Part shown: one piece after another, positions 1 through 64,000 of the stretch
Layout of the letters: each line of letters opens with the position of its first letter
Position numbering within the stretch: the first letter of the stretch is position 1
Source: an uncultured Candidatus Saccharibacteria bacterium
Lineage (GTDB): Bacteria; Patescibacteriota; Minisyncoccia; Minisyncoccales; CAYJUL01
Direction of reading: 5' to 3'
DNA: 64,000 nucleotides
NCBI GenBank assembly: GCA_964401295.1
Contig: CAYNXX010000001.1
Location: 137,076 to 201,075 of the forward strand
Notes under the pieces: model-generated
What the model saw: the letters and a program-made list of their open reading frames with translations, nothing else
The model's database searches: none
Told to the model about the DNA's origin: nothing
Program-made: the position numbers and the translations under genes

Positions 1-1246
1 CAAACCCAATAATTACAGATCGCTGCATACCACCTGTTTTTGTCTTGACGGAAAAATTACGGAGATACAGATAAAAACCCGCGAAATGCATATTGAAGCT
101 GAAAATGGCATCGCGGCCCATTGGGCTTATAAAGAGGGGCTCGATTTGAAAAATAAAAAATTCGCCTGGGTTAAACAATTAATGGATTGGCAAAAAGAAA
201 TTTCCGGATCAAAAGAATTTTTGGAGCGCCTTAAAATAGATTTCTTTAAAAATAGAATTTTCGTCCTTACGCCCAAGGGAGATGTGATTGATCTGCCGGA
301 GGGTGCAACGCCAGTTGATTTTGCCTATAGCGTACATGGTGAAGTGGGCGAAAAATGCTCCGCCGCAAAAATCAATGGGAAAATCTCCACCTTAAACTCC
401 GAACTTCATAATGGCGATCTTGTTGAGATTATAACCGAGAGAAATAAAAAACCATCTAGGGACTGGTTGGAATTTGTAAAAACCGCAGCAGCAAGAACTA
501 AAATAAAGGAGTGGTTCAGAAAAGAATCTCGTCCAGAAAATCTTACAAGAGGTATAGCATTGCTGAATGAAACCTTCAGATCAATAAGGGGCATTTCTTT
601 TGCCAATATTGACCAACACAAAAAGGATAAACTGCTCAATATTTTCCACTACAGAGATCTTGATAGTTTGGCCGTAGCCGTGGGCCAAGGAGAAGTTTCT
701 CCGGGGGAAATTTTAAAATCTGTATTTGGAGAGCGCGATTTGTTGTCCCGGACTCCAAAAATAGAGCTTGCGCGCAATGAAAAAATCGCATCGGGCAAAG
801 CTGCCATAGTCCTAGCTGGCACAACCGGCATAGCAATCAAAATCGCAAAATGCTGCCTTCCTCAGCCGAATGAAAAAATAATGGCCTACATTTCAAAAAG
901 CAAACCGGCTTCAGTCCATAAAGAAAATTGTGTCAACTTTTTATCGGCAAAAGAAAAATGGCCTCAAAAAATTATAGAGGCCTCTTGGACGAAAAACGCT
1001 GCCAATGCGCCATATCTTACAACTCTCTCAATTCTTACCGAAGATAGAATTGGACTCCTGCGCGATATTACATCGCTGATAAGCTCAATGGATATAAATA
1101 TTGTCGGATGTTACACCCAACCAAAATCTGCCACTGATAAGGCAATCGTTAGATTAACTTTAGAGATAGACGGAATTAAAGAGTTAGAGCAGGTTTTTGA
1201 ACGGCTCAAAAGCGTAGATGGCCTATTGGAAATCAAAAAAATCTAA
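1..1246 (+). CDS. relA: GTP pyrophosphokinase / (p)ppGpp synthetase-hydrolase RelA/SpoT, 5'-truncated at the window edge (TGS and ACT C-terminal part present)
   Basis: The frame is open from base 2 upstream of the first ATG at 86. The translation reads YRSLHTT...EIQIRTREMH..AENGIAAHWAYKEG, which is the conserved RelA/SpoT synthetase-to-TGS junction. The C-terminal ACT-like region is present. Confidence 0.85.
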   Translation, partial: KPNNYRSLHTTCFCLDGKITEIQIKTREMHIEAENGIAAHWAYKEGLDLKNKKFAWVKQLMDWQKEISGSKEFLERLKIDFFKNRIFVLTPKGDVIDLPEGATPVDFAYSVHGEVGEKCSAAKINGKISTLNSELHNGDLVEIITERNKKPSRDWLEFVKTAAARTKIKEWFRKESRPENLTRGIALLNETFRSIRGISFANIDQHKKDKLLNIFHYRDLDSLAVAVGQGEVSPGEILKSVFGERDLLSRTPKIELARNEKIASGKAAIVLAGTTGIAIKIAKCCLPQPNEKIMAYISKSKPASVHKENCVNFLSAKEKWPQKIIEASWTKNAANAPYLTTLSILTEDRIGLLRDITSLISSMDINIVGCYTQPKSATDKAIVRLTLEIDGIKELEQVFERLKSVDGLLEIKKI

Positions 1247-2121
1247 GATTTAAGGCGCTGAAGCAAGTCATTTATCTCCTGTTTTGACTTAAAGGAAATG
1301 ATAAGCTTGGGCCTTCCGGCTTCTAAACCGAACTTCAAATTTTCAATCCCAAAAATCTCTTTTGCTTTCTGCTCAAAAGTTTTCAATTCCCCCAAAAGAG
1401 CAATATGCCTTTTCGGCGCGGTCCAAATCTGTAGTCTTTGGGCAAAGCGCTCTGCATCGCGCACACTCAATCCGTCTTTTTGTATTTTTGCGAAAACTAT
1501 TTTTTGCTGCCCGGAATCTCGAGCCATCAAAATAGCTCGGGCGTGACCCTCGCTGATTTTTCCTTCTTTGATTGAAAACCTAATTTCTTCAGGTAAAGAT
1601 AAAAGACGCATAGTATTGGCAATTGCTTCACGGCTCTTACCAACTAGTTTCGCGATACCTTTTTGATGAAAGCCGAATTCATCCTGTAGTCTTTTATAGG
1701 CCTCGGCGCGCTCCAACGGATTCAAATCCATTCTTTGTACATTTTCTACCAGAGACAATTCCAATTTTTGGCGCGGGTTGGCTTCGCGTATTATCACCGG
1801 CACGCGTGAAAAATTAGCCATCTTCGCGGCTAAAAGTCGACGTTCTCCGGCGATCAACTGATATTCTGTTTGTCCGGTTGCATTATTTTCAATCCTGCTC
1901 ACAACCAGTGGCTGCAAAATTCCATGAGTCCGGATTGATTCGGCTAGAGCATCCAAGGCCTCTTGGTCAAACTCACGCCGAGGCTGATAGGGATTCGCTT
2001 TTATCTTTTCTATCTCTATAGAAAAAACCGCTTCTTTCCTTGATTCCGGCACGGTTAAGCTTGCCGGTTCAGATTTTTTGGGGATTAATGACTCCATCCC
2101 CTTTCCAAATTGCTGTGGCAT
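1243..2121 (-). CDS. parB: Chromosome partitioning protein ParB (Spo0J)
   Basis: ParB box motifs (GERR...; HTH region LVENVQR) are present. It lies directly downstream of parA on the same strand. An alternative start at MESLIPKK is possible. Confidence 0.85.
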   Translation of the reverse strand: MPQQFGKGMESLIPKKSEPASLTVPESRKEAVFSIEIEKIKANPYQPRREFDQEALDALAESIRTHGILQPLVVSRIENNATGQTEYQLIAGERRLLAAKMANFSRVPVIIREANPRQKLELSLVENVQRMDLNPLERAEAYKRLQDEFGFHQKGIAKLVGKSREAIANTMRLLSLPEEIRFSIKEGKISEGHARAILMARDSGQQKIVFAKIQKDGLSVRDAERFAQRLQIWTAPKRHIALLGELKTFEQKAKEIFGIENLKFGLEAGRPKLIISFKSKQEINDLLQRLKS

Positions 2122-2127
2122 ATGATT

Positions 2128-2952
2128 TTATCCGGCGGGTTTTATTTCATAAGAATTTTGAGCCAAAGCATAACCTTCTCTTATTTTTTGCAGGTCAATC
2201 AATTCTTGGGCGATTTCTTTATAAGCTCGGGTGGCCAAGGACGCCGGCGCATAATGGAAAATAGTTTTGCCAGCCCGTGGCGCTTCGGCCAAAGCTACCG
2301 AACGCGGAATTACCGTACGAAAAACATAGCCTGGAAAATTTTTCCTGACCTCCTGCGCAACTTCTCTTGAAATCTTGTGGTGACTATTATACATCGTTAG
2401 CACTGCGCCGGCTATATTTAAATTGTGACCAAAATTATTTCTTATTAAACTTATCGTTGATAAAAGCTGGTTTAAACCTTCAAGCGCAAGGTATTCACAC
2501 TGCACCGGAACTAAAACATCGTTCGCCGCAGATAAAGCATTAATGGTCAAAAGTCCTAGACTCGGCGGAGAATCAATAAAAATAAAATCATAATCCTCGC
2601 TTATTTTTTCCAGAGTCTTGGCGAGTTTCGTTTCGCGCTCATGTACTGATACGAGTTCCACCTCCGCGCCGGCCAAATCCTGCGTTGAGGGCATAAGATC
2701 ATAGCCGAAAAACGGAGTCCTGCGTACCACGGCTCTCGGATTTACGTTGCCCAAAAGCGCATGATAGACGGAAATTGGAATATTTTTCGGATGAAAGCCC
2801 AAAGAATAAGTGGCATTGGCTTGGTGATCAAAATCAACCAGCAAAACTTTTTTCCCGAGCGACGCTAGAAAAACGGGCAGATTAACGCTTAAATTGGTCT
2901 TACCGACGCCTCCTTTATTGTTGCAAATCGCTATTATACGCGCCATTACCAA
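2128..2952 (-). CDS. parA: Chromosome partitioning ATPase ParA (Soj)
   Basis: Deviant Walker A motif KGGVGKT (IAICNNKGGVGKTN) is present. The parA-parB operon order is conserved. The true start is probably MARIIAI at 2946. Confidence 0.9.
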   Translation of the reverse strand: MVMARIIAICNNKGGVGKTNLSVNLPVFLASLGKKVLLVDFDHQANATYSLGFHPKNIPISVYHALLGNVNPRAVVRRTPFFGYDLMPSTQDLAGAEVELVSVHERETKLAKTLEKISEDYDFIFIDSPPSLGLLTINALSAANDVLVPVQCEYLALEGLNQLLSTISLIRNNFGHNLNIAGAVLTMYNSHHKISREVAQEVRKNFPGYVFRTVIPRSVALAEAPRAGKTIFHYAPASLATRAYKEIAQELIDLQKIREGYALAQNSYEIKPAG

Positions 2953-3013
2953 ACATTAACATAGCTTTATTTCATTTACAAATAGTCAATTTTTTGATAA
3001 AAAAAGTGATCGC

Positions 3014-3100
3014 GCCCGGGTGGCGAAACTGGCAGACGCACAGGACTCAAAATCCTGCGAGAGCAATCTCATGAGGGTTCAAGTCCCTCCCCGGGCACCA
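3014..3100 (+). tRNA. tRNA-Leu (anticodon CAA), class II with long variable arm, CCA encoded
   Basis: Acceptor GCCCGGG pairs with CCCGGGC. U8 is present. The D-arm GGCGAAACUGGCAGACGC is Leu-like. The anticodon stem is CAGGA/UCCUG with loop CUCAAAA. A long variable arm and T-arm GAGGGUUCAAGUCCCUC are present. The sequence ends A-CCA. Confidence 0.85.
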
Positions 3101-3132
3101 AAACTAACTTTGTCGGAAATGACTGCTCCGCG
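3095..3132 (+). repeat. Copy A of the 37-nt tRNA-3'-end-associated site (gcaccaaaactaactttgtcggaaAtgactgctccgc); one mismatch versus copies B and C
   Basis: Direct comparison with 45085-45121 (same orientation) and 46672-46708 (reverse complement). The single difference (A versus T) falls in the central AATT. Confidence 0.9.
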
Positions 3133-3275
3133 CGCCCCGATAAAAACTGCTAAAGATCTGTAAAAACATCGGCTCGAACCATATTTTGTAAAAGCAGGGG
3201 GGAATTTTTTTTAAAACTGAATACTTGATTCTAAAATCAACAACCTCGCTGATTTTTTGTTTCTGATACAAGCTA

Positions 3276-3303
3276 TTGACTTTTGTTTTGTGTATTATAT
3301 AAT
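3276..3303 (+). promoter_or_regulatory. Sigma70-like promoter (TTGACT, 16-nt spacer, TATAAT) for small ORF P1; a strong SD AAAGGAGG lies at 3335-3342
   Basis: Consensus hexamers were read directly from the sequence. The SD sits 6 nt before the ATG at 3349. Confidence 0.6.
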
Positions 3304-3348
3304 ATAACTGGCGCCTAAGAAAACGGGTGGCCAGAAAGGAGGATTGCT

Positions 3349-3663
3349 ATGGACCATAGCAACCTTGCAGGTCAGAAGTATTCCCACAGTCAATGTGTTC
3401 ACGGCAGGTGCCTTGACCACGGACCGGAGTGGGAAAACGTCGGTGAAGTGCGGCGCGAGCCCAATCCAGGAATCTTCGGTAAGAAGACCTCCGGGATGAA
3501 CCGTTGCTGCGGCAAGCCGATGACGCAGTACAAAGAAGTGCAGACGCAGCGGTGTCGTAAATGCGGACGTACCAAAGATCACATAACGAACTACCGCCTC
3601 GTATTCTGCCTCTGCTGCGGCTACCACTTCACCAAGTCCGGCAGCTCATTATTTACCCCCTAA
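3349..3663 (+). CDS. Small Cys-rich hypothetical protein P1 (104 aa, 10 Cys, CxxxxC / CC / CxxC / CxCC pattern); visibly GC-rich compared with the host
   Basis: The ORF has a consensus promoter, a strong RBS and an intrinsic terminator. Its G+C is visibly above the ~35-40% of flanking genes. It lies between the tRNA-Leu-associated repeat copy A and the hairpin motif m1. Confidence 0.6.
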   Translation: MDHSNLAGQKYSHSQCVHGRCLDHGPEWENVGEVRREPNPGIFGKKTSGMNRCCGKPMTQYKEVQTQRCRKCGRTKDHITNYRLVFCLCCGYHFTKSGSSLFTP

Positions 3664-3680
3664 TGGTCGAGATGTAACAA

Positions 3681-3722
3681 GGGGGTTGCGGGAGAAATCT
3701 CGCACCCCCTTTTTCTTTTTTT
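3681..3722 (+). terminator. Rho-independent terminator of P1 (GGGGGUUGCGGGA-GAAA-UCUCGCACCCCC, GNRA loop, followed by a U-run)
   Basis: The hairpin and T-run (TTTTTCTTTTTTT) were read directly from the sequence. Confidence 0.75.
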
Positions 3723-3782
3723 CGTTTTTGAAATTATCCGGTTCGCGGCGAAGCCACTCATTTTTTGTGGGAGTTTCCTCGC

Positions 3783-3816
3783 CGCTGTAGGCGGCGAAAT
3801 GCATTTGAACTATTTT
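3783..3816 (+). repeat. Motif m1: short GC hairpin (cgccgcTGTAGgcggcg) plus the tail aaatgcatttgaactattttaag. It is related to inverted motif m2 at 42868-42901.
   Basis: About 29 of 33 nt are identical to the reverse complement of 42868-42901, and the upstream hairpin is analogous. Both sit at the tRNA-distal end of a GC-rich islet. Confidence 0.6.
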
Positions 3817-3876
3817 AAGAATTGGGTACTACAAAGACGGGCAGAAAGCCCGTCTTTGTGACCGCTCAAATACTAG

Positions 3877-4404
3877 TTATTTAAACCGCCTGACAAGGCT
3901 TGGCGCAAAAGAAACAACCAACCATCCGCTCAAAATACCTATAACCGCTCCCCCTACAACATCTGTCGGCCAGTGGACGCCCACGAAAACGCGGGCTAAA
4001 GCTATTGCACTGCTGGCAAGCAAAAATGCAACGCCGGCTTTTTTGTTATAAAGATAGAAAACAGTTGAGAGCGCGAAATAAAAAGTGGCGTGGCCAGACG
4101 GAAAAGAATCATAAAGTGGTTCCCTACCGACGAGCGGAATGATATTTCCGTTAACAAACGGTCTTGGACGCGCGATAAAAAAACGTATAATCTCGGCAAC
4201 AATAAATCTTGAAAAAAATGCGGCAATTAATCCCTGCCATACCATCGGCCAGTATTTTTGGGCACGAAGCAAAAGAAAAATCGGTATGGTTAAAAGTAGT
4301 GCGTATCCCGCATATGTGGCGAAAAAAATAGCCACCGTGTCTAACCAGATATATTTCAATGTAAATCCGTTGATTAGCCTAAAAAGATATTGATCTATGG
4401 TCAT
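3877..4404 (-). CDS. PAP2-family phosphatase (undecaprenyl-diphosphatase / PgpB-like) membrane protein
   Basis: PAP2 signature motifs are present: RPRP, SFPSGHA and GVHWPTDV. Confidence 0.8.
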   Translation of the reverse strand: MTIDQYLFRLINGFTLKYIWLDTVAIFFATYAGYALLLTIPIFLLLRAQKYWPMVWQGLIAAFFSRFIVAEIIRFFIARPRPFVNGNIIPLVGREPLYDSFPSGHATFYFALSTVFYLYNKKAGVAFLLASSAIALARVFVGVHWPTDVVGGAVIGILSGWLVVSFAPSLVRRFK

Positions 4405-5561
4405 ATTTTTAGATTTCCATTAGCCTTTATTTTTTCTAGATAGGATTTTTTGCCAGCTTTTTGCGCGAAATATCCGGCTATTGCGGCCATAACTCCGTTA
4501 TCTGTGCAAAACTGCGCTTCGGGAGCAACAAAAGCAATATCTGGCGATTCGTTTTTCAATCTCTGTTCCAGTTGACGCCTTAATTCATTGTTGGCCGCAA
4601 CTCCGCCGCCGATTATCACCATCTTAGCATTATAATTTCTAGCCGCGCGGATTGTTTTTTTAACCAAAACGTCAATTATGGCCTGCTGAATTTCAGAGGC
4701 CATTGCCCAAATATAATTCTTGGACATTCTTATTTCCTCCGGCTGCGTTCGCCAATTATACAAAACTGCAGTTTTAAGTCCGGAAAAGCTAAAATCACAA
4801 TCCTGACTTTTGATCATCGGCCGCGGCAATTTAAGTTTCTCTTTATATTTATATTCGGCGCGTTTAGCCGCTTCTGCTATTGCCGGCCCTCCTGGATAAC
4901 CTAGTCCCAAAAGCCGCGCAGTTTTGTCAAAACATTCACCGGCCGAATCGTCCCTCGTCTCACCTATAATCTTATAGCTTCTCGGCTTTTTTGCCAAAAT
5001 CAGCATCGTATGTCCGCCCGACACAAGTAGGCAAATAAAAGGAAATTTATATGGCAGATCCGACAGATTAAGACAGCTCGTTAGAAGATGCGCCTCCAAA
5101 TGATTAACCGCAAAAATTGGTTTATTCCACCAAATTGCTAAAGTTTTCGCAAAATTTATGCCGGTCCAAAGCGCCGGCTCAAGCCCTGGACCATTGACTA
5201 CTGAAATTAAATCTATTCTTGGCACGCCATAATTTTTTAAAAACTTAACCGTACTGGCATAAAATTTTGGCTCTCTTCCCAATATTTTTTTAACTTTTTG
5301 ATTTTCGGATTGTAATTTTGACTTTTGATTTTTGGGTTTTGATTTTAACAATCCCGATAGACTCAAGGCCTTCTTTAATACCGGCACAAGATTGCGTTGA
5401 TGTTCTCTTTTCGCCAACATCGGCACAACACCGCCCCATCTCATGTGAATTTTCACCTGCGAAGAAACGATATCGGAAAGAATTTTAAAATTGTCGTTTT
5501 CTGAATCAACAATCGCTATTGCGGTTTCATCGCACGAAGTTTCAATGCCGAGTATTTTCAT
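4401..5561 (-). CDS. tsaD: tRNA N6-adenosine threonylcarbamoyltransferase TsaD (Kae1/Gcp family) with a lysine-rich insertion
   Basis: The N-terminus reads GIETSCDETAIAIV. The HxxH-type metal site and the C-terminal ASKAC fold are consistent with TsaD. Confidence 0.85.
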   Translation of the reverse strand: MKILGIETSCDETAIAIVDSENDNFKILSDIVSSQVKIHMRWGGVVPMLAKREHQRNLVPVLKKALSLSGLLKSKPKNQKSKLQSENQKVKKILGREPKFYASTVKFLKNYGVPRIDLISVVNGPGLEPALWTGINFAKTLAIWWNKPIFAVNHLEAHLLTSCLNLSDLPYKFPFICLLVSGGHTMLILAKKPRSYKIIGETRDDSAGECFDKTARLLGLGYPGGPAIAEAAKRAEYKYKEKLKLPRPMIKSQDCDFSFSGLKTAVLYNWRTQPEEIRMSKNYIWAMASEIQQAIIDVLVKKTIRAARNYNAKMVIIGGGVAANNELRRQLEQRLKNESPDIAFVAPEAQFCTDNGVMAAIAGYFAQKAGKKSYLEKIKANGNLKI

Positions 5562-5735
5562 GGCCTTAAAATTTTATATAAAAACTGATTAGATAGATCT
5601 TTTTGATGACTGACGCATCACTATTTTAAGAATTTTAATTTTATTTTCCGTGGTTAATTTTATTACTTTCATAAACTACCATGCCATATCTTAAAATAGT
5701 TAATCGGGTAGGCTAGTATACTATGGCAAATAAAT

Positions 5736-6677
5736 TTAATATTTATTGACGTGCTCCAGTGCCAATTTTACAGCGCCAATAACAGGTTCGCTGCGCGGCA
5801 AAACAAAATAAACTCTCCGTGCCACCTTTTTAATTTCAGCCTCAACCTCCTTTGTCACCCATTTTGAACGGAATAGTCCACCGCTTAAAACTACAGGAAA
5901 TTCCCTTTTATCTAAATTAAGTCTTTTAATAACAGTTAGGGCTGCCAGCGCAAGTTCATCGCCGGCCGAAATTAATATTTTTTTTGCCGCCTTATCGCCT
6001 CTTTTGGCGGATGCATCAACCAAATGTGAAAATGAGGCAACTTTCTCAACCAAATCCAAAGTGTATATCATTTCTGTAAGATCCTTAGCTTTTTTAACGC
6101 GCCATTTTTTGATAATCGCCATGCCCAATTTACTCTCCTTCTTGCGGCCGTCCAGCTCATGGCATAGCATTTGTAAAACTTTTTGACCGATCCAAAAAGC
6201 TGAACCCTGATCACCTAAAATATAATCCCAGCCGCCGGCAATCGCCTCGTTGTCGCCGCGCCAACCCATGGCAATCGATCCAGTGCCAGCTATGACAACC
6301 ACGCCGTCGCCACAATCGCTGCCGGATCTGAATGCGGCTTTTTGATCTCCTTCTACTGCAATAATTTCATGCAAATTCGCAAATTGCGGAAGCGCTTTTA
6401 AAAGATAACTTTTTATCGTCTCTCTTTTTTTTGTATTGCGCTCCAGAGAACCAGCAAGAGCTATATATATAGAGGCGATTTTATTTTTATTCATGCCGAT
6501 AGAAACTTTTTTTATCGCCGATTTTAAAACTTCGATTGTCTGATCATATCCAACTTTATTTGGATTAGAGGGGCCGAACAAGGTTCTTTTGATAATTTTT
6601 CCGGATGAATCAGCTAAAACGGCGATGGTTTTGGTGCCGCCGCCGTCTATGCCTATGACAAAATTTTTGCTTTTCAT
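5736..6677 (-). CDS. BadF/BadG/BcrA/BcrD-type ATPase (N-acetylglucosamine kinase-like)
   Basis: The N-terminus reads GIDGGGTKT. Acetate and sugar kinase / Hsp70 / actin fold motifs are present. Confidence 0.7.
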   Translation of the reverse strand: MKSKNFVIGIDGGGTKTIAVLADSSGKIIKRTLFGPSNPNKVGYDQTIEVLKSAIKKVSIGMNKNKIASIYIALAGSLERNTKKRETIKSYLLKALPQFANLHEIIAVEGDQKAAFRSGSDCGDGVVVIAGTGSIAMGWRGDNEAIAGGWDYILGDQGSAFWIGQKVLQMLCHELDGRKKESKLGMAIIKKWRVKKAKDLTEMIYTLDLVEKVASFSHLVDASAKRGDKAAKKILISAGDELALAALTVIKRLNLDKREFPVVLSGGLFRSKWVTKEVEAEIKKVARRVYFVLPRSEPVIGAVKLALEHVNKY

Positions 6678-6748
6678 ATATATTTTTATTATATTTTCTT
6701 TTTTTTATTATAAACAGATTAAAAAGCGGTCACAATGCCGCTTTTGTT

Positions 6749-7027
6749 TTAGCCGTAACTCGACTTATCATTTAGTGCAGTTTCGAAACGCTCCCGTTCA
6801 CTACCCATCCAATAGCCGAAAATTGCCATAAAATCTTTAAAGCAAGCGTCGCAAAGCTCAATATATCCTTCTATCTCTGGCTTAATAAAACCGTGGGCTA
6901 TTAAAGAAAAAAGTTGCCTTATATGACGCAAAATCCAACTCCAATAACCTTCTTTGCCGACAGTTTTTATTCTGTTGCCCGCGCCCCATTCGTTTATCCT
7001 TACCCCACAGCGCATGCAGTTTCTCAC
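6749..7027 (-). CDS. Small zinc-ribbon-like hypothetical protein (CMRCG...CDAC)
   Basis: The ORF overlaps the downstream gene start by 4 nt (operon-like). No recognisable family was found. Confidence 0.4.
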   Translation of the reverse strand: MRNCMRCGVRINEWGAGNRIKTVGKEGYWSWILRHIRQLFSLIAHGFIKPEIEGYIELCDACFKDFMAIFGYWMGSERERFETALNDKSSYG

Positions 7028-8304
7028 TTTTGCCTCCTTTGTTTTTTAAAATTTTTAAATTGCGAATAAAAAATGGTCTTGTCTTCTACCAAATCTTGCA
7101 CCATAGCATTCGGTCCAATAATACAATACGAACCAATAAGTGCACCGGGCATTAGACTTGCGCCGACTCCGATATGCGATTTTTTGCCGACAATGGCGCC
7201 CAAAGATGCAAGCTCGGTGTTTATTTTCCCTTTTTTAGAATAAGCTCTAACGATTCCTCTGTCAAACCTAACGTTTGCCGTAATCACGCCCGCACCGATT
7301 CTGCAGTCCGAGGAAAAAACCGAATCGCCGAAAAATCCAGAATGGCAATGGACATCATCGCCAAAAGAACTGCGCGCGATTTCGGCATTTGCGCCGATGA
7401 TGCATCTTTCTCCTACATCAACATAATCGCGCAAAAGCGTATTATTTCCAACAACCGTTCCTTTGCCTATATAAACCGGGCCCTTGATAACCGCATTTTC
7501 AAAAATCTTTACCTTCTCGCCGATGAAAACCTTTCCGCTTATGATTGCATTCGGTGCAACTTTCACACTTTTGGCGATAAAATATTTCAAATATTTATCA
7601 AACAGATATTTTTTAATTTCAGAAATGTGCCATGGATATTTTAAAGACGGGCTTTTTGTGCCTTTTTGCAATAACAGCGCTGCCAAATTATGATCTTTTG
7701 TATAGGCCGAGAGGGCTGCCTCAAAATCATATGCGCCGCGTTTAGTTTTTTTATAGACATCAAAAAATCCTGGCTCCAATAGATAAATACCCACTGCTCT
7801 TATTTTTGATGGTTCTTTCCCCGCTTTTGGCTTCTCAACAATCTCAGCAACCTTAGACCCTCTCATTTTTATTATTCCATAAAGCTCGGGTGTTTCCGTT
7901 TCTTGGCCAACGAGCAAGCCTGCGCCGCGCCTGGTAGGATATTTTTTCTTCATTTCCGAAATTATTTCTTCGGCATCTATTCTTGAGGCATTTAAAACAA
8001 AGAATGGACCGGAAAGCAGACTTTTTGCCTGCCATAGGGCATCACCCATACCCCTTGGCTCTTTTTGCGTGACGTAGTGTATCGCCGCGCCGGTCATCGG
8101 ATAATTTTTTATAACGGCTTCGATCTCTCTATTTTTTTCCTGCACGATAATAATATTTTTAATGCCGGCGCGTTTTAAAGCCGAAATTGTATAGTAAATT
8201 AAGGGCTTGCCCATTATTTTGAAAAGGACTTTTGACTGGAAATTTAGCGGCCAGAAGCGCGATGATTCGCCGCCAGCCAGGATTACCGCCGAAATATTTT
8301 TCAT
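7024..8304 (-). CDS. Sugar-1-phosphate nucleotidyltransferase with C-terminal left-handed beta-helix (hexapeptide repeats); GlmU/RmlA-like bifunctional architecture
   Basis: The N-terminus reads AVILAGGESSRFWPL, an NTP-transferase G-loop. The C-terminal half contains repeated [LIV]G-x4 hexapeptides. Confidence 0.75.
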   Translation of the reverse strand: MKNISAVILAGGESSRFWPLNFQSKVLFKIMGKPLIYYTISALKRAGIKNIIIVQEKNREIEAVIKNYPMTGAAIHYVTQKEPRGMGDALWQAKSLLSGPFFVLNASRIDAEEIISEMKKKYPTRRGAGLLVGQETETPELYGIIKMRGSKVAEIVEKPKAGKEPSKIRAVGIYLLEPGFFDVYKKTKRGAYDFEAALSAYTKDHNLAALLLQKGTKSPSLKYPWHISEIKKYLFDKYLKYFIAKSVKVAPNAIISGKVFIGEKVKIFENAVIKGPVYIGKGTVVGNNTLLRDYVDVGERCIIGANAEIARSSFGDDVHCHSGFFGDSVFSSDCRIGAGVITANVRFDRGIVRAYSKKGKINTELASLGAIVGKKSHIGVGASLMPGALIGSYCIIGPNAMVQDLVEDKTIFYSQFKNFKKQRRQK

Positions 8305-9242
8305 AAATGTATTTTAAGTAGTACTCTAGCTAATTTATCCGGATCGTGCCTGACAAAACCTGACTTGCTCAGAAAATTCCCTGCGATAATTTTGAAATTT
8401 TTTTCTTTGAAGTCTAACTTTTTCCATGAAACGAATTGCGCGCCCTGTTTTTCATATTGCTCAATGCGATTTTTAGAAGGTTTTTTGGTATTTAAAATTA
8501 TAGCATCCAAAACCTTTCCTCCCGCATATTTTTCTATAGCGCACACGAAATCTTTAGCAGTAAATCCGTTCGTTTCTCCAAATTTTGTCATTAAATTGCA
8601 GACGTAAACTTTTTTTGCCGGACTTTTACGAACAGCTTTCGCAATGCCATCAACCAAAAAATTTGGAATGATGCTTGAAAAAAGATCGCCTGGCCCTATG
8701 ACTATTAAATCGGCTTTGGCGATCGCCTGCAAAGCTTTTGGATTGGCCGGGCAGTAAGGACTCAACCAAACATCAACTATACGAAGCCATCCATCATGTT
8801 TGGGCACGTCTATATTCGTTTCGCCCTCAATTACGTTTTTATTTTCCAGCTTAGCGAAAAGTCTCGCGTTACCGAAGGTTGATGGAATAACCTCGCCTTT
8901 TACATCCAAAATCCTTTCCGTCTCATTAAGCGCTTTTTGCGGATCGCCATATATCCTAGAGAGTAGATAAATCAAAAGATTGCCAACTGTATGACCCGCA
9001 AACACTCCTTCAGTAAGTCTGAAATTTAAGGCAGTCGTATTTTTTTTAAAGCGCAAAAGCGCAGCAAGCGCCGGCCTTATAGATCCGGCTGGCAGTATAC
9101 CTCGTTCCCTCCGTAAAATACCCGTGGACCCACCATCATCGGCCATAGAAACAACCGCGGATAAATTAACCGGATAGTTTTTGAGACCCGTAAGAACAGT
9201 AAAAGTTCCTGTACCGCCACCGATGACTAAGATATTTTTCAT
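8301..9242 (-). CDS. YvcK / CofD-like (UPF0052) family protein; the start is uncertain (ORF open to 9317, likely start MKNILVIGGGTG at 9242)
   Basis: The motifs VIGGGTG...VVSMADDGGSTGILRRE are characteristic of the YvcK/CofD 2-phospho-L-lactate transferase-like family. Confidence 0.75.
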   Translation of the reverse strand: MKNILVIGGGTGTFTVLTGLKNYPVNLSAVVSMADDGGSTGILRRERGILPAGSIRPALAALLRFKKNTTALNFRLTEGVFAGHTVGNLLIYLLSRIYGDPQKALNETERILDVKGEVIPSTFGNARLFAKLENKNVIEGETNIDVPKHDGWLRIVDVWLSPYCPANPKALQAIAKADLIVIGPGDLFSSIIPNFLVDGIAKAVRKSPAKKVYVCNLMTKFGETNGFTAKDFVCAIEKYAGGKVLDAIILNTKKPSKNRIEQYEKQGAQFVSWKKLDFKEKNFKIIAGNFLSKSGFVRHDPDKLARVLLKIHL

Positions 9243-9269
9243 AAACCCATATATAATAATTTCCATTCC

Positions 9270-9298
9270 TTGACAGGCCACGTCATATTTGTTATTAT
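9270..9298 (+). promoter_or_regulatory. Near-consensus sigma70 promoter (TTGACA, 17-nt spacer, TATTAT) driving the P2 locus
   Basis: Read directly from the sequence. It is divergent from the yvcK-like start. Confidence 0.6.
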
Positions 9299-9332
9299 GG
9301 TCATATCCTTTTAACAATCATAGGGAGGTTAA

Positions 9333-9365
9333 ATGGTCACAAAAAAGAGGAACCATAACTCATGA
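9333..9365 (+). CDS. Leader uORF (MVTKKRNHNS, 10 codons) with a strong SD GGGAGG; its stop overlaps the P2 start (ATGA)
   Basis: GGGAGG lies 7 nt upstream of the ATG at 9333. The TGA at 9363-9365 overlaps the ATG at 9362-9364, an arrangement that suggests translational coupling. Confidence 0.4.
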   Translation: MVTKKRNHNS

Positions 9366-9673
9366 TGGGGAGGGAAATTACTCTCGGTATGTATTGCATG
9401 CGTTGCAGTGATATGCAAACCGTGTATGCGTATTTAAATTTAAATACCGAGGACGATAGCATTATAATCATAGTTGAACCCATAGGGGCGATAGATTTCC
9501 GGACCGGCGACGCCGGACTTACTGAATTTGTCCACCGTTGCGGTGGACCGGTCAAATTTATAAGCCCATATTTTTCTCTTAATACTAAGTGTAAACTGGT
9601 TCCTCAATCTCCGATTGGCATGCCATCGAATCCGCGGCAAAGAGAAGCTTCTCGCCGCGGTGTGGCCATTTGA
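9362..9673 (+). CDS. Small Cys/His-containing hypothetical protein P2 (103 aa; CMRC...HRCGG)
   Basis: The ORF sits in a monocistronic unit between a consensus promoter and a strong terminator. It is moderately GC-rich. The alternative reading of this unit as a ~400-nt ncRNA was considered and not supported. Confidence 0.5.
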   Translation: MMGREITLGMYCMRCSDMQTVYAYLNLNTEDDSIIIIVEPIGAIDFRTGDAGLTEFVHRCGGPVKFISPYFSLNTKCKLVPQSPIGMPSNPRQREASRRGVAI

Positions 9674-9678
9674 CGCAT

Positions 9679-9702
9679 AGGGGGTTAATCCCCCTTTTTT
9701 AT
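9679..9702 (+). terminator. Rho-independent terminator (AGGGGG-UUAAU-CCCCCU followed by a U-run), partly bidirectional with the glmS end
   Basis: Perfect 6-bp GC stem followed by TTTTTT. Confidence 0.8.
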
Positions 9703-9720
9703 TGCGGGACAATCGCGGTG

Positions 9721-11565
9721 CTATTCAACGGTGACACTTTTGGCCAGATTTCTCGGCTTATCCACATCACATCCACGGAGCACGCCTGTGTAATAAGCGA
9801 AAAGCTGTAGCGGAATAATGCTTAAAATCGGCGTCAGCATTTCAAGCGTTTTTGGAATATAAATAACGTCATCGGATATTTTTCCAATTTCATCGTTTCC
9901 TTCGCTGGCAATAGCAATAACTCTTCCATTGCGAGCTTTTATTTCCATAATGTTTGAAATCATTTTTTCGTAAACGCTGTCCGTGGGTGCAATGGCCAGC
10001 GTGGGAAAATTTTCATCTATCAGAGCTATCGGCCCATGTTTCATTTCTCCAGCACCATATCCTTCTGCGTGCACGTAAGAAATCTCTTTTAATTTTAGGG
10101 CCCCTTCCAGGGCTATGGGATAGTTATATTTGCGGCCGATGTACAACATATTATCAAATTTCGCATATTTTTGCGATATTGCCTCTATGTCTCTTGCTTC
10201 GTCCAGCACGGCTTTTATTTTTTGAGGCAGAAATTCCAATTCCTTCGCTATCTCTTCTATCTCCTCCCGATCAATTCTAGAGCGCTGTCTTGCGAAAAAC
10301 AGCGCGAGAAGCACAAATACGGCAATCTGGGAAAGAAATGTTTTTGTGGAAGCGACCCCAATTTCGGGACCGGCATAGTTATAAAGGCCAGCATCCGTTT
10401 CTCTTGCGATAGAAGACCCAATCACATTTACCAAACCAACGGTGAGTACCTTTTGTTTTTTAATGTTACGCAACGCTGCGAGCGCGTCTGCGGTTTCGCC
10501 CGACTGCGAAACCGTTAATAAACATGTATGCTTATCGAATACGGGTTTGCGATTGCGATACCGCAGCTCCGAACTATGCTCTACCTCGGTTGGCATTCCG
10601 CCGTACTCTTCAAGCATGTATTCGCCTACCAAAGAAGAATAATACGAAGAACCGGAGGCAGAAATAATCATGCGCTTAACTTTTCGCAATCGATCAAGCA
10701 CCGGCTCCAGTCCCCCAAAAACACCACGTTGCACCACCATGCGCAAACGCCCCCGCAGAGCGTTCTCTACAACTGATGGCGCCTCAAAAATCTCTTTGAG
10801 CATATAGTGAGAGAATCCCCCCCTGGACGCTTCCTCCCAATCCCAATCAAGCTCAAGGTGTTGCCTTTGAATTTGCTCCCCTGACGCAATGACGGATAGT
10901 GTAAATTTTTCAGGGGTTATCACGCCCATTTCTCCATCTTCAAGATAAACTACCTTTTTCGTATGCGGGACCACTGCGGCTGGATCGGAAGCCACAATAA
11001 ACCCTTCTTTTCCGATTCCGACTAAAAGGGGGCTTGATTTTTTAGCAATAACTAATTTTTCTGGATTTTCCTTTGCTAGAATCGCAAGGGCATACGTACC
11101 CTCTACCAAAGGAAGAGCCCGTACGATCGCTTGTTCAAGGCTATTATCAAAAAATTTTTCTATAAGATGACATAGCACTTCTGTATCTGTTTCTGAATAA
11201 AATTGGTGGCCTTCTTGTTCAAGGTTTTTTCTTAGAGATTTAAAATTTTCCACGATACCATTATGGACAAGATAGATATTTTTCCTGCAATCATAATGAG
11301 GATGGGCATTGGTTTCCGAAACTCCGCCATGGGTCGCCCAACGCGTATGTAAAATAAATGGGCAGCCAGCGAGAGGGGCTTTTAAAAATTTATCTTCCAG
11401 ATTTTTTATCTTACCAACAGCCCTAAGAAGCGAAACTTTCCCGAGGTTCTGATCTAAAACTGCCAAACCCGCTGAATCGTATCCGCGATACTCCAATCGC
11501 TTTAATGCCTCCAAGCCGAGAGAAACGTTTTTATTTTTACCGATGTAACCTACGATACCGCACAT
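9721..11565 (-). CDS. glmS: Glutamine--fructose-6-phosphate aminotransferase GlmS
   Basis: The N-terminus reads MCGIVGY (Ntn amidotransferase Cys2). Two SIS domains are present. Total length is 614 aa. Confidence 0.95.
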   Translation of the reverse strand: MCGIVGYIGKNKNVSLGLEALKRLEYRGYDSAGLAVLDQNLGKVSLLRAVGKIKNLEDKFLKAPLAGCPFILHTRWATHGGVSETNAHPHYDCRKNIYLVHNGIVENFKSLRKNLEQEGHQFYSETDTEVLCHLIEKFFDNSLEQAIVRALPLVEGTYALAILAKENPEKLVIAKKSSPLLVGIGKEGFIVASDPAAVVPHTKKVVYLEDGEMGVITPEKFTLSVIASGEQIQRQHLELDWDWEEASRGGFSHYMLKEIFEAPSVVENALRGRLRMVVQRGVFGGLEPVLDRLRKVKRMIISASGSSYYSSLVGEYMLEEYGGMPTEVEHSSELRYRNRKPVFDKHTCLLTVSQSGETADALAALRNIKKQKVLTVGLVNVIGSSIARETDAGLYNYAGPEIGVASTKTFLSQIAVFVLLALFFARQRSRIDREEIEEIAKELEFLPQKIKAVLDEARDIEAISQKYAKFDNMLYIGRKYNYPIALEGALKLKEISYVHAEGYGAGEMKHGPIALIDENFPTLAIAPTDSVYEKMISNIMEIKARNGRVIAIASEGNDEIGKISDDVIYIPKTLEMLTPILSIIPLQLFAYYTGVLRGCDVDKPRNLAKSVTVE

Positions 11566-11723
11566 ACGAAAACTCTATCATCTTTCCACAAAAATTAAAA
11601 GGTGCCTAGCTAAGTTATTTTAAAACTACGGGGCCGTTAAAATTATTGGGGACGGGTCTTATTGATTCGCTCATTAACCATTCTCGTAGAAATAAGGAAG
11701 TGCATTAGGGCAAAATATCTTGC

Positions 11724-14273
11724 TTACACGACAATATTCAGCAACCTACCACGAACAAAGATAATTTTTTTTATTTGTTTTTCAGCAATCCACTTTTGCA
11801 CGTGCGGAAGCGATAAGGCAATTTTCTTTGCTTCTTCTTCACTAATTCCAACCTGCACTTCTATCTTATCCCTTACCTTGCCGTTTATTTGGATAATAAG
11901 ATTTATCCTTTCCTCCGCAATCAATTTGGGATTGTGCTTCGGCCAAGGCTGAATATGCATAGAGCCATGCGCCACTGCAAACTTTTGCCACAATTCCTCG
12001 CTCATATGCGGCGCAAAGGGAGCTAGAAGCTTAAGGAAAATAATCAATTGCGATTTTGTTATCTCTTGCGGTCGTTCTTCAAAAGAGTTAAGTAAAACCA
12101 TCAGCGCGGAAATGGCCGTATTGTATTGCAAATTCTCTATATCTTCAGTAACCTTCTTGATGGTTTTATGAAGCAGCCTATTAACGAATAACGAATCTTT
12201 GGAGGATTTACGAATTCGTTTACTGGTAAGTGATTTGTCATTCTTTAATAAAAATACTCTCCGCACTCTCTCCAAAAATCTCGTAATCCCTCGTATACCG
12301 GTATCCTTGAAATCCCCGCCCTGCTCGAATGGACCTAGAAACATAAGATACATACGCAACGCATCGGCTCCGTATTTTTTAATGTATTCGTCCGGGTTAA
12401 CGACGTTGCCGCGCGATTTTGACATCTTAGCGCCATCTTTGATCAAAAGGCCGTGGGCGCGGAATTTCTTGAAGGGTTCTTCAAAATTTATCACTTTCCA
12501 ATCGTAAAATGCCATTGCCATAAATCTGACATAAAGCAAATGCAGCACTGCATGCTCGGCGCCGCCAATATACATATCAATAGGGCACCATTTTTGAACA
12601 AGCTGCGAAAATTTAGAATCTCCAATTTTTAAGTTCCAATTTTTAAACTTTATAAGATAGCCAAGATAATACCATGAAGAATCCAGAAAGGTGTCGGAAA
12701 CATCGGTTTCACGCCGCGCCCATGCCCTGCACCTCGGGCAGTGGACTTTGTAGAATTTTTCCACGGTTGCAAGCGGAGATTTATCGGTTCCGGTCGGACG
12801 AAAATTTTTAATATGGGGCAATTTAAGAGGAAGATCTTTTTCTGGAACGCTATACCAACCGGGCATACTTTTTTTCTCCCCGTAATCCAGCGAGGCGCAT
12901 TTTCCGCAAAAAATCATGGGTATCGGTGGACCCCAATAACGCTGGCGCGAAATTAACCAATCTCGCAAGCGGTAATTTGTTTGTTTTTTTCCGCCTACGA
13001 ATTTCGTGATTTCCAACTTAGCATCCTCATACCACAAATCGTTAAATTTATCGGAATTCATAAGCCTACCGCCAAATTCATAGCATCGTTTCCCTTGGTG
13101 GATTTCTTGTAAAATCTTCTGGGGATCTTCCGAGGAAACAACCCCAACTAATCGCATATGCTTCCCGGTTTTTTTATCAAATGGACTAATTACACAAATA
13201 ATCGGAAGTCTGAATTTATTTGCAAAATCAAAATCTCGCTGGTCGTGCGCTGGAACCGCCATGACCGCCCCAGTACCCACATCTCCAAGCACGTAATCAG
13301 CAATCCATATGGGTATCTCTTTTTTTGTCGCCGGATTCACGGCAATAATGCCTTTTAATTCTATGCCGTTCTTTTCTTTTTCTTCTATGGTTCTTTCTTC
13401 TAAAGATTTATAGGCCGCGTTCTTTATATAATCTTCAACTTCTTTTTTATTTGTGATTCCCGGCATTAAATTCGAAATCATTTTATGCTCTGGGGCTAAT
13501 ATCAAATAGGTTGCGCCGAAAAGCGTATCTGGGCGCGTAGTAAATACCTCTATTGAAAATTGAGAATTTGAAATCGGGAATTTTATTAATGCTCCCTCCG
13601 ATTTTCCAATCCAATTCCTCTGGGCAGTTTTTATCTTTTCTGGCCAGTCAATTTTATCCAAATTTTTCAGCAGGCGCTCGACGTAATCGGTAATCTTGAA
13701 AAACCACTGTTCAAGCTCCTTTCCGGCGACAACGCTACCACATCTTTCGCACTTTCCGCCGATGATCTGCTCGTCCGCCAAAACCGTTTTACAGCTAAAA
13801 CACCAATTAACCGAAGCTTTTTTTCTGTAGGCCAGGCCGCGCTTGAACATCTGTATGAAAATCCATTGCGTCCATTTGTAGTATTCCGGATCATACGTTT
13901 CAAGGCGCTCACGCCAAGCAAAACTATTGCCCATTGCTTCGAGTTGTTTATAAAATCTTTTTTCAGAGATTTTAGCCTGATGCGCGGGATGCTTTCTTAC
14001 TTTAATGGCATAATTTTCCGAGTGAATACCAAATCCATCAAGGCCTATCGGTTCAAAAACATCACAACCCTGCATCCTTTTCATGCGGCCGTATATATCG
14101 GCGCCGGTAAAAGCATACATATTGCCGACATGCAAACCCCCTGCCGAAGGATAGGGAAACATCATCAAATTATAAAAAGGCCTTTTAGCTTTTTTAAAAT
14201 TTGGCTCGTATAGTTTCTTTTTAAACCAGGCTTTTTGCCATTTTTTTTCTATTCTGGAATGATTATAATCCAT
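11724..14273 (-). CDS. leuS: Leucyl-tRNA synthetase
   Basis: HVGN (HIGH) motif, KMSKS motif and the LeuRS-specific CP1/zinc regions are present. Total length is 849 aa. Confidence 0.95.
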   Translation of the reverse strand: MDYNHSRIEKKWQKAWFKKKLYEPNFKKAKRPFYNLMMFPYPSAGGLHVGNMYAFTGADIYGRMKRMQGCDVFEPIGLDGFGIHSENYAIKVRKHPAHQAKISEKRFYKQLEAMGNSFAWRERLETYDPEYYKWTQWIFIQMFKRGLAYRKKASVNWCFSCKTVLADEQIIGGKCERCGSVVAGKELEQWFFKITDYVERLLKNLDKIDWPEKIKTAQRNWIGKSEGALIKFPISNSQFSIEVFTTRPDTLFGATYLILAPEHKMISNLMPGITNKKEVEDYIKNAAYKSLEERTIEEKEKNGIELKGIIAVNPATKKEIPIWIADYVLGDVGTGAVMAVPAHDQRDFDFANKFRLPIICVISPFDKKTGKHMRLVGVVSSEDPQKILQEIHQGKRCYEFGGRLMNSDKFNDLWYEDAKLEITKFVGGKKQTNYRLRDWLISRQRYWGPPIPMIFCGKCASLDYGEKKSMPGWYSVPEKDLPLKLPHIKNFRPTGTDKSPLATVEKFYKVHCPRCRAWARRETDVSDTFLDSSWYYLGYLIKFKNWNLKIGDSKFSQLVQKWCPIDMYIGGAEHAVLHLLYVRFMAMAFYDWKVINFEEPFKKFRAHGLLIKDGAKMSKSRGNVVNPDEYIKKYGADALRMYLMFLGPFEQGGDFKDTGIRGITRFLERVRRVFLLKNDKSLTSKRIRKSSKDSLFVNRLLHKTIKKVTEDIENLQYNTAISALMVLLNSFEERPQEITKSQLIIFLKLLAPFAPHMSEELWQKFAVAHGSMHIQPWPKHNPKLIAEERINLIIQINGKVRDKIEVQVGISEEEAKKIALSLPHVQKWIAEKQIKKIIFVRGRLLNIVV

Positions 14274-14318
14274 ATCATCTATGTTTAATTTAACATACTT
14301 AAATCCTGCGCTTTTGTT

Positions 14319-15131
14319 TTAAATGCGAAATAATGCTTTGGCATTGCGAGTTGCGATTTCCGCAAGCTCCATTGAGCTCAATCTTTTGATCGCCGCAATC
14401 TTTTCAGCGATATATTTTATATTAATAGGTTCATTACGACCCAGCAGGGGCGGCGGCGTCAAATCCGGCGCATCAGTTTCAAAAAGTATCTTATCCGCAG
14501 GTATTTTCTTGATTACTTCGTTAAGATCCAATTTAAAAATTATGCCGTTAAAACCCAAATAAAAACCCATCTCTAGAAACATCTTGGCCTCTGGCCAGCT
14601 ACCAGTAAAGCAGTGTAGCACACCCATGGGGATATGGTTTAAATACCGCAAAATCTCGATCAAATCTCTGTTGGCCATGCGGCAGTGCATTATCAGCGGC
14701 AAATTAAATTCCGCGGCAAGCTTTATGTGTTTTAAAAATAATTCTCTTTGCTCCTCTTTAAAACGTTCCAGTTTTATTTTTGTCTTTGGCTTCCAATAAT
14801 AATCAAGCCCAAATTCTCCTATCGCAACAACATTAGACTGACCGACGAGAATTCTATATTTTTCATAATCAAATTTTTCGGGTTGAAATTCGTTTTGCGA
14901 GGTTTGTTTTATTCTCGTAAAGCCGCTTTTGATATATGTAGGGTGAAGACCGATTGCGGAATAAACACCTTCGGAATATTTTTGAGCGAGCTCAACTGCG
15001 GCTTTACTTGTTGAATAATTATAGCCTGGGCTGATAAGCCAAACTTTTTCTTTTAGGGCGCGCGTGATTACATCGCCAACGTCATTCTTAAATGCCGGCG
15101 AGCCGAGGTGGGCGTGAGTATCAATAAACAT
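14319..15131 (-). CDS. tatD: TatD-family metal-dependent hydrolase/DNase
   Basis: The N-terminus reads MFIDTHAHL. TatD His/Asp metal ligands are present. It sits immediately after metG, a common metG-tatD linkage. The start was chosen at the internal M to avoid overlap. Confidence 0.85.
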   Translation of the reverse strand: MFIDTHAHLGSPAFKNDVGDVITRALKEKVWLISPGYNYSTSKAAVELAQKYSEGVYSAIGLHPTYIKSGFTRIKQTSQNEFQPEKFDYEKYRILVGQSNVVAIGEFGLDYYWKPKTKIKLERFKEEQRELFLKHIKLAAEFNLPLIMHCRMANRDLIEILRYLNHIPMGVLHCFTGSWPEAKMFLEMGFYLGFNGIIFKLDLNEVIKKIPADKILFETDAPDLTPPPLLGRNEPINIKYIAEKIAAIKRLSSMELAEIATRNAKALFRI

Positions 15132-15133
15132 GA

Positions 15134-16600
15134 TTATATCCTTGGAAAAAAGGGGTCGCCGCGCTGAGCTTTGAAATGCCATGCGGTAGCAGAAGAAGAT
15201 TCTATGCCTAGGTGCCAGAATATTTTTTCCGAGGTCTGGGGCATAAAAGGACCAAGCATACTTGCAATATGCGCTAGAAGAAACAGTAACTCCTTTATAG
15301 TTTCGTCATTGCCTTTTTCCCAGGGTTTTTTTTCATCTATTTGCTTATCGCACCGGCTTATCAAATCCCAAATGGCCTCAAGGGCCTTATTGAATTTAAA
15401 TTCATCGAGCTCTTTTTTGTATTCTTTCCATACTCTTTCGACGGATCGCAAAGTTTGCGCAGTTGGTTTTATTTCGGAATTCTTCAAACCGATTTTTTCG
15501 GCCATAGCCGTAACTCTTGCTACCAAATTGCCTAGCCCCGAAGCTAAATCAGAATTATAGCGCTTTATAAATTTTTTTTCTGTGTAGTCGCCATCTCCAG
15601 TCGGCGGTATTTCTCTTAAAAGGTAATAGCGCACGGGATCGGCTCCGTATTTTTTGATCAATTCAAAAGGATCAATCACATTGCCTATGGTTTTTGACAT
15701 TTTTTGGCCGCCGACGGTGATTAGTCCGTGCACCATCAAAGATTTCGGCAATTCCAAGCCCAAAGAAAAAAGCATAGCCGGCCAGATTATCGCGTGGAAA
15801 CGCAAAATATCTTTCCCAAGGCAATGAATGTCAGCTGGCCAAAATTTCTTGAACTTATCTCTATTTTCGGCGAAGCCCAGAGCCGAAATATAATTGGTAA
15901 GCGCGTCGCACCAGACGTACATTGTCTGGGTTGTGTCATCTGGAACCGGAATTCCCCATTTCAGATCTGCGGCCGGCCTCGAAAAGCTAATGTTCTCCAA
16001 GCCTGCGGCGACAAAACTCAGCATTTCCCTACGCCTGCCCTCGGGAATGATTTTTATTTTGTTTTTCTCAATCGCGTCTTTTATTTTTTTTGAGTATCTT
16101 GTCAGTCTAAAAAAATAATTTTCTTCGTCTATTTTTTCTGGTTCCGACAAATGCAAAATGCATTTTCCATTTTTCAAATCTTTTGAGGTTATAAACGCCT
16201 CATGCCCTACGCAATAAACTCCGCTGTATTTCTTTTTATATATATCGCCATTCTTTTTAAGCATCAACCATACTTTTTGCGCCGCGGGCCAATGCCGCTT
16301 TTGGTCTGTGGTACGGATAAAATCGTTGGTGGAAATATTTAGCGCCCCGAGCAGATTTCTGAATTTGTAAGATATTTCCTCCGTGAATCGCTCGGGGGTC
16401 TTACCTTGTTTTTGGGCAGCTTTGGCGTTCTTGGCACCATGCTCATCCGTGCCGGTTAAAAAGAAAACTTCCTCGCCCAAAAGACGGTGATATCTTGCCA
16501 AAACATCCGCCTGAACCAACTCCAGCGCAAAGCCCAAATGCGGAGGGGCATTTGTGTAGGGAAGGCTTGTCGTGATATAAAACTTATTGGAATTAGTCAT
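15134..16600 (-). CDS. metG: Methionyl-tRNA synthetase (short form, without C-terminal tRNA-binding domain)
   Basis: The N-terminus reads TTSLPYTNAPPHLGFA (HIGH-type). The KMSKT motif is present. Confidence 0.95.
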   Translation of the reverse strand: MTNSNKFYITTSLPYTNAPPHLGFALELVQADVLARYHRLLGEEVFFLTGTDEHGAKNAKAAQKQGKTPERFTEEISYKFRNLLGALNISTNDFIRTTDQKRHWPAAQKVWLMLKKNGDIYKKKYSGVYCVGHEAFITSKDLKNGKCILHLSEPEKIDEENYFFRLTRYSKKIKDAIEKNKIKIIPEGRRREMLSFVAAGLENISFSRPAADLKWGIPVPDDTTQTMYVWCDALTNYISALGFAENRDKFKKFWPADIHCLGKDILRFHAIIWPAMLFSLGLELPKSLMVHGLITVGGQKMSKTIGNVIDPFELIKKYGADPVRYYLLREIPPTGDGDYTEKKFIKRYNSDLASGLGNLVARVTAMAEKIGLKNSEIKPTAQTLRSVERVWKEYKKELDEFKFNKALEAIWDLISRCDKQIDEKKPWEKGNDETIKELLFLLAHIASMLGPFMPQTSEKIFWHLGIESSSATAWHFKAQRGDPFFPRI

Positions 16601-16636
16601 AATAGGAATTATTACAGATTAATGTAACATAGATCC

Positions 16637-17104
16637 GTGATTTTAACACCCCATTTTATTTTCGGCGCACTCCTCGGCCATTTGATTCCGAATAAACTCT
16701 TGGCTCTGGCTGTCGCATTTTTGAGCCATTATGTTTTAGATGCAGTGCCGCACTGGGATTACGATGTTAAAAATCTAAAAGCTAAAAGATGGTTTTCTTC
16801 CGTGGGCGAGCTGGCTGAAGTAACTTTGGATTTTATTGGCGGATTTTTTATTGTTTTATGGCTGGGAGCCTGGCTAGACTTAAGAAATATTTTATGGATT
16901 TTAGCTTCGGGTTTTGCCGCGATTCTGCCGGATTTTTTAACATTTCTAATGATCCTTAATCCGGAAAACAAATTATTAAAAAGTCACCATTGGTTTCATG
17001 GCAAAAAAATCCACTGGTTTAAAAATAAAAATAATTCATTATTGTTTAATATCTCAAGTCAAATTTTAATTATCTTGCTTGCCATTGCTCTAATGCAAAG
17101 ATAA
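16637..17104 (+). CDS. Membrane protein, possibly a DUF457/YdjM-like membrane-bound metal-dependent hydrolase; GTG start
   Basis: Four to five hydrophobic helices with conserved His/Asp residues (HYVLDAVPHWDY). Confidence 0.4.
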   Translation: MILTPHFIFGALLGHLIPNKLLALAVAFLSHYVLDAVPHWDYDVKNLKAKRWFSSVGELAEVTLDFIGGFFIVLWLGAWLDLRNILWILASGFAAILPDFLTFLMILNPENKLLKSHHWFHGKKIHWFKNKNNSLLFNISSQILIILLAIALMQR

Positions 17105-17106
17105 AG

Positions 17107-17778
17107 TTAATTCCGCCGCATTATCACCGTGTATTCTCCACGAAGTGGATCTTTTTTTACCTTATCTACAATATCGCGCATAATACCCCTATAAATAGTT
17201 TCAAAGCGCTTGGTCAGTTCCCGACAAACCACAACTTCCGAATCCGAGTTTACGGCCTTTATCTCTTCCAGAGTTTTTATAATTCTATATGGAGATTCAT
17301 AAAAAATAACTGGGTATTTTGAATCAATAATTTCTTTGATAAATTTGCTCCGGTTTTTCTTTCGTGGCAAAAAACCAAAAAATAAAAACCTAGCCATCGG
17401 AAAACCAGCAATTGATGCCGCACTTGTGAGCGCGCTCGGCCCGGGTATCGATATAATTTCCACCTGCGGCGTAATTTTAGAAATATAATCTACCAGCCGA
17501 TTGCCCGGGTCCGAAATTCCAGGCGTGCCGGCATCAGAAACCAAAGCCAGATTTCTGCCGGTTTTTAATAATTCTGCGATTTGGACGGCCTTGTTTAATT
17601 TAGAATGCTGATGATAAGAGATCGTCGGTTTTTTGATGCGATAATTTGCAAGCAATTTTTGAGTGACTCGCGTGTCTTCACATAAGATTAAATCAACCAT
17701 TTTCAATGTTTCCAGAGCACGAAGGCTGATGTCTTTTAAATTGCCTATGGGCGTTGCTACGATATAAAACTTGGGCAT
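17107..17778 (-). CDS. rsmI: 16S rRNA (cytidine1402-2'-O)-methyltransferase RsmI
   Basis: Tetrapyrrole-methylase fold. The N-terminus reads YIVATPIGNLKDISLRALETL...LCEDTR. The ORF is open to 17835, but the likely start is MPKFYIV. Confidence 0.85.
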   Translation of the reverse strand: MPKFYIVATPIGNLKDISLRALETLKMVDLILCEDTRVTQKLLANYRIKKPTISYHQHSKLNKAVQIAELLKTGRNLALVSDAGTPGISDPGNRLVDYISKITPQVEIISIPGPSALTSAASIAGFPMARFLFFGFLPRKKNRSKFIKEIIDSKYPVIFYESPYRIIKTLEEIKAVNSDSEVVVCRELTKRFETIYRGIMRDIVDKVKKDPLRGEYTVIMRRN

Positions 17779-17782
17779 TTGA

Positions 17783-18799
17783 TTATCTAGTATCGGCGCG
17801 CTGGCGTCGCAAAAAATCATGTAAAAACTCGGCAATCATACCTATCATTGGCACAACTAAAATTGCGCCGAGTGCGCCCCATAATTTTCCTCCCACGGCC
17901 AAAGCCAGCAAAACAAGTGCTGGCGAAATATCAACCATTTTTTTGGTGATGGCGGGAGTAAGAATATTGCTTTCCACTTGTTGGATTAATGTAAAAGCGG
18001 CCAGCACGACAAAGGCCATCACTGGCGAATCTAAACCAATAACCACTAAAAGCAAGAAGGCTGTAGTCAGTGGACCAACTATCGGAACGAAATTAGATAG
18101 ACCTGCGACCAAAGCTAGGGTTATGGGATAACGTACGTCGAAAAGTAAAAATGTTATGTACGATAAAATGCCGACGAACAGCGAAGCGATTATCCGCGTA
18201 AAAAACCAGCCGGTAACCCGTCGCTCAGCCCGGCGCCACAAAGATAAAATGCGCTCTTCGTATTCTCCGGGGAAAATAACCAGCAGGGTCTTTTCGATTG
18301 AGTTTACCTCCATGGACAAAAAGAAGGCCACGCTGATAATGAAAAGGGTAGAAAATAATCCGCCAAAAACTACGAATAAGGTACTGAATACATTTGAAGA
18401 AATCTGCTCAACTGTAGATTGGATAATGGTTACGAATGTCTGCGTGTTGCTGAAGGCTTGTATGCCGACCTGACTTAAAATCGGAGAAATCTGCCCGAAA
18501 TATTTTGGAAACGATTGAGAAAAAGCTCTTATCTCGCTAATAAACACCGTAGCGACGTAATATATAAAAAGGGCTAGCAAGCCAAAAATCGCGACATAAA
18601 CGAAAACGACTGACAAAACCCGCGGGATACGCCTTTTATGGAGAAAATCTATAATTGGGTTGAACAGCAAAGAAATTATAAGGGCAAAAACAAACCAAAC
18701 AACGATCTCGCGGACAAGATATAAAACGTAAAGCACAAAAATCGCGATTAATATTTTTATAATCGCCGACCAAGATATGTCCAAAGTGTTTTCTCGCAT
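17783..18799 (-). CDS. AI-2E family transporter (PerM/UPF0118)
   Basis: Eight TM helices with the AI-2E family pattern. Confidence 0.75.
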   Translation of the reverse strand: MRENTLDISWSAIIKILIAIFVLYVLYLVREIVVWFVFALIISLLFNPIIDFLHKRRIPRVLSVVFVYVAIFGLLALFIYYVATVFISEIRAFSQSFPKYFGQISPILSQVGIQAFSNTQTFVTIIQSTVEQISSNVFSTLFVVFGGLFSTLFIISVAFFLSMEVNSIEKTLLVIFPGEYEERILSLWRRAERRVTGWFFTRIIASLFVGILSYITFLLFDVRYPITLALVAGLSNFVPIVGPLTTAFLLLVVIGLDSPVMAFVVLAAFTLIQQVESNILTPAITKKMVDISPALVLLALAVGGKLWGALGAILVVPMIGMIAEFLHDFLRRQRADTR

Positions 18800-18805
18800 T
18801 TTAAA

Positions 18806-20071
18806 TTAAAGCCTTAAAAGCGGATCGAACTCTCTTTTGTCTTCAAAGGGACCTACAATCGCAAGATTAAGTTTATTGGGCTTAAAAATATCTTTTGCTA
18901 CATGCCGGATGTCACCCGCGCTAACTTTTTTAATTTTTTTATAAATCTCATCCGGAGTTAAAATTTGACGCTCAAGCAAATCCTGCATCCCATAGAAAGA
19001 CGCTTTGGCGTCAGAAGACTCAAGGGACAATGCCATAGTTCCGACCAAGTAATCTTTTGCCTTTTTCAATTCTTTTAATGGGGTTGGTTTTTGCGCTATC
19101 TTTTTATATTCGCGCGAAATCGTGGTAATTGCCCTGCCCACGCTTTTGTTTTCAATGCCGGCTTGCGAAACGAAATATCCCGTGTCCGGATCCAACTCCA
19201 CAGAACTTCTTATATAATAAGCAATGCCTAGTTTTTCTCTGACCTCTATAAATAGTCTCGAGCTCATCATTCCGCCCAGGATCACGCTTAAAAGCTCCAG
19301 CGCATATTTTGCCGGATGCGAAAGATTATAACCCCTGACGCCGAGACATATATGAGATTGATCGGTTTTCCTCGTGTGTAGCAAAAGTTCCGGCTGGCTT
19401 TGCTTTTCGACGACTACTGCCTTTGGTCGGAACTCGCCATCTCGTACAGCCGAAAAATAGTGCTTTGCTTTTTTTATGGCCAAGCTCTGTTTGAAATTTC
19501 CGGCCAGGCACACAATAGTATTTTTTGCCACATACTGGCTTTTCATATAATCGGCCAGTTGTTTTCGTGTAACGTTGGCGACGCTTTCTTTCGTTCCGGC
19601 TACCGGCCAGCCAATCGGCTGATTGCCATAAAGAACCTGCTGCCATAATTCCTGTACATAAGACATCGGGTTATCATAATACATGTTTATTTCTTCCATA
19701 ATAACTCCGCGCTCTTTTTGGATTTCTTTTTCCGGCAAAAGACTGTTAATGAAAATATCTGCCACCCAGTCAAGCGCGATGTCAAAATATTCCGCCTTCA
19801 CCTTAGCCCAATAGCCAGTGTATTCTTGGCCGGTAAAGGCATTATAGACTCCGCCGACCCTATCCAACGTCTCGGCTATCTCAACTTTATCCGGTCTCTT
19901 TTTCGTCCCTTTAAAAAACATGTGTTCCAAAAAATGAGATGAACCGTTAAACTTTTTTTCTTCATATTTTGAACCAGTTCCAACTAAAACCAAAACCGTA
20001 GCAGCCTGCGTGCTTTTTTGGGGAACTGTGATAATCCTTAAACCGCTTTTGAGAATGGTTTTTTTGAACAT
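18806..20071 (-). CDS. M16-family zinc peptidase (insulinase-like), active-type subunit
   Basis: The inverted zinc motif HxxEH is present (HFLEHMFFKGT). Confidence 0.85.
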   Translation of the reverse strand: MFKKTILKSGLRIITVPQKSTQAATVLVLVGTGSKYEEKKFNGSSHFLEHMFFKGTKKRPDKVEIAETLDRVGGVYNAFTGQEYTGYWAKVKAEYFDIALDWVADIFINSLLPEKEIQKERGVIMEEINMYYDNPMSYVQELWQQVLYGNQPIGWPVAGTKESVANVTRKQLADYMKSQYVAKNTIVCLAGNFKQSLAIKKAKHYFSAVRDGEFRPKAVVVEKQSQPELLLHTRKTDQSHICLGVRGYNLSHPAKYALELLSVILGGMMSSRLFIEVREKLGIAYYIRSSVELDPDTGYFVSQAGIENKSVGRAITTISREYKKIAQKPTPLKELKKAKDYLVGTMALSLESSDAKASFYGMQDLLERQILTPDEIYKKIKKVSAGDIRHVAKDIFKPNKLNLAIVGPFEDKREFDPLLRL

Positions 20072-20273
20072 CTTTGGGAGTACATATTCGGAACCATGTA
20101 CTCCTAAAATTATAACTTAAATCCGTGAAATATAAAAGCGAATTCCAGCGGCTATTATTTTACTGACCGTTTGCTACTTGATTGGAAAAAACATTATCTA
20201 AATATAAATCTCTGCTTCCCGGTAGAAAAAATTTCATTACTAACTCTTTGTTTTATTTATTATGAATTCTTGT

Positions 20274-21599
20274 TTAACCTAATGAATTTGTCAACTTTTT
20301 AAACAGTTCATCTATTTTTTCTCTTTTCTGCTCCATCGTGTCTCTATAACGTACTGTAGCCGTGTCGTCTTTCAAGCTTTGATGATCAATTGTTATACAA
20401 TACGGCGTTCCTATTTCGTCCTGCCTACGATACCTACGACCTATTGTACCAACCTCATCATACTGACACATAAAATTGTTTTTTAATACGCTGTGTACTT
20501 CTTTGGCTTTTGAGACCAGTTCCGCATTATTTTTGACCAACGGCAAAATAGCCGCACGGATGGGTGCAATTTTTTTATTTAAATGTAAAACTATTTCTTT
20601 TTCTTTTGCCGATTCGGTGGTTTTTGTTCTGCCGCCTCTTATCTCTTCATAAGCATCAAGCAAGAGCGCGAGTATTAAGCGGTCAATGCCCAAAGTTGGC
20701 TCAATAACATACGGAGTAAATCTTTTGCCAATCTCCTCGTCAAAGTATCGCAAATCTTGCCCAGAAAACTGGGAGTGCCGAGATAAATCATAATCCGTCC
20801 GGTTCGCAACACCCGCCAACTCTGCCCACCCGAAGGGAAAATGATACTCAATGTCAATAGTGCGCTTAGAATAATGAGCTAAATCTTTTTTGGCGTGCTC
20901 TTTGCGCTGCAGATTTTCTTTTTTCAGACCCAAATCCAAAAAGAACGTTTCCCATGCCTCCAGCCACTCATCGAATGCTTTTTCATCTTGTCCAGGCTTC
21001 ACGAAATATTCTATCTCCGCAATGTCAAACTCGCGCGAGCGAAAAGTGAAGTTGCCCGTAGTGATTTCATTGCGAAAACAACGTCCGATTTGGGCAATGC
21101 CCAGCGGCAATTTCTGGCGCATGGATTCCTGGACAAGTTTAAAATCCTCGAACATTGATTGTGCGGTTTCGGGCCTCAAATAAGCCGCGCCGGCTTGATC
21201 TTCCACCGGACCCAAAAATGTTTTAAACATCAGATTAAACCGCCGCGGCGCGGTAAATTCTTTGCCTCCGCAAAATGGACATTTACCGTCCCTTAAATGG
21301 TCTTGCCTAAATCTAGCGTGGCACTTTTTGCATTCAACCAAGGCATCGCTGAAGCTAGCTATATGCCCAGAAGCCTCCCAGGTTTTAGGATGCATAATAA
21401 CGGTCCCGTCAATTAAAAAAACGTTGTCGCGCTCCTGCACGAATTTCTTAATCCATTCCGCCTTTATATTATTTTTCATCAATACCCCGAGCGGCCCGTA
21501 ATCCCAGAGAGCTTCTATGCCTCCGTAGATCCCAGAAGTCTGAAAAATAAAACCGCGGCGTTTGGCAAGAGAAGTAATTTTATCCATTAGGTTTTCCAT
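20274..21599 (-). CDS. glyQS: Glycyl-tRNA synthetase (class II, alpha2 GlyQS type)
   Basis: Class II motifs 1-3 and a C-terminal anticodon-binding domain are present. Total length is 441 aa. Confidence 0.9.
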   Translation of the reverse strand: MENLMDKITSLAKRRGFIFQTSGIYGGIEALWDYGPLGVLMKNNIKAEWIKKFVQERDNVFLIDGTVIMHPKTWEASGHIASFSDALVECKKCHARFRQDHLRDGKCPFCGGKEFTAPRRFNLMFKTFLGPVEDQAGAAYLRPETAQSMFEDFKLVQESMRQKLPLGIAQIGRCFRNEITTGNFTFRSREFDIAEIEYFVKPGQDEKAFDEWLEAWETFFLDLGLKKENLQRKEHAKKDLAHYSKRTIDIEYHFPFGWAELAGVANRTDYDLSRHSQFSGQDLRYFDEEIGKRFTPYVIEPTLGIDRLILALLLDAYEEIRGGRTKTTESAKEKEIVLHLNKKIAPIRAAILPLVKNNAELVSKAKEVHSVLKNNFMCQYDEVGTIGRRYRRQDEIGTPYCITIDHQSLKDDTATVRYRDTMEQKREKIDELFKKLTNSLG

Positions 21600-21609
21600 A
21601 AATACAAAC

Positions 21610-23268
21610 CTATCTGATTAAGCCACTATTGTTTGACAGCGAAGAATCATCCGGCAATGTTGTGTCTATTGTTGCGCTCGTATCGTAAGCGACCTCGGCT
21701 CCAGACCAGCTATCCGCGCCCAAAAGACGGGCTGCAGAAATTAATGGCATGGTCTTACCTAAGTCTGAAGATTCTGGTTTTAACATTATCTGAAAAGCTA
21801 TTGACGGACCAAGGTCGGTCGCGCTGCCTGCGCGCACACTGCCCACATCCCATAAAAGCTCGTCTGTTGAAGCCTCAACGACCAGCTTTGCATCTTGCGG
21901 AAAAGTCTTTCCGACAAGCGAAACTTTTGGCGGCAATGCTGCTCTTATCGAAACACTACCAAGGTCACTATAAGATGGTTTTATCCTCCAAACTACGGTA
22001 TAAGTTGTACTTTGGCCAACCTGTGGCGGAATCGGGCCGGAGTTACCGAAAATATTATCAGTATAATAAACCGATTGAGTCAAAACTGGCTTGGCCTGAA
22101 TTTTTGTTTCAAACTGCTGGCGCGTCTGAGAAAGAACAACGGTATCTTTGACTGATGGATTTTTATCCCCGGTCATTAAAGCGGATTCGTTTTTAAGATT
22201 AATCCAGAATTCAACGCTGCCTTCTTCTCCCGAATTCAAAAATTTTAGCTTAGGAACTCTCTGCGAATCCCAAATTATTGAATTGTCGCCCGATTGAAAT
22301 TGCCCGTCTTCGGTTTTGACGCTTGAAAGATCAAATGGGTAGCCGTCAAGACGAACCACTAAAAATAAATTGTCGAAATAATTTTCTCCGACATTGCGGA
22401 AGGTTACCTGGTAATGCAGAACGTCTCCGGGATTAGCTATGTAATTATCTGTGCCGTTAATCGTCTGGGAAATAAGCAGATCGGGTTGGGATATAGATAT
22501 GGCCTTCTCTATTTCTTTCAACAAAACGAATTCTCCATCAACCCATACGCCGAGCTGGGCTTTAAAATCTTTCTCCTGCGATAAGTCTCCTGTCAAAGAA
22601 CCACTGATATTAACGCTTCCTCCTTGTCTGCCGTTTAAAAGACCGATGTCCCATTCATTATTTTCTATGCCGCGCGGTTTGCTTCCAGAAAACTGAAAGC
22701 CCGACGGATATTGCATTAAAAGTCTTACTCCGGAAACCGGATAGTTGCCGGTAGAAGAATAATTCACCGTGAAAGACATAGGCTTCGCGTTCTCTGCCCG
22801 CGAAGGCAATACTAAATCCAAATTTAGCGGCACGGATGAAATAAGCGTTGTTGCGCTGGTTTTTGATTCGTATTTTGCTTTAAGATTTTTGGGGCTGTAG
22901 CTTATCGTCACCTTTGCAACCTGTGCCTGGTTTTCCGCTCCAAACAATCTTGCTTTGAACGTTTCGGTTCTTTCTTGGCCCGGGTATATATCATCAAGTT
23001 TCTTTGCGAAAATCTTACCTGAATCGGCCTCCGGGAAGGAACGACTAGGATATTCAAAAAGCAATTTTACATCTTCAAGCGCCACGTTTCCGTTGTTTTT
23101 ATACTTAACTACATACTCAATCCCGTCAAAAGCCTGAACTTTATCCGGCGCCAAAAGCTCAAGCTTTAAAACGTCCTTGGAATAAACATTTCTCTGGTAA
23201 TACCAAAGGCCAGCCAGGCTGATGGCTAGAGCCAATGCAATTAAAACAAGGCTAATTTTTATTTTCAT
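21610..23268 (-). CDS. Secreted/cell-surface protein with an N-terminal signal/TM and ~4 tandem ~110-aa CARDB/DUF11-like beta-sandwich repeats
   Basis: An N-terminal hydrophobic segment is present. Four modules recur, each with a '...Y.V.....G......V.L...' pattern. Confidence 0.5.
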   Translation of the reverse strand: MKIKISLVLIALALAISLAGLWYYQRNVYSKDVLKLELLAPDKVQAFDGIEYVVKYKNNGNVALEDVKLLFEYPSRSFPEADSGKIFAKKLDDIYPGQERTETFKARLFGAENQAQVAKVTISYSPKNLKAKYESKTSATTLISSVPLNLDLVLPSRAENAKPMSFTVNYSSTGNYPVSGVRLLMQYPSGFQFSGSKPRGIENNEWDIGLLNGRQGGSVNISGSLTGDLSQEKDFKAQLGVWVDGEFVLLKEIEKAISISQPDLLISQTINGTDNYIANPGDVLHYQVTFRNVGENYFDNLFLVVRLDGYPFDLSSVKTEDGQFQSGDNSIIWDSQRVPKLKFLNSGEEGSVEFWINLKNESALMTGDKNPSVKDTVVLSQTRQQFETKIQAKPVLTQSVYYTDNIFGNSGPIPPQVGQSTTYTVVWRIKPSYSDLGSVSIRAALPPKVSLVGKTFPQDAKLVVEASTDELLWDVGSVRAGSATDLGPSIAFQIMLKPESSDLGKTMPLISAARLLGADSWSGAEVAYDTSATIDTTLPDDSSLSNNSGLIR

Positions 23269-24005
23269 TAAATATAGTTTGCTATTGGTTTAATTTGCCG
23301 AAAGTAACCTTCCAAAATTTTGTTTAGATTTATCGCAGCTGAATTTTCTATTTTTATTTTTATAATCTCTTCCCAAGGCCTTGCAAAGATCAGACGTAAT
23401 ATTTTAACTTCATCCGGCCTTATGGGTATTTTATCGTTTTTTGCACCCCTTGGAAAACAATGTGTGCAAACAATCCCTCCGCTGCCAAAACAAAAGGCTA
23501 ATTTACCAGGGATTAATTTTTTGTCGCATAAAATGCAAGCTGAAAGATCGGGTTTATAACCAATATGACCGGCAAAATTCCAAAGGCAATAAAGATAAAA
23601 TGGCAATAATTTATTATCGTCTAAGCTATCGCTATCAAGAGTCGCAAGCATATTTCTAAACGCCTGGAACGCTTCCGGATCCCTCTCCTCTTCTTTCAGG
23701 ACAGCATTGATCATATCGGCCATTTTATACGCGATTTTCAATCTCGCAGACTCAGCATGCAACTTCTCAAATTTATCCAAGACCAATGCATCCGTCAACG
23801 TCTTCCTGCCGCGTCCCTCAATAAATGCAATTTCGGAAAGATATAATAAGTCAATCCCAGAACGAAGTTTAGAGGAAATTTTTCTTATTCCCTTAGCCGC
23901 TATAAAAACTTTTCCGAAATTTTTCGTCAAAACTGTAAAAAGCTGATCGGCTTCGCCGATGTCTTTTTTATTTAAAATGATGCCTAAAGAACGGTGATGA
24001 GTAAA
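23268..24005 (-). CDS. recO: DNA repair protein RecO
   Basis: N-terminal OB-fold (GIILNKKDIGEADQL). C-terminal Cys4 zinc motif CILCDKK...CTHCF. The ORF is open to 24062. Confidence 0.8.
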   Translation of the reverse strand, partial: FTHHRSLGIILNKKDIGEADQLFTVLTKNFGKVFIAAKGIRKISSKLRSGIDLLYLSEIAFIEGRGRKTLTDALVLDKFEKLHAESARLKIAYKMADMINAVLKEEERDPEAFQAFRNMLATLDSDSLDDNKLLPFYLYCLWNFAGHIGYKPDLSACILCDKKLIPGKLAFCFGSGGIVCTHCFPRGAKNDKIPIRPDEVKILRLIFARPWEEIIKIKIENSAAINLNKILEGYFRQIKPIANYI

Positions 24006-24021
24006 CATTGATCGAATGAAA

Positions 24022-27000
24022 TTATATCTTTTGGATACCAAGACGCAACGGCTTGCCATCAACTTTTATCTCTTTGGCTTTTGGATATTTTTTAAAAACG
24101 AGGTCCTTTGCTCGCGTTTCCTGCAGGATTGTTTTTTTGTTTTTGGCGATAATATCCAAAAGCCTGTCTTGGCCTTCGCAAAATATAATTATTGAGTGTT
24201 TCGGTTTAAGACCGGCTCTTTTACGCTCTTCCTGCAGAGTTCTGATAACCTCTCTTATCATGCCTTCTTCTTTAAGCTCTGGCGTAATTTCCGTATCAAG
24301 CGAAAAAGTTTTTCCAAAAATTATATTTTTGACATTTACTTCATCTTTAATAAGTTCCAGCAATTTTTTCTTTTTCTGCAATTCTCTCTGCGCTATCGCA
24401 AGCTCTTTCAACGGCTGCCTCACTTTAATGCCGGCTCTGGCTCTTGCCGCCAGCGCCGCGGCGACGATATCGCGCGCCAAATCCATATCTTTTTCCAATT
24501 CTTGGCTTAATAAGCTTTTCGCAAGCACAGGCCATTTTTCCAGATGCAAACTTTCTTTATATCTGCCTTTTTTTTGGGTGATACGAAGATAAATATCTTC
24601 GGAAATAAATGGCACGAATGGAGCGCAAAGCCTGCAAACGTCGCGCAAGACAGATGCCAACACCGAACATGCAACCTTAGAATCTTTATCTTTTTCTTTT
24701 TTTTGCAAACGGCGCCTTGATCTTCTAATATACCACTGGGACAAATCTTCAATGACAAAATTTTCCAGAGTTCTTGCGGCCTGCATAATATCGTAATTAT
24801 CCAAGCTCGCTGTTACATTTTTTATAGTCGTTTGAAGCTTTGAAAGTATCCACGAATCCAAAACTCCAAGATCTTTTACGGGCGGATTTTTTGTATACTC
24901 TTGCGAATAAGTATCAAAAAATATATAACAATTCCACAGGATTAAAATAAATTTTTTGAACGCTAAATCTATATCTGATTCTTTGAAAAGCTTCGCCTCT
25001 CCCGGCTGGTTAACAGTGTAAAAATACCACCTTACTGCGTCGGCCCCATATTTATCCAACACAGCCCAAGGATTTACGGCATTGCCTTTAGACTTTGACA
25101 TTTTTTCTCCCCTTTCGTCCAAAACATGGCCTAGGGAAATAACGTTTTCATACGGCGCGCTAAATCCTAGTGCGCTTGAAATGGCAAGTAGTGTGTAAAA
25201 CCAGCCCCGCGTCTGGTCTACAGCCTCGGAAATATAATCGGCTGGGAATAATTCTGGCGGATTTAATTTCCGATTTTTGCGCTCACCGACATGCGCGAAT
25301 GGCCAATGACCTTGCGCAAATGGCATTGCTCCGGAATCAAACCAGACATCGCTAACATCTTTAACCCTCTTCATAATCCTGCCGCACTTTTGGCAATAAA
25401 ATTTTACTTCATCAATATATGGGCGGTGCGGATCAAATTGACCTTTTTCATCTAGGGGCACTTTTTTATATTCTACCTTGCGGATTTCTCCAGTACGCGG
25501 CCCGCCGACATTCTGTTTTATTTTCAAGATCCTTTCATCGCTCAAGCCAGCCAGCGTATTTGTAAGCAGCCAAAGCGGATCGCCGTGGCTGACAATCAAA
25601 ATTTTTGAATTTTTATGTTTTTTTTCTATGGAGTCAAGAGCATCAAATACTCTTTTTCTACATTGGCCGTAATTCTCTCCCCCGGCCGGTTTTTTATCAT
25701 AAAACCTATCGAGCTTGAGCGGAAAATCTTGATAAAATCTTTCTTTTGTGCCACCGTGATACCCGCCCAAATTGATATCCCTTAATCTTCGATCAAAAAC
25801 TATTTTAACTCCACCCAGCTCTTTGGAAACTATTTTTGCGCTCTGACGTGTGCGCATAACGTCCGAAGCGTAAATTATGCTTATTTTTTCCTTTTTGAGT
25901 TTCTGCGCGCATTTTCTGATTTGCTTCTCACCCTCTTTGGTCAAAAATACTGGCTCTTTTTCTGGCCACGGATACATAAAAGCTGTTTTTTTTGTCTGAT
26001 ATTCGGTCTGGCCATGACGTATTACATAATATTCATTGGTTGAAAATTTTTTTGAAAATAAATCCTGCTTGGATCCTATTGCGCATACATCTTTGCACTC
26101 AGTGCACTGCCAAAGCGGTAAGGGCGTACCCCAATATCTTTCGCGCGAAAAAGCCCAATCTTTTACTTCTTTAAGCCATTCGCCGAACCTACCTTCTTTA
26201 AGATGCTCCGGAATCCATTTTATTTGTTTGTTATTTTCCAGCAGCCGATCTTTTATCGCTGTTATTTTCACGAACCACGACTCTTTGGCGTAATACAAAA
26301 GCGGCGAGGCGCAACGCCAACAGAAAGGATAATCATGTTCGTATATTTCTTCCCCAAAAAGCAAACCGCGTTTTTTCAAATCTTCTTTAATTAGTTTATC
26401 TGCATCTTTGACAAACAATCCATTCCAGGTATAACCGGGGGTTATCATTTTTCCCTGGCCATCAACGGTCAATAAAATCGGCGCGCTATCGGCATATTTT
26501 TTGACCGCTTCCATATCTTCCTCTCCGAAAGCCGGCGCTATATGAACTAACCCGGTACCCTCATCTTTTGATATAAAATTGCCGGCAATTAAACTATATG
26601 GCTTGAAGTTGGAATCCGAAACGATTGAACCGACATAGAAAGGTTCATATTCCAAACCCAATAACTTTTTGCCATTTATTTCCTGAATAATTTCGCAGTC
26701 TTCTCCTAAAATGTTTAACCTATTCTTGGCTAAAATAAAATTATCATTGCCCTTTTTTGCTTTTACGTAAATAAACTCTGGGTTTACAGCTATGGCAATA
26801 TTGCCAGGCAGCGTCCATGGAGTTGTGGTCCAAACTAAAAGATAGTCATTTTTTTTACCTTTTATCCTAAATTTTATATATATTGCCGGCTCTTTTATTT
26901 TTTTGTATCCGAGTGCTACTTCGTGGCTTGAAAGAGAAGTTCCGCACCGCGGGCAATAGGGCACGACCTTAAAATCTTTGCGCAAAAGTCCTTTTTCCCA

Positions 27001-27480
27001 AACTCTTTTTATGATCCACCATAAAGTTTCAATATAATCGGCTTCGTATGTCACGTATGGATGTTCCATGTCTAGCCAAAAGCCGATTCTTGCAGTTAAT
27101 TTTTCCCATTCTTTTTTATAAAGCCAAACTGATTGTCTGCATTTTTTATTAAATCTGGCAATGCCATATTTTTCTATATCTTTTTTATTTTTTAGACCAA
27201 GTTCCTTTTCTATCTCAAGCTCTACTGGCAGACCATGCGTATCCCAACCGGCCTTGCGCAAAACGCGAAACCCCCGCATGGTTTTATAACGGCATATAAT
27301 ATCTTTATAGACCCTAGCCTCTACGTGATGTATTCCGGGCCGGGCGTTGGCGGTCGGTGGACCCTCATAAAAGACAAAGTCGCGGGCTCTGGCTCGCTGT
27401 TTCACGCTTTTCTCAAAAATCTTGTTTTTCTTCCAATATTTCAGTATTTTTTGTTCTTGTTTTGGGAAATTTATTTCCAT
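24022..27480 (-). CDS. ileS: Isoleucyl-tRNA synthetase (type 2) carrying an inserted histidine-phosphatase (PGAM-like) domain
   Basis: HH/HVEARV, KMSKS and anticodon-binding regions are present. Total length is 1152 aa, longer than usual. Residues ~476-680 contain RHGQTE ... SHG, the histidine phosphatase signature. They lie between LWQCTECK and the conserved HRPYIDEV...CGRIMKRV...VWFDSG segment. Confidence 0.9.
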   Translation of the reverse strand: MEINFPKQEQKILKYWKKNKIFEKSVKQRARARDFVFYEGPPTANARPGIHHVEARVYKDIICRYKTMRGFRVLRKAGWDTHGLPVELEIEKELGLKNKKDIEKYGIARFNKKCRQSVWLYKKEWEKLTARIGFWLDMEHPYVTYEADYIETLWWIIKRVWEKGLLRKDFKVVPYCPRCGTSLSSHEVALGYKKIKEPAIYIKFRIKGKKNDYLLVWTTTPWTLPGNIAIAVNPEFIYVKAKKGNDNFILAKNRLNILGEDCEIIQEINGKKLLGLEYEPFYVGSIVSDSNFKPYSLIAGNFISKDEGTGLVHIAPAFGEEDMEAVKKYADSAPILLTVDGQGKMITPGYTWNGLFVKDADKLIKEDLKKRGLLFGEEIYEHDYPFCWRCASPLLYYAKESWFVKITAIKDRLLENNKQIKWIPEHLKEGRFGEWLKEVKDWAFSRERYWGTPLPLWQCTECKDVCAIGSKQDLFSKKFSTNEYYVIRHGQTEYQTKKTAFMYPWPEKEPVFLTKEGEKQIRKCAQKLKKEKISIIYASDVMRTRQSAKIVSKELGGVKIVFDRRLRDINLGGYHGGTKERFYQDFPLKLDRFYDKKPAGGENYGQCRKRVFDALDSIEKKHKNSKILIVSHGDPLWLLTNTLAGLSDERILKIKQNVGGPRTGEIRKVEYKKVPLDEKGQFDPHRPYIDEVKFYCQKCGRIMKRVKDVSDVWFDSGAMPFAQGHWPFAHVGERKNRKLNPPELFPADYISEAVDQTRGWFYTLLAISSALGFSAPYENVISLGHVLDERGEKMSKSKGNAVNPWAVLDKYGADAVRWYFYTVNQPGEAKLFKESDIDLAFKKFILILWNCYIFFDTYSQEYTKNPPVKDLGVLDSWILSKLQTTIKNVTASLDNYDIMQAARTLENFVIEDLSQWYIRRSRRRLQKKEKDKDSKVACSVLASVLRDVCRLCAPFVPFISEDIYLRITQKKGRYKESLHLEKWPVLAKSLLSQELEKDMDLARDIVAAALAARARAGIKVRQPLKELAIAQRELQKKKKLLELIKDEVNVKNIIFGKTFSLDTEITPELKEEGMIREVIRTLQEERKRAGLKPKHSIIIFCEGQDRLLDIIAKNKKTILQETRAKDLVFKKYPKAKEIKVDGKPLRLGIQKI

Positions 27481-27523
27481 TGCTATTTAATAATGTATCA
27501 CTTTTGTGCTTAATTTTCAATGA

Positions 27524-27550
27524 AAAACCCGACAATGTCGGGTTTTATTT
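27524..27550. terminator. Bidirectional rho-independent terminator (AAACCCGAC-AAU-GUCGGGUUU, A-run / U-run)
   Basis: Perfect inverted repeat flanked by an A-run and a T-run. It lies between the ileS start and the FMN-reductase end. Confidence 0.6.
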
Positions 27551-28213
27551 CCAAAATCTTTTTTTATTTGCCCCAGCGCGGCGCAAAATCTCTATTTGAG
27601 CAAGGACATTTTGCGCTAACGCTTCAAGACGCCCCGATGTGCCATCAAGTTCTTTACTAATAGACGGAACAAATTTTAATATAAGTTTTTCGACGGGACC
27701 CAAGCGGTTTAGCGTATTTGAAATCAAACCGCAATTTATCCTTCCGTATGGCGGAACAATCACACCCATATCAAGCAACGCGGCGCACAGCGTATTGCCC
27801 ACGCCGCCCTCTTCAAAGCCGTAATTCACGATAAGACCTGCAACCTTACCCTCAAGCAAGGCTTCTTCTTCAAGAATGTTAAACTTTTCAAAAAGAGCTA
27901 CGGTAAGGGAACACGGCATGCGCCAGTGTACAGAAGTTGAAAGTATAAAGCCGTCAGCGCCAAGCAAAATATCGTAAAGCGCGACGGTATCTCGGTTTAC
28001 ATATGGCGGATTCGCCAAGCGCTGAAATTTTTTTGCGGCGTATTCCTTTTTTGGAAATATATCCAAGTCTATAAGATGCAAAAGTGATGTTTTTGCTCCG
28101 TGTTTTTTTACGAAGGAAAGGGTTTTCTTGAGATTAACCGCGGCGGGGCCATCTTTCGCAAGAGAACCATTAATCCCCACTATAATGGGTGTCGATTGGT
28201 CGTCTTCTCCCAT
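27545..28213 (-). CDS. NAD(P)H-dependent FMN reductase / flavodoxin-like fold oxidoreductase
   Basis: The N-terminus reads IIVGINGSL, an FMN_red family pattern. Confidence 0.6.
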   Translation of the reverse strand: MGEDDQSTPIIVGINGSLAKDGPAAVNLKKTLSFVKKHGAKTSLLHLIDLDIFPKKEYAAKKFQRLANPPYVNRDTVALYDILLGADGFILSTSVHWRMPCSLTVALFEKFNILEEEALLEGKVAGLIVNYGFEEGGVGNTLCAALLDMGVIVPPYGRINCGLISNTLNRLGPVEKLILKFVPSISKELDGTSGRLEALAQNVLAQIEILRRAGANKKRFWK

Positions 28214-28214
28214 G

Positions 28215-28532
28215 TCAAATTTTGCCCGCGGCTTTTAGATATTGACCGGCATTTAACAAGACAACAAACCAATAAATTGTGGCGGCCATGGCAAGCGCAA
28301 GGGTCACTTCGCGTTCTTTTTGCGGAGAGGACTTGCTGGCAAAATAAATTGTGGCGCCGACAACGGCAGCCTTAACGGCGATAACCCTTCCCCATTGTCT
28401 TTTCTCAACCAATCCCGCAAAAAATGGATTGGCCTCGTGTATTTTATCTGGAAATCTTTCTTTGGCCCAAAAAGTAGTTAGAAAATCAAAAACATGACCC
28501 AGGATGCACAAAGTAAGAAGCCTTTTCTTCAT
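28215..28532 (-). CDS. Small membrane protein, hypothetical
   Basis: Two to three predicted TM helices. No recognised family. Confidence 0.4.
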   Translation of the reverse strand: MKKRLLTLCILGHVFDFLTTFWAKERFPDKIHEANPFFAGLVEKRQWGRVIAVKAAVVGATIYFASKSSPQKEREVTLALAMAATIYWFVVLLNAGQYLKAAGKI

Positions 28533-28609
28533 TCAGCGCCTCCGATTTTTAATGAACGTTTTCGGGCTGATAATATAATATAGCAATATAGCGCAGGAAA
28601 ATGCAATGG

Positions 28610-30271
28610 CTACATTTTTTCCGGCGCGGAAATGCACATCGCCATTAGGGCATTTTCAAGAGTTATTTTTGCCGCCAAAAGCAAAGCCAAACGTGCACCT
28701 TCAAGGTTTTTATCTTCGCTTATCACCCGGCAATCTCTGTAGAATTGATGAAAAACAGTTGCCACATCAATAGCATATTGCGCCAAACTTTGAACTTGAT
28801 AAGTCTCTGCCGTAGCCTCAATGATTTCAGGAAAACGTATAAGTTGTTTTATTAAGGCTAGTTCGCTGGGATGTATTAATAATTTTAAATCTTGGCTTGC
28901 AATTTTAAACTTTAATTTTTTCTTACCGAGGCGTACCCCCGAGGCATGCCTTCCCCGGACTGAAACTAGTCTTGGGCCGGGAATTTTGAATTTATTTATA
29001 ATGCTGCAGATTCTAGCGTGGGCATATTGCACATAATAGACCGGATTTTTTTCGGATTGTTCTTTCGCCAAATCAAGATCAAAATTAAGATGGTTGCCAT
29101 AGTTTCTCGTCAAAAAGAAAAATCTTGTCGCATCAGGGCCGATTTCATCCAGCAATTCTTCAGTTGTGACGTAGCTACCCGCGACTCTTTTAGACATCTT
29201 AAGTTCTTTGCCGCCTTCCATAAGTTTTACAAGCTGCATAATGATTGGTTCGACCTGGTCGCGTTTATATCCTAAAGCTTCGGCAGCGGCTTTAAGGCGA
29301 TTGATATAGCCATGATGTTCAGCTCCCAAAAAAATTATTAATCGGCTAAATCCTCTTTTAAATTTATTGTCAAGATAAGCTATCTCTGAAAGAAAATATG
29401 TGTTGCCGAGCTTCCTTTCTTCGGTCACTTTCTTTAATACCCTGTCTTTGTCGTCGCCGAACTGCGAAGAAAGAAACCATAGGGTTCCATCTTCTTCCTT
29501 AATGAAATTTTTGCGACGCAATTCTGCCAATAACTTTTCTATCGCGTCTCCTTTATATAAATCGCTCTCGTATGACCAGACATCGTAAGTAATTCCCATT
29601 TTCGCGACAGTGTTTTTTATTTCACCAACAATAAAAGTAACTGCTTTTTTAACGTCTCTCTCTCCGTTTTTTCTTAATTCTTCCACGTATTCGTTTTTGT
29701 ATAGCGGCTCTTTTTCCGGATCCAAAGATTGTTCAAGGAAAAAAATTTGTCTTCCCATGTCATTCACGTAATATTCTTTTGTGACATCGAAATGAGCAAG
29801 TTTTAGAACCCTCGCCAGTACATCTCCACAAAAACCGCCGCGGGCATTGCCTACGTGCAAAGGACCCGTAGGATTAGCTGATATGAATTCCAGATTAATT
29901 TTTTTATTATTGCCGATATCGCTCTCTCCGAATCTGTCTTTTGCTTTCAATATCTCATTAACTTGTTTATGCAAATACTCTTTTGAAAGGAAAAAGTTTA
30001 TGAATCCGGGACCAGCGATTTCAATTTTTTTAAAAAGACTTTTATTTTTTATTTTATCGTATATTATCTTGGCCACATCAGCCGGATTTTTGCCGGTAGT
30101 TTTACCGAGATGTAAAGCAACCGGCGTGGAATAATCGCCGTTTTGCGGATCCTCCGGGCGCTCAATGAATATCTCAGACAGAACTGATATATTAAAGACG
30201 CCTTCTTGCTGAAGACTATCTAAGATTTCTTTTATTAATTTTTCTATTTTCTTCTTCGTGGTCATATCCAT
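28610..30271 (-). CDS. argS: Arginyl-tRNA synthetase
   Basis: The HIGH-region reads ANPTGPLHVGNARGG. The MSKR-type motif and the DALR anticodon-binding domain are present. Confidence 0.95.
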   Translation of the reverse strand: MDMTTKKKIEKLIKEILDSLQQEGVFNISVLSEIFIERPEDPQNGDYSTPVALHLGKTTGKNPADVAKIIYDKIKNKSLFKKIEIAGPGFINFFLSKEYLHKQVNEILKAKDRFGESDIGNNKKINLEFISANPTGPLHVGNARGGFCGDVLARVLKLAHFDVTKEYYVNDMGRQIFFLEQSLDPEKEPLYKNEYVEELRKNGERDVKKAVTFIVGEIKNTVAKMGITYDVWSYESDLYKGDAIEKLLAELRRKNFIKEEDGTLWFLSSQFGDDKDRVLKKVTEERKLGNTYFLSEIAYLDNKFKRGFSRLIIFLGAEHHGYINRLKAAAEALGYKRDQVEPIIMQLVKLMEGGKELKMSKRVAGSYVTTEELLDEIGPDATRFFFLTRNYGNHLNFDLDLAKEQSEKNPVYYVQYAHARICSIINKFKIPGPRLVSVRGRHASGVRLGKKKLKFKIASQDLKLLIHPSELALIKQLIRFPEIIEATAETYQVQSLAQYAIDVATVFHQFYRDCRVISEDKNLEGARLALLLAAKITLENALMAMCISAPEKM

Positions 30272-30299
30272 CCAAACACGTAGATGGCATCATTTTCAG

Positions 30300-30605
30300 T
30301 CTAAAATTATATTGGAAAAATTAAAAGAGGCCGATGGCCTCGTTTGGGCTTAAACTCATTCGTCAGGAAAGAAAGAAGACAAGGAGTCTTTGTAATTCTC
30401 CGGGAGAAAGACTTTAGCCGGAAGAATTAAAACTTGGTATCTCCTTCCACTCCACTGCGCGGCTACACCGCACGAAATAGTTCTAATCCTACTGACTCTA
30501 CGAATCATCCAGATATAGCATTGCGCTATTTATCATCACCGTAATCCGTGATGGTTCATGAATTATGGTGAGGGGGCATGGGATTGCGCGTGAGGGCGAC
30601 TTTTA
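30300..30605 (-). promoter_or_regulatory. Long structured argS leader with an intrinsic terminator/attenuator hairpin (GAGGCC-AUC-GGCCUC + UUUU) ~75 nt upstream of the start; possible T-box-like element
   Basis: A 334-nt untranslated gap precedes argS. The hairpin plus T-run sits just before the RBS on the minus strand. A weak T-box-like GGUGUAGCCGCGC matches the consensus GGUGGUACCGCGG at 9 of 13 positions. Confidence 0.3.
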
Positions 30606-31181
30606 TTACACAATCCCATACCCTTGGGAGCAAAGCTCCTTGATAACCCAGGTTTCGACTTCATCCCAATTAACGGCGCGCCAAGTGGGGCGCTGGAAGA
30701 GGGAGACCTTGCCCGCAAGCTCCTCCACAAGCTCGCTCGTTAATTCGGCGTGGACGTACTTCTCCATGCGAGGGTCCTCGTACCATAGCTCCCGGAAAAG
30801 GTTTATGAACCTTTGGTCGCACGACGAGCAGGTAACTGCGAGGAGCTTCTTCTTGCCGCTCGGCTCTACCTTCCACGACGCCCAGAAACAGTCGGACACG
30901 TTGCAGCCGCAGAGAGTGCACTTCTTGATCTTGGAGCGGTATAGATCTACCATACCTTCCAAGACAAGCTTCGTGTGACTCGTGCAGTACCAGTCTTCCT
31001 CCACTCTCCAGTCCGCCCCATCAGGACATGGCTTGTTCGGTGGAAAGGTGCGGAAACTGTCGCCGAAGAAACAGTCGAGGTATAGCTTCCTCTGTTCGGC
31101 TTCGGTCCTGCGCCGGATTATAAGTCTAAACTGCTGCCTGCATCGCTCGACCAACGGTTGAATTTCTTGCGCTGTAGTCAT
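30606..31181 (-). CDS. Cys-rich hypothetical protein P3 (191 aa), GC-rich, very strong RBS (AAAGGAGGUGA)
   Basis: Eleven Cys in CxxC/CSSC-type pairs. G+C is clearly above the host. The consensus SD was read from the sequence. It lies between argS and smpB. Confidence 0.6.
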   Translation of the reverse strand: MTTAQEIQPLVERCRQQFRLIIRRRTEAEQRKLYLDCFFGDSFRTFPPNKPCPDGADWRVEEDWYCTSHTKLVLEGMVDLYRSKIKKCTLCGCNVSDCFWASWKVEPSGKKKLLAVTCSSCDQRFINLFRELWYEDPRMEKYVHAELTSELVEELAGKVSLFQRPTWRAVNWDEVETWVIKELCSQGYGIV

Positions 31182-31387
31182 TTATTATCACCTCCTTTGA
31201 AACGCCCTCTATTAAGATTATATCATACATATTAAATTATGTCAAGCAACATACCTCACAATTCTAAGCGTTACTGATGTATGTTAGCCTTAGAATTGGA
31301 ATAACTTCAGAAAGTTTTAACTCTGTAATCGCAATGGAAGTATGATAAGATGAATTAGCAGATTAAAATAATTTATCAACTAAGAAT

Positions 31388-31837
31388 ATGCCCGTCCTGG
31401 CCGAAAATAAAAAAGCCCGCTTCAACTACGAAGTACTGGAATCGTTTGAAGCCGGTATCGTTTTGAAGGGCCAAGAAGTAAAATCAATAAAATCGGGGGG
31501 TATCGCCCTTGCCGGCTCTTATGTTGTTGCCCGCGGCGGCGAAATATGGTTCGTGGGCGCTAATATTCCGCCCTACCAGCCCAAAAATACAACGGCAAAC
31601 TACGATCCCCAGCGGCCGAGAAAATTACTTTTAAAGAAAGAGGAAATAAAGTATTTATTTGGCAGATCCCAGCAGCGAGGCTTGACTTTGGTACCATTAA
31701 GGTTATATACTAAGCAGGGCAGAATAAAATTGGAATTCGGGATCGCCAGACACAAAAAGAAATTCGGAAAAAAACAAACCATTCAAAAAAGGCAGACGCA
31801 AAGAGAAATAGAAAGAGAGCTAAAAACGCGGGGATGA
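31388..31837 (+). CDS. smpB: SsrA-binding protein SmpB
   Basis: The N-terminus reads KKARFNYEVLESFEAGIVLKGQEVKS. Total length is 149 aa. Confidence 0.95.
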   Translation: MPVLAENKKARFNYEVLESFEAGIVLKGQEVKSIKSGGIALAGSYVVARGGEIWFVGANIPPYQPKNTTANYDPQRPRKLLLKKEEIKYLFGRSQQRGLTLVPLRLYTKQGRIKLEFGIARHKKKFGKKQTIQKRQTQREIERELKTRG

Positions 31838-32173
31838 CACAGTTTCGATAGAAGAACTTTTTAAAACATGCGGGCCGAGGCCGATCAAAGCCTCGTTAAA
31901 ATTTGATCAACTAAATAAGTGCCAACTTATTTAACCAACCAGCTTACGCTTTAGCATAAGCCATTTGAAATAATAGATTCTCGATAATTATTTCGGGTGC
32001 AAACCAATCGAGATCGGCGGTTTCTTTGATCTGGAGCGCTGCCGAAAACAACAGATCAAGATGGCGGGCGTTTCGTCCGCTTTCAAGTCCGCCATTTTCC
32101 AAAGTGGACTACACTCGTAGAACTGTTTTAAAAAACATTCTAGACGCGGGGGCAGAACCCGCCATCTCCACCA
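31830..32173 (+). ncRNA. ssrA: tmRNA (ssrA), ~344 nt; tag ORF GCC...TAA encodes (A)NLFNQPAYALA
   Basis: The 5' end GGGGAUGACACAGUUUCGAUAG resembles the E. coli GGGGCUGAUUCUGGAUUCGACGG. It forms a perfect 7-bp acceptor stem with the 3' end ...CAUCUCC-A-CCA, including a G3:U70 pair. A tRNA-like 3' arm GACGCGGGGGCAGAACCCGCC is present. The tag reading frame runs 31921-31959 and ends ...YALA-TAA. The RNA starts within the smpB stop codon. Confidence 0.8.
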
Positions 32174-32192
32174 TCACCAAAACAATAATAAT

Positions 32193-32702
32193 TTGCCAAA
32201 CCGTCCATTAGTGAACAATCAAATAAGGGCGCGGGAAGTAAGAGTGATTGATGCCGAAGGCAAGCAATTAGGAATACTGGACATCCAAGATGCGCTACGC
32301 GTGGCACGCGAGCGCAATTTAGATTTAATACAAGTTACCGAGAATGTTGAACCGCCGGTCTGCAAAATAATGGATTACGGGAAATATCTTTATCAGGAAG
32401 AAAAGAAAAGAAAAATGGCCAAGCCCCAAAAGGGTGGCGAACTAAAAACGATACGCCTAACATTCAATATCTCGGTGCACGATCTGGAAGTGAGAGCGAA
32501 TCGGGCGGAAAAATTCCTGAAAGAAGGCAACAAAGTATTGCTTGAAATGCGGCTCCGTGGCAGAGAAAAAACTCTTCAGAACTTCGCCAAAGAAAAATTT
32601 GCCAAATTTCTTGAAATTATCGGCCGACGACTACAATATAAAATAGAAAGGGAATTAAAGGGCGAGCCAAGAGGGCTTGCGATGATAATAGCCAAACAAT
32701 AA
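32193..32702 (+). CDS. infC: Translation initiation factor IF-3 (non-ATG TTG start)
   Basis: The translation reads IRAREVRVIDAEGKQLGI...ELKTIRLTFNI. The infC-rpmI-rplT order is conserved. Confidence 0.9.
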   Translation: MPNRPLVNNQIRAREVRVIDAEGKQLGILDIQDALRVARERNLDLIQVTENVEPPVCKIMDYGKYLYQEEKKRKMAKPQKGGELKTIRLTFNISVHDLEVRANRAEKFLKEGNKVLLEMRLRGREKTLQNFAKEKFAKFLEIIGRRLQYKIERELKGEPRGLAMIIAKQ

Positions 32703-32729
32703 TCCCCGCGCTGAACTAGCTTTAATACC

Positions 32730-32912
32730 ATGAAAACTAGAAAATCAATAACCAAAAGGTTCAAAATTACGAGAAGCGGCAAGGTTATGCGCCGACTTAC
32801 GGGCCAAGACCATTATTTGGCTAAAAAATCTGGGAAAAGAAGGCGCGCAAGCCGCAAATGGATAGAAATATCCAAGGCTGAGGCGAAAAAAATTAAACAG
32901 CTAATCGGTTAA
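32730..32912 (+). CDS. rpmI: 50S ribosomal protein L35
   Basis: 60-aa basic protein. The N-terminus reads MKTRKSITKRFKITRSGKV. Confidence 0.9.
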   Translation: MKTRKSITKRFKITRSGKVMRRLTGQDHYLAKKSGKRRRASRKWIEISKAEAKKIKQLIG

Positions 32913-32916
32913 TACT

Positions 32917-33264
32917 ATGACTAGGGTTAAACGAGGGAAAATTGCCCATAAGCGCAGGAAACACGTGCTTCAACATGCGAAAGGTTTTCGCTGGGGCAGA
33001 AAATCAAAATATAGAGCCGCGAAAGAAGCCTTGATGCACGGCTGGACGCATGCTTTCCGCGGCAGAAAAGAAAAAAAACGCACATTCCGCAGGTTATGGA
33101 ACGTACAGATTAACGCGGCGGCGCGCGAAAACAGTTTGACGTATGGAAAATTCATTAATCTGCTCAAGAAAAACAAGATCGCGCTGGACAGAAAAGTTTT
33201 GGCCCAACTCGCCATAGAACATCCTGAAATTTTTAACAAGATCGTAGAAGTCGCCAAAAAATAA
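32917..33264 (+). CDS. rplT: 50S ribosomal protein L20
   Basis: The N-terminus reads MTRVKRGKIAHKRRKHVL...GFRWGRKS. Confidence 0.95.
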   Translation: MTRVKRGKIAHKRRKHVLQHAKGFRWGRKSKYRAAKEALMHGWTHAFRGRKEKKRTFRRLWNVQINAAARENSLTYGKFINLLKKNKIALDRKVLAQLAIEHPEIFNKIVEVAKK

Positions 33265-33429
33265 ATCCCGCTGGCGGCGCATCATCGAGATTTAATTTTG
33301 TGTGATTTTATGCTTTGTGGCCTGGATTAGGAATTATTATTCCACAACAAACCTGCATTTTTGTATCGCCTGCTGAATATCTGTAGGCATTATAGAACTC
33401 GGATGGCATCATAATCAAAATCTTTAACT

Positions 33430-33846
33430 TTAACGAGACAGCAAAACGTTGTTCGCCTCGGTTAAAAGCTTTTTTGCATTTTTAAATGTAAGCTGGTTTT
33501 TGGCGGCAGAATACGGTAACCACTTATAAGCAGTATGCTCAAAAGAAAGTTTTACATTCCTGTGCTTGGTCTCGGCTAAATAAAAAACAACAATTTTCAT
33601 AATCGTTTTGCGCTTGCTTCTGAAAAAGTATCTTATCTGCTTTCTGAAACCGGGTACGAATTGAAGATCTTTAATCTCCGTTTCTTCCTCTGTTTCACGC
33701 CGCACCGTATCTTTTTCACTCTCCCCCTTTTCCACATGCCCTTTAGGGAAATCCCAATGTCCGGCGCCATAGTGCAAAAGCAAGTATCTCGCCGCGTTTT
33801 TCTCTTTTTTGAAAACTATTGCTCCAGCAGATTTTTCTATCGGCAT
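33430..33846 (-). CDS. NUDIX hydrolase
   Basis: The Nudix box GHVEKGESEKDTVRRETEEETEI is present. Confidence 0.85.
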   Translation of the reverse strand: MPIEKSAGAIVFKKEKNAARYLLLHYGAGHWDFPKGHVEKGESEKDTVRRETEEETEIKDLQFVPGFRKQIRYFFRSKRKTIMKIVVFYLAETKHRNVKLSFEHTAYKWLPYSAAKNQLTFKNAKKLLTEANNVLLSR

Positions 33847-33848
33847 AT

Positions 33849-35561
33849 TTATTTAAAATATTCAAAGATTTTTTCTATAGGCCGGGCATTGATGATATCT
33901 TTTTTCTCGGCCCAGCCGCGACGGGCCTGGGCCACGCCAAATTCCATGTAGCGCAACTGATCTTTACGATGAGTATCGGTATTGATAACCATCTTAACGC
34001 CAAGCTCTTTGGCGCGCCTTATGTTTTGATCGTTTAAGTCCAGCCGTTCTGGACATGCGTCTATCTCAAGAATTGTGCCGGTTTGTTTTGCAACTTTTAG
34101 GATTTTTTCGAAATCAATCTGATATTCGTCTCTTTTTTTAAGAATTCTGCCCGTCGGGTGGGCGATTATATCCACATTTGGATTTTTCATCGCTTTAATA
34201 ATGCGTTCTGTCATGTGCATTTTGGACATTTTCATCGTTGAATGCACACCGGCTATCGCATAATCAAGTTGGGCAAGGGTTTTATCGGAAATATCTATTG
34301 AACCATCATTCATTATATTTGCCTCGCAACCTTTTAGCACGCGGAATCCTTTTAATTTTTTATTCAGGATATCAATTCTCCCATTTCTTTTTTCCAGTTT
34401 TTTTTCATCCAATCCGTGTTCAATTTTCAAAAATTTTGTGTGATCGGAAATACCTATGTATTCATATCCGAGCGCCTGACCTGCTTTTGCCAGCTCCTCA
34501 ATCGAATTCATTCCTCCATCCCAAGAAGAATGAACATGTAAATCTCCCTTGATATCGCCGTAATCAATTAATTGCGGCAATTTTCCAGCCAATGCAGCCT
34601 CAATTTCGCCATGCTCTTCGCGGATTTCCGGCGGAATCCATGGTAAACCGATGGCTTTATAAACTTTTTCTTCCGTATTGGCAGCTACCTTTTTTTTGCC
34701 GCGGAAAACTCCGTATTCGCTGAGCTTCAAACCTTTTTCTATGGCCAATTTTCTAGTAGCAATATTATGCTCTTTGGAACCGGTAAAATACTGCAGCGCC
34801 GCGCCATAACTTTTTTCCGGCAGAACCCTTATATCCATATCAAACCCGTCTTTTGTTTTCACTGAAGACTTCGTAGCCCCCTTGCCCCATATCTTTACTA
34901 TGCCCGGCATGGAAATAAAAAAATCCATAACAGTCGCCGGATGGTCGCTGATTACCAAAAAATCAACGTCGCCGATTGTCTCTTTGCGCCGGCGCAAAGA
35001 TCCGGCAACATCCACTCTTTTAACAAATTTTAGACTTTTCAATTTTTCCTCAACCTCGCGCGCATACGGCAAAATCTCACCGAGCAAAAATCTTCCATGA
35101 CTTCTTTTTAAAAACTCTATGCCCTGCAAAATATTTTTTTCGGTTTTCTTGCCAAATCCTTCAAGCGGCGAGATTTTATGCGTCTTGGCGGCCTTTTCAA
35201 GATCTTTAAGGTTGATGATGCCAAGTTTTTGGTAAAGAATTTTTGCTTTCTTGGGACCCATGCCCTCCACGGCGATTATTTCCTCCAGATTAAGCGGCAT
35301 TCTTTTTTTAAAATGTTCGTGGTATTCTATTTTTCCGGTTTTGAGATATTCTTCTATTTTTTCTGCAATGCTTTTTCCTACTCCCGGTACGGCTTCAACC
35401 GCCCCAATCCCGCCTTTTTTATAAACACTCTCTATATTCCCTTCCAAGCCCTCAAGGGTCATAGCCGCGCGCCGATAGGCATAGGGCTTGAAGGCTACGC
35501 CGTCCATCTCAAGGTAGTCAGCGATCTCGTAAAAAATTTTGGCAAGCTCCTGATTTTTCAT
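33849..35561 (-). CDS. polX: DNA polymerase X family protein with C-terminal PHP phosphoesterase domain (bacterial PolX)
   Basis: N-terminal HhH/Pol-beta palm motifs and a C-terminal PHP domain (HVHSSWDGG...). Total length is 570 aa. Confidence 0.85.
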   Translation of the reverse strand: MKNQELAKIFYEIADYLEMDGVAFKPYAYRRAAMTLEGLEGNIESVYKKGGIGAVEAVPGVGKSIAEKIEEYLKTGKIEYHEHFKKRMPLNLEEIIAVEGMGPKKAKILYQKLGIINLKDLEKAAKTHKISPLEGFGKKTEKNILQGIEFLKRSHGRFLLGEILPYAREVEEKLKSLKFVKRVDVAGSLRRRKETIGDVDFLVISDHPATVMDFFISMPGIVKIWGKGATKSSVKTKDGFDMDIRVLPEKSYGAALQYFTGSKEHNIATRKLAIEKGLKLSEYGVFRGKKKVAANTEEKVYKAIGLPWIPPEIREEHGEIEAALAGKLPQLIDYGDIKGDLHVHSSWDGGMNSIEELAKAGQALGYEYIGISDHTKFLKIEHGLDEKKLEKRNGRIDILNKKLKGFRVLKGCEANIMNDGSIDISDKTLAQLDYAIAGVHSTMKMSKMHMTERIIKAMKNPNVDIIAHPTGRILKKRDEYQIDFEKILKVAKQTGTILEIDACPERLDLNDQNIRRAKELGVKMVINTDTHRKDQLRYMEFGVAQARRGWAEKKDIINARPIEKIFEYFK

Positions 35562-36253
35562 AGACTAGGCCCTTTCGGCATGAGATATGCTTTATCTTTC
35601 TGGGTTTTTGGTAAAAGATCCTCGCTAATCAAGAAGCACAGAAACATGACTATTATACCGCTTGCGCTGACTATAATAAAAAGCGGCGTAAAGCCTATTG
35701 TTTTGGCAACAATTCCTCCTATTATGCCGGCGAATCCCGTGCCCATGCCGACCGCCGAACTGTCAAAACTCCAGCTTAAAGCTTCCTTTTCCTTGTCTAT
35801 ATGACGAGTAAAAATTCCCGACCAGGATGGAATAACCAATGCCATGCCAAAAGCCTGCAAAAGTTGCAAAATATATATGTGCCACGATAAATAAGAAAAG
35901 ATAAATCCTATAGGAACGATGGTAGTTAAAAACGTACCGGAAATAAGGGCATAATAATCGTCTTTCTCGCCATGATCAGCATCCAAATACTTGGCAATTG
36001 GAATTTGTAGAATTGACTTTGCCAGCCAATAAATTCCTATCGCTATGCCGACCACTTGTACATCTCCGCCCTGGATTTTATCGGCCACAAAAATTGCTAA
36101 AACCGGCATGACCAAACCCCAGCCGAAATTAAAAAACAAGTCGTAAGTTATAAGTGTTTTTATGACCCTGTTTAGAGGAATAAATTTATCTATGACAGTA
36201 TACCTGGACATATTAATCCATTTTAAAATTACTGCGAAGATAATCAAGCGCAT
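35558..36253 (-). CDS. MFS-like 6-TM membrane transporter protein
   Basis: A hydrophobic helix pattern with a GxxxG-rich profile. It could be a half-size or partial MFS. Confidence 0.4.
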   Translation of the reverse strand: MRLIIFAVILKWINMSRYTVIDKFIPLNRVIKTLITYDLFFNFGWGLVMPVLAIFVADKIQGGDVQVVGIAIGIYWLAKSILQIPIAKYLDADHGEKDDYYALISGTFLTTIVPIGFIFSYLSWHIYILQLLQAFGMALVIPSWSGIFTRHIDKEKEALSWSFDSSAVGMGTGFAGIIGGIVAKTIGFTPLFIIVSASGIIVMFLCFLISEDLLPKTQKDKAYLMPKGPSL

Positions 36254-36320
36254 GCACTTGATTGTTTGAGATAAAAGATGTAGTATTGACCGTAGCTCTC
36301 TTACAACTTAGGGGGATATA

Positions 36321-37607
36321 ATGAAAATTCTTTCACTGGTTTTGGACAATGGACTTACAGTATTTATGGTTCCAATGGACGGTACTAAAAAATTAAGCGC
36401 GATGTTTACTGTTAAAGCGGGCTTTAGATATGAGACCAAACGAAATGTGGGCGTCTCGCATTTCATTGAACATATGGCCTTTAAGGGCACCGGGCGCCGG
36501 CCAACGCCCATAGACATTGCGCGGGAAGCCGATAATATCGGCGGTACCATCAATGCCTCAACGGACGTTGATCTAATTTCCTACTTCCTGACTGTTCCGG
36601 CAAGACATGCGGAAGTTGCCTGCGACCTACTCGGCGATATTGTCGCGAATCCTTCCCTAAATCCTGCCGAGATTGAACTGGCAAAAGGGCCCATAAGCGA
36701 AGAAGTCATGGGATACCGCATTGATTCCTGGACAAAAATGGACCTAATAGTTCTTCCGGCGCTTCTTTTCCCCGACAAGCCGGCTGGAAGATTCGTCAGC
36801 GCAGCAGATATAGAAAAAATAGACGCGGCCACGCTACGCGCTTATATGCAAAAACACTTTTTTGGCGCAAACGCAGTCTTGTGTTTCGCAGGACAAATTC
36901 CAAATCCTGCTGCATTTTTTGAAATCATAAAATGTCCGTTCGGCGTATTCCCCGCTGGAAAAAGCAACCAGTCCGCCATGGAATTTAACGTCACAAATGG
37001 GCAAAAAGACATTCGCCTGCGCCTGCTTCGGGCAAAACCGAATGATCCGTTTTTGGTCTTGATGAAGATAAAAGCATACACGATCAACCATCCAAATAAA
37101 TGGATTATCTATGTTTTAAATGCCATTCTCGGAGGAAGCCTCAGTTCCCGGCTTTTTAGCGAACTGCGCGAGCGGCGCGGTCTATCCTACTATGCGCAGA
37201 GCCAATTTGAATACAAAGCTGGTTTTGGCATTCTTTCCATTACTGCGGACTTGGATCCAAAACGCTGGAAAGAAGGCTTGGAAATTATTTCAAGCCAGCT
37301 TAGCTTGTTACGCGATATGCCCGTGAGCGCCGAAGAACTCTCGCGAGCAAAAGAAATGCTATGGAGCGCAACAGAAATGCGACTGGAAGAACCCGAGTTT
37401 GTAGCAGAAAGTATAGCTTTCGAGTGGGGCCTTACCGGAAAGGTCAGAGAATTCACCAGAATTCGGCAAGGAATAAAATCCGTAACCGCTTCCGACATCC
37501 AACTAGCGGCACAAGAATTATTCTGCAAGGATAATATCTGTTTGGCCATTACCGGCCCTAAGCGAAACGAAAAGGAAGAGATTATCAACGTCTTTTCAAA
37601 TTTGTAA
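36321..37607 (+). CDS. M16-family zinc peptidase (second copy)
   Basis: The inverted zinc motif HFIEHMAFKGT is present. Confidence 0.85.
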   Translation: MKILSLVLDNGLTVFMVPMDGTKKLSAMFTVKAGFRYETKRNVGVSHFIEHMAFKGTGRRPTPIDIAREADNIGGTINASTDVDLISYFLTVPARHAEVACDLLGDIVANPSLNPAEIELAKGPISEEVMGYRIDSWTKMDLIVLPALLFPDKPAGRFVSAADIEKIDAATLRAYMQKHFFGANAVLCFAGQIPNPAAFFEIIKCPFGVFPAGKSNQSAMEFNVTNGQKDIRLRLLRAKPNDPFLVLMKIKAYTINHPNKWIIYVLNAILGGSLSSRLFSELRERRGLSYYAQSQFEYKAGFGILSITADLDPKRWKEGLEIISSQLSLLRDMPVSAEELSRAKEMLWSATEMRLEEPEFVAESIAFEWGLTGKVREFTRIRQGIKSVTASDIQLAAQELFCKDNICLAITGPKRNEKEEIINVFSNL

Positions 37608-37659
37608 ACTCAAATCCCGCGCATGCGGGATTTTTTGCAAACCGAAAAATTAAATAATC

Positions 37660-38022
37660 TCAACAAGTTATATGAAACAATCCTATAATTTTTTCCTGCC
37701 GCCCTTCTTCCTCTAGGGAATCTTCATTTCTGATGTTAAAAGTTTTGGTGGCTTCTTCTGTTTTATCAATAAAAATTTTTATCCCCCTCGTTTGCAAAAT
37801 TTCAACAACATCCGGCATGACTTCCGCGTTTCCGTCTTCGCCCGTACCGATGACTATAACCTCGGGTTTTTGTTCAAGCGCCATTTCAATATCTTCAACG
37901 TCAATAATATGGTTCTTGGCGCGCTGCCACGGCAAAACTTCGCCTGCCCAGCGAACCTCAACATCGTAATCATAAATTTTATTGTTAATGATTATGCGGC
38001 CGTATTTATATCCATCAATCAT
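37660..38022 (-). CDS. Mth938-like (DUF498) domain protein
   Basis: ~120 aa with an ...VIVIGTG... core typical of the Mth938 fold. Confidence 0.5.
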   Translation of the reverse strand: MIDGYKYGRIIINNKIYDYDVEVRWAGEVLPWQRAKNHIIDVEDIEMALEQKPEVIVIGTGEDGNAEVMPDVVEILQTRGIKIFIDKTEEATKTFNIRNEDSLEEEGRQEKIIGLFHITC

Positions 38023-38025
38023 GTT

Positions 38026-39270
38026 TTAAAATAATGATTTTTGCGATAGGGTTTGTTCTTCTTCGTCCGCGGAAATTTTTATTTTGCCGTATACGCCGTC
38101 GTAACCTGGCTCAATTGAGATCTTGCCTTCTCGGACCGCCATAATTCCTTCTGCGATTTGTGGAATAGTTGCGGAGCGCAACTGATCTACCGCGGCATCA
38201 ACCAAAATATTAAACTCGTTGCCTGCGGATTTAATTAATTTTTGGTATTCAATTTCAACCTGCTTTGATGCGATCCCGAGGCCCATTGCATCGGCAATTA
38301 TTTCTTCCAGCGGCACCAAACTTTTAAAAGGAATCGCATTGGGAGGTTGAAACCCCGCTGGTCGATCGGCTAATTCTTCAACGCGGTTTAAAACTCCGAT
38401 GGTTAGAGGCCTTTTGCATTTTGGACAAATATTTTTGTATTTCTTAGATCCTTCTGGGGCTAGGCTAATATTACAGAGGCGATGGCCATCGTAATGATAT
38501 TTTCCTTCTTCGGGGAAAAATTCAATAGTGTATAAAAATTTTGGCGAATGCTTCTCCTTTATAGCGTTGGTTATATCGGCATAGTTCAATTCGGCGTCAA
38601 ATACATTAGCTTCCCTGCCGATACGCCGAGCTGAATGGGAATCGCTATTGGAAATAAGAGTAATGTCGTCCAGCTGCGATAGACGCCAGTTCATAGCCGG
38701 ATCGGAGGAAAGACCAGTCTCAATAGCGTATATATATTTTGAATATTCATCAAAACAATCTTCAATAGAATCAAATCCGGATTTGGAACCGAAAACGCTA
38801 AACCAAGGCGTCCAAGCATGGCATGGAACAACCATGCACCGTTCATCCGCACCAAGGACTATTTTTAATGCTTCCTTGGCATCAAGTCCCAAAATTGGCC
38901 GGCCATCCGCTCTTATATTCCCCATCCAGCCAAGCTGCGTATTTATTTTTTCCGCCGCATCAAATGATGGGGCAAAGATTAATAAGTGAATCTTACGAAC
39001 TCTATCTTTTTTGGAATATATGCAGCTGATTTCAACGGTTAAAATAAAACGCGTCTCCGACGCTGAATTTTTTAGCTTAAAGAGACCTGCCTCCGCGGGC
39101 TCCAATTTTTCTTTTAATTCTTGGAGCCATTCCGGATGCGTAAAATCTCCCGTGCCGAGAACTGTTATTCCCTTTATGCGCGCCCATTTATCCAATTCTT
39201 CCGTATTCATATCCTTACTCGTCGCCCGAGAATACCTTGAATGGATATGAAAATCGGCGATAATTCTCAT
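38026..39270 (-). CDS. PHP-domain protein with C-terminal Cys4 zinc ribbon, endonuclease Q (EndoQ)-like; ORF open to 39345
   Basis: N-terminal ADFHIHSRYSRA (PHP His cluster). C-terminal CPKCKRPLTIGVLNRVEEL zinc ribbon. Size (~415-439 aa) and architecture match archaeal/bacterial EndoQ. Confidence 0.45.
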   Translation of the reverse strand: MRIIADFHIHSRYSRATSKDMNTEELDKWARIKGITVLGTGDFTHPEWLQELKEKLEPAEAGLFKLKNSASETRFILTVEISCIYSKKDRVRKIHLLIFAPSFDAAEKINTQLGWMGNIRADGRPILGLDAKEALKIVLGADERCMVVPCHAWTPWFSVFGSKSGFDSIEDCFDEYSKYIYAIETGLSSDPAMNWRLSQLDDITLISNSDSHSARRIGREANVFDAELNYADITNAIKEKHSPKFLYTIEFFPEEGKYHYDGHRLCNISLAPEGSKKYKNICPKCKRPLTIGVLNRVEELADRPAGFQPPNAIPFKSLVPLEEIIADAMGLGIASKQVEIEYQKLIKSAGNEFNILVDAAVDQLRSATIPQIAEGIMAVREGKISIEPGYDGVYGKIKISADEEEQTLSQKSLF

Positions 39271-39614
39271 TATTTCAAAAGTTTCGTCCCAATGCCGGCT
39301 ATCTGTCCTCCGCCAATAAGCACCAATCCGGCAAATATTGACCAAGCTGTAAGGTTAAAAAATTTAATCGAGGAATCCATTGGTAAAATCTGTTTGAGTT
39401 GTTCCTGTAAAACACTTGAAACGGCCTCCTGTGTTAATTCCTGGACATTTTTAGGTTCGGATGCTGATTTTTGCGCATTTGGTGTTTTAAAGGTAAAAAT
39501 CTGCGGAGGATTTTTTTGCGCGGTGAATATTTGAAAACTTGCATAAAGCACCCAGGCAATGATTAATATTCCCGCTATGACCAAAAACCAGCCGATAATT
39601 CTTTTTATATCCAT
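39270..39614 (-). CDS. Small membrane protein (N-terminal TM; likely start MDIKRII)
   Basis: Its stop abuts the start of the downstream EndoQ-like gene. One to two TM helices. Confidence 0.35.
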   Translation of the reverse strand: MDIKRIIGWFLVIAGILIIAWVLYASFQIFTAQKNPPQIFTFKTPNAQKSASEPKNVQELTQEAVSSVLQEQLKQILPMDSSIKFFNLTAWSIFAGLVLIGGGQIAGIGTKLLK

Positions 39615-39924
39615 AAACGGCCGTAGATTTCGTTTAAAGTTTTGGCAGAGTCGCAAGTAGCGATCCAACCGCCAAAGCCATAACGAAAAGAATGAAGAGC
39701 CAATCAAATTTGCTCATAGGCCTTGTATCTTCTGTTCTTTTAACGTCTTGCGCCATTTTCTAATAATACAGAAATCGACAAGAAGATGTCAACCCTTTAT
39801 GGTCCCAACGTGCTCGTTTGTATCGTAGATGCCGTAAAACAATGCGCCATTAGCGGAGCCCTTCATGGATTGTGGCATGCCAATTACCAGCCACATTAGA
39901 CGGACTCTGGTGACTAATACAAAA

Positions 39925-40209
39925 CTAATTCGTGCTAAAAACTTCGTACCTTCCAGAAACCTTTTGCCATTTAATTTCAACCTTGGAAACTTTTGCGGTT
40001 ATCGGTCCCCTTTTACACCACACAATAAATTTTTCCAGCTCGTTTTTGGGACCTTCGGCTAAAATCGTCACAGATCCATCTTGTTCATTTTTAGCCCAAC
40101 CGACAAGACCAAAAAAATCCGCTACTTTTTTCGCATTTTCGCGAAAAAATACCCCCTGAACTCGTCCATAAATTTTTATAATTGCGCATTTTTTATTTTC
40201 CGTTTCCAT
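39925..40209 (-). CDS. acyP: Acylphosphatase
   Basis: The motif VQGVFFR and the following GWAKN are classic acylphosphatase signatures. Confidence 0.85.
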   Translation of the reverse strand: METENKKCAIIKIYGRVQGVFFRENAKKVADFFGLVGWAKNEQDGSVTILAEGPKNELEKFIVWCKRGPITAKVSKVEIKWQKVSGRYEVFSTN

Positions 40210-40256
40210 GATAAATTTTGGCTTAAACCTATTTTTATTTGATGCCAGCCGGCTTT

Positions 40257-41396
40257 TTAAATATAATAGTAAAAAATGTAGATTATAGCCCCAGCAATCA
40301 ATAGAGATGTCAAACCGTAAAGTAAGGGGGAAGGCACGGTTAAAGAATATTCAGGCGTCCTATCGCCCATTTTTTTTGCTTTCTGGAAAATTAAAATAAC
40401 GGCTATGCTTTCCACGGCAACCACAAGCGCGCCCAGCAAACCGACCAAGGAAATAAAACTACGGAGGCCAGCCAGATAAAAGACAAGCGGCAGTGCCGTT
40501 ACAATAAAAGATGCCAGCGGTTTTGACAGTTTATAGTCATAAACCAGGATGTTTTTCAAATAGATGCCGATTATCAAAAACGAATCGGCTATTGTTATAA
40601 CCGCCGCTAAAAGTCCTATAAAAATAATTTTAAAACCGAATATTTTAGTCAGTCCGGCAAGAGCGTCCTGCGTTGTGCCCTTTCCCGAAATCCCGACAAT
40701 CGCCGCAGAGAATAAAAGATAAATCAGAAAAATTATAATAAAAGATAAAATTATTGCCTTTTTATAGCTTAATAATTCTTCGTCTGTTTTTAATATTTCT
40801 CCAACTTCCGGAATTGCCGCAAGGCCGGAAAAAGCGAAAAGAATAACACCGTACGGCAAAATCAGATTTGATGCGTTATATAAAATAAAATTTTGAAGAG
40901 AAATCTGTGGTATTGCAAATAAAAATATTGCGACAACAATAATCAAAAACGCCGCATTTGAAAATAATTCCAGCGGAGCTACAATTTTGATGCCAATAAA
41001 AATAAGCAGGCTTAAAACCAGCCAAAAAATTAAACCAAGATAAAAAGAACCGATGGCTGTCCAGGGCGTAATTAAAATATTCAAAAAATCTCCGGCCAAA
41101 ATTATATAAGCAAGCAGGGTGCCCCCACCTAAAAAACTTGAAATTGTAATCAAACTCTTACCCCAGCGGCCTATATATTTCTCGGCGTAACCAACCAAGC
41201 GGTGTGTATCTTTTGTGCGTAAAATGATTTCTCCAAATAGCAAATTCAGCAAGAGCGTTACTCCTCCCAAAATCAAAAAATAAAAAAGCGCCGGAATGAT
41301 GCCGCTTTTTGAAACGACATAAGGCAGACCGAAAATCCCGGCTCCAATCGTCATGCCGACGATTATTGATACGGCGAATAATAAATTCTTGGCCAT
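40257..41396 (-). CDS. Amino acid permease-like transporter (aromatic/hydroxy amino acid permease family-like, ~11 TM)
   Basis: The N-terminus reads GAGIFGLPYVV. A multi-TM profile follows. Confidence 0.55.
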   Translation of the reverse strand: MAKNLLFAVSIIVGMTIGAGIFGLPYVVSKSGIIPALFYFLILGGVTLLLNLLFGEIILRTKDTHRLVGYAEKYIGRWGKSLITISSFLGGGTLLAYIILAGDFLNILITPWTAIGSFYLGLIFWLVLSLLIFIGIKIVAPLELFSNAAFLIIVVAIFLFAIPQISLQNFILYNASNLILPYGVILFAFSGLAAIPEVGEILKTDEELLSYKKAIILSFIIIFLIYLLFSAAIVGISGKGTTQDALAGLTKIFGFKIIFIGLLAAVITIADSFLIIGIYLKNILVYDYKLSKPLASFIVTALPLVFYLAGLRSFISLVGLLGALVVAVESIAVILIFQKAKKMGDRTPEYSLTVPSPLLYGLTSLLIAGAIIYIFYYYI

Positions 41397-41402
41397 CGGA
41401 AC

Positions 41403-41894
41403 TCAAGCATCATGTTTTGCGATTCCAAAAATCTTTTTTTCAAATCTGCGGAACAAAAACAAAATTAAAAGTGAGAGCACTGAAGAAAAAGTTGCAATGG
41501 TATAAAAACCTAATCCGACTGCCGCGCCCACGCCAGCTGTAACCCATAATCCAGCAGCGGTTGTTAAACCCTCAACATGCTCCTGCCTGAAAATTATCAG
41601 ACCCGAACCTAAAAATCCTATACCCAAAACTATCTGACCAATGACGCGCGAGGGATCAAAACCAGAACGCGAATAATCTAGACCAAGTCCTCCGGCTTCG
41701 CGCACAAACGATTGCAAAGATTGAAATCCGATGATTGTAAATAGCGCCGAACCGAGGCAGACAAGCATGTACGTTCTTAGACCGGCTTCTTTTTTCTTCC
41801 ATTCCCTTTCTAAGCCTACAACTCCCCCCAAGATCATTGCTAAGATCAGTTGAAACATCGTTTGCAATTGAGGATTGGCTGTCAAATAACTCAT
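41403..41894 (-). CDS. MgtC/SapB family membrane protein
   Basis: The MgtC N-terminal pattern LILAMILGGVVGLEREWKKKEAGLRT is present. Confidence 0.8.
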   Translation of the reverse strand: MSYLTANPQLQTMFQLILAMILGGVVGLEREWKKKEAGLRTYMLVCLGSALFTIIGFQSLQSFVREAGGLGLDYSRSGFDPSRVIGQIVLGIGFLGSGLIIFRQEHVEGLTTAAGLWVTAGVGAAVGLGFYTIATFSSVLSLLILFLFRRFEKKIFGIAKHDA

Positions 41895-41958
41895 ATAAAA
41901 ATAAAAATTAATACCAAAATCCGGATGCCAGATTCATGATATTTTTGTGCCGTGCAAT

Positions 41959-42219
41959 TTATACTTTGTAAACCCTGTAGTCCGGTCTGACTTTTTGATC
42001 AACCTTAAGGCCGATGGATTCTCCGGGCTTGGCCGATTCCACTTTCTTGTGATCCACTTCCATGGACTCAATGGTTTGTATAAAATCGGTTTCGCCGCCC
42101 ACTAGACGTATGCGCTCGCCAACGTTCAGTTTTTTTGAAAGCTCCAAAACTGCCACGCCGATGTTCGCAAAATAATGTGTTACTTTGCCAATTAATTCTC
42201 CTTGTATTTCTTCCGGCAT
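41959..42219 (-). CDS. Hypothetical small protein (86 aa)
   Basis: ORF only. It is slightly GC-richer than the host and may belong to the islet. Confidence 0.3.
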   Translation of the reverse strand: MPEEIQGELIGKVTHYFANIGVAVLELSKKLNVGERIRLVGGETDFIQTIESMEVDHKKVESAKPGESIGLKVDQKVRPDYRVYKV

Positions 42220-42292
42220 GATAAATAAATTACTTATTATACGACCTTTAACTGATTTTTATTATATCATCTTTGAAATAATTAAAAAGGAG

Positions 42293-42544
42293 CTAGTCGC
42301 TCCTTCTGCCATTCTTTGATTTGAATATTGCATACGCAATATTTAGCGTAGCTTTGTAGTCTTCTTTAGAAAGGCGCAGCTGCTCTTGATGGTACAGTCT
42401 CGCACCATCTTCTCGTACGGCGCCGCACTTTACTATTCTACCATTCCTCTCTATAAACGAGATGGATAGCGGGGGTATCGAAATAACCACCATCTGAACT
42501 TTTTGATTTATTCTTTCAACGCGGGTAACTTTAATCTGCGACAA
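42293..42544 (-). CDS. Hypothetical small protein (83 aa)
   Basis: ORF only. An SD-like ggagg lies upstream. Confidence 0.3.
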   Translation of the reverse strand: MSQIKVTRVERINQKVQMVVISIPPLSISFIERNGRIVKCGAVREDGARLYHQEQLRLSKEDYKATLNIAYAIFKSKNGRRSD

Positions 42545-42867
42545 CTCTGCCTCCTTTCATTATTTGCTAACTGCCACGAAATGGCATGGCAGATCGAAAT
42601 CCTCCGCGGGGCTATGAAAACATGCTTGCCCAGGGCGTTTGGGTCGGAAAATTCTTTGACAAGATATTTGCGTCATGCCAGTTATAATTCCTCAGACCGC
42701 CGAAGCTGACGGTGATTCGACCATAGTCAACAGCAACAAAAAACATTTTGTACCTCTTTTTTAAGCTACAACCTGTTAAATATACCAGATTTTATCTTGA
42801 AAGTCAAGAATAAAGACCTGTGCGACGCGCTGGGCTTAAAATATGGCGCAGAATGCTTGAAATAATT

Positions 42868-42901
42868 CGAATGCATTTCGCCGCCGCAAACGGCGGCGAA
42901 A
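42868..42901 (-). repeat. Motif m2: inverted copy of m1 (hairpin cgccgcCGTTTGCggcggcg plus tail aaatgcattcgaattatttcaag)
   Basis: The reverse complement aligns to 3783-3816. It is adjacent to the P4 terminator hairpin at ~42907-42935 (GCGGAAG...CUUCCGC + UUUUU on the minus strand). Confidence 0.6.
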
Positions 42902-42946
42902 CAGAAAAAGCGGAAGTCGAACGGCTTCCGCTAGTCTATAGCAGGG

Positions 42947-43639
42947 TTATTTCTTCTTAACGACCATCTGAAAATCCAGCAAGTCTTTCCCAAGCGTAGC
43001 ATCATTGCGCTTGAGCATGATTTCTTGATAGCCTATCAACTTTCCTGTTTCGTCAACTACCTCCACTAGTCGTGTGTAGTATGGAGCATTATAGCAATCA
43101 CCGCTTTTAAGAATCTGTTCTGCCTCGTAAGCAGTATTGACTCGCCGTTTGTACTCGTCCTTGATATCCTCAAAGACGCCACTAACGCCGATTTCAAGAT
43201 ATTCGGTTTTGTACGAGGCTGAGGTCAATGCCTCAACGGTAAAGTCATACAACCAATAGCGCAATTCTTGCGCCCAATCGCCATTCGCAACTTTCAATTG
43301 AGGAACGCGCTGAATTAATCGGGTAAAGGCATAATTGAACTCCCCGACATACGCTCCCTCATAGTTATACTTAGCACCGACTTCGTAAATTGCTTTTGCA
43401 AGATTCGCTTCACTTGAATCGGCCTCAGATCCCCTAACGACAAAACGAAGACATTGCGCAACTTTGAGGAAAACAGATTTGTAAAATGGAATGGGTGATG
43501 AGCTGCTGTCTATAATGATGGAGTGAAGATGTTGCGCAACTTTGAGGAAAACAGATTTGTAAACCTTAAGGAGCGATAGATTGCTATTTACCCTCGCTAC
43601 AATATCGGCCACAAGCCGCTCTACTGCGGCATCAAGCAC
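42947..43639 (-). CDS. Hypothetical protein P4 (230 aa) with an internal in-frame 81-nt tandem duplication (KSVFLKVAQ..., twice); GC-rich islet cargo
   Basis: The 32-nt strings at 43455-43487 and 43536-43568 are nearly identical. No recognisable domain was found. The start is GTG, with an AGGAGG ~59 nt upstream. Confidence 0.45.
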   Translation of the reverse strand: MLDAAVERLVADIVARVNSNLSLLKVYKSVFLKVAQHLHSIIIDSSSSPIPFYKSVFLKVAQCLRFVVRGSEADSSEANLAKAIYEVGAKYNYEGAYVGEFNYAFTRLIQRVPQLKVANGDWAQELRYWLYDFTVEALTSASYKTEYLEIGVSGVFEDIKDEYKRRVNTAYEAEQILKSGDCYNAPYYTRLVEVVDETGKLIGYQEIMLKRNDATLGKDLLDFQMVVKKK

Positions 43640-44010
43640 TTCGCGATCCGTAGACTTGCCATCAGTCTTTTTGCTTGGTACGTATGGCGTGTTGATAACC
43701 TCCTATTTTAAAGTAGCTATTTGCTAATTGCAAGTTAGCAAAGTGAATTAAGTATATCAATGGGTCGATGGGGTGGGTATAGTATTAAATAAAATTATAA
43801 AAAACTCTTTCGCAAAATGAGACAGCCAGCTGTTTTTTCACCCAAACTACCTTATGATTTAGTTGCCGAGGGACGGCGCGGGAAAGATGGATCGGGGAAG
43901 AATGCCCGTGCCGTCTCGCTTCCGAAAGTTTACGCTGACGGTTGCGAAAACAAATATAAGTAAAGAGTGATGAAAGGATTTGTTTTCACGATGATTATCC
44001 TTTGATATTT

Positions 44011-44060
44011 TAAGAAAATAGAAAGCGCCTTGCGGGTTAATTCGTTCTTCGCGAATTCCG
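44011..44060 (-). terminator. Long nested hairpin (AGCGCCUUGCGG...CCGCAAGGCGCU, 12-bp stem) followed by a U-rich tract on the minus strand; terminator of the HAD pseudogene
   Basis: The inverted repeat was read directly from the sequence. The T-rich run follows on the minus strand. Confidence 0.5.
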
Positions 44061-44098
44061 CAAGGCGCTTGTAGACGAAGCGAAGTTCATCATCATTG

Positions 44099-44800
44099 CT
44101 AGCTGAGGTTCTTGATCGGGGTGGAAACATCGATCTCTCGCCAGTCGAAAAAGATGCGACAAATGCCCGCATCAACTAGCGCGCCTATTGTGATGCCACG
44201 AATCACAACCGGCATCCCAATAGCCTTGGAACCAGCGGCGAGCGCGGCTTTCACGCCCGGTGGCGAATCCTCGAAAACAAGCTGCTCATGGGGATCAATC
44301 TCCATAATTGAGGCAGTTTTCAAGAACACATCCGGCGCCGGTTTTGGGTTCGCGACGTGCTCACGGAGCACAATGTTGCGCTGACCAAAAAGTACCATGA
44401 GACCAGATCGCTCAAGAAGCGTTATCGCGTACTTCTTAGGCGTGAGCGATCCGATTGCGAACTTAAGGCCAAGATTACGCACCTCTCTGAAGAAATCTAA
44501 GAATCCGACGCGGGGCTCGATTGGCATCTCCGCAAGTAGACGTTCGTAGTGAAATTTGTTGCGAGCCAAGATGTCATCGACAGATAAACGATTGCGTGTG
44601 TCGGGATCCAAAAGATCCCGGATATCCTCGCATACCTTTTCGTCAGGTCCACCGATGAAGTGAGGAAGCTTGCTATAGGCTTCGTCGAGCGAGATCCTAA
44701 GTCCTAATTCGCTTGCGACGGCGAGATGTCCGTTATGGTGAGCGACCTCGACATCAACAACAGTGCCTTAGAGATCAAAGGCGATTCCACGAATAGGCAT
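44099..44800 (-). pseudogene. HAD-superfamily hydrolase (beta-phosphoglucomutase-like) interrupted by an in-frame TAA inside the catalytic DxDGT motif (MPIRGIAFDL*GTVVD)
   Basis: The ATG at 44800 gives MPIRGIAFDL, then TAA at 44768-44770. The same frame then continues GTVVD...DSPPGVKAALAAG to 44099. Motifs II-IV are intact. Confidence 0.7.
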
Positions 44801-45084
44801 TACCCATCTCCTTCTTTCTGGATTTTAACTGTCAAGGAACGATCATATAATAACAGAGTTGAATTTAAATGTAAATAGTTAACAAAACAGAGTCCGTAAG
44901 AAATTCTGCGATAAAATCATATGAAATTTTTCTTATCAGTTCTAAAAACCGTCGGCGCAAACTTTTGGGGGCAACGACAGTGCGGGAATTTGCCTCCCCT
45001 CGCCCCCTGTCTTTCCCACCAGAGCGGTTTGGGATTTTACGAAATGCCGCATCAAAAAAGGTTCGCGCGAAATGTATAATTACA

Positions 45085-45156
45085 GCACCAAAACTAACTT
45101 TGTCGGAATTGACTGCTCCGCTTTTGTTTTTGCCGTAAAATCCCAGAGTTCGCCCC
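45085..45156 (+). repeat. Left terminal inverted repeat (copy B, 72 nt) of the recombinase module
   Basis: Nucleotides 1-36 are identical to the reverse complement of 46673-46708. Nucleotides 37-72 match the reverse complement of 46591-46626 with one mismatch. Confidence 0.9.
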
Positions 45157-45165
45157 AATAACCAT

Positions 45166-46769
45166 ATGAAAGAGCTCAAACCAAAAACTCAATGCATTCT
45201 CTATGCTCGGAAATCAACCGAGGAGGATGATAAGCAAGTGATGAGCATAGAAGCTCAACTGTTTGAATTGCGCGAATTTGCCGAGCGAGAACGCATTGAG
45301 ATAATCCGTGAGTTCACGGAAGCGGAAAGCGCAAAGAAACCCGGACGAGAGGAATTTGCCAAAATGCTTTCCTTAATTGAAATAAGCAAAAAGCCGCTCG
45401 GCATTTTGGCATGGCACCCCGATCGTCTCGCCCGCAATAGCGTGGACGGCGGCAGAATCATTTATCTCGTGGACACCGGAGCTATTGCTTCTTTGCGCTT
45501 TCCGCAATTTTGGTTTGAGCCAACTCCGCAAGGGAAATTCATGTTGCAAGTGGCGTTCGGGCAATCAAAGTATTTCTCGGATAACTTGGTTGAAAATGTG
45601 AAGCGCGGTATCCGCCAAAAACTCAGCCGCGGCGAATGGCTGACGCTCGCTCCTTTGGGATATGTGAACAACTACAAAATACGGAACATTGACCCGCACC
45701 CTACTTACGCAAAAGTCATCAAGCGAGCGTTTGAAGAGTACGCCACGGGAAAATATACGCTCGTCGGTTTAGCGGAGTTTTTAGCGGGGCATGGCGTTGT
45801 TCAGAAAAAAGGAACGCCACTTGCAAAAGTTTCCGTCGTGAAAATGCTTACTAACCGAGCATATCTAGGATTTGTAAAATTTCATGGCGAATACCACGAC
45901 GGAAACTTTGAGCCGATTCTTTCCCCGACACTGTTTGAAGCAGTACAGAAAGTATTGAAAAGCAAGCAAAGACCGCGCAAACAGAAAGAGCGATACGATT
46001 TCCCTTTTACGCAGTTTGCGCGGTGCGGCGAGTGCGGAAATATGATTACGGCGCAGTATGCCACCAATCGCTGGGGCACGCGCTATACTTACTACCGTTG
46101 CACCAAGAAAAGCGGGCATTGTAGCCAGCCGTATCTTTCCGCCGATACGCTCGCCGCCCAAGCGCAAACCCTGTTTCAATCAGTGTCGCTTCCTCTCGCG
46201 GAAATTGAGGTTATGGAAAAGCAGATTGACACACGGGAGAAAGAAGAAATTTCCGCGAGAGGAGATGTTGCCCAAAATCTTAAAGCAAAACTCAAGAGGC
46301 GCAGGAGAAGCTAGGCCGGCTTGTCTCGCTCTATTTGGACGACGACATCGAACGAGAACTCTATCTCACAAAGAAAGACGCGCTCCTTCGCCAAAAAGCC
46401 AAGCTGGAAGAAAGTTTGGGAGATTTTGGGCAACAGGGAAAGAATCAGCTCGAACCCTTGCGGAGTTTCGTTTTGTCCTTGAGAGAAGCGGAAAAAGTGG
46501 CGCAAACAAAAAATCACGCCGACTGGCGCAACTTTTTCCGTTCGCTCGGCTCTAACCCCGAGATCAAGGATAAAACGCTTTCAATCAACTGGGGCGAACT
46601 CTGGGATTTTACGGCGAAAACAAAAGCGGATTTTGCCCTGCGGAGCGAGCCGTCCGCCGCGCGGACGGCGAGCGGAGCAGTCAATTCCGACAAAGTTAGT
46701 TTTGGTGCGCCTACGAGGATTCGAACCCCGATCTCGAGCTCCGGAAGCTCGTGTTCTATCCATTAAACT
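45166..46769 (+). pseudogene. Large serine recombinase (resolvase/invertase N-domain, recombinase domain, zinc ribbon, coiled-coil) with a -1 frameshift near 46294-46296
   Basis: The N-terminus reads CILYARKSTEEDDKQ...SIEAQ, containing the catalytic Ser. The C4 zinc ribbon reads CGECGNMITAQY...YYRCTKK. Frame 1 ends ...KAKLKRRRRS* at 46314. The coiled-coil continues in frame 0 (..KEAQEKLGRLVSLYLDDDIERELYL...). Restoring one A in 'ctcaagag' joins the two. Combined length is ~534 aa. Confidence 0.75.
46591..46708 (-). repeat. Right terminal inverted repeat (copy C) with a 46-nt GC-rich palindromic insertion (GCCGUCCG-CCGCG-CGGACGGC)
   Basis: See copy B. The outer end begins at the GCACCA 3' end of tRNA-Arg. 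Confidence 0.9.
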
Positions 46770-46777
46770 ATGGGCGC
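46703..46777 (-). tRNA. tRNA-Arg (anticodon CCG), CCA encoded
   Basis: The reverse complement is GCGCCCAUAGUUUAAUGGAUAGAACACGAGCUUCCGGAGCUCGAGAUCGGGGUUCGAAUCCUCGUAGGCGCACCA. The fold is a cloverleaf with anticodon loop UUCCGGA and a T-loop UUCGAAU. There is one C:A mismatch in the acceptor stem. Confidence 0.8.
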
Positions 46778-46792
46778 AGGATAATTTTTATA

Positions 46793-47482
46793 TTATTTTT
46801 CAGCGACGAAATAAAAGTTTTGTCGGCTGCCGGTTTGGCTGCGGATTGTTCCGATTTGCCTCATTTTAAATCCGGCGCTCTTTGCCAACCAGTTTAATTC
46901 AATTTTTGTGAAGCAGTGATAATAACGATTTGTTTTATCTGACCAAGGTTCCCAGATGTCTCCAAAATCCAATTTTGAAAATCCAAATATTTTTAAAATC
47001 CCGAATTTAATTCTTAAATATATCTCCTTTAGCCAACAGAATTTCCAAACCGTAACAATTAAAAGCCCGCCGGATTTTAAAACTCTTTTCGCTTCCAGTA
47101 AAAATTGTTTTCTGAATTCATTTGATGGAATATGATGTAAAACCGCAATGCTGTAAATTTTATCAAACTGGTTCTCTGAAAATAGTAATTTTAAAGATTC
47201 GCTTGTTTTAAATTCGTATTCGGGATATTTTTTTTTAGCGATTTCGACCAATTTTTCTGAAGTATCTACGCCAATATAAGAAATTTTTCTATTTTTCAAA
47301 AATTCAATCAATCTTCCATTGCCGCAGCCCAAATCCAAAACATTGTCGCCCGGCAACGCATAATCCATAAGAGGTCCAAGTTCCAACCAAGGCTTTTCTC
47401 TTGTCCTTGAAAAATCTTCGGCAATCAGGTTATAATCCTCTCTGACCCTATTTAAAAGGTAGTCTGCGTAATTTTTATCCAT
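46793..47482 (-). CDS. Class I SAM-dependent methyltransferase (likely start MDKNYADYL)
   Basis: The SAM-binding motif reads VLDLGCGNGRL. The ORF is open to 47581. Confidence 0.75.
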   Translation of the reverse strand: MDKNYADYLLNRVREDYNLIAEDFSRTREKPWLELGPLMDYALPGDNVLDLGCGNGRLIEFLKNRKISYIGVDTSEKLVEIAKKKYPEYEFKTSESLKLLFSENQFDKIYSIAVLHHIPSNEFRKQFLLEAKRVLKSGGLLIVTVWKFCWLKEIYLRIKFGILKIFGFSKLDFGDIWEPWSDKTNRYYHCFTKIELNWLAKSAGFKMRQIGTIRSQTGSRQNFYFVAEK

Positions 47483-49091
47483 GACGATTGCGGAGTTTAC
47501 AATTAAAGAATTAATGAAGGGCGAAGCGCGCGAAGCGCGGAACCTTGCCGCCATTAAGAGAAAGGCGGCCAAAAAATACAAAATGCCCTGTCCGAAAAAC
47601 TCAAAACTACTCCAAGCATATCACGACTTGGTGCTAAATAAAAACATGATTGCAGATAAAAATTTGGAGCTGCTTTTGCGCAAAAGAAAGGTAAGATCAC
47701 TTTCGGGAGTGGCCGTAGTTTCTATCCTTACAAGGCCATATCCATGCGGCGGAAGGTGCATTTACTGTCCAACGCAATCAGGCGTGCCTAAAAGTTATTT
47801 AGACGGCGAACCTGCTGTAATGAGAGCTTTATCGCATAATTATGATCCTAAGGAGCAAATACTATCCCGAATAAAAACATTGGAAGCCAACGGCCACCCA
47901 ACCGACAAAATAGATTTAAGGATTATCGGCGGAACGTGGTCTTATAATCCAAGACGCTACCAATCCTGGTTTATTAAAAAGTGCTTTGAGGCCGTGAATG
48001 AACTTAGTAGAATCAGAAATCCGAAAAATGCTAATCTTAACCGTCTTCAAACTTTAAACGAAAAAGCCAAATACAGAATTGTAGGCATAAATGTTGAAAC
48101 AAGGCCTGATTATATAAACCGGGGGGAAATAGTACGCATGCGAAAACTCGGCATAACGCAAATAGAACTCGGCGTGCAAAGCGTATATGAAGATGTGCTG
48201 AAATTAAACCGGCGAGGCCATGGCGTAGATACGGTTATCAATACCACAAAACTTTTAAAAGATGCTGGATTCAAAATTTGCTATCACATAATGTCTAATC
48301 TCCCAGGATCAACTCCGAAAAAAGACATTAAAACATTCGAAGAAATTTTTTTCAATCCCGATTTCCAACCGGACCATATTAAAATATATCCCTGCGCTCT
48401 GGTAAAAGAAGCTCCTCTTTATTGGCTGAAAGATAAAATCGGCTACCGCCCATATTCGGCAAAAAAACTCGTCGCCATTATAAAAGAGGGTAAAAAATAT
48501 ATCCCTTATTATTGCCGCATACAGCGCGTTATCAGAGACATACCGGCAACATACATCATTGAAGGCGGAACTGCGATTTCAAACCTAAGACAAGTCGTAA
48601 GTGATGAAATGAAAAAAGAAGGGTCAAGATGCCGGTGTATACGCTGCCGAGAAGTAAAAGAAAATTACGACGCGGGCGAAAAGATATATCTCTTCCGCCA
48701 GGACTATGAAGCGTCCGACGGCAGGGAAATTTTCCTAAGTTTTGAAAATAAAAACAGGACGAAATTGCTCAGCTTGCTTCGACTGCGCATCCCTTCTTAT
48801 ATTTTTTGCAAAAAAAATAAATCTCTCTTCACGACGCTGAAAAATTCCGCCTTTATACGCGAAATACATACTTATGGCCAACTGCAGCCATTAACTGCTG
48901 CGGCGCTCCACAAAAACTCGCCGCAACATAAAGGCCTTGGGAAACAATTGATGCGAGAGGCCGAAAAAATAACACTTAGCTTCGGACTGCAAAAAATTGC
49001 AGTTATTTCAGCTGTCGGCACAAGAGAATATTACAGAAAATTCGGATACCAACTCCAAAATACTTACATGATAAAAAATTTACGCAATTAA
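47481..49091 (+). CDS. elp3: Elp3-like radical-SAM/GNAT tRNA modification enzyme (tRNA uridine(34) acetyltransferase homolog)
   Basis: The radical-SAM motif reads CGGRCIYC. The C-terminal GNAT motif reads QHKGLGKQLMREAE. Total length is 536 aa. Confidence 0.8.
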   Translation: MTIAEFTIKELMKGEAREARNLAAIKRKAAKKYKMPCPKNSKLLQAYHDLVLNKNMIADKNLELLLRKRKVRSLSGVAVVSILTRPYPCGGRCIYCPTQSGVPKSYLDGEPAVMRALSHNYDPKEQILSRIKTLEANGHPTDKIDLRIIGGTWSYNPRRYQSWFIKKCFEAVNELSRIRNPKNANLNRLQTLNEKAKYRIVGINVETRPDYINRGEIVRMRKLGITQIELGVQSVYEDVLKLNRRGHGVDTVINTTKLLKDAGFKICYHIMSNLPGSTPKKDIKTFEEIFFNPDFQPDHIKIYPCALVKEAPLYWLKDKIGYRPYSAKKLVAIIKEGKKYIPYYCRIQRVIRDIPATYIIEGGTAISNLRQVVSDEMKKEGSRCRCIRCREVKENYDAGEKIYLFRQDYEASDGREIFLSFENKNRTKLLSLLRLRIPSYIFCKKNKSLFTTLKNSAFIREIHTYGQLQPLTAAALHKNSPQHKGLGKQLMREAEKITLSFGLQKIAVISAVGTREYYRKFGYQLQNTYMIKNLRN

Positions 49092-49219
49092 CAATCTCGC
49101 ATTTTTTTATCTTTTCTTTTAAGTGTTTCTTGATATTTTCTGAAAATAAAGCGTTCAGGAGTTCTGTAGGCCAATTTTCCCTTTTTCGCCCGTTTAGATG
49201 AGTAATTTTTCACAATAGG

Positions 49220-50164
49220 TTAGATACGCGAAACGCGGATGAATCCGGAACATGGTACAATTTCTATGCCAGCCTTTTCTAGTTCATCTGCCAAAAGATT
49301 CATACCTATCGAATCCGAAGACATATGGCCGGCGATAACCACGTTTAAATGCGCGGCCTCGGCCTCTTTTTTGTGCTCTTCCGAAACATGCATGCCGACA
49401 ACTGTGCCGATGCCAGCCTGAACCATTTTTTCGAAAAGGCGCGGCGATCCTTCCGTTCCGCCGGTAACTTCTGTAAGTGCGATTTTGCCACATCTTGAAT
49501 CTTCTGAGCCGACGAAAATCCTAGGGCCGGCTGCGTTTTTCATCGCTTCGCGGTATTCTGGAATATCCCTTAAAATTTTCATTAAATCGCTTATATATTC
49601 TGGGTTAGCTGCTTCTATCGTTTTTCTCAAAAAATTAGCCGCAAGATTATCGGAACTGGTATGCAGGCACATCAAATTGAACCCGAGAAGTCTGGCTGCG
49701 TCCACGGTGCGGCCATGATTCCTTGCATTGATTCCACGCGCCACTTCCGAAATACGCTCACGCATCAGACCTTCGGCAATATTTATCGGAACGCCATACT
49801 GGTTTAAAACATCGCACTGAAGTTCCATAACTTCGTGTAAAGCGGCGAGGGCCCTTCCGAGCGGATGATGAGAAATAATCAAATCTATATCACCTAGCTC
49901 TTTGGCGACTAAGACTTCGGCTGGATCAATGTCTATTCCGATTAAAACTTTTTTAACCGGCGCATCCGAAACCACATTTAATATTCGTGTGTCAGAATAC
50001 GGATTGGTCAGCGATTCCTCATCAAATTCTAATTTTTCGGCATCAGACATTTTTTTAAATTTAGCTTTCCGGCGTTCCAAAATTTTCTCTATGCGCGCGG
50101 GCAATCTAAAATCCGCCTGTATGCCCTTTTCAATCGCCAGTTGATAGATATCATGTGTATTCAT
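49220..50164 (-). CDS. Nif3-like dinuclear metal center protein (YqfO/YbgI family)
   Basis: The motif DLIISHHP is characteristic of the NIF3 family. Confidence 0.7.
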   Translation of the reverse strand: MNTHDIYQLAIEKGIQADFRLPARIEKILERRKAKFKKMSDAEKLEFDEESLTNPYSDTRILNVVSDAPVKKVLIGIDIDPAEVLVAKELGDIDLIISHHPLGRALAALHEVMELQCDVLNQYGVPINIAEGLMRERISEVARGINARNHGRTVDAARLLGFNLMCLHTSSDNLAANFLRKTIEAANPEYISDLMKILRDIPEYREAMKNAAGPRIFVGSEDSRCGKIALTEVTGGTEGSPRLFEKMVQAGIGTVVGMHVSEEHKKEAEAAHLNVVIAGHMSSDSIGMNLLADELEKAGIEIVPCSGFIRVSRI

Positions 50165-50318
50165 GTTATTTTTTGATAAATTTTTGATAAAGCTCGTTGA
50201 TCAACTTTTTTTGCTCTTTTACGTCTAAAATTTCCCGCTTAATGCGGGCTTTTTCTTTGCGGATAAATTTTTTGAGACCTCTCGGAAGTCCGCTTTTGCT
50301 CATACTTATTGCCTAATT

Positions 50319-51776
50319 TTACTCGCCTTTGATTACTGCCAGCGGAACAAGCCTTGCCACCTTCCTTGCTAACCCTGCATTATGCACCACGTCCACAACT
50401 GCGTCAATGTCTTTATAAGCTATCGGCGCTTCTTCTGCAATGCCGCGCATTGACCAGCATTTAATAAGTATATTTTTCCTGCCAAGCTGTCTTATTACTT
50501 CTTGACCCGTAATTGCCCGCATTGCGGCGTGGCGCGACATCGCGCGACCGGCGCCATGACAAACCGTATGCCAGGCTTGTTTTGACTCCGCAGTACCGGC
50601 AAACACGTAAGAAACTGTGCCCATGGACCCTGGAATTAAAACCGGCTGGCCGGTTTTTTGGTAGTGGCCGCCAAGTTCCGGATGGCCGGGAGGAAAAGCC
50701 CGCGTCGCGCCCTTTCGGTGCACACAAAGCTTCATTTTTTTGCCGTTAACTTCGTAGTCTTCTATTTTCGCAATATTATGAGCGACATCGTAAAGGAGTT
50801 CAAGCTTATCACCTTTTCCCAAAACCGACTCCCAAGCTTTTCTGGTGTGATGGGTAATCATATGGCGGTTGGCCCAGGCAAAGTTGGCCGCTGCGCACAT
50901 GGCGCCGAAAAATCTCTGGCCCTCTGGTGATGTAAACGGCACGCAGGCAAGTTCGGCGTCTGGAATTTTAATGCGGTACTTTGACATCGCGCTCATCATA
51001 ATTTTCAGATAATCCGTGCAGTTTTGATGGCCGCAGCCGCGCGATCCGGTATGAATCATCACCACAACCTGATTTTGGAACAGCCCAAACTCTTTTGCGG
51101 TTTCTTCATCTAAAATCTGTTCCACTTTCTGTATCTCCAGAAAGTGATTTCCTGAACCTAATGTGCCGACTTGATTCGCCCCGCGTTTTTTTGCGTGTTC
51201 CGATACCGCGGAGCTATCTGCCTCGGCTAATCTTCCGCCGGCTTCGCAATTTTCCGCGTCATCGTCATTTCCATAGCCAAGTTCAATAAGCTTGGGTATT
51301 CCACCGTCTAAAATCTGATTTATTTGGGCCATGCTCATTTTCGTCCGATGCCCACGCCCCAAGCCAGATGGAACTTCTTTTTGCACAATACTAGCTATTT
51401 TATCCAAATGGGATTTTATTTCTTCGGCGGTATGACTAGACTTTAATAATCTTACGCCACAATTCTGATCATATCCTATTCCCCCAGGAGAGATCACTCC
51501 GGTAGCGGCATCGGTGGCTGCTACTCCGCCTATAGGAAAGCCGTAGCCTTCGTGCATATCAGGCATGGCAATACTGTAATTAACAATTCCGGCTAGCGTT
51601 GCGACATTTACCAATTGTTCCAGCGATCTATCTTTAAAAGATTCTTCCAACATTTTTTCCGAAATATAAGCCCTCGCCGGAACAAGCATATCCGGCCTGA
51701 ACGAGGATGGGATTTCCCAAATCCATTCCGAAATCTTTTTAAAATCTTTTTTTATAAGCATGCTTTTATATATCAA
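50319..51776 (-). CDS. rtcB: RNA-splicing ligase RtcB (3'-phosphate/5'-hydroxyl RNA ligase)
   Basis: Conserved motifs GYGFPIGGV, NCGVRLL and HGAGR are present. Total length is 485 aa. Confidence 0.9.
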   Translation of the reverse strand: MIYKSMLIKKDFKKISEWIWEIPSSFRPDMLVPARAYISEKMLEESFKDRSLEQLVNVATLAGIVNYSIAMPDMHEGYGFPIGGVAATDAATGVISPGGIGYDQNCGVRLLKSSHTAEEIKSHLDKIASIVQKEVPSGLGRGHRTKMSMAQINQILDGGIPKLIELGYGNDDDAENCEAGGRLAEADSSAVSEHAKKRGANQVGTLGSGNHFLEIQKVEQILDEETAKEFGLFQNQVVVMIHTGSRGCGHQNCTDYLKIMMSAMSKYRIKIPDAELACVPFTSPEGQRFFGAMCAAANFAWANRHMITHHTRKAWESVLGKGDKLELLYDVAHNIAKIEDYEVNGKKMKLCVHRKGATRAFPPGHPELGGHYQKTGQPVLIPGSMGTVSYVFAGTAESKQAWHTVCHGAGRAMSRHAAMRAITGQEVIRQLGRKNILIKCWSMRGIAEEAPIAYKDIDAVVDVVHNAGLARKVARLVPLAVIKGE

Positions 51777-52173
51777 AAACTATATCAGCCTCCCAATGGT
51801 CAGCGACCTCTAGGATTTTAAGGCCGTGGTAAGTAACCGCTTTTATTTCTCCTCCGAACTCGTTGACTTTATAGCCCGAGACTTGCGCTTCCAATCTTGT
51901 ATCGCTAAATTTTAAAAATTTAGCGCAGATATATACTTCCCAATGCGTTTGCGCCAGATAATTGACCTCGCCTAAAAAATCAACTAAAAGCGCGTTTATA
52001 TCAGGAGAAATTATTTTTATTTTTCTTACCGCCATTTGACCACCCTTTTCTTTTTTTGTTTTCAAAACAGCCATCATGCCAAGCATTGCATTCAAAAAAA
52101 GGTCTTGTTTTGCTTTTCCGAAAACCTTTATTTTCGCGTCGGCTGTATGTTCTAAAATCTCGTATTTTTTCAT
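51766..52173 (-). CDS. Archease (RtcB activator)
   Basis: The N-terminus reads YEILEHTADAKIKVFG. It lies immediately upstream of rtcB and overlaps it. Confidence 0.85.
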   Translation of the reverse strand: MKKYEILEHTADAKIKVFGKAKQDLFLNAMLGMMAVLKTKKEKGGQMAVRKIKIISPDINALLVDFLGEVNYLAQTHWEVYICAKFLKFSDTRLEAQVSGYKVNEFGGEIKAVTYHGLKILEVADHWEADIVFDI

Positions 52174-52246
52174 ATATCTTTATTTTATAACGTAGCGGGG
52201 ATATACAATAGTAGTGCTAAGATTTTAATGGGGTTATAATTAAATT

Positions 52247-53365
52247 ATGGATATCGGCATTCCAAAAGAAATAAAAAGCGGCGAATATCGCATCGCTTTC
52301 GCGCCAGAGGGAATCGCTGCCTTAGTTAAGGCCGGCCATAAAGTAATCATTGAAGATGGGGCCGGCGAGGGCAGTGGATTTAAAAACTCGGATTACGTTC
52401 GATACGGAGCGAAAATCGCAGGCGAAGCCGAAGATGTCTGGCGATCGTCTTTAATAATCAAAGTCAAAGAGCCTCAATATAAAGAATATAAAATGCTTAT
52501 GCCGGGCCAAACTCTGTTTAGCTATCTACACCTTGCGGCATCGCCAGGGTTGGTAAGAATCCTTTGCAAAAAAAGAATAACCGCCATTGATTATGCTACC
52601 GTGCAAACGCCTGATGGATTTTTACCGCTTCTAAAGCCGATGAGCGAAGTCGCGGGAAAATTATCCGTGCAAATAGGGGCAAGGTTATTAGAAAGAGGTA
52701 GAGGGGGAAGGGGAATTTTAATTGGGGGGACTTCTGCTGTGCCTCCGGCCACTGTTTTGATTCTCGGCGGAGGAACTGTCGGTTCAAACGCGGCCGCAAT
52801 TGCCCTCGGCATGGGGGCGAAAGTCATTTTGTTTGAAAAAAATGCCGGCAAAATGCAACAGCTTAAAAAAATATTCCGCAGATTCCACAGAAATTTCAGC
52901 GTCATACCTGTCTCTCCCGTAAAAATAGAAAAATTTCTGCCGATAACCGATTTGCTCATCGGCGCGATTCTGATACCCGGAGCCAAAGCGCCAAAAATAA
53001 TCAACAAGGGTCATGTCCAAAAAATGCCTACAGGTTCGGCTATTGTGGATGTCGCAATCGATCAAGGAGGATGCATAGAAACATCCCATGCGACAACCCA
53101 TAAAAATCCGCTGTTCGTAAAATATGGAGTTTTGCATTATTGTGTGACCAACATACCAAGTTTAGTATCGCGAACATCAACCATTGCGCTCACAAATGCA
53201 ACTCTGCCGTATGTTTTAGAGCTTGCCAGCACGCCGATTGCAAAAATCGCCAAGCAAAACTCTACCCTAGCCAATGGTATAAACATTTATAATGGAAAAA
53301 TAACCCATCGAGGTTTGGCCGAATCGCTTGGACTTCGCTATTTTACATTGACTGATTTATTATAA
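52247..53365 (+). CDS. ald: Alanine dehydrogenase
   Basis: The N-terminus reads IGIPKEIK.GE.R. The Rossmann motif reads VLILGGGTVGSNAA. Total length is 372 aa. Confidence 0.85.
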   Translation: MDIGIPKEIKSGEYRIAFAPEGIAALVKAGHKVIIEDGAGEGSGFKNSDYVRYGAKIAGEAEDVWRSSLIIKVKEPQYKEYKMLMPGQTLFSYLHLAASPGLVRILCKKRITAIDYATVQTPDGFLPLLKPMSEVAGKLSVQIGARLLERGRGGRGILIGGTSAVPPATVLILGGGTVGSNAAAIALGMGAKVILFEKNAGKMQQLKKIFRRFHRNFSVIPVSPVKIEKFLPITDLLIGAILIPGAKAPKIINKGHVQKMPTGSAIVDVAIDQGGCIETSHATTHKNPLFVKYGVLHYCVTNIPSLVSRTSTIALTNATLPYVLELASTPIAKIAKQNSTLANGINIYNGKITHRGLAESLGLRYFTLTDLL

Positions 53366-53496
53366 CTACATTTTACGGCATATTTTAAAAATAAATCCGA
53401 TTTGTTTGATTTTTAGGCAACTACTATGTTCATATGACACTGCGCGGACATGCATCAAAAATTCCATAATTTCGAATCAAAAGACGCTGGGTCAAA

Positions 53497-53523
53497 AAAA
53501 AGAGGCAGGTGCCTCTTTTATCT
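53497..53523. terminator. Bidirectional terminator (AAAAAAAAGAGGCAGGUGCCUCUUUUA) between convergent ald and the meaB-like gene
   Basis: A GC stem flanked by an A-run and a U-run. Confidence 0.6.
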
Positions 53524-54240
53524 TTGAAGTGCGGATTTAAGATCTATGATTCCTTCCGCGGTTATTGAATTTACTTTTATTATTTTAGGATGCGCACTGA
53601 ACGATAACTCCACAAACGCAGCCTCAGTCCCCGGTAAATCCGATTTATTAAGAACAATTACATCGGCGACTTCAAGTACTCCAGCTTTCATAAATTGAAT
53701 TCCATCTCCCAGACCGGGCATCAAGACCAAAACGAGTTTATCTACTGCATTTTTTATTCCAGTGTCTTCCTGGCCGACGCCGATCGTTTCTATTATCACG
53801 ACCCGGATGCCTAAAAGTTCCAGTGCTTTAATAATAAGCGGTGTTGCCTGAATTACTCCATGACAATGCGAACGCATGGCGAAACTGCGTATGAAAACTT
53901 GTTTATCGGCGCAATGTTCCTGCATCCTGACTCTATCGCCTAAAACCGCTCCGCCGCTTAGAGAACTTACCGGATCCATAGTCAGGACTCCGACTCCAAA
54001 ACCATCTTGCCTGAATGTTTTAATCAGCCGGTTAATCAATGTGCTTTTCCCCACGCCGCCTGGACCAGTAATGCCAATTACCAATGTTTCTTTTTCGCGG
54101 CCCCCTAGCTTTGTAATCGCTTTTCTTGCGCCTTGGTGACCGCGCTCCAAAAGCGTAATCAATTTTGCCGCGGCATGACGGTCGCCATTTCTCGTCAACT
54201 CAACTAGATTTTTTGCGGAAATTCGTTTAGTGCCAGCCAT
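53518..54240 (-). CDS. MeaB/ArgK-family G3E GTPase (ORF open to 54399; start chosen at MAGTKRIS)
   Basis: The P-loop reads GITGPGGVGKST. The VLTMDPVSSLSGGAVLGDRVRM and ETIGVGQ motifs are present. Confidence 0.8.
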   Translation of the reverse strand: MAGTKRISAKNLVELTRNGDRHAAAKLITLLERGHQGARKAITKLGGREKETLVIGITGPGGVGKSTLINRLIKTFRQDGFGVGVLTMDPVSSLSGGAVLGDRVRMQEHCADKQVFIRSFAMRSHCHGVIQATPLIIKALELLGIRVVIIETIGVGQEDTGIKNAVDKLVLVLMPGLGDGIQFMKAGVLEVADVIVLNKSDLPGTEAAFVELSFSAHPKIIKVNSITAEGIIDLKSALQR

Positions 54241-54250
54241 TTTCTTCTCC

Positions 54251-55834
54251 TTATAGCGGAGCGAAACCGCGGCGCAGCGTATTCTCGCTAAGGGTTTTTT
54301 GGTACATAAAGCGCAGAAGATAATCTCGACTTCCGGCCTTGGAACCAGTGCCGGAAAATTTCCAGCCGCCGAAAGGCTGACGCGAAACGAAGGCACCAAT
54401 AATTTTTCGGTTTATGTAAAAATTGCCGACGTTGCATTCTTTTTTTGCGCATTCTATATGGCTCGGTAGACGCGAATAAAGCCCACCGGTCAGCGCGTAT
54501 TCAGAATCGTTAAAAATCTCAAGTGCCTGATCGAAACTTTCGGCTTTTATAATCGCAAGCACCGGACCGAAAATTTCTTCCTTAGCGATGCGCGCATTTT
54601 GATCGACATCGGTGAAGATTACCGGTGGATGATAATATCCACGCTCGGCCAGCCCCGCTGGCAGATTGCCAAAATATGCCAAGATCCCTTCGCTTTTTCC
54701 GATTTCAACATATTCTTTTACTTTTTCCAGAGCTTTATCGTCAATCAGTGGGCCCAAAAATACGGATGGATCTTCTGGCGATCCGATTTTCAGGCTTCGC
54801 GCAGCTTCAATCAAACGGGCGAGAAATACATCGTGAACATTGCCAACAGTAATAACAACGCTGCAGGCCGAACACTTCTGACCCTGGGCGCTAAGCCATG
54901 ATTCTTTTACCCCGCGCACCGCTTCGTCCAAATCCGCATCGCTATCAATAATAATCCTATCCTTTCCTCCGAACTCGCCTACAAGTATTTCCTTAAAACC
55001 GTATTCGCATGGATTTTCAGCGCAGACTTTTTGGAGCCGCAAACCGGTTTCTTTTGATCCGGTAATGGCAATGCCAATAATCTTGCTGTGCGCCGCAAGC
55101 GCCTCGCCAACTTCTGAACCAGAACCTGGAATGAAATTCAATACTCCCGACGGCAAACCGGCCTCGCAGAAAATTTCCGCGATTTTATATCCGGAAATTG
55201 CGGCAAGTGAAGCTGGCTTGAACACAACTGTGTTTCCTGTAACTATTGGCGCCGAAACCATTCCGACATTGATTGAAAACGGGAAATTCCACGTGCCGAA
55301 AACGGCTACTACACCCCTCGGAACATACCATGTTTTATTATTTTCTCCAGGAATGTCTTTAGTGATTCTCGCGGATCCAAATTCAAGCATCCGCCTGGCA
55401 TAAAATTCTAGAAAGTCTACGGCCTCGGCGATATCGCCATCAGCCTCCTGCCAACTTTTTCCGACTTCAAAAATTATCCAGGCTATAAGCTCAAGACGAC
55501 GCCTTCGCATTATCTCGGCGGCACGCAAGAGACATCGCGCTCTTTCTTTATAGGGCGTTTTTTTCCACGCATCCCATGCATTATAAGCTGCATAGCAAGC
55601 CGTATCCACCATTTGCGAATTTGCGCTTGAAACAAAACCTGCTACCTCGCGAAAATTTGATGGATTGCGCGAAATAATACTTTTTGAAAGAAACATGTAC
55701 TGGCCATTTATAATCAGGGGGTAATTCCTTCCGAGCTTTTGTCTAACTGTCGTGAGCGCCTGAACCATTCTTTTTTGATTTTTCTTGCTCGACCAATCTA
55801 TCAGGGGTTCGTTTTTAAATGTTCTCATTTCCAT
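54251..55834 (-). CDS. rocA: 1-pyrroline-5-carboxylate dehydrogenase (RocA/PruA-type aldehyde dehydrogenase)
   Basis: ALDH catalytic Cys/Glu are present. The P5CDH signature EADGDIAEAVDFLEFYAR is present. It is adjacent to proline dehydrogenase. Confidence 0.8.
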   Translation of the reverse strand: MEMRTFKNEPLIDWSSKKNQKRMVQALTTVRQKLGRNYPLIINGQYMFLSKSIISRNPSNFREVAGFVSSANSQMVDTACYAAYNAWDAWKKTPYKERARCLLRAAEIMRRRRLELIAWIIFEVGKSWQEADGDIAEAVDFLEFYARRMLEFGSARITKDIPGENNKTWYVPRGVVAVFGTWNFPFSINVGMVSAPIVTGNTVVFKPASLAAISGYKIAEIFCEAGLPSGVLNFIPGSGSEVGEALAAHSKIIGIAITGSKETGLRLQKVCAENPCEYGFKEILVGEFGGKDRIIIDSDADLDEAVRGVKESWLSAQGQKCSACSVVITVGNVHDVFLARLIEAARSLKIGSPEDPSVFLGPLIDDKALEKVKEYVEIGKSEGILAYFGNLPAGLAERGYYHPPVIFTDVDQNARIAKEEIFGPVLAIIKAESFDQALEIFNDSEYALTGGLYSRLPSHIECAKKECNVGNFYINRKIIGAFVSRQPFGGWKFSGTGSKAGSRDYLLRFMYQKTLSENTLRRGFAPL

Positions 55835-55852
55835 TTATCCCTCCTGCGTGCA

Positions 55853-57103
55853 TTAGCGTTGGGCAAAAAATGCTGAGCTTGTCTGCGAGGTATTTTCTAA
55901 AAGGCGCCGCGCAAGATAGCTCATGCCCTCAACCATATTACCGATGCCTATATATACTCTTAATGGAAAACCCATTTCGGCTATTGGTCTAATTAGTGGA
56001 TGGCCAAGGCCGTAAAGAACTTGGATCTCTAGGGCATCTTTGGGCAAACGTAATTCTTGAACTTTTGCCATTGCATACGCTAGAGAATCAATGTTGTGGC
56101 TGCCCACTGAAGTTTTAATCAGGGGATAAGCCGCAAGGGCCAGATCAATATTTCTTTTAAAGCTTTCGTTGGTCAGTTCCTGTTTTTCGTAAACCGGAAT
56201 TGGCCAAATTTTTTGCTTTGCCATAATCACTTCATAATCCCAATAAGCACCCTTCACGAGGCGGATTCCAAAAGAACCACATTCTTCTGCAATACTAATT
56301 ACCCGACCAAGTACTTTCTCTGAATCTTTAAGATATGTCTGGAGGGCTATGGTCAAGTCAATGAAGCCGTGAAAACTCGTAACAGCTTGCTTAAAAATTT
56401 GCAGCGTTAGGTCGCGAAAATAATATTGCTCCATATCAACGGTTATCCTGCCGTGGAGTGGCGCGATGGCAGAACAAATATCGTCGAGTCTGGCCAAAAC
56501 CGCGTCCGATGAATCTTTGGCGGCAAGGGGATCAAACTGAGAATAGAGAGAAGATAGCTTCAAAGACAAATCTATTTCAAAACCAAGACTACCGAGCATT
56601 CTTGTCAAAGAAACATATTTTTCCTTGTAGCATTCGGCCTCGGCTTCGCTTAATACCGCCTCTCCGAGGATATCCAGCGAATGTTTTACGCCAAGACCTT
56701 GTAAGTCTGTCAGACATTTTTTAAGCTCTGATTTTTCCGGCTGCACCATAAACTGGCTAGCTATGAAGTTTACCAATTTTCTAGCAGATGTTGCCGTTAT
56801 CTTGCTAAGGGGCGACTTACCTATCATCGAGGAAGAACCCTTTGCGCAGCAAAAATACTCAAACGCATGTCGATAGATTGCCTCGTCGGCTAAGAGAGCT
56901 GGAAAAACGTCAACAAACTGAAGCGTTTGCATTCTAAGTTTTGGATTGCGCATCAATCTTTTCATTACCAACTGCCGCCACCAATAAATAGTGGTCAATG
57001 CCCTAGTTTCTTTTCCGACAAGACTATAGAGGTCTGATTTAATCGCTTCCTGGATTTGCTGAATTCCCATTAGCATCCTCTTTGTCAATGTGCATCTTGG
57101 CAT
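55853..57103 (-). CDS. Proline dehydrogenase (PutA-type PRODH catalytic domain, monofunctional)
   Basis: The PRODH TIM-barrel pattern VKGAYWDYE...LYGLG is present. It lies upstream of P5CDH. Confidence 0.8.
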   Translation of the reverse strand: MPRCTLTKRMLMGIQQIQEAIKSDLYSLVGKETRALTTIYWWRQLVMKRLMRNPKLRMQTLQFVDVFPALLADEAIYRHAFEYFCCAKGSSSMIGKSPLSKITATSARKLVNFIASQFMVQPEKSELKKCLTDLQGLGVKHSLDILGEAVLSEAEAECYKEKYVSLTRMLGSLGFEIDLSLKLSSLYSQFDPLAAKDSSDAVLARLDDICSAIAPLHGRITVDMEQYYFRDLTLQIFKQAVTSFHGFIDLTIALQTYLKDSEKVLGRVISIAEECGSFGIRLVKGAYWDYEVIMAKQKIWPIPVYEKQELTNESFKRNIDLALAAYPLIKTSVGSHNIDSLAYAMAKVQELRLPKDALEIQVLYGLGHPLIRPIAEMGFPLRVYIGIGNMVEGMSYLARRLLENTSQTSSAFFAQR

Positions 57104-57138
57104 CTTATACCCCGATCTTAAGGGCTGTCAAATAAAAA

Positions 57139-57165
57139 GCGGCGCCGCTTAGCGCCGCTTTTTAT
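57139..57165. terminator. Bidirectional terminator (GCGGCGCCGCUUAGCGCCGC + U-run) overlapping the 3' end of the Mur-ligase gene
   Basis: Read directly from the sequence. An A-run precedes it and a T-run follows. Confidence 0.6.
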
Positions 57166-58492
57166 TTATAATCCGCATTTCCTCTAAAACTATTTTTCTA
57201 TCATCCCATGGAATTTTTTTGCCGCGGGCCAAACACATCCACGGTTCAGAACCCTTACCAGTGATAATGACCATATCGCCTTTCCTAGCAACGGCCAAAG
57301 CTTTACGTATAGCCTCTCTGCGATCAAGAATTTTGAAAATCGAAGGTCGGAAATTGGAAATTCCAGATTCTATCTGAGAAATAATTCGGTGCGGATCTTC
57401 ATCATAAGGATCTTCGTCGGTAAGAATTATGCGATCGCAATTTCGAGCTGCTATTTTACCCATCTCTGGCCTTTTCCATTTATCCCTTCCCCCTCCGGCC
57501 GAACCCAATATGCAAATTAATTTTGAGCGCCGACTGGTTTGTAGATCCCGCATGGCTTGATAAACCTTGATTAAAGCATCCGGCGTATGGGCATAATCAA
57601 CCACAACCTTGAAGAGTTTTGTAGTAACGATTTCCATTCTACCTGGAACGCTGTGCATATTTTGTATAGACTTTTTAATTGTCGAAAGATCTATACCCTG
57701 TGACAAGGCTATACAGGTGGCGGCTAAAAAATTATAAAGATTAAATCTTCCGAAAAGAGGAAGGATGGTTTTTTCTCCATTGATTTGAAGCTGAAAACCC
57801 CTTGGCGAAGATTTATATTTATCGATTTCTATTATTTTTATAGGCTTCTCTATTTTCACAGATTTTTTGCCGGTTTTTATTCGGTAACCATATTTCTCAT
57901 CTGCATGAAAATTAAAAAAATAATTCGCATTTTCATCGTCAAAATTAACCACGAAAACTTTTGGAATCGCAATCCCAAAAAAATTTTTAGGACGATTGAT
58001 TTTTAATTTTTTAAAAAGTTCTCCCTTGGCCGCTCTGTATTCGTTAAAACCGCCATGGCTTTCTATGTGTTCTGGCGTCAGATTGGTTAACGCCGCTACG
58101 TCAAACTCAATAAAGCGGTGTCTTTGCTGTTTTATGCCCTCGGAAGTAACTTCCAAAACCGCATATTTGCAGCCAGCGTCAACCGCTTCTTTTAAAAATC
58201 TCTGTAGGCCAATGCGGCCAGGCATAGTCATCTTAAGCAGATTCGGACGTTCTTTCGCGCCGATTTTAAAACGCACGGAGGATGCTGATGCTGTTTTAAA
58301 ACCGGCTTCTTCAAAAATGCTGTGGCACATATCAACTACTGTTGACTTGCCGTTGGTACCGGTTACAGCCACAACTATCAATTTTTTGGATGGAAAACCG
58401 TACAAAAAAGCACCCAAAGCAGGCCAACATAAATAGTAAAAATCCAGCAGAAAATCCGGGACGAATTTACGCAAAATATTTTTCACTCCCAT
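57149..58492 (-). CDS. Mur ligase family protein (MurE-like)
   Basis: The P-loop reads VTGTNGKST. The DYAHTPD and TDEDPY C-domain motifs are present. Total length is 447 aa. Confidence 0.7.
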   Translation of the reverse strand: MGVKNILRKFVPDFLLDFYYLCWPALGAFLYGFPSKKLIVVAVTGTNGKSTVVDMCHSIFEEAGFKTASASSVRFKIGAKERPNLLKMTMPGRIGLQRFLKEAVDAGCKYAVLEVTSEGIKQQRHRFIEFDVAALTNLTPEHIESHGGFNEYRAAKGELFKKLKINRPKNFFGIAIPKVFVVNFDDENANYFFNFHADEKYGYRIKTGKKSVKIEKPIKIIEIDKYKSSPRGFQLQINGEKTILPLFGRFNLYNFLAATCIALSQGIDLSTIKKSIQNMHSVPGRMEIVTTKLFKVVVDYAHTPDALIKVYQAMRDLQTSRRSKLICILGSAGGGRDKWKRPEMGKIAARNCDRIILTDEDPYDEDPHRIISQIESGISNFRPSIFKILDRREAIRKALAVARKGDMVIITGKGSEPWMCLARGKKIPWDDRKIVLEEMRIINKKRR

Positions 58493-58583
58493 ACAAGATT
58501 AACTATCATATTTATTTAAAATATAAAGACTAGGGCCGAAAATAAAAACCCAGCTGCGGCAAAGGGCCTGACATATTATCTGA

Positions 58584-59165
58584 TTAGCGCTGGCTGGATT
58601 GCCGTCCCAATATTCTTAATGCTTCTTTGATTTTTTTATCGGTATCTTTTATTTCCGGCGCGACCTTGGCAAGAGCGTTTTTGGCATCTTCGCGGCTAAA
58701 GCCTAAAGAGACAAGTGCGTCAAATGCCTCATCGTGTTCGCGTGCCAAGGGAACGACTTTAAGTTCTTGTATCCTCCCTGTTATTTCGAGAATTATTTTC
58801 TGCATTTTTTTCTTTCCTATCCCTTTTATTTCTCCCAACAGTTTTTCCGGATCTTTTTCTATTATTTCTTTGAGTTTTGCCAGCGAACCAAACGAAGACA
58901 GAATTAAGGCGGTTTTGGGACCGATGCCGGAAATATTATTTAAAACATCAAATAACTCAAGCTCTTCTGGCCTCAAAAACCCGTATAATTCAATGGCGTC
59001 CTCCCGGAGATAAAGCCGCGTGTAAACCTTGAGTGTCAGGTCGGTTTTTGATAATCTTAAAAGAGTTTTTCCAGATAAAAAAATTTTATATCCTATGTCA
59101 TGCACATCCAAAATGATAAAGTCTTCGCCACGAAAAATAATATTGCCGCTAAGATAAGAGATCAT
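58584..59165 (-). CDS. ruvA: Holliday junction DNA helicase subunit RuvA
   Basis: The N-terminal OB fold reads MISYLSG. The HhH motifs ISGIGPKTA are present. Total length is 193 aa. Confidence 0.9.
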   Translation of the reverse strand: MISYLSGNIIFRGEDFIILDVHDIGYKIFLSGKTLLRLSKTDLTLKVYTRLYLREDAIELYGFLRPEELELFDVLNNISGIGPKTALILSSFGSLAKLKEIIEKDPEKLLGEIKGIGKKKMQKIILEITGRIQELKVVPLAREHDEAFDALVSLGFSREDAKNALAKVAPEIKDTDKKIKEALRILGRQSSQR

Positions 59166-59182
59166 TATTTTAATATAGCATA

Positions 59183-61159
59183 ATGAAAATTTTTAGCTTA
59201 GTTTCAAGATTTAAACCTGCTGGCGACCAGCCAGAAGCCATTTCCAAGCTTGTCGAAAATCTGACATCCGGAACAAAATACCAGATGCTTTTGGGCGTAA
59301 CCGGCAGTGGTAAAACTTTTACCATAGCCAACGTTATAGCAAAAACAAAACTTATGACCCTAATCATTGAACCCAATAAAACTCTAGCTGCGCAGATATA
59401 TGAGGAATTACTGGATTTTTTCCCGAAAGATAGAGTGCATTATTTTGTTTCTTATTATGATTACTATCAACCGGAGGCTTATATCCCGCATATGGATACA
59501 TATATAGAAAAAGACGCGAAAATCAATGATGCCATAGACCAACTGCGGCATGCCGCGACCTCCGATGTTCTCTCGGCGCCGAACACCATTATAGTCGCGT
59601 CTGTTTCGTGTATTTATGGCATCGGCGATCCGGAAACTTATAAAGGCGTAAGCTTGGATCTTAAAACTGGCGAAGCGATATCCCGACGCGAACTGATTTC
59701 GCGCTTAGTAGGCCTGCAGTATAGCCGCAACGACTATACGCCGGCGCGCAGCGAATTTCGGCTGCGCGGCGACACGGTTGAAATCTGGCTACCATACGGA
59801 ACGGAAAAAATAAGCGTGGTTTTCTTGGGCAATAAAATTTATGAAATAAAACGCCTGCCCCTTCCTTTCAAAAACCAAAATCCTAGAATGCAAAAACAAA
59901 ACTTACAAAAGATTAAAATTTTCCCTGCAAAACATTTCGTAACAAGGCAAGAAAAACTTGCTGTGGCCATTCAAAATATAAGAACCGAACTTGCCGAACG
60001 TATCAAAGAATTGAAAAATTCTGGTAAACTCCTTGAGGCCGAAAGGGTTACTCACCGGACCAATTACGACCTTGAGCTGCTTGAGGAATCCGGTTATTGC
60101 CCTGGAATAGAAAATTATTCCAGACATCTTTCTTTTAGAAAACCGGGCCGGCCTCCTTATACATTGATTGATTATTTTCCGAAAAATTTCCTGACCGTCA
60201 TTGATGAATCGCATGTGACAATTCCGCAGATCCAAGCCATGGCTAGCGGCGAACGCAAAAGAAAAGAAGCGCTGATTAATTTTGGTTTTCGCCTACCGTC
60301 CGCAATAGACAACAGGCCTCTTACCCTTCAGGAATTCGAAAAAAAGATCAGCCGGACTATCTACGTTTCTGCGACTCCGGGCGTATATGAATGGGGAAAG
60401 ACGGGCCAAGGCGGCATAATCCAGCAACTTATCAGGCCAACGGGCATTATTGATCCAGTGATAAAAATACGGCCGGCCAAAAACCAGATAAAAAATCTAC
60501 TGGACGAAATACGCGCCAGGACAGAAAAGAAAGAGAGAGTTCTTGTTTTAACCCTTACAAAACGCCTAGCCGAAGATATGGCCGAACATCTGGCGCGGGA
60601 GAAAATCAAGGTTCACTGGATGCATTCGGAAATAAAAACTCTTTTGCGTCCGGAAATTTTAACAGACCTGAGGAAAGGGAAAGTTGACGTTTTGGTCGGG
60701 GTAAATTTGTTGCGCGAAGGGTTGGATTTGCCCGAAGTCTCGTTGGTGGCGATTCTTGATGCCGACAAAGAGGGTTTTTTACGCAATGAAACGACTTTAA
60801 TCCAAGCCATGGGCAGAACCGCAAGACATATAGACGGATCGGTGATTTTATACGCTGACAAAATGACCTCTTCTATGGAAAGCGCGATAATAGAGGTTAA
60901 CCGCAGAAGGAAAATACAAAAAGCATACAACAAAACTCACAAAATCATTCCGAAGCCTATAATAAAAGAGGTTCGCAGCAAACAACTTCGCGATGAACGC
61001 GCCATAAAAACAGAATTCTGGCGCATTCAAGATATAAAATCTTTGGAAAGAGAAATTGCCGTCGCGGCAGGCAATCTTGATTTTGAGCGGGCGGCGCGCC
61101 TCCGCGATTTGATAAATAACTTTAAAAATGATAAACAGAAAAAATATGGCAATAACTAA
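59183..61159 (+). CDS. uvrB: Excinuclease ABC subunit B
   Basis: The Walker A reads GVTGSGKTFT. Helicase motifs and the C-terminal UVR domain ARLRDLI are present. Total length is 658 aa. Confidence 0.95.
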   Translation: MKIFSLVSRFKPAGDQPEAISKLVENLTSGTKYQMLLGVTGSGKTFTIANVIAKTKLMTLIIEPNKTLAAQIYEELLDFFPKDRVHYFVSYYDYYQPEAYIPHMDTYIEKDAKINDAIDQLRHAATSDVLSAPNTIIVASVSCIYGIGDPETYKGVSLDLKTGEAISRRELISRLVGLQYSRNDYTPARSEFRLRGDTVEIWLPYGTEKISVVFLGNKIYEIKRLPLPFKNQNPRMQKQNLQKIKIFPAKHFVTRQEKLAVAIQNIRTELAERIKELKNSGKLLEAERVTHRTNYDLELLEESGYCPGIENYSRHLSFRKPGRPPYTLIDYFPKNFLTVIDESHVTIPQIQAMASGERKRKEALINFGFRLPSAIDNRPLTLQEFEKKISRTIYVSATPGVYEWGKTGQGGIIQQLIRPTGIIDPVIKIRPAKNQIKNLLDEIRARTEKKERVLVLTLTKRLAEDMAEHLAREKIKVHWMHSEIKTLLRPEILTDLRKGKVDVLVGVNLLREGLDLPEVSLVAILDADKEGFLRNETTLIQAMGRTARHIDGSVILYADKMTSSMESAIIEVNRRRKIQKAYNKTHKIIPKPIIKEVRSKQLRDERAIKTEFWRIQDIKSLEREIAVAAGNLDFERAARLRDLINNFKNDKQKKYGNN

Positions 61160-61406
61160 TTCCGCGAAAAAAGCTCTGCGCCGGTCATTGCGCAGGAAAG
61201 AAACTAACGCAGCGCATAAAAACAGGGTTAGAAAAATCACTAAGCAATTGCGCACACTCATCGCCCAACAAAAAAAAGAAGAGGCTAAAAAGCTTTTGCC
61301 TCAATTTTTTAGTTTGGTGGATAAAGCGGCCAAGGTCGGAGTTATAAAAAAGGGCGCGGCGGCGAGAAAGAAATCTAGAGTATCGGTTCTTCTGGCCAAA
61401 ATTTAG
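61146..61406 (+). CDS. rpsT: 30S ribosomal protein S20 (ORF open from 61128; overlaps the uvrB end)
   Basis: Basic protein. The translation reads NSAKKALRRSLRRKETNAAHKNRVR. Confidence 0.85.
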   Translation: MAITNSAKKALRRSLRRKETNAAHKNRVRKITKQLRTLIAQQKKEEAKKLLPQFFSLVDKAAKVGVIKKGAAARKKSRVSVLLAKI

Positions 61407-62330
61407 CTATATTCCTGATATCAAAAAATCTATTGCCGTGGCCGGTTCGAGATCTCCATTTTTTATTTTTAGATCTGCTTCAAATAATTTATGGTAGAAT
61501 TTTTTCAATTCTTCCAATTGAAACCCTTGCGCCTGATCTATGATTTTACGAAGAACATAAGGATGAAGACTTGTTTCTTTCGCAATCCTTGGGCTGATTG
61601 TGCCACGTTCTTGTAAATCTTTAACTAGAATAAGATTTCTAAACTGAAAGGCGAGCATAGACAAAAGATAAGCTGCATTCTCTCCCCGCAAAATAAAATC
61701 ACGCAGGATTTCTATGGCCCTGCTTTTATTTTTCGTGCCTATAGCATCCAAGGCTTCGAATATGACGAACTGCGCGCTGGGCCAGCACAGCGAAACAACA
61801 TCTTTTAGCCCTATTTTCGCACCGTTGCCCCAAGCCGCTATTTTTTTAATCTCATTCTCCAGTAGCCACAAATCATTATAATTATTAGCCAAATAAGCAA
61901 GTGCCTGTGCATCTATTTGCGTTCCGTAGCGCTTGAACTCATTCGTAACAAATGCATAAACCGCGCTCTTGCTGGGCTGTTTAAACTCTTGTATCTTGGC
62001 GGTTTTTTTCAAGAATAAAAATAATTTATCTTTTTTGTTTGGATTTCCTTCTTCAAAAAAAACCGCGGAATCACGCAAAGACAACCACATGTCTTCATTT
62101 TGCAATGCGAAAGATTTAAAAACTGGGGCGCTTAGGGCATTTAAAAAAACAAACAGCCGTTTTTTATATAATAACGGTTGCTGGCTTAATTCCTCGTTGA
62201 GCGCTGCTACATTGTCATTCCGGCAATCAAAATTTTTGATTGCCGTATCTACTTGGGCATATTTATTGACGATCTCGCGCAGCTTCCTTTTCGCAAAATA
62301 AATATTGTCTCCATAAATGAAAAACAGCAT
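61407..62330 (-). CDS. holA: DNA polymerase III delta subunit
   Basis: ~307 aa. N-terminal FIYGDN... and a typical delta clamp-loader fold pattern. Confidence 0.65.
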   Translation of the reverse strand: MLFFIYGDNIYFAKRKLREIVNKYAQVDTAIKNFDCRNDNVAALNEELSQQPLLYKKRLFVFLNALSAPVFKSFALQNEDMWLSLRDSAVFFEEGNPNKKDKLFLFLKKTAKIQEFKQPSKSAVYAFVTNEFKRYGTQIDAQALAYLANNYNDLWLLENEIKKIAAWGNGAKIGLKDVVSLCWPSAQFVIFEALDAIGTKNKSRAIEILRDFILRGENAAYLLSMLAFQFRNLILVKDLQERGTISPRIAKETSLHPYVLRKIIDQAQGFQLEELKKFYHKLFEADLKIKNGDLEPATAIDFLISGI

Positions 62331-62334
62331 GATT

Positions 62335-62703
62335 CTATTTTAAAATGGATTTTATTTTTGCGATGATTTCGCTCGGAGTAAAGTTAGCTTTAACTAAATA
62401 ATCAACGGCTCCTAATTTTATCCCGTGCTCAATCTCGTCTTTTTGGCCCAAATTTGAAAGAATAATTACCGGCATAGAAGCTAAAAGGGGGTCTTCTTTA
62501 AATTTCGTTAATACTTCGAATCCGTCAAGTATCGGCAGAATTAAATCGAGTAAAACCGCATCGAACTTTTCTTCTTTGGCTTTTTTTAGACACTCTTCTC
62601 CGTCAACCGCTTCTATGATTTCAAAACCCTCTTTAAGTAATTTCTTTCCGATAAGTTCTCGTAAAAAACCGTCGTCCTCAACTAAAAGTATTTTTATGGG
62701 CAC
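62335..62703 (-). CDS. Single-domain response regulator receiver (CheY-like)
   Basis: Phospho-acceptor Asp in LLDLILP. Acidic pair in VEDD. Conserved K in the YLVK region. Confidence 0.85.
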   Translation of the reverse strand: MPIKILLVEDDGFLRELIGKKLLKEGFEIIEAVDGEECLKKAKEEKFDAVLLDLILPILDGFEVLTKFKEDPLLASMPVIILSNLGQKDEIEHGIKLGAVDYLVKANFTPSEIIAKIKSILK

Positions 62704-62717
62704 ATTATTAGATTATT

Positions 62718-63089
62718 TTATTTGCCAATTGCCGTGGCCACCCTGTTTGCGATCTCATGCAGGCCAATTTCCGTTTTGACAAACCAATCTTTAACGCCTA
62801 GCTCCATAGCCTTATCCAAAATAGCCTGATCCACAGAATTAATTATTGCAATAATCGGTATCCGACGCAAGATCAAATCTTCAGATATCTCTTCCAAAAT
62901 AATAAATGCATCTATGCTTTTTAAATCAAGATCCAACAGCAACAAATCTGGTTTTATCTCATGGGCCAGAATCAATGCGTCTTTACCCTCTCCGCTAGTA
63001 AAAACATCGTATCCTACTTGCGACAATTTATTATTTAATAAGCTGCGGATTGTAATATCTTCCTCTATTATTAAAATCTTAAGCATCAT
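62718..63089 (-). CDS. Single-domain response regulator receiver (second copy)
   Basis: The phospho-acceptor reads LLLLDLDLK. Receiver fold. Confidence 0.8.
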   Translation of the reverse strand: MMLKILIIEEDITIRSLLNNKLSQVGYDVFTSGEGKDALILAHEIKPDLLLLDLDLKSIDAFIILEEISEDLILRRIPIIAIINSVDQAILDKAMELGVKDWFVKTEIGLHEIANRVATAIGK

Positions 63090-63987
63090 CTCTTATTTTT
63101 GGCAAGAAAAATTTAAAGGCCGAACCTTTATTTTCTTGAGAAGTAAACTGTATCCTACCACCGTGAGCTTCTATTATTTTTTTGGATATGTAAAGTCCTA
63201 AACCCGTGCCTTCAGTTTCCATAAGTAAAGCGTTTGACCCCCTGAAAAACCTCTCGAAAATCCTATCCTGTTCTTTCGACAATATACCTATGCCGGTATC
63301 TTTTACTTCGCACTCCACACCATTAATAGCGGGCTTTAAGGAAACCGTCACTTGTCCGCCTTTTGGTGTATAGCGCAATGCATTGTCAAGGATATTCGAA
63401 ATGGCAAGTTGTATTTTTTCGGCATCTATTTTTATTTTCGGCAAGGCTTCTTGCGGTTTGATAAGGCCTAATTTTATCCCCTTGCGTCTGGCCTCGTCTA
63501 CGAGAGAATCAATCGCCGACTCAACGATAGCGCTGATATCTGTAGTGGTCGGATTGTAAAGATATTCTCCACCCTCTATGCGCGTTATCTCCAATAAATC
63601 ATTTATCAGGCGAATCATTCGCTCGTTGCTCAAATATCCTTTCTGCAACCATTTAGTCTGCTCCCTGGTGACTGGACCAACATCTCCTTCTAAGATCATT
63701 TTAAAAATCCACTTAGTTGCTGAAAGCGGCGTTCTTAGCTGATGAGTAATAAGAGAAACGAATTCTGTTTTAGTCCTTTCACTTAATTTCTCATGACTTA
63801 CATCTTGTAAAATCAAAACCGATCCGACTCTTTTTTTTGTAAATCCTGACAAAACCTCGGTGATCTTAACCACCAGTTTTTCTTTTAGGGTTAGATCTGT
63901 ACCCTGTGGCTCAGGGTTCAATTCCAGCAGAGAAACCAGTTTATTGAATATATCCTTGCCCTCGATTTTTGCAATCGGCTTACCCAC
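63079..63987 (-). CDS. Sensor histidine kinase (HisKA and HATPase_c domains); the N-terminus may extend beyond the window
   Basis: The H-box reads ITHQLRTPL. N, G1 and G2 boxes (DNALRYT, DTGIGI, GTGLGL) are present. Confidence 0.8.
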   Translation of the reverse strand: MGKPIAKIEGKDIFNKLVSLLELNPEPQGTDLTLKEKLVVKITEVLSGFTKKRVGSVLILQDVSHEKLSERTKTEFVSLITHQLRTPLSATKWIFKMILEGDVGPVTREQTKWLQKGYLSNERMIRLINDLLEITRIEGGEYLYNPTTTDISAIVESAIDSLVDEARRKGIKLGLIKPQEALPKIKIDAEKIQLAISNILDNALRYTPKGGQVTVSLKPAINGVECEVKDTGIGILSKEQDRIFERFFRGSNALLMETEGTGLGLYISKKIIEAHGGRIQFTSQENKGSAFKFFLPKIRDDA

Positions 63988-64000
63988 AAAATCTTTGGAT

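Follow-up and report, generated by a model that had tools for sequence, protein, structure and literature searches.

The locus studied here lies in a 64-kb window, by which we mean the whole stretch of DNA that was analysed, and occupies the 478-nt stretch (9243-9720) between the start of a yvcK-like gene and the stop codon of glmS, as had been indicated in a preliminary description of this DNA. The yvcK/glmR-like gene (CofD family, PF01933, E 2.6e-80) extends from 8301 to 9242 on the minus strand, and glmS, with its GATase and two SIS domains, from 9721 to 11565 on the same strand. A transcription unit is read from the plus strand between them (9270-9702). Since yvcK and glmS are both on the minus strand, the earlier statement that this unit sits between convergent genes is wrong: it diverges from yvcK and converges with glmS, whose stop codon is located 21 nt past the T-run that ends the unit. 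The 103-codon ORF of the unit will be called X, as well as its product. The order of the minus-strand cluster is leuS, glmS, X (on the plus strand), yvcK, an NTP-transferase/hexapeptide (GlmU-like) gene, a gene for a 92-aa CxxC...CxxC protein and a BadF/BcrA-type ATPase gene, yvcK being the first of the last four. The neighbours of X are genes of the UDP-GlcNAc pathway. We searched for a repeat or mobile-element origin and found no second copy of the unit in the 64-kb window; the unit is chromosomal and belongs to a housekeeping cluster, not to a mobile element. It had also been presented as richer in GC than its host. However, its GC content (0.442 versus 0.421 for the window) corresponds to the 70th percentile of 400-nt windows, and only its 3' third reaches 0.50-0.53.

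The unit begins with a sigma-70-type promoter (9270-9298, plus strand) made of a -35 box TTGACA (9270-9275), a 17-nt spacer that includes a TG dinucleotide (9290-9291) and a -10 box TATTAT (9293-9298). In a simple consensus scan, which may miss CPR promoters, this site matches 11 positions out of 12 with the TG extension, and just four plus-strand promoter-like sites of at least 11/12 are present in the 64-kb window. Transcription is predicted to start at about 9305. The 5' leader (9305-9332) contains a Shine-Dalgarno sequence GGGAGG (9323-9328) placed 4 nt before the ATG of a 10-codon leader ORF, or uORF (MVTKKRNHNS, 9333-9365), the TGA of which (9363-9365) overlaps the ATG of the 103-codon ORF (9362-9364) in the form ATGA. 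The latter ORF (9362-9673, plus strand), with its CMRC and HRCGG motifs, is preceded by a sole Shine-Dalgarno-like element, GAGGA, 11 nt before its ATG. It is followed by an intrinsic terminator AGGGGG-TTAAT-CCCCCT and a T-run (9679-9700), i.e. a hairpin at 9679-9695 and then six T, which would act on the plus strand only because no T-run follows the hairpin on the minus strand. The promoter, the GGGAGG-driven uORF, its overlap with the main ATG, the 103-aa ORF and the terminator had all been announced in the preliminary description, and our analysis bears them out. We also considered a leader-peptide transcription attenuator and rejected it, as the uORF stop codon overlaps the main ATG and no terminator/antiterminator alternative exists between the leader ORF and the main gene, the only T-run terminator-like site being 3' of the main ORF.

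We then asked whether X has relatives. No Pfam match was found for the 103-aa protein, and a word-indexed search of 5.8 billion proteins with this ORF alone returned only the protein itself; the same type of search with a four-sequence profile returned only the query members. We then selected, among metagenomic sequences, the YvcK proteins nearest to that of the window (62-74% identity) and read their contigs for synteny. Four further genomes (L051, L053, L054 and L056) display, directly upstream of yvcK and on the opposite strand, an ORF of 79 to 93 codons, located at 2456-2731, 3714-3953, 3661-3924 (minus strand) and 3805-4086 of the respective loci. These ORFs share only 22-30% amino acid identity with the window ORF, and pairwise blastp between the latter and the L051 ORF gave 1e-7. 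Seven positions, C12, C15, V21, H58, C60, G61 and G62, are invariant in all five members, and the common pattern can be written h-x-h-x-C-x2-C-x3-x-(T/S)-V ... H-(R/K)-C-G-G-x-h-(K/R/E)-(L/F), with a different spacing in L054 (H-x3-C in place of H-x-C). X adjoins yvcK in all five loci and glmS in four of them, L051 having another neighbour.

With a three-sequence profile, an exhaustive HMMER search through 1.84 billion cluster representatives yielded only four credible matches, namely the three query members and a protein, P0126 (E 8e-6), that maps to the equivalent locus in L056. As P0126 was found by the profile and only afterwards located at the same place, it provides an independent confirmation of both homology and synteny. 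Two giant repeat proteins in that scan were discarded as artefacts matching a PGGG-like stretch, and so were tau-repeat matches of the same PGGG type in the PDB sequence profile. A five-sequence HMM scored all members from 1e-24 to 1e-38 and detected nothing else, whether in the rest of the window or in some 60 loci. No family member and no equivalent gap was found in 47 yvcK loci of GTDB species representatives, all of them from Patescibacteria/Parcubacteria-type MAGs with a YvcK identity of at most 61%. The family, previously unannotated, was encountered in no more than five metagenomic genomes, which form a narrow clade of Parcubacteria (CPR/Patescibacteria). In L054, the public annotation places a 91-aa ORF at 3540-3815 (minus strand), which is read in the wrong frame and overlaps glmS at its end; the true member was left uncalled, and for this reason searches of protein databases miss it.

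When the 478-nt gap was compared with 49 related loci using blastn and nhmmer, self matches only were obtained. Because the loci show no DNA similarity, the conservation is at the level of the protein: ORFs of 79 to 103 codons remain open in five genomes and the putative ligands are kept while the DNA has become unrecognisable, which together shows a protein-coding gene whose core is under selection. The preliminary description had listed a small protein among its options and had made the case depend on the ORF being conserved in related genomes; the ORF is indeed conserved, in amino acids and in position, in four of them. That this protein may also be regulatory and highly expressed, as proposed there, is suggested by the near-consensus promoter and by the neighbouring genes. 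Altogether, we consider it very probable that the 9270-9702 region is an independent, monocistronic protein-coding gene of the plus strand, encoding a small Cys/His zinc-ribbon-like protein of an unannotated family.

The expression signals of the homologues point in the same direction. Each of them has a strong Shine-Dalgarno sequence 4-8 nt before its ATG. A TTGACA-17-TAxxxT promoter is found upstream of the gene in L053 (12/12), L054 (11/12 with TG) and L056 (10/12), and TTGACA-17-TATAAG can be read from the sequence of L051. A terminator was scored in the window and in L053, and L051 and L054 display GC-rich hairpins ending in a T-run. On the other hand, the uORF is absent from the four homologous loci, all of which show a direct Shine-Dalgarno-ATG arrangement; this element, whose conservation in relatives had been considered worth examining, is therefore a feature of this genome only. 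In L053, L054 and L056 the yvcK start, ATGTCAA, is reverse-complementary to the -35 hexamer. The -35 box thus overlaps the yvcK start in these three loci, and the two genes stand head-to-head with no spare DNA between them.

Some observations concern yvcK itself. In L050, L053, L054, L056 and L059, YvcK starts with ATGTCAA and carries a basic N-terminal extension of about 10 residues (MSRLAKKKQK...). In the corresponding stretch of the window (9243-9277, minus strand), CTGTCAA is present but out of frame, and YvcK starts as MKNILVIGGG with its ATG at 9242. No Shine-Dalgarno sequence precedes yvcK in the window or in L050, L053, L054, L056 and L059, and TATA-rich boxes end 6-8 nt before the yvcK ATG in several loci. 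These boxes and the absent Shine-Dalgarno sequence are hints that translation of yvcK might be leaderless or coupled.

The structure of X was predicted with AlphaFold2 from four sequences, a first model being in agreement with the second. The model (mean pLDDT 72.5) contains seven beta-strands, with pLDDT values of 77-91 for residues 1-40 and below 55 after residue 80. The family can be described as a conserved Cys/His beta domain of about 68 residues followed by a low-confidence tail which, past residue 70 or so, varies in length and sequence and is mostly basic. The two pairs of putative metal ligands, invariant across the five members, are both predicted at turns: C12 and C15 at the beta1/beta2 turn, between strands 4-12 and 18-28 (pLDDT 77-91), and H58 and C60 at the beta5/beta6 turn, between strands 54-58 and 63-67 (pLDDT 72-83). 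Such a layout is typical of a zinc ribbon, and we therefore call X zinc-ribbon-like, with a putative Cys3His site and a predicted all-beta core of about 65-70 residues. The protein is not hydrophobic and the all-beta prediction includes no hydrophobic helix.

Similarity searches did not assign X to a known family. Nothing significant was obtained from Pfam, NCBIfam or a PDB sequence profile over the family; none of the five members was matched by PADLOC, and PHROGs gave no significant match (best E 0.11, for one member). One member aligned with Pfam Ribosomal_S27e at E 0.12. The Foldseek search against the PDB produced nothing below E 0.3, with eS27, RPA and PH-like beta-sandwiches among the noise, so that the term zinc ribbon is based on the motif and on the predicted secondary structure. 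A parallel can nevertheless be drawn with small zinc-ribbon proteins such as eS27 (Pfam Ribosomal_S27e) and the RPA70 zinc ribbon, since X is a small all-beta protein with two putative metal-ligand pairs (CxxC and HxC), each at the turn of a predicted beta-hairpin. X differs from them by its Cys3His putative ligands, by about 42 residues of extra beta-strands between the knuckles and by an invariant GG after the last Cys, and neither its sequence nor its structure gave a significant match (Pfam E 0.12 for one member; Foldseek E>0.3).

The mRNA of this unit is predicted to fold in an unusual manner. A 14-bp helix, P1, joins 9328-9341, which holds the last G of the uORF Shine-Dalgarno sequence and the uORF AUG, to 9661-9674, which holds the main-ORF stop codon (9671-9673); it is present in both the MFE and the centroid structures. 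A second helix, P2, pairs GAGGAACCA (9347-9355), where the only Shine-Dalgarno-like element of the main ORF (GAGGA) is found, with TGGTTCCTC (9597-9605), the 9 nt being 100% complementary. The mean pair probability is 0.98 for P1 and 0.98 for P2. A large part of the unusual stability comes from these two helices. The fold z-score of the transcript (9305-9702) is -5.8, repeat shuffles giving -5.5 to -6.9 and the overall range being about -5.3 to -6.9. This value equals that of the tmRNA of the same window (-5.8) and is outside the background given by 60 stretches of 398 nt taken at random from these 64 kb (-0.46 +/- 1.24, minimum -3.9). The main ORF without the leader reaches only -2.6, and the leader/3' duplex alone is matched by about 4% of shuffles (p about 0.04), i.e. 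it is only marginally beyond them. The homologous mRNAs have z-scores of -0.3 (L051), -5.55 (L053), -2.3 (L054) and -1.2 (L056) and share no common architecture. The strong fold belongs to this genome, and separately to L053, not to the family, and it lends no weight to a non-coding RNA.

We propose that, in this genome, ribosomes would load at the strong Shine-Dalgarno sequence of the uORF, terminate at the AUGA overlap and reinitiate there on the main ORF. Since the main ATG has only GAGGA at 11 nt, while the Shine-Dalgarno sequence of the uORF and its 4-nt spacing are of the type used by the real starts of the homologues (4-8 nt), termination-reinitiation appears to be the most economical reading. 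The Shine-Dalgarno-like element of the main ORF would be buried in the 9-bp long-range helix P2, and in P1 the main stop codon would be paired to the uORF AUG; the full-length mRNA may therefore adopt a closed form that is poorly translatable. In thermodynamic terms the fold is real, and a limiting effect on the translation of the complete mRNA is plausible.

What could be the role of X? In Bacillus and Listeria, GlmS is under the control of YvcK/GlmR, which binds UDP-GlcNAc (PMC7525490, PMC6171935, PMC10128056), and the locus described here resembles the GlmR (YvcK)/GlmS/YvcJ module of Firmicutes by the genomic association of the enzyme gene glmS with yvcK/glmR, which encodes the UDP-GlcNAc-sensing activator. 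YvcJ of Firmicutes differs from X in being a P-loop protein and not a zinc ribbon, and among the GlmR papers listed in our search none brought up a small zinc-ribbon protein as partner of either GlmR or GlmS. On the basis of the conserved gene neighbourhood, which is where any interaction of X with the module is deduced from, our best reading is that X could be an accessory zinc-ribbon protein acting on or with the GlmS-GlmR module. The more precise proposal, that X would bind or regulate the GlmS-GlmR(YvcK)-GlmU-like UDP-GlcNAc module in a zinc-dependent manner, is put forward as a tentative one, with a chance that we judge real but clearly short of even.

The comparison of relatives qualifies this proposal. 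In the close relatives L052, L055 and L059, glmS and yvcK are separated by 10-24 nt and X is missing. In L050, the slot is occupied by a different 85-aa Cys/His ORF on the opposite strand (4685-4942, minus strand; C...HH...CxxCxxC), and in L058 by a different 176-aa ORF (2328-2858, minus strand; CxxC...CxxC) with a weak 'double zinc ribbon' match (E 0.07). Both ORFs were considered as family members and rejected, no homology being detectable. The glmS-yvcK slot thus seems to turn over zinc-finger-like small genes. As X is absent from close relatives or replaced by unrelated Cys-rich ORFs, the cell can do without it, and what ties it to the pathway may be no more than its position.

The same cluster contains a second unannotated C4 small protein. 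This 92-aa ORF (6749-7027, minus strand; MRNCMRC...LCDAC...) lies between the NTP-transferase/hexapeptide and the BadF/BcrA-type ATPase genes and is kept in place in L050, L051, L052, L055, L056 and L058 with 31-60% identity. Its invariant residues are C4, C7, C59, C62, W31, R34 and H35, and it has no Pfam family. A kinship between this CxxC...CxxC protein and X was discarded, the hhalign probability being 1.3%.

Several other explanations of the unit deserve to be weighed. Besides coding, it could act in cis, as a strongly transcribed and highly structured plus-strand RNA or through its own transcription, and so regulate the minus-strand glmS-to-yvcK operon, either by transcription running against it or by pairing in antisense. 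We regard this dual function as unlikely. The fold is as strong as that of the tmRNA and exceeds all 60 background windows, and L053 has a comparable value. The unit is inserted where glmS and yvcK are contiguous in L052, L055 and L059; on the minus strand of the gap, the scan gave neither a terminator-like site after glmS nor, by consensus, a promoter-like site before yvcK, and yvcK has no recognisable promoter or Shine-Dalgarno sequence of its own. Moreover, the overlap of the -35 box with the yvcK start codon in L053, L054 and L056 means that a yvcK mRNA endowed with a leader would overlap the unit in antisense. Together with the missing minus-strand terminator and promoter, this overlap suggests that transcription of X may interfere head-on with read-through from glmS to yvcK. 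However, the structure is not conserved in L051, L056 and L054, the window ORF taken alone is less stable, the scan may miss CPR promoters, and yvcK could be leaderless, given the TATA-rich boxes that end 6-8 nt before its ATG in several loci. SgrS/SgrT and SR1/SR1P are dual-function sRNAs that encode small proteins. X is similar to them as a short structured transcript, running from promoter to terminator, that encodes a small protein beside sugar-metabolism genes, but its structure is unconserved and its coding part fills nearly the whole transcript.

One could also imagine that protein and RNA are parts of a single, clade-specific device controlling UDP-GlcNAc synthesis in CPR bacteria, in which a zinc-ribbon protein would bind GlmR/YvcK or GlmS while its folded mRNA, strongly transcribed head-on in a glmS-yvcK operon that is contiguous elsewhere, would throttle read-through into yvcK and take the place of the glmS ribozyme or of the GlmY/GlmZ logic of other bacteria. 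We hold this combination for quite unlikely.

A different view is that X is a decaying or neutral ORFan and that short Cys-rich ORFs come and go at the glmS-yvcK junction without serving any function. The patchy presence of X agrees with it, as do the three unrelated Cys-rich ORFs observed in the slot across relatives, the slot being empty in three others, and a divergence which is very fast in comparison with that of YvcK (22-30% versus 62-74% identity). The seven invariant positions, which comprise all four putative metal ligands, and the near-consensus promoter and Shine-Dalgarno sequence conserved across five genomes argue in contrast for purifying selection on the core and make neutrality improbable in our opinion.

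It had also been suggested that the region is a structured RNA. Taken strictly, this would mean a purely non-coding RNA in which the 103-codon ORF is accidental. The z-scores of -5.5 to -6.9, the closing helix and the multi-branch architecture are what one would expect of such an RNA, and the fact that the protein matched only itself among 5.8 billion is compatible with it. However, Rfam 15 at gathering thresholds detects nothing in the unit, and nothing appears on either strand of 9200-9760 at E<=10 with permissive filters, so that no known non-coding RNA covers the region; the homologous loci have no common fold and no DNA conservation, and in each of them an ORF with its own Shine-Dalgarno-ATG is open and keeps the Cys, His and Gly residues. 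This conservation at the amino acid level largely refutes the non-coding reading, which we consider very improbable. What stands of the suggestion is that the mRNA is thermodynamically exceptional in this genome.

For the rest of the window, the Rfam matches at gathering level are limited to the tmRNA (31830-32173, plus strand, 108 bits) and two tRNAs (3014-3097, plus strand; 46706-46777, minus strand), and RNase P, SRP and 6S RNA were not detected in the 64 kb. The longest stretch without an ORF of at least 90 aa (41895-42946, 1052 nt) contains minus-strand ORFs of 83 and 86 aa; a sub-threshold match to the cyano-S1 leader is found at 42845-42915 (minus strand; 21 bits, E 0.5).

Finally, mok/hok of plasmid R1 combines a translationally coupled leader ORF, an mRNA fold-back and a membrane toxin, and the present unit resembles it, as far as sequence and thermodynamics go, by a short uORF with a strong Shine-Dalgarno sequence that overlaps a main ORF whose own is poor or occluded and by a closing 5'-3' helix hiding the start region. 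Nevertheless, the toxin-antitoxin-like pair of the preliminary description, here a leader and main ORF forming a coupled toxic pair silenced by the 5'-3' fold-back, is scarcely credible, given that the uORF occurs in none of the homologues and the helix is not conserved in them, that the product looks soluble and all-beta and has neither the hydrophobic helix of a membrane toxin nor a PADLOC, Pfam or PHROG match, that no antisense promoter was found in the unit and no antisense RNA is evident, and that the locus is a chromosomal housekeeping cluster.

The mRNA of X resembles a structured non-coding RNA thermodynamically (z about -5.5, tmRNA-like) and yet it codes for a protein, which calls for caution in ncRNA screens of intergenic DNA that rely on fold stability. 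The genomes of CPR/Patescibacteria abound in small ORFs that lack annotation and that gene callers treat unevenly, as illustrated by the L054 member, for which a wrong-frame ORF was called. Small proteins restricted to one lineage are frequent among CPR bacteria, and X is one more: an unannotated, fast-evolving and patchily retained small protein in a UDP-GlcNAc gene cluster. Its fixed position beside glmR and glmS makes it a candidate partner, open to experiment, for the GlmS-GlmR checkpoint in the regulation of cell-wall precursor synthesis in these organisms.

What the first reader, a model, noticed from the sequence alone, without database searches (positions are those of the whole stretch)
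24022..27480. IleRS with an inserted ~200-aa histidine-phosphatase (PGAM-like) domain
Residues ~476-680 (nt ~25441-26055) lie between the editing and catalytic C-terminal part (...RYWGTPLPLWQCTECK) and the conserved HRPYIDEV-CQKCGRIMKRV-VWFDSG segment. They contain RHGQTE (catalytic His) and a downstream SHG. These are the hallmarks of the histidine phosphatase superfamily (phosphoglycerate mutase-like branch). Canonical IleRS has only a short linker or zinc knuckle at this position. A phosphatase or mutase module fused inside an aaRS is unusual. It could act on a nucleotide or aminoacyl-adenylate, or provide a moonlighting activity.
Basis: partly seen in the sequence, partly recalled or inferred. 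Interest (0 to 1): 0.75.

Follow-up and report, generated by a model that had tools for sequence, protein, structure and literature searches.

The report
Active phosphatase nested inside isoleucyl-tRNA synthetase
This candidate-phyla bacterium's isoleucyl-tRNA synthetase carries a complete, apparently active histidine phosphatase spliced into a zinc-knuckle loop; related bacteria encode the same phosphatase as a separate gene abutting the synthetase gene, which points to an undescribed partnership between the two enzymes.

The parts
24022..27480 (-). ileS ORF, 1152 aa: type-2 isoleucyl-tRNA synthetase with a nested phosphatase domain
   Evidence: ORF list; TIGR00392 895 bits; Pfam tRNA-synt_1, Anticodon_1, DUF5915 and His_Phos_1; full-length AF2 model pLDDT 86.4, pTM 0.80; Foldseek 8C8W TMt 0.78 and 1ILE TMt 0.86
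26050..27480 (-). IleRS N-terminal part (aa 1-477): first half of the Rossmann fold, CP1 editing domain, and the connective-peptide region up to the first Cys pair
   Evidence: Aligns to 1ILE residues 7-479
27325..27336 (-). Non-canonical class-I signature motif G49-I-H-H52 (GxHH in place of HxGH)
   Evidence: Read directly from the sequence; G49, H51 and H52 at least 90% conserved among 72 homologues; motif meaning taken from PMC10485003
26326..26913 (-). CP1 editing domain (about aa 190-385), including WTTTPWTLPGN and GTGLVHIAP
   Evidence: Matches the isolated T. thermophilus IleRS editing-domain chain 1WK8, E=2.7e-43; motif counts
26095..26106 (-). First Cys pair of the zinc knuckle (C459-T-E-C462)
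   Evidence: C459 and C462 invariant in 72 homologues; same position as the CQAC of 1ILE in the printed alignment
25471..26049 (-). Nested histidine-phosphatase domain (aa 478-670): a complete PhoE-like enzyme
26011..26019 (-). R488-H489-G490: phosphate-binding Arg and nucleophilic His
   Evidence: R and H present in 120 of 120 inserted and 117-118 of 120 free-standing homologues
25585..25587 (-). H632 (the SHG motif), second catalytic histidine
   Evidence: Present in 240 of 240 homologues
25384..25395 (-). Second Cys pair of the zinc knuckle (C696-Q-K-C699)
   Evidence: C696 and C699 invariant; insert-less relatives keep CxxC...CxxC or CxC with only 42-55 aa between them
24025..25440 (-). 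IleRS C-terminal part (aa 681-1152): second half of the Rossmann fold with KMSKS (aa 793-797, nt 25090-25104), the anticodon-binding domain, and a type-2 C-terminal domain (DUF5915)
   Evidence: Aligns to 1ILE residues 487-821; Pfam Anticodon_1 at 875-1025 and DUF5915 at 1058-1151
28610..30271 (-). argS (ArgRS), upstream member of the conserved ArgRS...IleRS...RecO neighbourhood
   Evidence: Pfam; synteny with L002 and with many other loci
23268..24062 (-). recO, downstream neighbour; its ORF overlaps the 3' end of ileS by 41 nt
   Evidence: Pfam RecO_N and RecO_C; ORF coordinates

Best explanation
SHOWN: this is a genuine, full-length type-2 IleRS. Synthetic-site motifs (GIHH, KMSKS) and editing-domain motifs are present. 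The surface loop of a Cys4 zinc knuckle in the connective-peptide region hosts a complete, well-folded PhoE-like histidine phosphatase that keeps all catalytic residues. I assign that region to CP3 from sequence order only. The protein is one state of a two-part module, phosphatase plus IleRS, that recurs across one branch of Patescibacteria (Parcubacteria/Paceibacteria). In the other state the same phosphatase is a separate ~190-aa gene whose stop abuts or overlaps the ileS start, consistent with co-transcription and translational coupling. Lineages have switched between the two states several times. Some carry 2-4 active copies. INFERRED: the phosphatase is catalytically active and works alongside IleRS as a roughly 1:1 partner. 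MECHANISM I COMMIT TO (about 35% likely): it is a small-molecule phosphohydrolase held next to an adenylate-forming enzyme. There it removes a phosphorylated by-product (pyrophosphate, or a nucleotide such as AMP or a polyphosphate), relieving product inhibition and pulling activation and editing cycles forward by local concentration rather than through a precise channel. The architecture and the module are near-certain (above 0.9). The stated confidence is a blend of that with the weak mechanistic step.
Against: No substrate was tested, and nothing in the sequence identifies one. The 'PPi-releasing partner' pattern is weak. PPi-releasing enzymes are a large share of these tiny genomes. The TsaC fusion occurs in only 4 clusters, and Patescibacterial TsaC is fused to many unrelated domains, so neighbour fusion is common there. 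The ArgRS fusion is simply a fusion to the adjacent gene. Histidine phosphatases classically act on phosphomonoesters. Phosphoanhydride cleavage has precedents known to me from memory only (the PPIP5K/Vip1 phosphatase domain and the MutT1 C-terminal domain, both of which appear as fold neighbours), and none is shown for PPi itself. I could not determine whether these genomes lack a canonical pyrophosphatase (one search is uninformative). Part of the adjacency could be inherited synteny: 22 free-standing loci also keep ArgRS upstream.
Confidence: 0.5

Rival explanations
1. Hitch-hiker. The phosphatase is an ordinary housekeeping small-molecule phosphatase (for example for phosphoserine, a phosphosugar or a vitamin precursor) with no mechanistic link to aminoacylation. 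It lay next to ileS in an ancestral argS-phos-ileS-recO block. In these compact genomes, local rearrangements repeatedly fused or nested it into the nearest tolerant loops of its neighbour, which also guarantees constitutive expression.
For: The broader synteny (ArgRS upstream, RecO downstream) is often conserved too. Neighbour fusions are frequent in these genomes: TsaC is fused to MGMT-DBD, TruB, 2H, NUDIX and GNAT domains, and there is an ArgRS-phosphatase read-through fusion. One clade of about 9 genomes has moved the gene away from ileS. The closest characterised relatives are metabolic phosphatases.
Against: An internal, in-frame insertion is not a simple loss of a stop codon. It recurs at up to three different IleRS loops, as tandem arrays, and in ValRS. 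The pair survives where both flanks have changed (9 loci) and across three divergent IleRS lineages. Of the 51 free-standing genes, 35 lie within 54 nt of ileS.
Confidence: 0.25
2. RNA-end phosphatase. The domain removes a 2'/3'-phosphate or pyrophosphate (or the product of cyclic-phosphate opening) from the tRNA 3' end so that damaged or toxin-modified tRNA can be recharged. It would be a repair activity built into the synthetase.
Against: No member of this superfamily is known to me to act on RNA ends. The nearest structural relatives are small-molecule enzymes. A repair activity would not be expected to be specific to IleRS; LeuRS and MetRS in the same window have no insert. Multiple insertion sites argue against a fixed geometry relative to the CCA end. 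The NTP_transferase and MazG neighbours do not fit.
Confidence: 0.12
3. Protective or regulatory phosphatase. The domain either detoxifies a phosphorylated inhibitor aimed at IleRS, or reverses phosphorylation of IleRS itself (for example by a HipA-type kinase toxin).
For: This IleRS clade carries the GxHH motif that confers mupirocin hyper-resistance, implying antibiotic pressure on IleRS. Parcubacteria, including DG_74_2 whose IleRS has the insert (P0238), encode MccH-like HIT phosphoramidases against adenylate-mimic antibiotics. From memory: kinase toxins that target GluRS and TrpRS are known.
Against: Known IleRS inhibitors (mupirocin, thiomarinol, reveromycin) are not phosphate esters. 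Known adenylate mimics are phosphoramidates or sulfamoyls handled by other enzyme classes. No kinase is seen in the neighbourhood. The fold is closer to small-molecule members than to protein phosphatases.
Confidence: 0.08
4. Artefact or dead passenger. The insert is a misassembly or frameshift fusion, an intein-like mobile element, or a decayed pseudo-enzyme used only as a structural spacer.
For: Nothing found supports this for the window protein. One degenerate paralogue elsewhere (P0308) has RAG in place of RHG together with lost HIGH and KMSKS motifs.
Against: IleRS sequence lies in the same frame on both sides. The site is identical in 120 clusters and 31 genomes from independent assemblies. 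There are no Hint/intein Pfam hits, no flanking repeats beyond chance and no compositional anomaly. The catalytic residues are invariant and the fold is confident.
Confidence: 0.02

Closest known systems
Type-2 (eukaryote-like, mupirocin-resistant) IleRS: T. thermophilus 1ILE and Priestia megaterium IleRS2 8C8U-8C8W
   Same: Same enzyme family and domain order: Rossmann fold, CP1 editing domain, zinc knuckle, KMSKS, anticodon-binding domain and a type-2 C-terminal domain without a zinc-binding domain. Sequence match 873 bits to 1ILE; fold TMt 0.78-0.86. It carries the GxHH motif variant described for IleRS2 (PMC10485003).
   Different: No solved or described IleRS has a domain in the knuckle loop; 1ILE has about 7 residues where this protein has about 200. 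Two IleRS-focused evolutionary papers mention neither a phosphatase nor Patescibacteria.
PhoE (Geobacillus stearothermophilus broad-specificity phosphatase, 1EBB/1H2E) and its small relatives GpgP (6S2Q), PspA (4IJ5) and CobC
   Different: Only 22-25% identical. The subfamily is compact (233 clusters at E<=1e-30 against 15,037 at 1e-10). Named hits come from Patescibacteria, and a few record titles name other taxa. It is below the cut-off of every NCBIfam equivalog. The proton donor is Asp in the window protein. It is either embedded in, or genetically coupled to, an aaRS.
Other aaRSs with accreted catalytic domains, e.g. NCBIfam NF040702 'isoleucine--tRNA ligase, N-acetyltransferase domain-containing'
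   Same: An IleRS carrying an extra enzyme domain unrelated to aminoacylation. I know of it only from the NCBIfam model name.
   Different: A different domain (GNAT). The window protein scores 302 bits against a cut-off of 1999, so it is not a member. I did not examine where the GNAT domain sits.
Fusions of histidine-phosphatase domains to nucleotide or nucleic-acid enzymes: M. tuberculosis Rv2228c RNase H/acid phosphatase (NF005567) and MutT1 Nudix plus histidine-phosphatase-like domain (9CXX, 3FJY); yeast TFIIIC tau55 HPD
   Same: A branch-1 histidine phosphatase domain attached to an enzyme or factor of nucleic-acid or nucleotide metabolism. One related locus also has a NUDIX gene upstream of the phosphatase.
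   Different: Those are end-to-end fusions, not nested insertions, and involve no aaRS. Sequence relationship is distant (74 bits against a cut-off of 326 for NF005567).

Membership tests
Isoleucyl-tRNA synthetase, type 2 (IleRS2) | Scores above the curated cut-off of the IleRS equivalog model | tested here: met
   TIGR00392 895.2 bits against a cut-off of 621.4; next best are MupA/MupB-type IleRS2 models; ValRS and LeuRS models score far lower
Isoleucyl-tRNA synthetase, type 2 (IleRS2) | Class-I signature motifs HIGH and KMSKS | tested here: met
   KMSKS at aa 793-797. HIGH is present as the swapped GIHH (aa 49-52), a variant reported as functional only in IleRS2 (PMC10485003). Conserved in homologues.
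Isoleucyl-tRNA synthetase, type 2 (IleRS2) | CP1 editing domain with Thr-rich and GTG.VH motifs | tested here: met
   WTTTPWTLPGN and GTGLVHIAP are present; aa 190-385 match the isolated editing-domain chain 1WK8 at E=2.7e-43
Isoleucyl-tRNA synthetase, type 2 (IleRS2) | Type-2 C-terminal organisation (no C-terminal zinc-binding domain) | tested here: met
   PF19302 DUF5915 at aa 1058-1151; the best fold matches are IleRS2 structures
Isoleucyl-tRNA synthetase, type 2 (IleRS2) | Aminoacylates tRNA-Ile and edits Val | not testable with these tools
   Requires biochemistry
Histidine phosphatase superfamily, branch 1 (PF00300) | Pfam gathering threshold | tested here: met
   125 bits against 21.7, E=3.8e-36; 128.7 bits when the insert is scanned alone
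Histidine phosphatase superfamily, branch 1 (PF00300) | Catalytic core: RHG with nucleophilic His, second Arg, second His, and an acidic proton donor | tested here: met
   R488, H489, R543, H632 and D568 (aligned with the PhoE Glu). All are invariant, or D/E only, in 240 homologues.
Histidine phosphatase superfamily, branch 1 (PF00300) | Alpha/beta fold of the superfamily | tested here: met
Histidine phosphatase superfamily, branch 1 (PF00300) | Phosphatase activity through a phosphohistidine intermediate | not testable with these tools
   Requires biochemistry
Cofactor-dependent phosphoglycerate mutase (dPGM/PGAM proper) | Reaches a dPGM equivalog cut-off | tested here: not met
   dPGM_arch 72 against 225; GpmB 63.5 against 261; PRK01295 45 against 316; pgm_1 34 against 81.7. 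It is 'PGAM-like' only at superfamily level.
Alpha-ribazole phosphatase CobC / phosphoserine phosphatase PspA | Reaches the equivalog cut-off | tested here: not met
   TIGR03162 80-83 against 162.9; NF045917 63-67 against 350
Intein or other self-splicing or mobile insertion | Hint/intein domain, or terminal repeats at the insert boundaries | tested here: not met
   No Hint-family Pfam hit at E<=0.01; only short chance-level direct repeats and no inverted repeats

The most novel reading that the evidence does not exclude
The phosphatase is an obligate accessory activity of IleRS (and occasionally ValRS) in a large branch of Patescibacteria, and so a new kind of aaRS-associated enzyme. It would hydrolyse a product of adenylate chemistry (pyrophosphate or a nucleotide, possibly substituting for a missing canonical pyrophosphatase) or repair the tRNA 3' end. 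The coupling would be strong enough that evolution has repeatedly converted a translationally coupled two-gene pair into a nested single polypeptide, or the reverse, and multiplied the domain.
Probability: 0.35. Interest if true: 0.85.

Novelty: new variant of a known kind. Interest (0 to 1): 0.72.

Why it matters
Aminoacyl-tRNA synthetases are among the best-studied enzymes, and catalytic add-ons other than editing domains are rare in bacteria. Here an apparently active phosphatase is nested in the catalytic body of an essential synthetase across many uncultivated lineages. The same pair also exists as two coupled genes, which is a natural Rosetta-stone experiment repeated several times. If the coupling is functional, it reveals an accessory reaction in translation that textbook organisms either do not need or perform with a diffusible enzyme. 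It would also say something concrete about how ultra-small symbiotic bacteria organise metabolism. It offers a tractable system as well: one protein, an H489A control, and natural split versions, suitable for studying domain insertion and fission. These proteins are currently annotated only as 'isoleucine--tRNA ligase' or 'class I tRNA ligase family protein', so the feature is invisible to users of the annotation.

Tried and rejected
1. Frameshift or misassembly: rejected (same frame on both sides; 120 clusters and 31 genomes).

2. Uniqueness: my first search with the insert alone returned only free-standing proteins, which suggested a one-off. The full-length search showed this was a candidate-selection effect of that tool.

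3. 'Editing-domain-less IleRS with insert': the ~915-980-aa hits with the domain at aa ~260-450 turned out to be N-terminally truncated gene calls.

4. Exact-sequence contig look-up for the window protein found nothing, although an identical protein, P0121, is in the collection.

5. Source organism name: the cluster look-up gave no name for P0121.

6. Model coordinates are not exposed, so distances between active sites could not be measured.

7. 'All partners release PPi' as strong evidence: downgraded after seeing that TsaC is promiscuously fused in these bacteria.

8. A probe for family-I pyrophosphatase in the window and loci found nothing, but this is uninformative because only about 0.9 Mb, biased to ileS neighbourhoods, was available, and the probe sequence came from memory.

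9. Literature: eight searches with different wording, and three targeted papers read, found no description of the fusion.

10. Boundary repeats and composition showed no sign of recent mobility.

11. Direction of evolution (insertion or fission) could not be resolved with NJ trees. The domain tree and the host tree are only loosely congruent (r=0.46).
Full report
**1. The observation**

The window contains one 1152-aa ORF at 24022-27480 on the minus strand. NCBIfam identifies it as IleRS (TIGR00392, 895 bits against a cut-off of 621). The next best models are the mupirocin-resistant type-2 IleRSs MupA and MupB. Pfam finds tRNA-synt_1 in two stretches, Anticodon_1, DUF5915 (the type-2 C-terminal domain) and His_Phos_1 (PF00300) at aa 485-657 with E=3.8e-36. 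On its own the insert scores E=2.8e-37.

The closest solved structure is T. thermophilus IleRS 1ILE. It aligns to aa 2-477 and aa 681-1018, with only about 7 of its own residues between those blocks. The extra ~200 residues lie between C459xxC462 and C696xxC699, the two halves of a Cys4 zinc knuckle that follows the RYWGTPLP strand. By sequence order this is the region that the yeast IleRS paper lists as CP3 (PMC11685878); that assignment is my inference.

**2. Real, folded and probably active**

The 120 best full-length database hits (55-63% identical, 1108-1246 aa) all carry PF00300. Where they are named, they come from Nealsonbacteria, Wildermuthbacteria, Pacebacteria and other Parcubacteria. 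In every one the domain lies at the same place, after WQCxxC...GSKxDLxxQKFS and before HRPYIDEVKFxCxxC.

Across 120 inserted and 120 free-standing homologues, R488, H489, R543, E602, R610 and H632 are essentially invariant. Position 568 is only ever Asp or Glu, and it aligns with the Glu of the RLRE motif in PhoE.

The domain fails every dPGM, CobC and PspA equivalog model by a wide margin. 'PGAM-like' therefore holds only at superfamily level.

There are no intein hits, no boundary repeats beyond chance and no compositional anomaly.

**3. The same phosphatase as a neighbouring gene**

Searching with the insert alone returned ~190-aa free-standing proteins, 45-59% identical over their whole length, from N-terminal NxYY(I/L)LRHG to C-terminal GE(L/I)RK. 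In contig L002 the gene order is ArgRS, phosphatase (190 aa), IleRS (964 aa, overlapping), a 127-aa gene, RecO, then DUF7619. This is the window's own synteny, except that here the phosphatase is inside IleRS.

A scan of species-representative genomes found 190 genomes with the subfamily, and I analysed 80 loci plus two others:

| Arrangement | Loci |
|---|---|
| Embedded in frame in IleRS | 31 |
| Free-standing, directly upstream of an insert-less ileS on the same strand | 39 |
| No ileS within reach | 12 |

- In 32 of the 39 free-standing loci, the phosphatase stop codon lies at most 10 nt from the first aligned IleRS residue. In 20 the distance is zero or negative. This is consistent with translational coupling.
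- The insert-less IleRSs keep the knuckle but with only 42-55 aa in the segment that is about 245 aa in the embedded forms.
- The pair persists in 9 loci where neither ArgRS nor RecO flanks it. In 15 embedded loci ArgRS sits directly upstream of ileS with no separate phosphatase gene between them.
- Two loci (L079, L063) keep ArgRS-phosphatase-RecO but lack ileS.
- The association spans three divergent IleRS lineages: GxHH/KMSKS, HYGH/KLSKK and a PMGVHH/'GFDCQGLW' type.

**4. Repeated switching and multiplication**

On an NJ tree of 901 IleRS-core columns, the embedded and free arrangements interleave. Parsimony needs 4 changes on that tree, and at least 3 in 99 of 100 bootstrap replicates. 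A large free-standing clade is nested among embedded lineages, which suggests at least one fission, but I could not resolve the overall polarity. The domain tree is only loosely congruent with the host tree (r=0.46).

An exhaustive profile search shows that the subfamily is compact: 233 clusters at E<=1e-30 against 15,037 at E<=1e-10. The best 150 break down as follows:

| Context | Clusters |
|---|---|
| Free-standing (under 300 aa) | 78 |
| In IleRS | 66, of which 7 have two copies |
| In ValRS (P0258) | 1, with at least three copies |
| ArgRS C-terminal fusion (P0252) | 1 |
| Sua5/TsaC fusion (P0328) | 1 |
| Tandem two-domain proteins of ~410 aa (P0275, P0382, P0383) | 3 |

Two IleRSs carry copies at different sites:
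- P0291 has one in the knuckle region and one after the position equivalent to window residue 872, between the stem-contact helix and the anticodon-binding domain.
- P0309 has one after the second Cys pair and one in the loop before FPADFIAEG. That loop corresponds to the window's only long low-confidence loop, aa 731-740. The start of a third copy is visible at the site used by P0291.

Almost every full-length copy retains the catalytic set. The exceptions are one degenerate paralogue (P0308) and one P0309 copy that has Q at the E602 and R610 positions, which may be an alignment artefact.

**5. What it probably does**

Shown:
- two intact enzymes in one chain;
- catalytic residues kept under strong constraint;
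- recurrent genetic and physical coupling to IleRS.

Inferred: the phosphatase is active and works with IleRS in roughly 1:1 stoichiometry.

The substrate is unknown. I commit, at about 35%, to a small-molecule, product-clearing role: hydrolysis of pyrophosphate or a nucleotide by-product close to an adenylate-forming, editing (and therefore ATP-wasting) enzyme. My reasons are:
- The nearest structural relatives are all small-molecule enzymes.
- Multiple copies and multiple insertion sites fit a local-concentration benefit better than a fixed channel.
- Away from ileS, the gene overlaps an NTP_transferase gene or neighbours MazG, an HD 5'-nucleotidase or NUDIX genes.

I downgraded the 'all partners release PPi' argument for two reasons. 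The TsaC fusion is rare, and TsaC in these bacteria is fused to many unrelated domains, so neighbour fusion is evidently common.

The rivals are:

| Rival | Probability |
|---|---|
| Hitch-hiking housekeeping phosphatase | about 25% |
| tRNA 3'-end phosphatase | about 12% |
| Protective or regulatory phosphatase | about 8% |
| Artefact or dead spacer | about 2% |

The protective rival is motivated by the GxHH resistance motif and by the MccH-like phosphoramidases of Parcubacteria. I could not measure inter-site geometry because model coordinates are not exposed. I also could not test whether these genomes lack a canonical pyrophosphatase (one search is uninformative).

**6. Comparison with what is known, and novelty**

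The host is a member of IleRS2, and the insert is a member of histidine-phosphatase branch 1. Both memberships were tested and met. It is not a dPGM, CobC or PspA equivalog.

Precedents exist for histidine-phosphatase domains fused end-to-end to nucleotide or nucleic-acid enzymes: RNase H/acid phosphatase, MutT1, and TFIIIC tau55. There is also a precedent for an IleRS with an extra catalytic domain, the NCBIfam ileS_w_GNAT model. I found none for a phosphatase nested in an aaRS.

Eight literature searches, and targeted reading of two recent IleRS evolution and structure papers, found no description. The library covers open-access papers only, so an account in a subscription journal cannot be excluded. 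The sequences themselves are public and are annotated as plain IleRS.

I rate it a new variant of a known kind (aaRS domain accretion), with interest 0.72.

Noticed in passing
window 27325-27336 (-), aa 49-52: The class-I HIGH signature reads G-I-H-H, the swapped GxHH motif shown to give IleRS2 mupirocin hyper-resistance (PMC10485003). It is the majority form among the 120 insert-bearing homologues (GIHH 77, GLHH 22). Other phosphatase-linked IleRS lineages instead have HYGH with KLSKK, or PMGVHH.
   Followed up: partly
P0258 (census hit; no window coordinates): A ValRS (NF004349, 411 bits), cut off at a contig end, carries at least three full phosphatase domains plus a partial fourth. One lies before and the others after the ISRQIWWGHRIPVWY motif. 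Every full copy has an intact catalytic set.
   Followed up: partly
P0309, P0291, P0325, P0329, P0352, P0374: HYGH-type IleRSs with two tandem copies in the same loop, or with copies at two or three different surface loops. The sites used are the knuckle, the loop equivalent to window aa ~730-744, and the junction equivalent to window aa ~860-873.
   Followed up: partly
P0308: A degenerate IleRS-like paralogue (1030 aa) without recognisable HIGH or KMSKS motifs and without an editing domain. Its nested phosphatase has RAG in place of RHG, so it looks like a double pseudo-enzyme.
   Followed up: no
P0328, P0390-P0392 and generally: Sua5/TsaC of Patescibacteria is fused to a remarkable variety of C-terminal domains: mostly the MGMT DNA-binding domain PF01035, but also TruB, 2H phosphoesterase, methylpurine glycosylase, NUDIX, GNAT, and this phosphatase in 4 clusters.
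   Followed up: no
L079 4232-7269; L063 5302-7390: The gene order ArgRS (or GNAT), phosphatase, RecO is retained but ileS is missing from between them. IleRS has been relocated or replaced in these genomes while the phosphatase stayed.
   Followed up: no
L072 6602-6952; L073 5401-6392; L064 5241-5639; L055 5252-5986: In the clade where the phosphatase is not next to ileS, its immediate neighbours are nucleotide-metabolism genes: MazG, a YfbR-like HD 5'-nucleotidase, NUDIX, and an NTP_transferase whose end overlaps the phosphatase start.
   Followed up: partly
window 11724-14273 (-), 15134-16600 (-), 28610-30271 (-): Four class-I aaRS genes lie within about 19 kb on the same strand: LeuRS (849 aa), a short MetRS (488 aa), IleRS and ArgRS. 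None of the other three carries the phosphatase, and the window has no second copy of it.
   Followed up: yes
window 27523-27546 (-): A terminator-like hairpin (CCCGAC-ATT-GTCGGG followed by TTTTT) lies immediately after the stop of the FMN_red-like gene (27545-28213), about 45 nt upstream of the ileS ATG. In this genome ileS may therefore start its own transcript.
   Followed up: no
window 24022-24062: As listed, the recO ORF (TTG start at 24062) overlaps the last 41 nt of ileS. The true recO start may be an internal codon further downstream.
   Followed up: no
The exact-sequence contig look-up reported no record for the window protein, yet an identical 1152-aa protein (P0121; NCBI; 237-kb contig; unnamed) is in the homology collection.
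   Followed up: partly
record titles: Many loci are titled 'uncultured Candidatus Saccharibacteria' (also Gammaproteobacteria, WOR-3, Binatia and Pacearchaeota), although their IleRS and phosphatase cluster with Parcubacteria/Paceibacteria sequences. These look like generic or mistaken bin labels; I did not verify this.
   Followed up: no

Follow-up and report, generated by a model that had tools for sequence, protein, structure and literature searches.

A probable recent nonsense pseudogene of the HAD-IA hydrolase family on a decaying tRNA-associated islet

In the stretch of metagenomic DNA analyzed here (64,000 nucleotides, hereafter the window), a gene encoding a HAD-family hydrolase is interrupted by a TAA codon within catalytic motif I, and its reading frame continues past this codon to the end of the protein. 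Has the gene been inactivated recently, is the stop a sequencing error, or is TAA read through in this organism? These three options were left side by side by a preliminary description of the locus. Among them we favor recent nonsense pseudogenization, and regard it as very likely that the gene is a genuine, recent GAA>TAA pseudogene located on an immobilized, decaying islet integrated at a tRNA gene. The UvrB protein encoded in the window is 60–68% identical at the amino acid level to its closest relatives, which bear the names Paceibacteria, Parcubacteria or Nealsonbacteria; on this placement, the host is a divergent Paceibacteria (CPR) lineage.

The HAD gene occupies positions 44099..44800 of the minus strand and comprises 233 sense codons and one internal stop, as recognized by translation, Pfam and NCBIfam matches and comparison with orthologs. 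Its frame opens with ATG (44800-44798), meets TAA at 44770-44768, continues through 222 sense codons and closes with TAG (44101-44099). It is free of frameshifts and of any further stop beyond the TAA, which bears out the initial claim of a HAD frame broken once at motif I and otherwise intact over ~230 codons. The 10 codons preceding the stop (MPIRGIAFDL) agree in full with the family consensus and with the N-terminus of L002, an ortholog, and are thus part of the gene. With the stop masked, the translation scores 54.0 bits against the HAD_2 profile (PF13419; gathering threshold 23.8) and 54.8 bits against Hydrolase (PF00702; gathering threshold 26.4), with E about 1e-14. Of the NCBIfam models, TIGR01509 (HAD-IA) is matched above its cutoff (46.1 vs 29.4 bits), and TIGR01990 (beta-phosphoglucomutase; 70.5 vs 189.4 bits) and TIGR02009 (beta-PGM family hydrolase; 87.8 vs 153.35 bits) below theirs. 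By these cutoffs the predicted product belongs to HAD-IA only and would not be classed as a beta-phosphoglucomutase. The motif I nucleophile D9, near-invariant across the family, is encoded 5' of the stop, and the motif II S118 (IGSLT), motif III K153 and motif IV E177-D178 (FEDSP), invariant or near-invariant in an alignment of 31 homologs, are all kept in the window copy.

The signals flanking the gene also appear to be in place. A Shine-Dalgarno sequence (AAGGAG; 44808..44813, minus strand), read from the sequence, lies 7 nt 5' of the ATG, and a consensus scan detected a candidate sigma-70-like promoter at 44847..44875 (minus strand; TTTACA, 17-nt spacer, TATTAT, extended TG), a consensus match at 10 of 12 positions. 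Folding points to an intrinsic terminator at 44012..44070 (minus strand), composed of a 19-pair hairpin followed by a U-rich tract; its folding energy is −28.9 kcal/mol (z = −4.5), and none of 200 shuffled sequences was equally stable. A hairpin spanning the TAA itself was rejected as the HAD terminator in favor of this one, being a chance match of a simple terminator scan.

The stop at codon 11 (44768..44770, minus strand) corresponds to a plus-strand C>A change at 44770 and replaces the family-conserved Glu located two residues past the motif I Asp (Asp+2). E11 lies within the FDLEGT motif and is near-invariant in the alignment of 31 homologs. The comparison with orthologs proposed in the preliminary description revealed a sense Glu codon at this position in all 28 loci compared at the DNA level (GAA in 21, GAG in seven). 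In the beta-phosphoglucomutase of Lactococcus, FDL-D10-G aligns with the FDL-E11-G of the HAD protein, D10 being the Asp+2 general acid/base. Hence, the notion that the stop replaces the second Asp of a DxDGT motif is right as to the position and wrong as to the residue, and the GAT (Asp) codon thought to have preceded it is not what the orthologs possess. With GAA as the ancestral codon, the stop requires no more than one G>T transversion (GAA>TAA), hence one substitution and not two. Absence of Asp at Asp+2 is a family-level variant (Glu in the orthologs), to which the window copy, with TAA, adds the loss of the residue.

A search of 5.8 billion proteins yielded 879 homologs of the HAD protein. 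The best full-length ones are 232–236 aa in size, 70–77% identical and derive from Patescibacteria metagenomes, while the more distant relatives include DPANN archaea. Members of the CPR/DPANN group annotated as "HAD family phosphatase" (e.g., P0009, P0019, and P0033; Patescibacteria, Woesearchaeota and Nanoarchaeota MAGs) have the same length and the same FDLEGT motif as the window gene; their copies are all intact, and the stop occurs in the window copy only. Glu in place of Asp at Asp+2 was present in every ortholog examined in the CPR/DPANN HAD-IA family (L002-L033, P0001-P0120). The gene context of this group differs from that of the window: L031-L033 carry EamA-HAD operons, and L003 a methyltransferase gene together with ELP3. 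The usual neighbors of HAD orthologs encode an EamA transporter, an inositol monophosphatase and a nucleotidyl-transferase. We found no remnants of EamA, the operon partner in L031-L033, 5' of the window HAD gene. Among solved structures the best match is the beta-phosphoglucomutase of Lactococcus lactis (PDB 1lvh, 6hdi and others; HAD-IA, C1 cap; E about 1e-13 over residues 4–196). The two share the motif order of FDLxG (I), Ser/Thr (II), Lys (III) and (E)D (IV); they differ by low sequence identity and by the Glu that takes the acid/base position throughout the HAD family considered here. The beta-PGM-like fold family, taken with the EamA, inositol-phosphatase and nucleotidyl-transferase neighbors in relatives, indicates that the substrate was probably a sugar phosphate. 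In many other hosts the GC content of the HAD family genes exceeds that of their flanks, by up to +0.20, which, along with the sharing of the family between Patescibacteria and DPANN, suggests frequent lateral transfer. The Glu acid/base variant and this apparent mobility are minor but useful points.

How old is the lesion? Out of 86 alignment columns conserved at 90% or more, the window HAD deviates at a single one (L>P near the C-terminus), and intact orthologs at 0–16. Such preservation of conserved residues, combined with the intact promoter-like site, Shine-Dalgarno sequence and terminator, argues that the lesion is very young. In the course of events that we propose, a G>T transversion would have turned the Glu-11 codon GAA into TAA, two residues past the Asp-9 nucleophile, and translation would now yield a peptide of 10 residues. 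Initiation at the sole in-frame start beyond the stop, a TTG at 44611, would produce a 170-aa fragment devoid of motif I. Neither the peptide nor the fragment could form an active HAD enzyme. The gene would count as cargo of, or at the least as an immediate passenger on, an approximately 3.9-kb GC-rich islet at the 3' CCA end of tRNA-Arg(CCG), which inactivation of its recombinase by a 1-nt deletion would have left immobilized and decaying. As for the population, we infer that the stop is fixed.

The alternative that survives best is that of a base-call or consensus error, or of a minority allele. Most cells would then carry GAA and a functional HAD gene, TAA being an artifact or a low-frequency variant. 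It would agree with the single-base nature of the difference in an otherwise pristine gene and with the origin of the window from a 237-kb NCBI contig that was assembled from a metagenome. Likewise, no independent second strain with the TAA allele was found in JGI metagenomes, where a search with a 31-nt pattern that left the first base of the stop free gave no matches, neither to the GAA nor to the TAA allele. Yet, the independent Logan assembly, made from raw reads, has the same base here. Its contig L001 (SRR5161795; two samples) is 100% identical to the window over positions ~43,534-45,081 (~1.5 kb), TAA at codon 11 included, which makes an assembler or polishing artifact unlikely; the support for TAA thus comes from two assemblies, the NCBI MAG and Logan, which may share source reads. 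Both ends of the Logan contig fall exactly at repeats, as expected of a de Bruijn assembler. Moreover, short-read consensus sequences seldom contain substitution errors, and gene breakage of the kind that errors would cause is absent elsewhere in the window, where coding density is 85% and the housekeeping genes are full length. The adjacent islet recombinase gene is disrupted too, which fits real decay. We therefore consider an error or minor variant unlikely.

Much less probable is that a truncated product has acquired a new, non-catalytic role. The residual 170-aa ORF starting from the TTG (44099..44611, minus strand) is what public gene callers report; it equals the public protein P0007, recorded both from the 237-kb NCBI contig and from Logan, and retains the cap domain with motifs II–IV. 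However, HAD catalysis requires motif I, and this ORF lacks it together with the nucleophile Asp-9 and Thr-13. No Shine-Dalgarno sequence is evident before TTG 44611, and no homologs starting at this position were found in the search, except for obviously partial fragments at contig ends. For annotation purposes, P0007 is best regarded as a pseudogene fragment, and the adjoining recombinase gene as a pseudogene as well.

The weakest alternative is recoding, i.e., reading of TAA as sense by reassignment, a suppressor tRNA or programmed read-through, with a full-length HAD protein being made. Translation table 11 gives 51 long ORFs that do not overlap and together account for 85% of the window; the main terminator among them is TAA, which ends 36. 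IleS, LeuS, MetG, ArgS, GlmS, UvrB, PolX, and RtcB align with their profiles from one end to the other (GlmS with residues 1–614 against the whole profile, 601/601), and UvrB (to profile position 652/653) and PolX (567/571) end at TAA where the profile ends. Thus, over the 64 kb of genome examined, TAA is neither rare as a terminator nor found in-frame within many conserved genes, and the housekeeping genes, which the preliminary description had suggested searching for such codons, are uninterrupted. The only RNA genes detected by ARAGORN and Rfam in the window are tRNA-Leu(CAA), tRNA-Arg(CCG) and one tmRNA, with no suppressor tRNA among them. TAA followed by G is an efficient stop context, and we know of no natural TAA recoding in bacteria. 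The perfectly kept frame past the stop and the location of the stop at a catalytic position speak for recoding, but the former is equally explained by the recency of the lesion and the HAD orthologs all have an ordinary Glu codon, so we dismiss this reading as extremely improbable and do not take the HAD stop as evidence that CPR bacteria recode stop codons.

Some further features of the window were recorded along with its housekeeping and RNA genes. The IleS ORF (24022-27480, minus strand, 1152 aa) contains an inserted histidine-phosphatase (cobC/phosphoglycerate-mutase-like) domain at residues ~485–660, where it separates the two halves of the match to IleS. The tmRNA gene (31830-32173, plus strand; Rfam 108 bits) was missed by ARAGORN; it shares its first 8 nt with the end of the listed ORF 31388-31837. 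Close to it lies a 191-aa ORF (30606-31181, minus strand) that is the strongest compositional outlier of the window (GC 0.545, GC3 0.70, z = 4.6); tmRNA genes are classic integration hotspots.

Placement of the HAD pseudogene in a GC-rich islet, as originally described, is supported by its composition and by the adjoining recombinase and tRNA genes. The HAD gene has a GC content of 0.52 and GC3 of 0.56 (z about 2.4), compared with a window mean GC of 0.42; the GC content of the recombinase gene is 0.48–0.52, and the GC and GC3 z-scores of both genes range from 2.3 to 2.6. GC falls sharply at about 44,000 and 46,780. We delimit the islet, termed islet B, to positions 42844-46708 (~3.9 kb). It adjoins the 3' end of tRNA-Arg(CCG), its insertion site, and contains a DUF6899 ORF, the HAD gene and the recombinase gene. 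Its integration target, tRNA-Arg(CCG) (46703..46777, minus strand; ARAGORN, Rfam tRNA 62 bits), overlaps by its 3' GCACCA the outer end of a repeat arm (the P arm). At the proposed far, attL-like end (42844..42901, plus strand), a TGGCGC core-like hexamer precedes a motif designated P' (TTGAAATAATTCGAATGCATTTCGCCGCC), shared with L061 and L074, and a GC hairpin. The left boundary we infer from this P' motif, found in only 3 of 54 sources. In sum, the attributes of a tRNA-integrated islet are found together: a fusion of the P arm to GCACCA, a recombinase gene, P' (42850-42901) with the TGGCGC core-like repeat, and deviating GC. In the predicted empty site, ...GGGCTTAAAATATGG would run directly into TGCGCCTACGAGGATTCGAACC..., and in the predicted P-P' circle, ...GTTAGTTTTGGTGC would be followed by AGAATGCTTGAAATAATTCGAATGC....

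The recombinase gene (45166..46766, plus strand) encodes a large serine recombinase, with the Pfam domains Resolvase, Recombinase and Zn_ribbon_recom all present, and is disrupted, as three-frame translation shows. A 1-nt deletion at about 46291-46293, ahead of the coiled-coil/C-terminal region, splits the ORF: frame 1 stops at 46312-46314 and the remainder is in frame 3. After restoration of the frame, 97% of the protein aligns at 92% identity with P0124, an intact homolog of 517 aa, continuously across the junction, over which it also aligns gap-free with intact homologs of 513–545 aa. It is, therefore, a large serine recombinase by descent that is no longer intact, and this lesion supports the earlier suggestion that the islet DNA is decaying. 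In intact relatives, the recombinase gene is located between perfect 119-nt inverted repeats, forming a 1,671-bp unit, to which the window unit is 87.5% identical at the nucleotide level over 45,052-46,709. This identity is to elements of unrelated metagenomes, whereas the best relative of the host UvrB reaches 68% at the amino acid level.

In the window, the right inverted-repeat arm, or P arm (46590..46708), keeps its 119 nt, encodes the recombinase C-terminus and is fused by its outer end to the 3' end of the tRNA. The left arm (45085..45157) is shortened to 73 nt from the 119 nt of the relatives. The right arm includes a 40-nt GC-rich hairpin block (CCGTCCGCCGCGCGGACGG, 46631-46670) that intact relatives possess in each arm; its absence from the left arm of the window points to a left-arm deletion as a third lesion of the islet. 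In most family members the inner repeat is followed by the X1 module, here at 45047..45084 (TGTAATTATACA-TTCGCGCGAACC-TTTTTTGA on the minus strand), and the homology with other elements stops at this module (33–38 nt in the family).

Exact copies of the outer repeat end (32 nt) are present in 49 metagenome loci. Of 60 ends examined in the family, 29 have it joined to the CCA at the 3' terminus of a tRNA gene. The target tRNAs of the family include Leu (five anticodons), Val, Ile and Tyr, with Arg in the window. The recombinase family (window 45047-46709; L034-L086) is widespread in Patescibacteria, with more than 6,900 homologs and some clusters of 70–131 member sequences; many of its contigs are only 1.7–1.9 kb in size. 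In the window itself, the P arm occurs three times (3095, 45085, and 46687) and P' twice (3790-3809, minus strand, and 42866-42885, plus strand), with 0.00 copies expected by chance in either case. In L061 and L074, P' and the P arm directly adjoin each other, forming an attP-like junction. At the two tRNAs of the window, the P and P' copies are mirror images of each other, which defines two islets, A and B. Islet A is a ~0.7-kb recombinase-less scar at the 3' end of tRNA-Leu(CAA) (3014-3100), extending from 3095 to about 3830. It consists of a 42-nt P-arm remnant abutting the tRNA (3095-3136), a small GC-rich, Cys-rich ORF of about 104 aa (3351-3665) that has a Shine-Dalgarno sequence and a terminator of its own, and, at about 3772-3830, the P' motif in inverted form. 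Relatives differ in the orientation of the recombinase segment with respect to the cargo-side module, both orientations being represented (L052 vs L053 and L075). The pair L047/L048 was discarded as proof of same-site inversion: the shared sequence stops after 269 nt, and one contig is possibly chimeric.

Between the far end of the islet and the HAD gene lies the DUF6899-domain ORF (42947..43639, minus strand; 230 aa, PF21840 38 bits), with a host-like GC content of 0.44, which is probably a second cargo gene. It contains a 66-nt direct repeat of family D1 (43447-43512/43525-43590, 77% identical) encoding a repeated KSVFLKVAQ(H/C)L, within which the Logan contig breaks. We hold with moderate confidence that HAD is cargo of islet B, noting the rarity of P' in the family and the host-like GC of the DUF6899 ORF; neither HAD nor DUF6899 was found as cargo in the 53 other loci of the recombinase family. 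Just past the islet, the window carries a methyltransferase gene (46793-47581) and an ELP3-type gene (47481-49091). In L003 (1-3212), a HAD ortholog of 72% identity directly precedes a methyltransferase gene and an ELP3-like radical-SAM/GNAT gene, in the orientation opposite to that of the window and with no tRNA or recombinase gene between them. This synteny hints that the residence of HAD at the locus is possibly older. We nevertheless ranked the reading of HAD as a native neighbor of the methyltransferase and ELP3 genes below the cargo model, on account of the composition, the identity of HAD (72%) against that of ELP3 (42%) and the P/P' boundary motifs.

The recombinase elements are of more interest than the HAD stop itself. 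It is possible, if somewhat doubtful, that they constitute an undescribed family of mobile elements of Patescibacteria. Such a family would be characterized by 119-nt perfect inverted repeats, one arm of which encodes the C-terminus of the recombinase, by recombination between the outer repeat end and the CCA ends of many tRNAs, by an inner inverted attP-like copy that lets the segment flip, and by recombinase-less mini-derivatives such as the 0.7-kb tRNA-Leu scar, with the HAD pseudogene as decaying cargo. In the searchable literature we found no description of the present recombinase family, which targets tRNA CCA ends; it could be a tractable example of gene flow in CPR genomes.

Among known systems, the invertible segments of the Hin/Gin type likewise carry a serine recombinase gene between inverted repeats, and here, too, both orientations exist among relatives. 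Hin and Gin are small serine recombinases acting at 26-bp sites. Unlike these, the elements described here are integrated at tRNA genes and possess a large serine recombinase of ~520 aa and repeats of 119 nt, one arm of which encodes its C-terminus; inversion is seen in them only as differences in orientation. The nearest concept is that of tycheposons, with which our elements share small size, a site-specific integrase, metabolic cargo and insertion at tRNA 3' ends, as well as degenerate recombinase-less remnants beside other tRNAs, although the likeness is architectural only (bioRxiv 10.1101/2020.12.28.424599). Tycheposons mostly employ tyrosine recombinases (910/937), each specific for one tRNA (bioRxiv 10.1101/2020.12.28.424599). 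In contrast, the present family has a large serine recombinase, uses many different tRNAs and brackets the recombinase gene with 119-nt perfect inverted repeats, and no replication module is seen in the 3.9-kb islet B.

The HAD stop, in turn, belongs with the pseudogenes of decaying genomic islands in general, which are likewise marked by foreign composition, insertion next to a tRNA gene, an inactivated integrase and a cargo gene with a single lesion. A single-hit nonsense pseudogene on a decaying islet is an ordinary, already known phenomenon, and what sets the present case apart is only its small-genome CPR host and the extreme youth of the lesion.

Follow-up and report, generated by a model that had tools for sequence, protein, structure and literature searches.

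The window, by which we mean the whole stretch of 64,000 nucleotides analysed here, contains a large serine recombinase (LSR) gene that is enclosed by inverted repeats and abuts a tRNA-Arg gene (Table 1), and the question is what kind of genetic unit this represents. The initial annotation described it as an IS-like module. We consider it likely that the window instead carries one decaying copy, probably no longer mobile, of a small Patescibacteria element of the site-specific integrative kind, whose LSR would insert it at about nucleotide 70/71 of a tRNA gene. This reading is built on the observed anatomy of such elements, their recurrence, their association with tRNA genes, their distal junction, their tandem arrays, the deletion scars they leave and the decay of the window copy.

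Table 1. Features of the element copy and related remnants in the window.
Feature	Position	Strand	Evidence or detail
Left inverted repeat X (73 nt)	45085..45157	+	Repeat search and alignment with relatives
Right inverted repeat, full-length X	46590..46708	- (read outward from tRNA)	Includes GC-rich hairpin, ~46631-46676
tRNA-Arg(CCG), presumed integration target	46703..46777	-	tRNA scan; matching host locus in L086 and L087
LSR gene, N-terminal frame (382 aa)	45166..46314	+	Catalytic domain, recombinase domain, zinc ribbon
LSR gene, C-terminal frame after frameshift	46293..46766	+	Runs through right repeat; stop inside tRNA-Arg antisense strand
Stub of promoter / P-arm block (PR)	45051..45084	+	GTTCG 45061-45065; TATAAT 45075-45080, ending 4 nt before repeat
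5'-truncated HAD hydrolase gene	44099..44611	-	Pfam HAD_2, profile positions 69-177 only
Partial third copy of X (37-42 nt, 95-97% identical)	3095..3136	+	Directly after tRNA-Leu(caa) 3014-3100

A repeat search confirmed that inverted repeats flank the recombinase. The arms pair in two stretches, 45085-45122 with 46671-46708 (38 nt, 100% complementary) and 45117-45157 with 46590-46630 (41 nt, 98% complementary), and the right repeat is a mirrored version of the left one plus about 46 nt, a GCGGA/TCCGC repeat leaving the limits of this segment uncertain by 5 nt. The two copies differ by a 46-nt indel and one substitution. The extra GC-rich segment had been taken for an insertion in the right repeat. 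Because it is present in both repeats of four relatives (L001, L003, L004 and L024) and codes for conserved residues of the LSR tail, alignment indicates the reverse: the segment is ancestral and the left repeat of the window has lost the hairpin by deletion. The outer end of the right repeat falls at the GCACCA of tRNA-Arg(CCG), as first noted, so that its outer 6 nt are also the last 6 nt of the tRNA. The left repeat opens with GCACCA as well, copying tRNA nucleotides 71-76.

The LSR is the sole real gene between the repeats. When the frameshift is repaired the protein comprises 533 residues, and the Pfam comparison that had been proposed for it returned all three expected domains, PF00239 (E 5e-20), PF07508 (E 8e-13) and PF13408 (E 3e-9). 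The catalytic motifs YARKST and HPDRLARN are present and are invariant in 12 homologues, as are the zinc-ribbon cysteines C287, C290, C312 and C319. With a resolvase catalytic domain followed by recombinase and zinc beta-ribbon domains, the predicted protein is a bona fide but divergent LSR. It gives weak but specific sequence matches to the SprA/YokA structures and to the CcrB and XisF models, and its NCBIfam scores lie far under every family cut-off. The expectation that no known IS or Tn family would match was borne out: none was found, the IS607 model NF033518 scoring 25 bits against a cut-off of 110, and the domain order is of the LSR type and not of the IS607 type.

Alignment with four relatives (L001-L004), together with the reading frames and Pfam matches, bears out the description of a lone large serine recombinase with a 1-nt frameshift. 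One nucleotide is missing at about 46291-46292 (AAAC-TCAAGAG in the window, AAACTTTCCGAG in the relatives), and this position is not clearly within an A-run, where the deletion had been placed. The frameshift is real in the assembly. It leads to a premature stop at 46312-46314, leaving no intact translatable LSR gene in the window, and the NCBI record of the same contig lists a truncated LSR product of 358 residues. An exact-protein look-up with the frameshifted open reading frame and with the adjacent methyltransferase (two alternative starts) matched no record. Programmed frameshifting was rejected, as the shift is found in none of the relatives. The proposal that the right repeat encodes the C-terminal codons holds insofar as the reading frame crosses the repeat, but the frame does not finish there and continues into the antisense strand of the tRNA, ending at 46766. 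In 57 of 57 relatives, too, the stop codon lies past the repeat.

Joint recurrence of the repeats and the recombinase, which had been named beforehand as the refutation test, was found. A protein search with the LSR returned about 7000 matches, with 57-92% identity among the best 120. Near-perfect inverted repeats of 58-147 nt (median 124 nt, many of them 100% identical) enclose the LSR in 59 of 80 related Patescibacteria loci, and in 55 of those 59 the 3'-side repeat abuts a convergent tRNA gene, with 10 isotypes represented. The outermost 3-6 nt of both repeats correspond to tRNA nucleotides 71-76 and covary with the type of tRNA (GCAC.., TCAC.., CCAC.., GGAC.., CTCC..). In these 55 loci and in the window X opens with nucleotides 71-76, and the tRNA 3' end is thus rebuilt from element DNA. 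An X arm of the type seen in the window was found in 85 metagenome contigs, with one fixed point at which it is joined to many tRNAs, to its own PR or to foreign PR types. These homologies indicate a small mobile element that is widespread among Patescibacteria. Queries of the IMG/VR viral contigs with a single protein and with an alignment of 12 sequences yielded no relatives of the LSR, and the idea of a phage integrase was dropped for this reason.

This recurrence also bears on whether the arrangement is an assembly chimera, a fold-back artefact or a chance repeat. The only other assembly of this genome, made independently by Logan from SRR5161805, stops some 70 nt past the tRNA, and many contigs end in or near the repeats, as might be expected if the structure were artificial, but such breaks are equally expected at real repeats. 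The architecture recurs in over 55 assemblies that are independent of one another, come from many studies and assemblers and include contigs longer than 100 kb, and the indel and substitution that distinguish the two window copies are not expected of a fold-back. We regard an artefact as effectively refuted.

Inspection of the flanking sequences revealed that conservation continues outside the left repeat. Complete elements span 3.6-4.5 kb. Read from the tRNA, they consist of X, the LSR gene, X', a first promoter block (PR'), the HTH regulator with the cargo genes and a second promoter block (PR), after which come the displaced end of the tRNA and its terminator; a short shared core lies between the tRNA and X, again between X' and PR', and once more after the distal PR. 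Here X is a leader of 110-140 nt, X' is its inverted copy, the LSR gene is antisense to the tRNA and PR' is an inverted block of 160-360 nt that contains a promoter and a GGTTCG-containing arm. In about 45 loci a PR block lies outside the left repeat at a fixed distance (GTTCG at -24 or -23); its TATAAT stops 4 nt short of the boundary, with a -35-like hexamer 17 nt upstream. A divergent XRE-type HTH gene is present in 20 of the 30 loci with enough flank and always adjoins the LSR-proximal PR. Next to this gene come 1-4 variable cargo genes, the cargo of the family including restriction-modification genes, hydrolases, transporters and toxin-like genes. In 11 of the 30 loci, and also in L087, PR recurs in inverted orientation 1.8-3.6 kb upstream, joined via the same 3-8-nt core to terminator-like host sequence. 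Junctions of the form PR-core-B', with shared cores of 3-8 nt and terminator-like trailers, were identified in L003, L008, L009, L012, L027 and L028, and in complete elements the displaced tRNA 3' end is found at this second junction, 1.8-3.6 kb past the left repeat.

These observations may be set against the possibility that the locus is an IS-like transposon, in which the 73-140-nt repeats would be terminal inverted repeats, the LSR would act as the transposase and the unit repeat-LSR-repeat would move between tRNA 3' ends. Such a cassette is compact (1.6-1.9 kb), many contigs from metagenomes have roughly the length of the cassette by itself, and in L010 the cassette has tRNA-Leu genes on either side and lacks the promoter block. 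However, the repeats are not the outermost conserved sequence, since beyond the left one there follow a conserved promoter block, the HTH gene, the cargo and another copy of PR. The target is not interrupted at both repeat ends; only the right repeat abuts a tRNA, L010 being the exception, and the displaced tRNA end is located beyond the cargo at the distal PR junction and not at a repeat. Further, each LSR type in a tandem array has its matching PR type on the other side of the cargo. The array in L089, for example, reads tRNA-Leu / X2-LSR2-X2'-PR2'-cargo-PR2 / X1-LSR1 (92% identical to the window), and when its inner unit is cut out in silico, the tRNA and X1 meet again in a canonical junction. 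Contigs of cassette size are expected from an assembler that meets perfect repeats longer than its k-mer, and the repeat identity of 94.6% in L010 fits recombination between two elements, or between an internal attP and a second tRNA. What stands of the initial reading is a recurrent, mobile-element-like LSR module beside a tRNA; the repeats do not mark the ends of the mobile unit. We consider a transposon of this kind quite unlikely, and the layout argues for a site-specific integrative element with attL and attR, not for an IS with terminal inverted repeats.

A comparison of host loci is consistent with this. The same locus, tRNA-Arg(CCG), has no element in L086, carries PR, HTH and cargo in L087 and carries the LSR in the window. 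L087 has no LSR but a 50-nt X/X' palindrome in its place. The host of L086 shares only 68% protein identity with that of the window, and its element-free state could represent an ancient loss. The tRNA and the genes beyond it retain host synteny in all three, and the idea that the tRNA is cargo of the element was rejected for this reason. For none of the elements was a circular excised form or an experimentally empty site observed; L152 and L091 could be read as circles or as arrays.

The junctions of the integrative element can be assigned by their resemblance to attachment sites. The junction of the right repeat with tRNA-Arg looks attL-like, the far junction of PR with the host looks attR-like, and the internal PR/X junction looks like a second, intact and inverted attP-like site. 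From this last junction the LSR gene would also draw its promoter and its 5' leader, the left repeat presumably serving both as that leader and as a P'-type arm. When the reverse complement of the PR arm was compared with the outer arm of X, identity peaked at an offset of +1, with 36% versus 24% in shuffles, a modest signal from 32 phylogenetically related sites. The GTTC of the tRNA T-loop lies 6 nt nearer the boundary than the GTTCG of PR, which fits the known offset between attB and attP half-sites of serine integrases. Folding of X as RNA in several families gave strong local hairpins followed by U-rich tracts, but the z-scores, from -0.1 to -1.9, were not significant; a role of X as a terminator or attenuator is offered as a suggestion from these folds.

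Two attachment-like sites in inverted orientation might instead define a switch, the LSR flipping the segment between the repeat/core sites. Each flip would exchange what lies upstream of the gene, its own promoter in one state and the tRNA in the other, and the two copies of X would take turns as the tRNA 3' end. That both sites share the same core, that nucleotides 71-76 of the tRNA are carried on both copies of X and that the near-100% identity of the repeats suggests ongoing exchange are in keeping with such a switch, and two loci, L018 and L042, do have the flipped order tRNA(+)-X-LSR(+) with a precise junction. Nevertheless, the orientation promoter-LSR-tRNA prevails by about 67 loci to 2, and both flipped contigs end inside the element and may reflect a wrong turn of the assembler at a perfect repeat. 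The constant position of the HTH gene beside the LSR-proximal PR also speaks against inversion, and the covariation of the core is explained equally well by rebuilding of the tRNA on integration. Finally, inversion would require recombination of attP with attL, which to our knowledge is not a usual LSR reaction. We judge the switch to be unlikely. If the element is integrative, as we prefer, the identity of its repeats would still need ongoing gene conversion or recombination.

In the mechanism that we propose for the integrative element, the LSR would catalyse exchange between attP and attB inside the shared core, reading the GGTTCRA of the tRNA T-loop as an attB-type half-site and the GGTTCG of PR as an attP-type half-site. 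The tRNA/X junction would then be attL and the distal PR/host junction attR. Because X opens with tRNA nucleotides 71-76, integration should rebuild a functional tRNA, and because the tRNA would be rebuilt from X, the outer bases of both repeats should change with the target. The duplicated attP may serve to keep the promoter joined to the LSR gene after integration. A bolder version, which we advance tentatively as one possibility, is that this clade of LSRs uses the near-universal T-arm and acceptor end of tRNA genes as its natural attB half-site and that, with twin inverted attP sites, integration leaves in place an intact attP together with a promoter-LSR unit, permitting further reactions between attP and tRNA genes without a directionality factor. 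No candidate for such a factor was identified. If this were true, closely related enzymes would insert beside many different tRNAs; hopping, stacking of alternating LSR and cargo cassettes and tRNA-to-tRNA rearrangements such as L010 would follow; and the elements would constitute an apparently undescribed cargo-shuffling system of the ultra-small Patescibacteria genomes, with serine integrases that have pre-existing landing sites in any genome.

It is of interest to compare this element with known systems. The recombinase has the same resolvase/recombinase/zinc-ribbon plan as those of phiC31, Bxb1, A118, SPbeta (SprA), SCCmec (CcrAB) and XisF. Like the elements mobilized by serine integrases, the Patescibacteria element has attL/attR-type junctions with only a short shared core, and an attP-like site with two pseudo-symmetric arms of about 25 nt in which the half-site spacing differs between host and element. 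Unlike them, the Patescibacteria family targets tRNA 3' ends of many isotypes, classically a habit of tyrosine integrases. It also keeps a second, intact, inverted attP after integration, whereas we know of no canonical serine-integrase element that does so. Its LSR reading frame lacks a stop codon and runs on into the host tRNA. The element is also only about 4 kb long, has no genes for phage functions or conjugation and has no IMG/VR relatives. Mobility through a serine recombinase alone is shared with Tn4451 (TnpX), Tn5397 (TndX) and the IS607 family, but these have neither long inverted repeats nor tRNA specificity, and IS607 encodes a small recombinase with a different domain order (N-terminal DNA-binding domain). 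In Tn4451 expression of the recombinase is coupled to the joint of the element ends; in the Patescibacteria element, as distinct from all three, the promoter resides in a duplicated attP arm. The circle that would be formed from the element, with two unique segments (LSR and cargo) and two long inverted repeats that hold the recombinase target, recalls the yeast 2-micron plasmid with FLP. This is an analogy only, since 2-micron is a replicating plasmid with 599-bp repeats and an unrelated class of recombinase, while the element has no replication genes and no circle was observed. The tycheposons of Prochlorococcus, tRNA-targeting genomic islets with tyrosine integrases, are likewise small cargo elements at tRNA 3' ends in streamlined genomes, carry a replacement tRNA end, and pile up beside the tRNA as tandem arrays and degenerate remnants (bioRxiv 10.1101/2020.12.28.424599). 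They differ from the Patescibacteria element in having a tyrosine-type instead of a serine-type recombinase and a partial-tRNA direct repeat of about 40 nt instead of a 3-8-nt core, and the double inverted-repeat layout is absent from them.

In the literature covered, to which most subscription journals did not belong, no description of this LSR element family was found, and it is apparently undescribed. Little is known of the mobile elements of Patescibacteria (CPR), and the genomes of this group are tiny and difficult to work on. Given the number of protein matches and of metagenome contigs, the family appears to be common, and because its elements are common, carry varied cargo and leave scars at tRNA genes, it is plausibly one way in which genes are exchanged and genomes rearranged in this group. 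Its interest for recombinase biology is that a serine integrase would be paired with tRNA genes as targets, and that the family shows an attP that is duplicated and inverted. Since serine integrases are tools of genome engineering, enzymes that read a conserved feature of tRNAs would also be of practical interest.

As to the window itself, homology of the LSR, of X and of the promoter stub places this copy in the family. Similarity of the PR stub to relatives is confined to positions -38 to -1, most of the block being gone, and a generic sigma-70 scan did not flag the stub because its -35 is degenerate. An extended -10 is not claimed, as the TG is one position off. The truncated HAD hydrolase gene is probably a remnant of element cargo; HAD genes are cargo in L050. 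The HTH gene expected between this gene and the left repeat was not found by tblastn, and a search of the window for a second PR block or attR by regular expression, BLAST (word size 7) and local alignment gave nothing significant. The window copy is thus decayed, with its frameshift, its 46-nt deletion in the left repeat, its truncated PR and neither regulator nor attR, and it is probably immobile: a fossil, to be annotated as a pseudogene plus remnant. It appears not to be the only one in the window, since the partial third copy of X beside tRNA-Leu(caa) has the structure of a deletion scar of a second element. Comparable scars, in which a tRNA is joined to X without an LSR, were found at 11 metagenome sites.

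The initial annotation described the module at 45085-46708 as IS-like, with terminal inverted repeats that enclose a lone, frameshifted large serine recombinase (LSR) and abut a tRNA gene. The repeats are present at these positions as two pairs of arms, split on the right side by ~46 GC-rich nt, and the GCACCA end of the tRNA doubles as the outermost 6 nt of the repeat on the right; the left repeat opens with the identical six. A single gene lies between the repeats, and when one base is restored it encodes a protein of 533 aa in which resolvase, recombinase and zinc-ribbon domains were found. The frameshift is equally evident, with exactly 1 base fewer than in four relatives at ~46291-46292. 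The NCBI record of the same contig likewise presents a shortened LSR product (358 aa), so the frameshift belongs to that assembly, either as a sequencing error or as a real mutation.

Features of the element and of presumed remnants, in window coordinates
Feature	Position	Remarks
tRNA-Leu(caa)	3014-3100	window's only other tRNA
Partial third copy of the repeat's outer arm	3095-3136	directly after tRNA-Leu(caa)
Degenerate reverse-complement GGTTCGAGC block	3173-3181	~40 nt past the partial copy
HAD hydrolase gene bordering the element	44099-44611	N-terminal third missing; matches profile positions 69-177 of 178 only
Inverted-repeat arms	45085-45122 / 46671-46708	38 nt, 100% complementary
Inverted-repeat arms	45117-45157 / 46590-46630	41 nt, 98% complementary
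LSR ORF	45166-46314	382 aa; other frame onward to 46766
tRNA-Arg(CCG)	46703-46777	minus strand

About 7000 relatives of the LSR protein were found in the databases. The best 120 are 57-92% identical to it and belong nearly all to Patescibacteria (Parcubacteria-type lineages), many on contigs of only 1.7-2.3 kb. We fetched 80 loci from species-representative genomes, and in 59 of them the LSR lies between inverted repeats that measure 58-147 nt (median 124 nt) and are in many cases 100% identical. In 55 of these 59 the repeat at the LSR 3' end shares 3-6 nt with a convergent tRNA gene, at the 3' end of the latter. The isotypes at these junctions are Leu, Glu, Gly, Ala, Ile, Arg, Lys, Tyr, Phe and Met, and in loci cut at one end the tRNA or the upstream block is again present. 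Because repeats and LSR recur together next to tRNAs, an assembly artefact, which the initial annotation had allowed for, is excluded as the source of this architecture.

The "terminal inverted repeats" are two copies of one sequence, X and its inverse X', but they are not the ends of the mobile unit, for a conserved block, cargo and a second junction lie outside the left repeat. In all families, even those ~45% identical in protein, the block just outside this repeat contains a -35-like hexamer, a 17-nt spacer with GGTTCG(C/A)GC, in which GTTCG is at -24 or -23 from the repeat, and TATAAT ending 4 nt before it. Upstream of this promoter block, 20 of the 30 loci with enough flank possess a divergent XRE-type HTH gene of 67-73 aa, and variable genes co-oriented with it start within a few bases of it. 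The 160-360 nt upstream of the left repeat (PR) have an inverted second copy 1.8-3.6 kb further out in 11 of the 30 loci, as well as in L087, a relative described below. On the outer side, the identity between distal and proximal PR ends after a core of 3-8 nt (GCAC, GCACCA, GCACAAAG, TCA or CCAC), beyond which lies sequence that resembles a native tRNA trailer with its intrinsic terminator. Read from the tRNA, the complete unit is tRNA / core-X-LSR(antisense)-X'-core-PR'-HTH and cargo-PR-core / displaced tRNA end and trailer, where PR' denotes inverted PR. The core common to the three junction types is 3-8 nt; tRNA nt 71-76 open X, and their bases covary with the target on both X copies. This anatomy is that of a site-specific integration product, in which the tRNA/X junction corresponds to attL and the PR/trailer junction to attR. 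The oddity is that a complete attP-like site, PR-core-X, persists inside the element, inverted and directly upstream of the LSR gene.

In one locus only, L010 (L010:3798-5622), the cassette is flanked by a tRNA gene at either end; here repeat-LSR-repeat lies between tRNA-Leu(caa) and tRNA-Leu(gag), with no promoter block. The L010 repeats are only 94.6% identical, and this suggests the product of recombination between elements, or of an internal attP with a second tRNA, which if true implies chromosomal rearrangement between tRNA loci. The reading as an IS bounded by the repeats fails because conserved sequence and the second junction are both found beyond them. An inversion switch may occur as a side reaction, given that the core is common to the two inverted sites and that in L018 and L042 the LSR is co-directional with the tRNA at a precise junction. 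Yet the orientation count is ~67 to 2, and both exceptions end within the element, where the assembler may have taken the wrong exit from a perfect repeat.

In the mechanism that we propose, the LSR would carry out strand exchange inside the core, with attP (PR-core-X) on the excised form as one partner and an attB made up of the tRNA 3' half and trailer as the other. On integration, the displaced tRNA nt 71-76 would be replaced by element-borne ones, so that the tRNA would stay functional. Comparison of the reverse complement of the PR arm with the outer 25 nt of X gave a best register of +1, with an identity of 36% vs 24% in shuffles (z = 7.8, a value that is inflated because the sites are related to one another). 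This likeness may represent the pseudo-dyad that a serine-integrase site with its centre at nt 71-72 should show. The distance to the boundary is 18 nt from GTTC of the tRNA T-loop and 24 nt from GTTCG of PR. In work on how serine integrases recognize their sites, Rutherford, Van Duyne and colleagues (2013) reportedly place the zinc-ribbon motif of attP half-sites farther out than that of attB half-sites, by about half a helical turn; the 6-nt offset fits this spacing. Use of the T-loop as a half-site would account for related enzymes using many different tRNAs. As for the duplication and inversion of attP, our preferred reading is promoter retention: integration with one attP would otherwise part the PR promoter from the LSR gene, and a second copy would hold the promoter-leader-LSR unit together after integration. 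Putative gene conversion would then have to account for the near-identity of the X copies.

The LSR ORF never stops within the element. In 57 of 57 loci the stop falls in the antisense strand of the flanking tRNA or beyond, so where the element inserts decides the last residues, which are poorly conserved where read into the tRNA. By our own estimate chance would give this at ~0.1 per lineage for 45 codons, and it is not a ready explanation. The nearly invariant motif WGELWDF is coded by the inner end of the right repeat (46590-46612), and the complement of these bases in the left repeat (45135-45157) directly precedes the ribosome-binding region and start codon; many families have the ATG inside the repeat. 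One stretch of bases is thus constrained both as protein code and as leader (or DNA site), and the 5' and 3' ends of a full-length LSR mRNA could pair with each other.

A tandem array, scars, the many partners of the X arm and the varying state of the window host locus lend independent support to these element boundaries. Locus L089 contains the closest relative of the window LSR, and its X possesses the same hairpin. The order at L089:197-7112 is tRNA-Leu(caa) / X2-LSR2-X2'-PR2'-HTH/T5orf172/EcoRI-type methylase/GmrSD-HNH-PR2 / X1-LSR1-X1'-PR1'..., a tandem array in which the LSRs are from different subfamilies (LSR1 92% and LSR2 43% identical to that of the window) and the cargo of the inner unit is restriction-modification-like. 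When the inner unit was taken out in silico, a canonical tRNA-X1 junction resulted. L090, L091 and L156 are listed with L089 for the two-element array. Scanning metagenomes with the X outer arm of the window type yielded 85 contigs. In these the arm is always joined at the same position, whether the partner is one of many tRNAs (including Val and five Leu isoacceptors), the arm's own PR or one of several PR types foreign to it, the last marking junctions inside arrays. Eleven tRNA-X junctions are without an LSR, and several of these are evident deletion scars at CGCG(C) microhomology; in four metagenome contigs (L109, L140, L154 and L095) recurring deletions between the GC-rich X hairpin and GTTCGCGC of the PR arm left short tRNA-X-PR scars.

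The window host locus (amino-acid permease, MgtC, EF-Tu-D2-like gene ... tRNA-Arg(CCG), methyltransferase, ELP3) is kept in two relatives. In L086 it contains no element, and in the window the LSR cassette is present; in L087 the orthologous tRNA locus has an element without recombinase, made up of PR, HTH, cargo that includes an N6/N4 methylase, and a distal PR. In L087 a perfect 50-nt X/X' palindrome replaces the LSR cassette, and the same hairpin follows the distal PR copy (L087:5810-6260 and 1924-2146); this element may be a non-autonomous derivative. The unoccupied trailer in L086 (5700-5850) contains GTACGGAATTGAG, like GTCGGAATTGAC of the window X and ~10 nt closer to the tRNA end. Candidate explanations are a native half-site on the attB side, an old remnant and chance.

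Among LSRs the window protein is divergent: the best relative with a solved structure is SPbeta SprA/YokA (E ~1e-4), its NCBIfam matches to CcrB and XisF are far below cut-offs, and a search of IMG/VR gave no relatives. We rate the family as a site-specific integrative element that would work like the serine-integrase elements; it is set apart by a target class unusual for the recombinase type, the retained inverted attP and the open-ended integrase ORF. In ecology and pattern of decay it is similar to tycheposons, tRNA-linked cargo islets with tyrosine recombinases and partial-tRNA direct repeats (bioRxiv 10.1101/2020.12.28.424599). Our literature search, with most subscription journals outside its coverage, found no paper on LSR elements at Patescibacteria tRNA 3' ends or on the double inverted-repeat layout.

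Comparison with complete relatives reveals the damage to the window copy, of which the LSR frameshift is one part. The 46 nt first taken for an insertion in the right repeat are a hairpin that is present in both repeats of four relatives (L001, L003, L004 and L024) and codes conserved tail residues; the left repeat has lost it. The copy retains no more of the promoter block than its final 38 nt, it has no HTH gene, and no second PR or attR was found in the window. The HAD ORF matches only part of its profile, so that the N-terminal catalytic motif is missing, and it is probably a truncated cargo gene; the cargo of locus L050 consists of two HAD genes. The window copy is a fossil, no longer able to excise by the proposed route. 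The partial repeat arm after tRNA-Leu(caa), with the GGTTCGAGC block beyond it, has the look of a scar left when a second element was deleted. Just upstream of this tRNA, ORFs judged by sequence to be ParB-like (292 aa) and ParA-like (274 aa) occupy 1243-2952, and GC skew is negative almost throughout the window.
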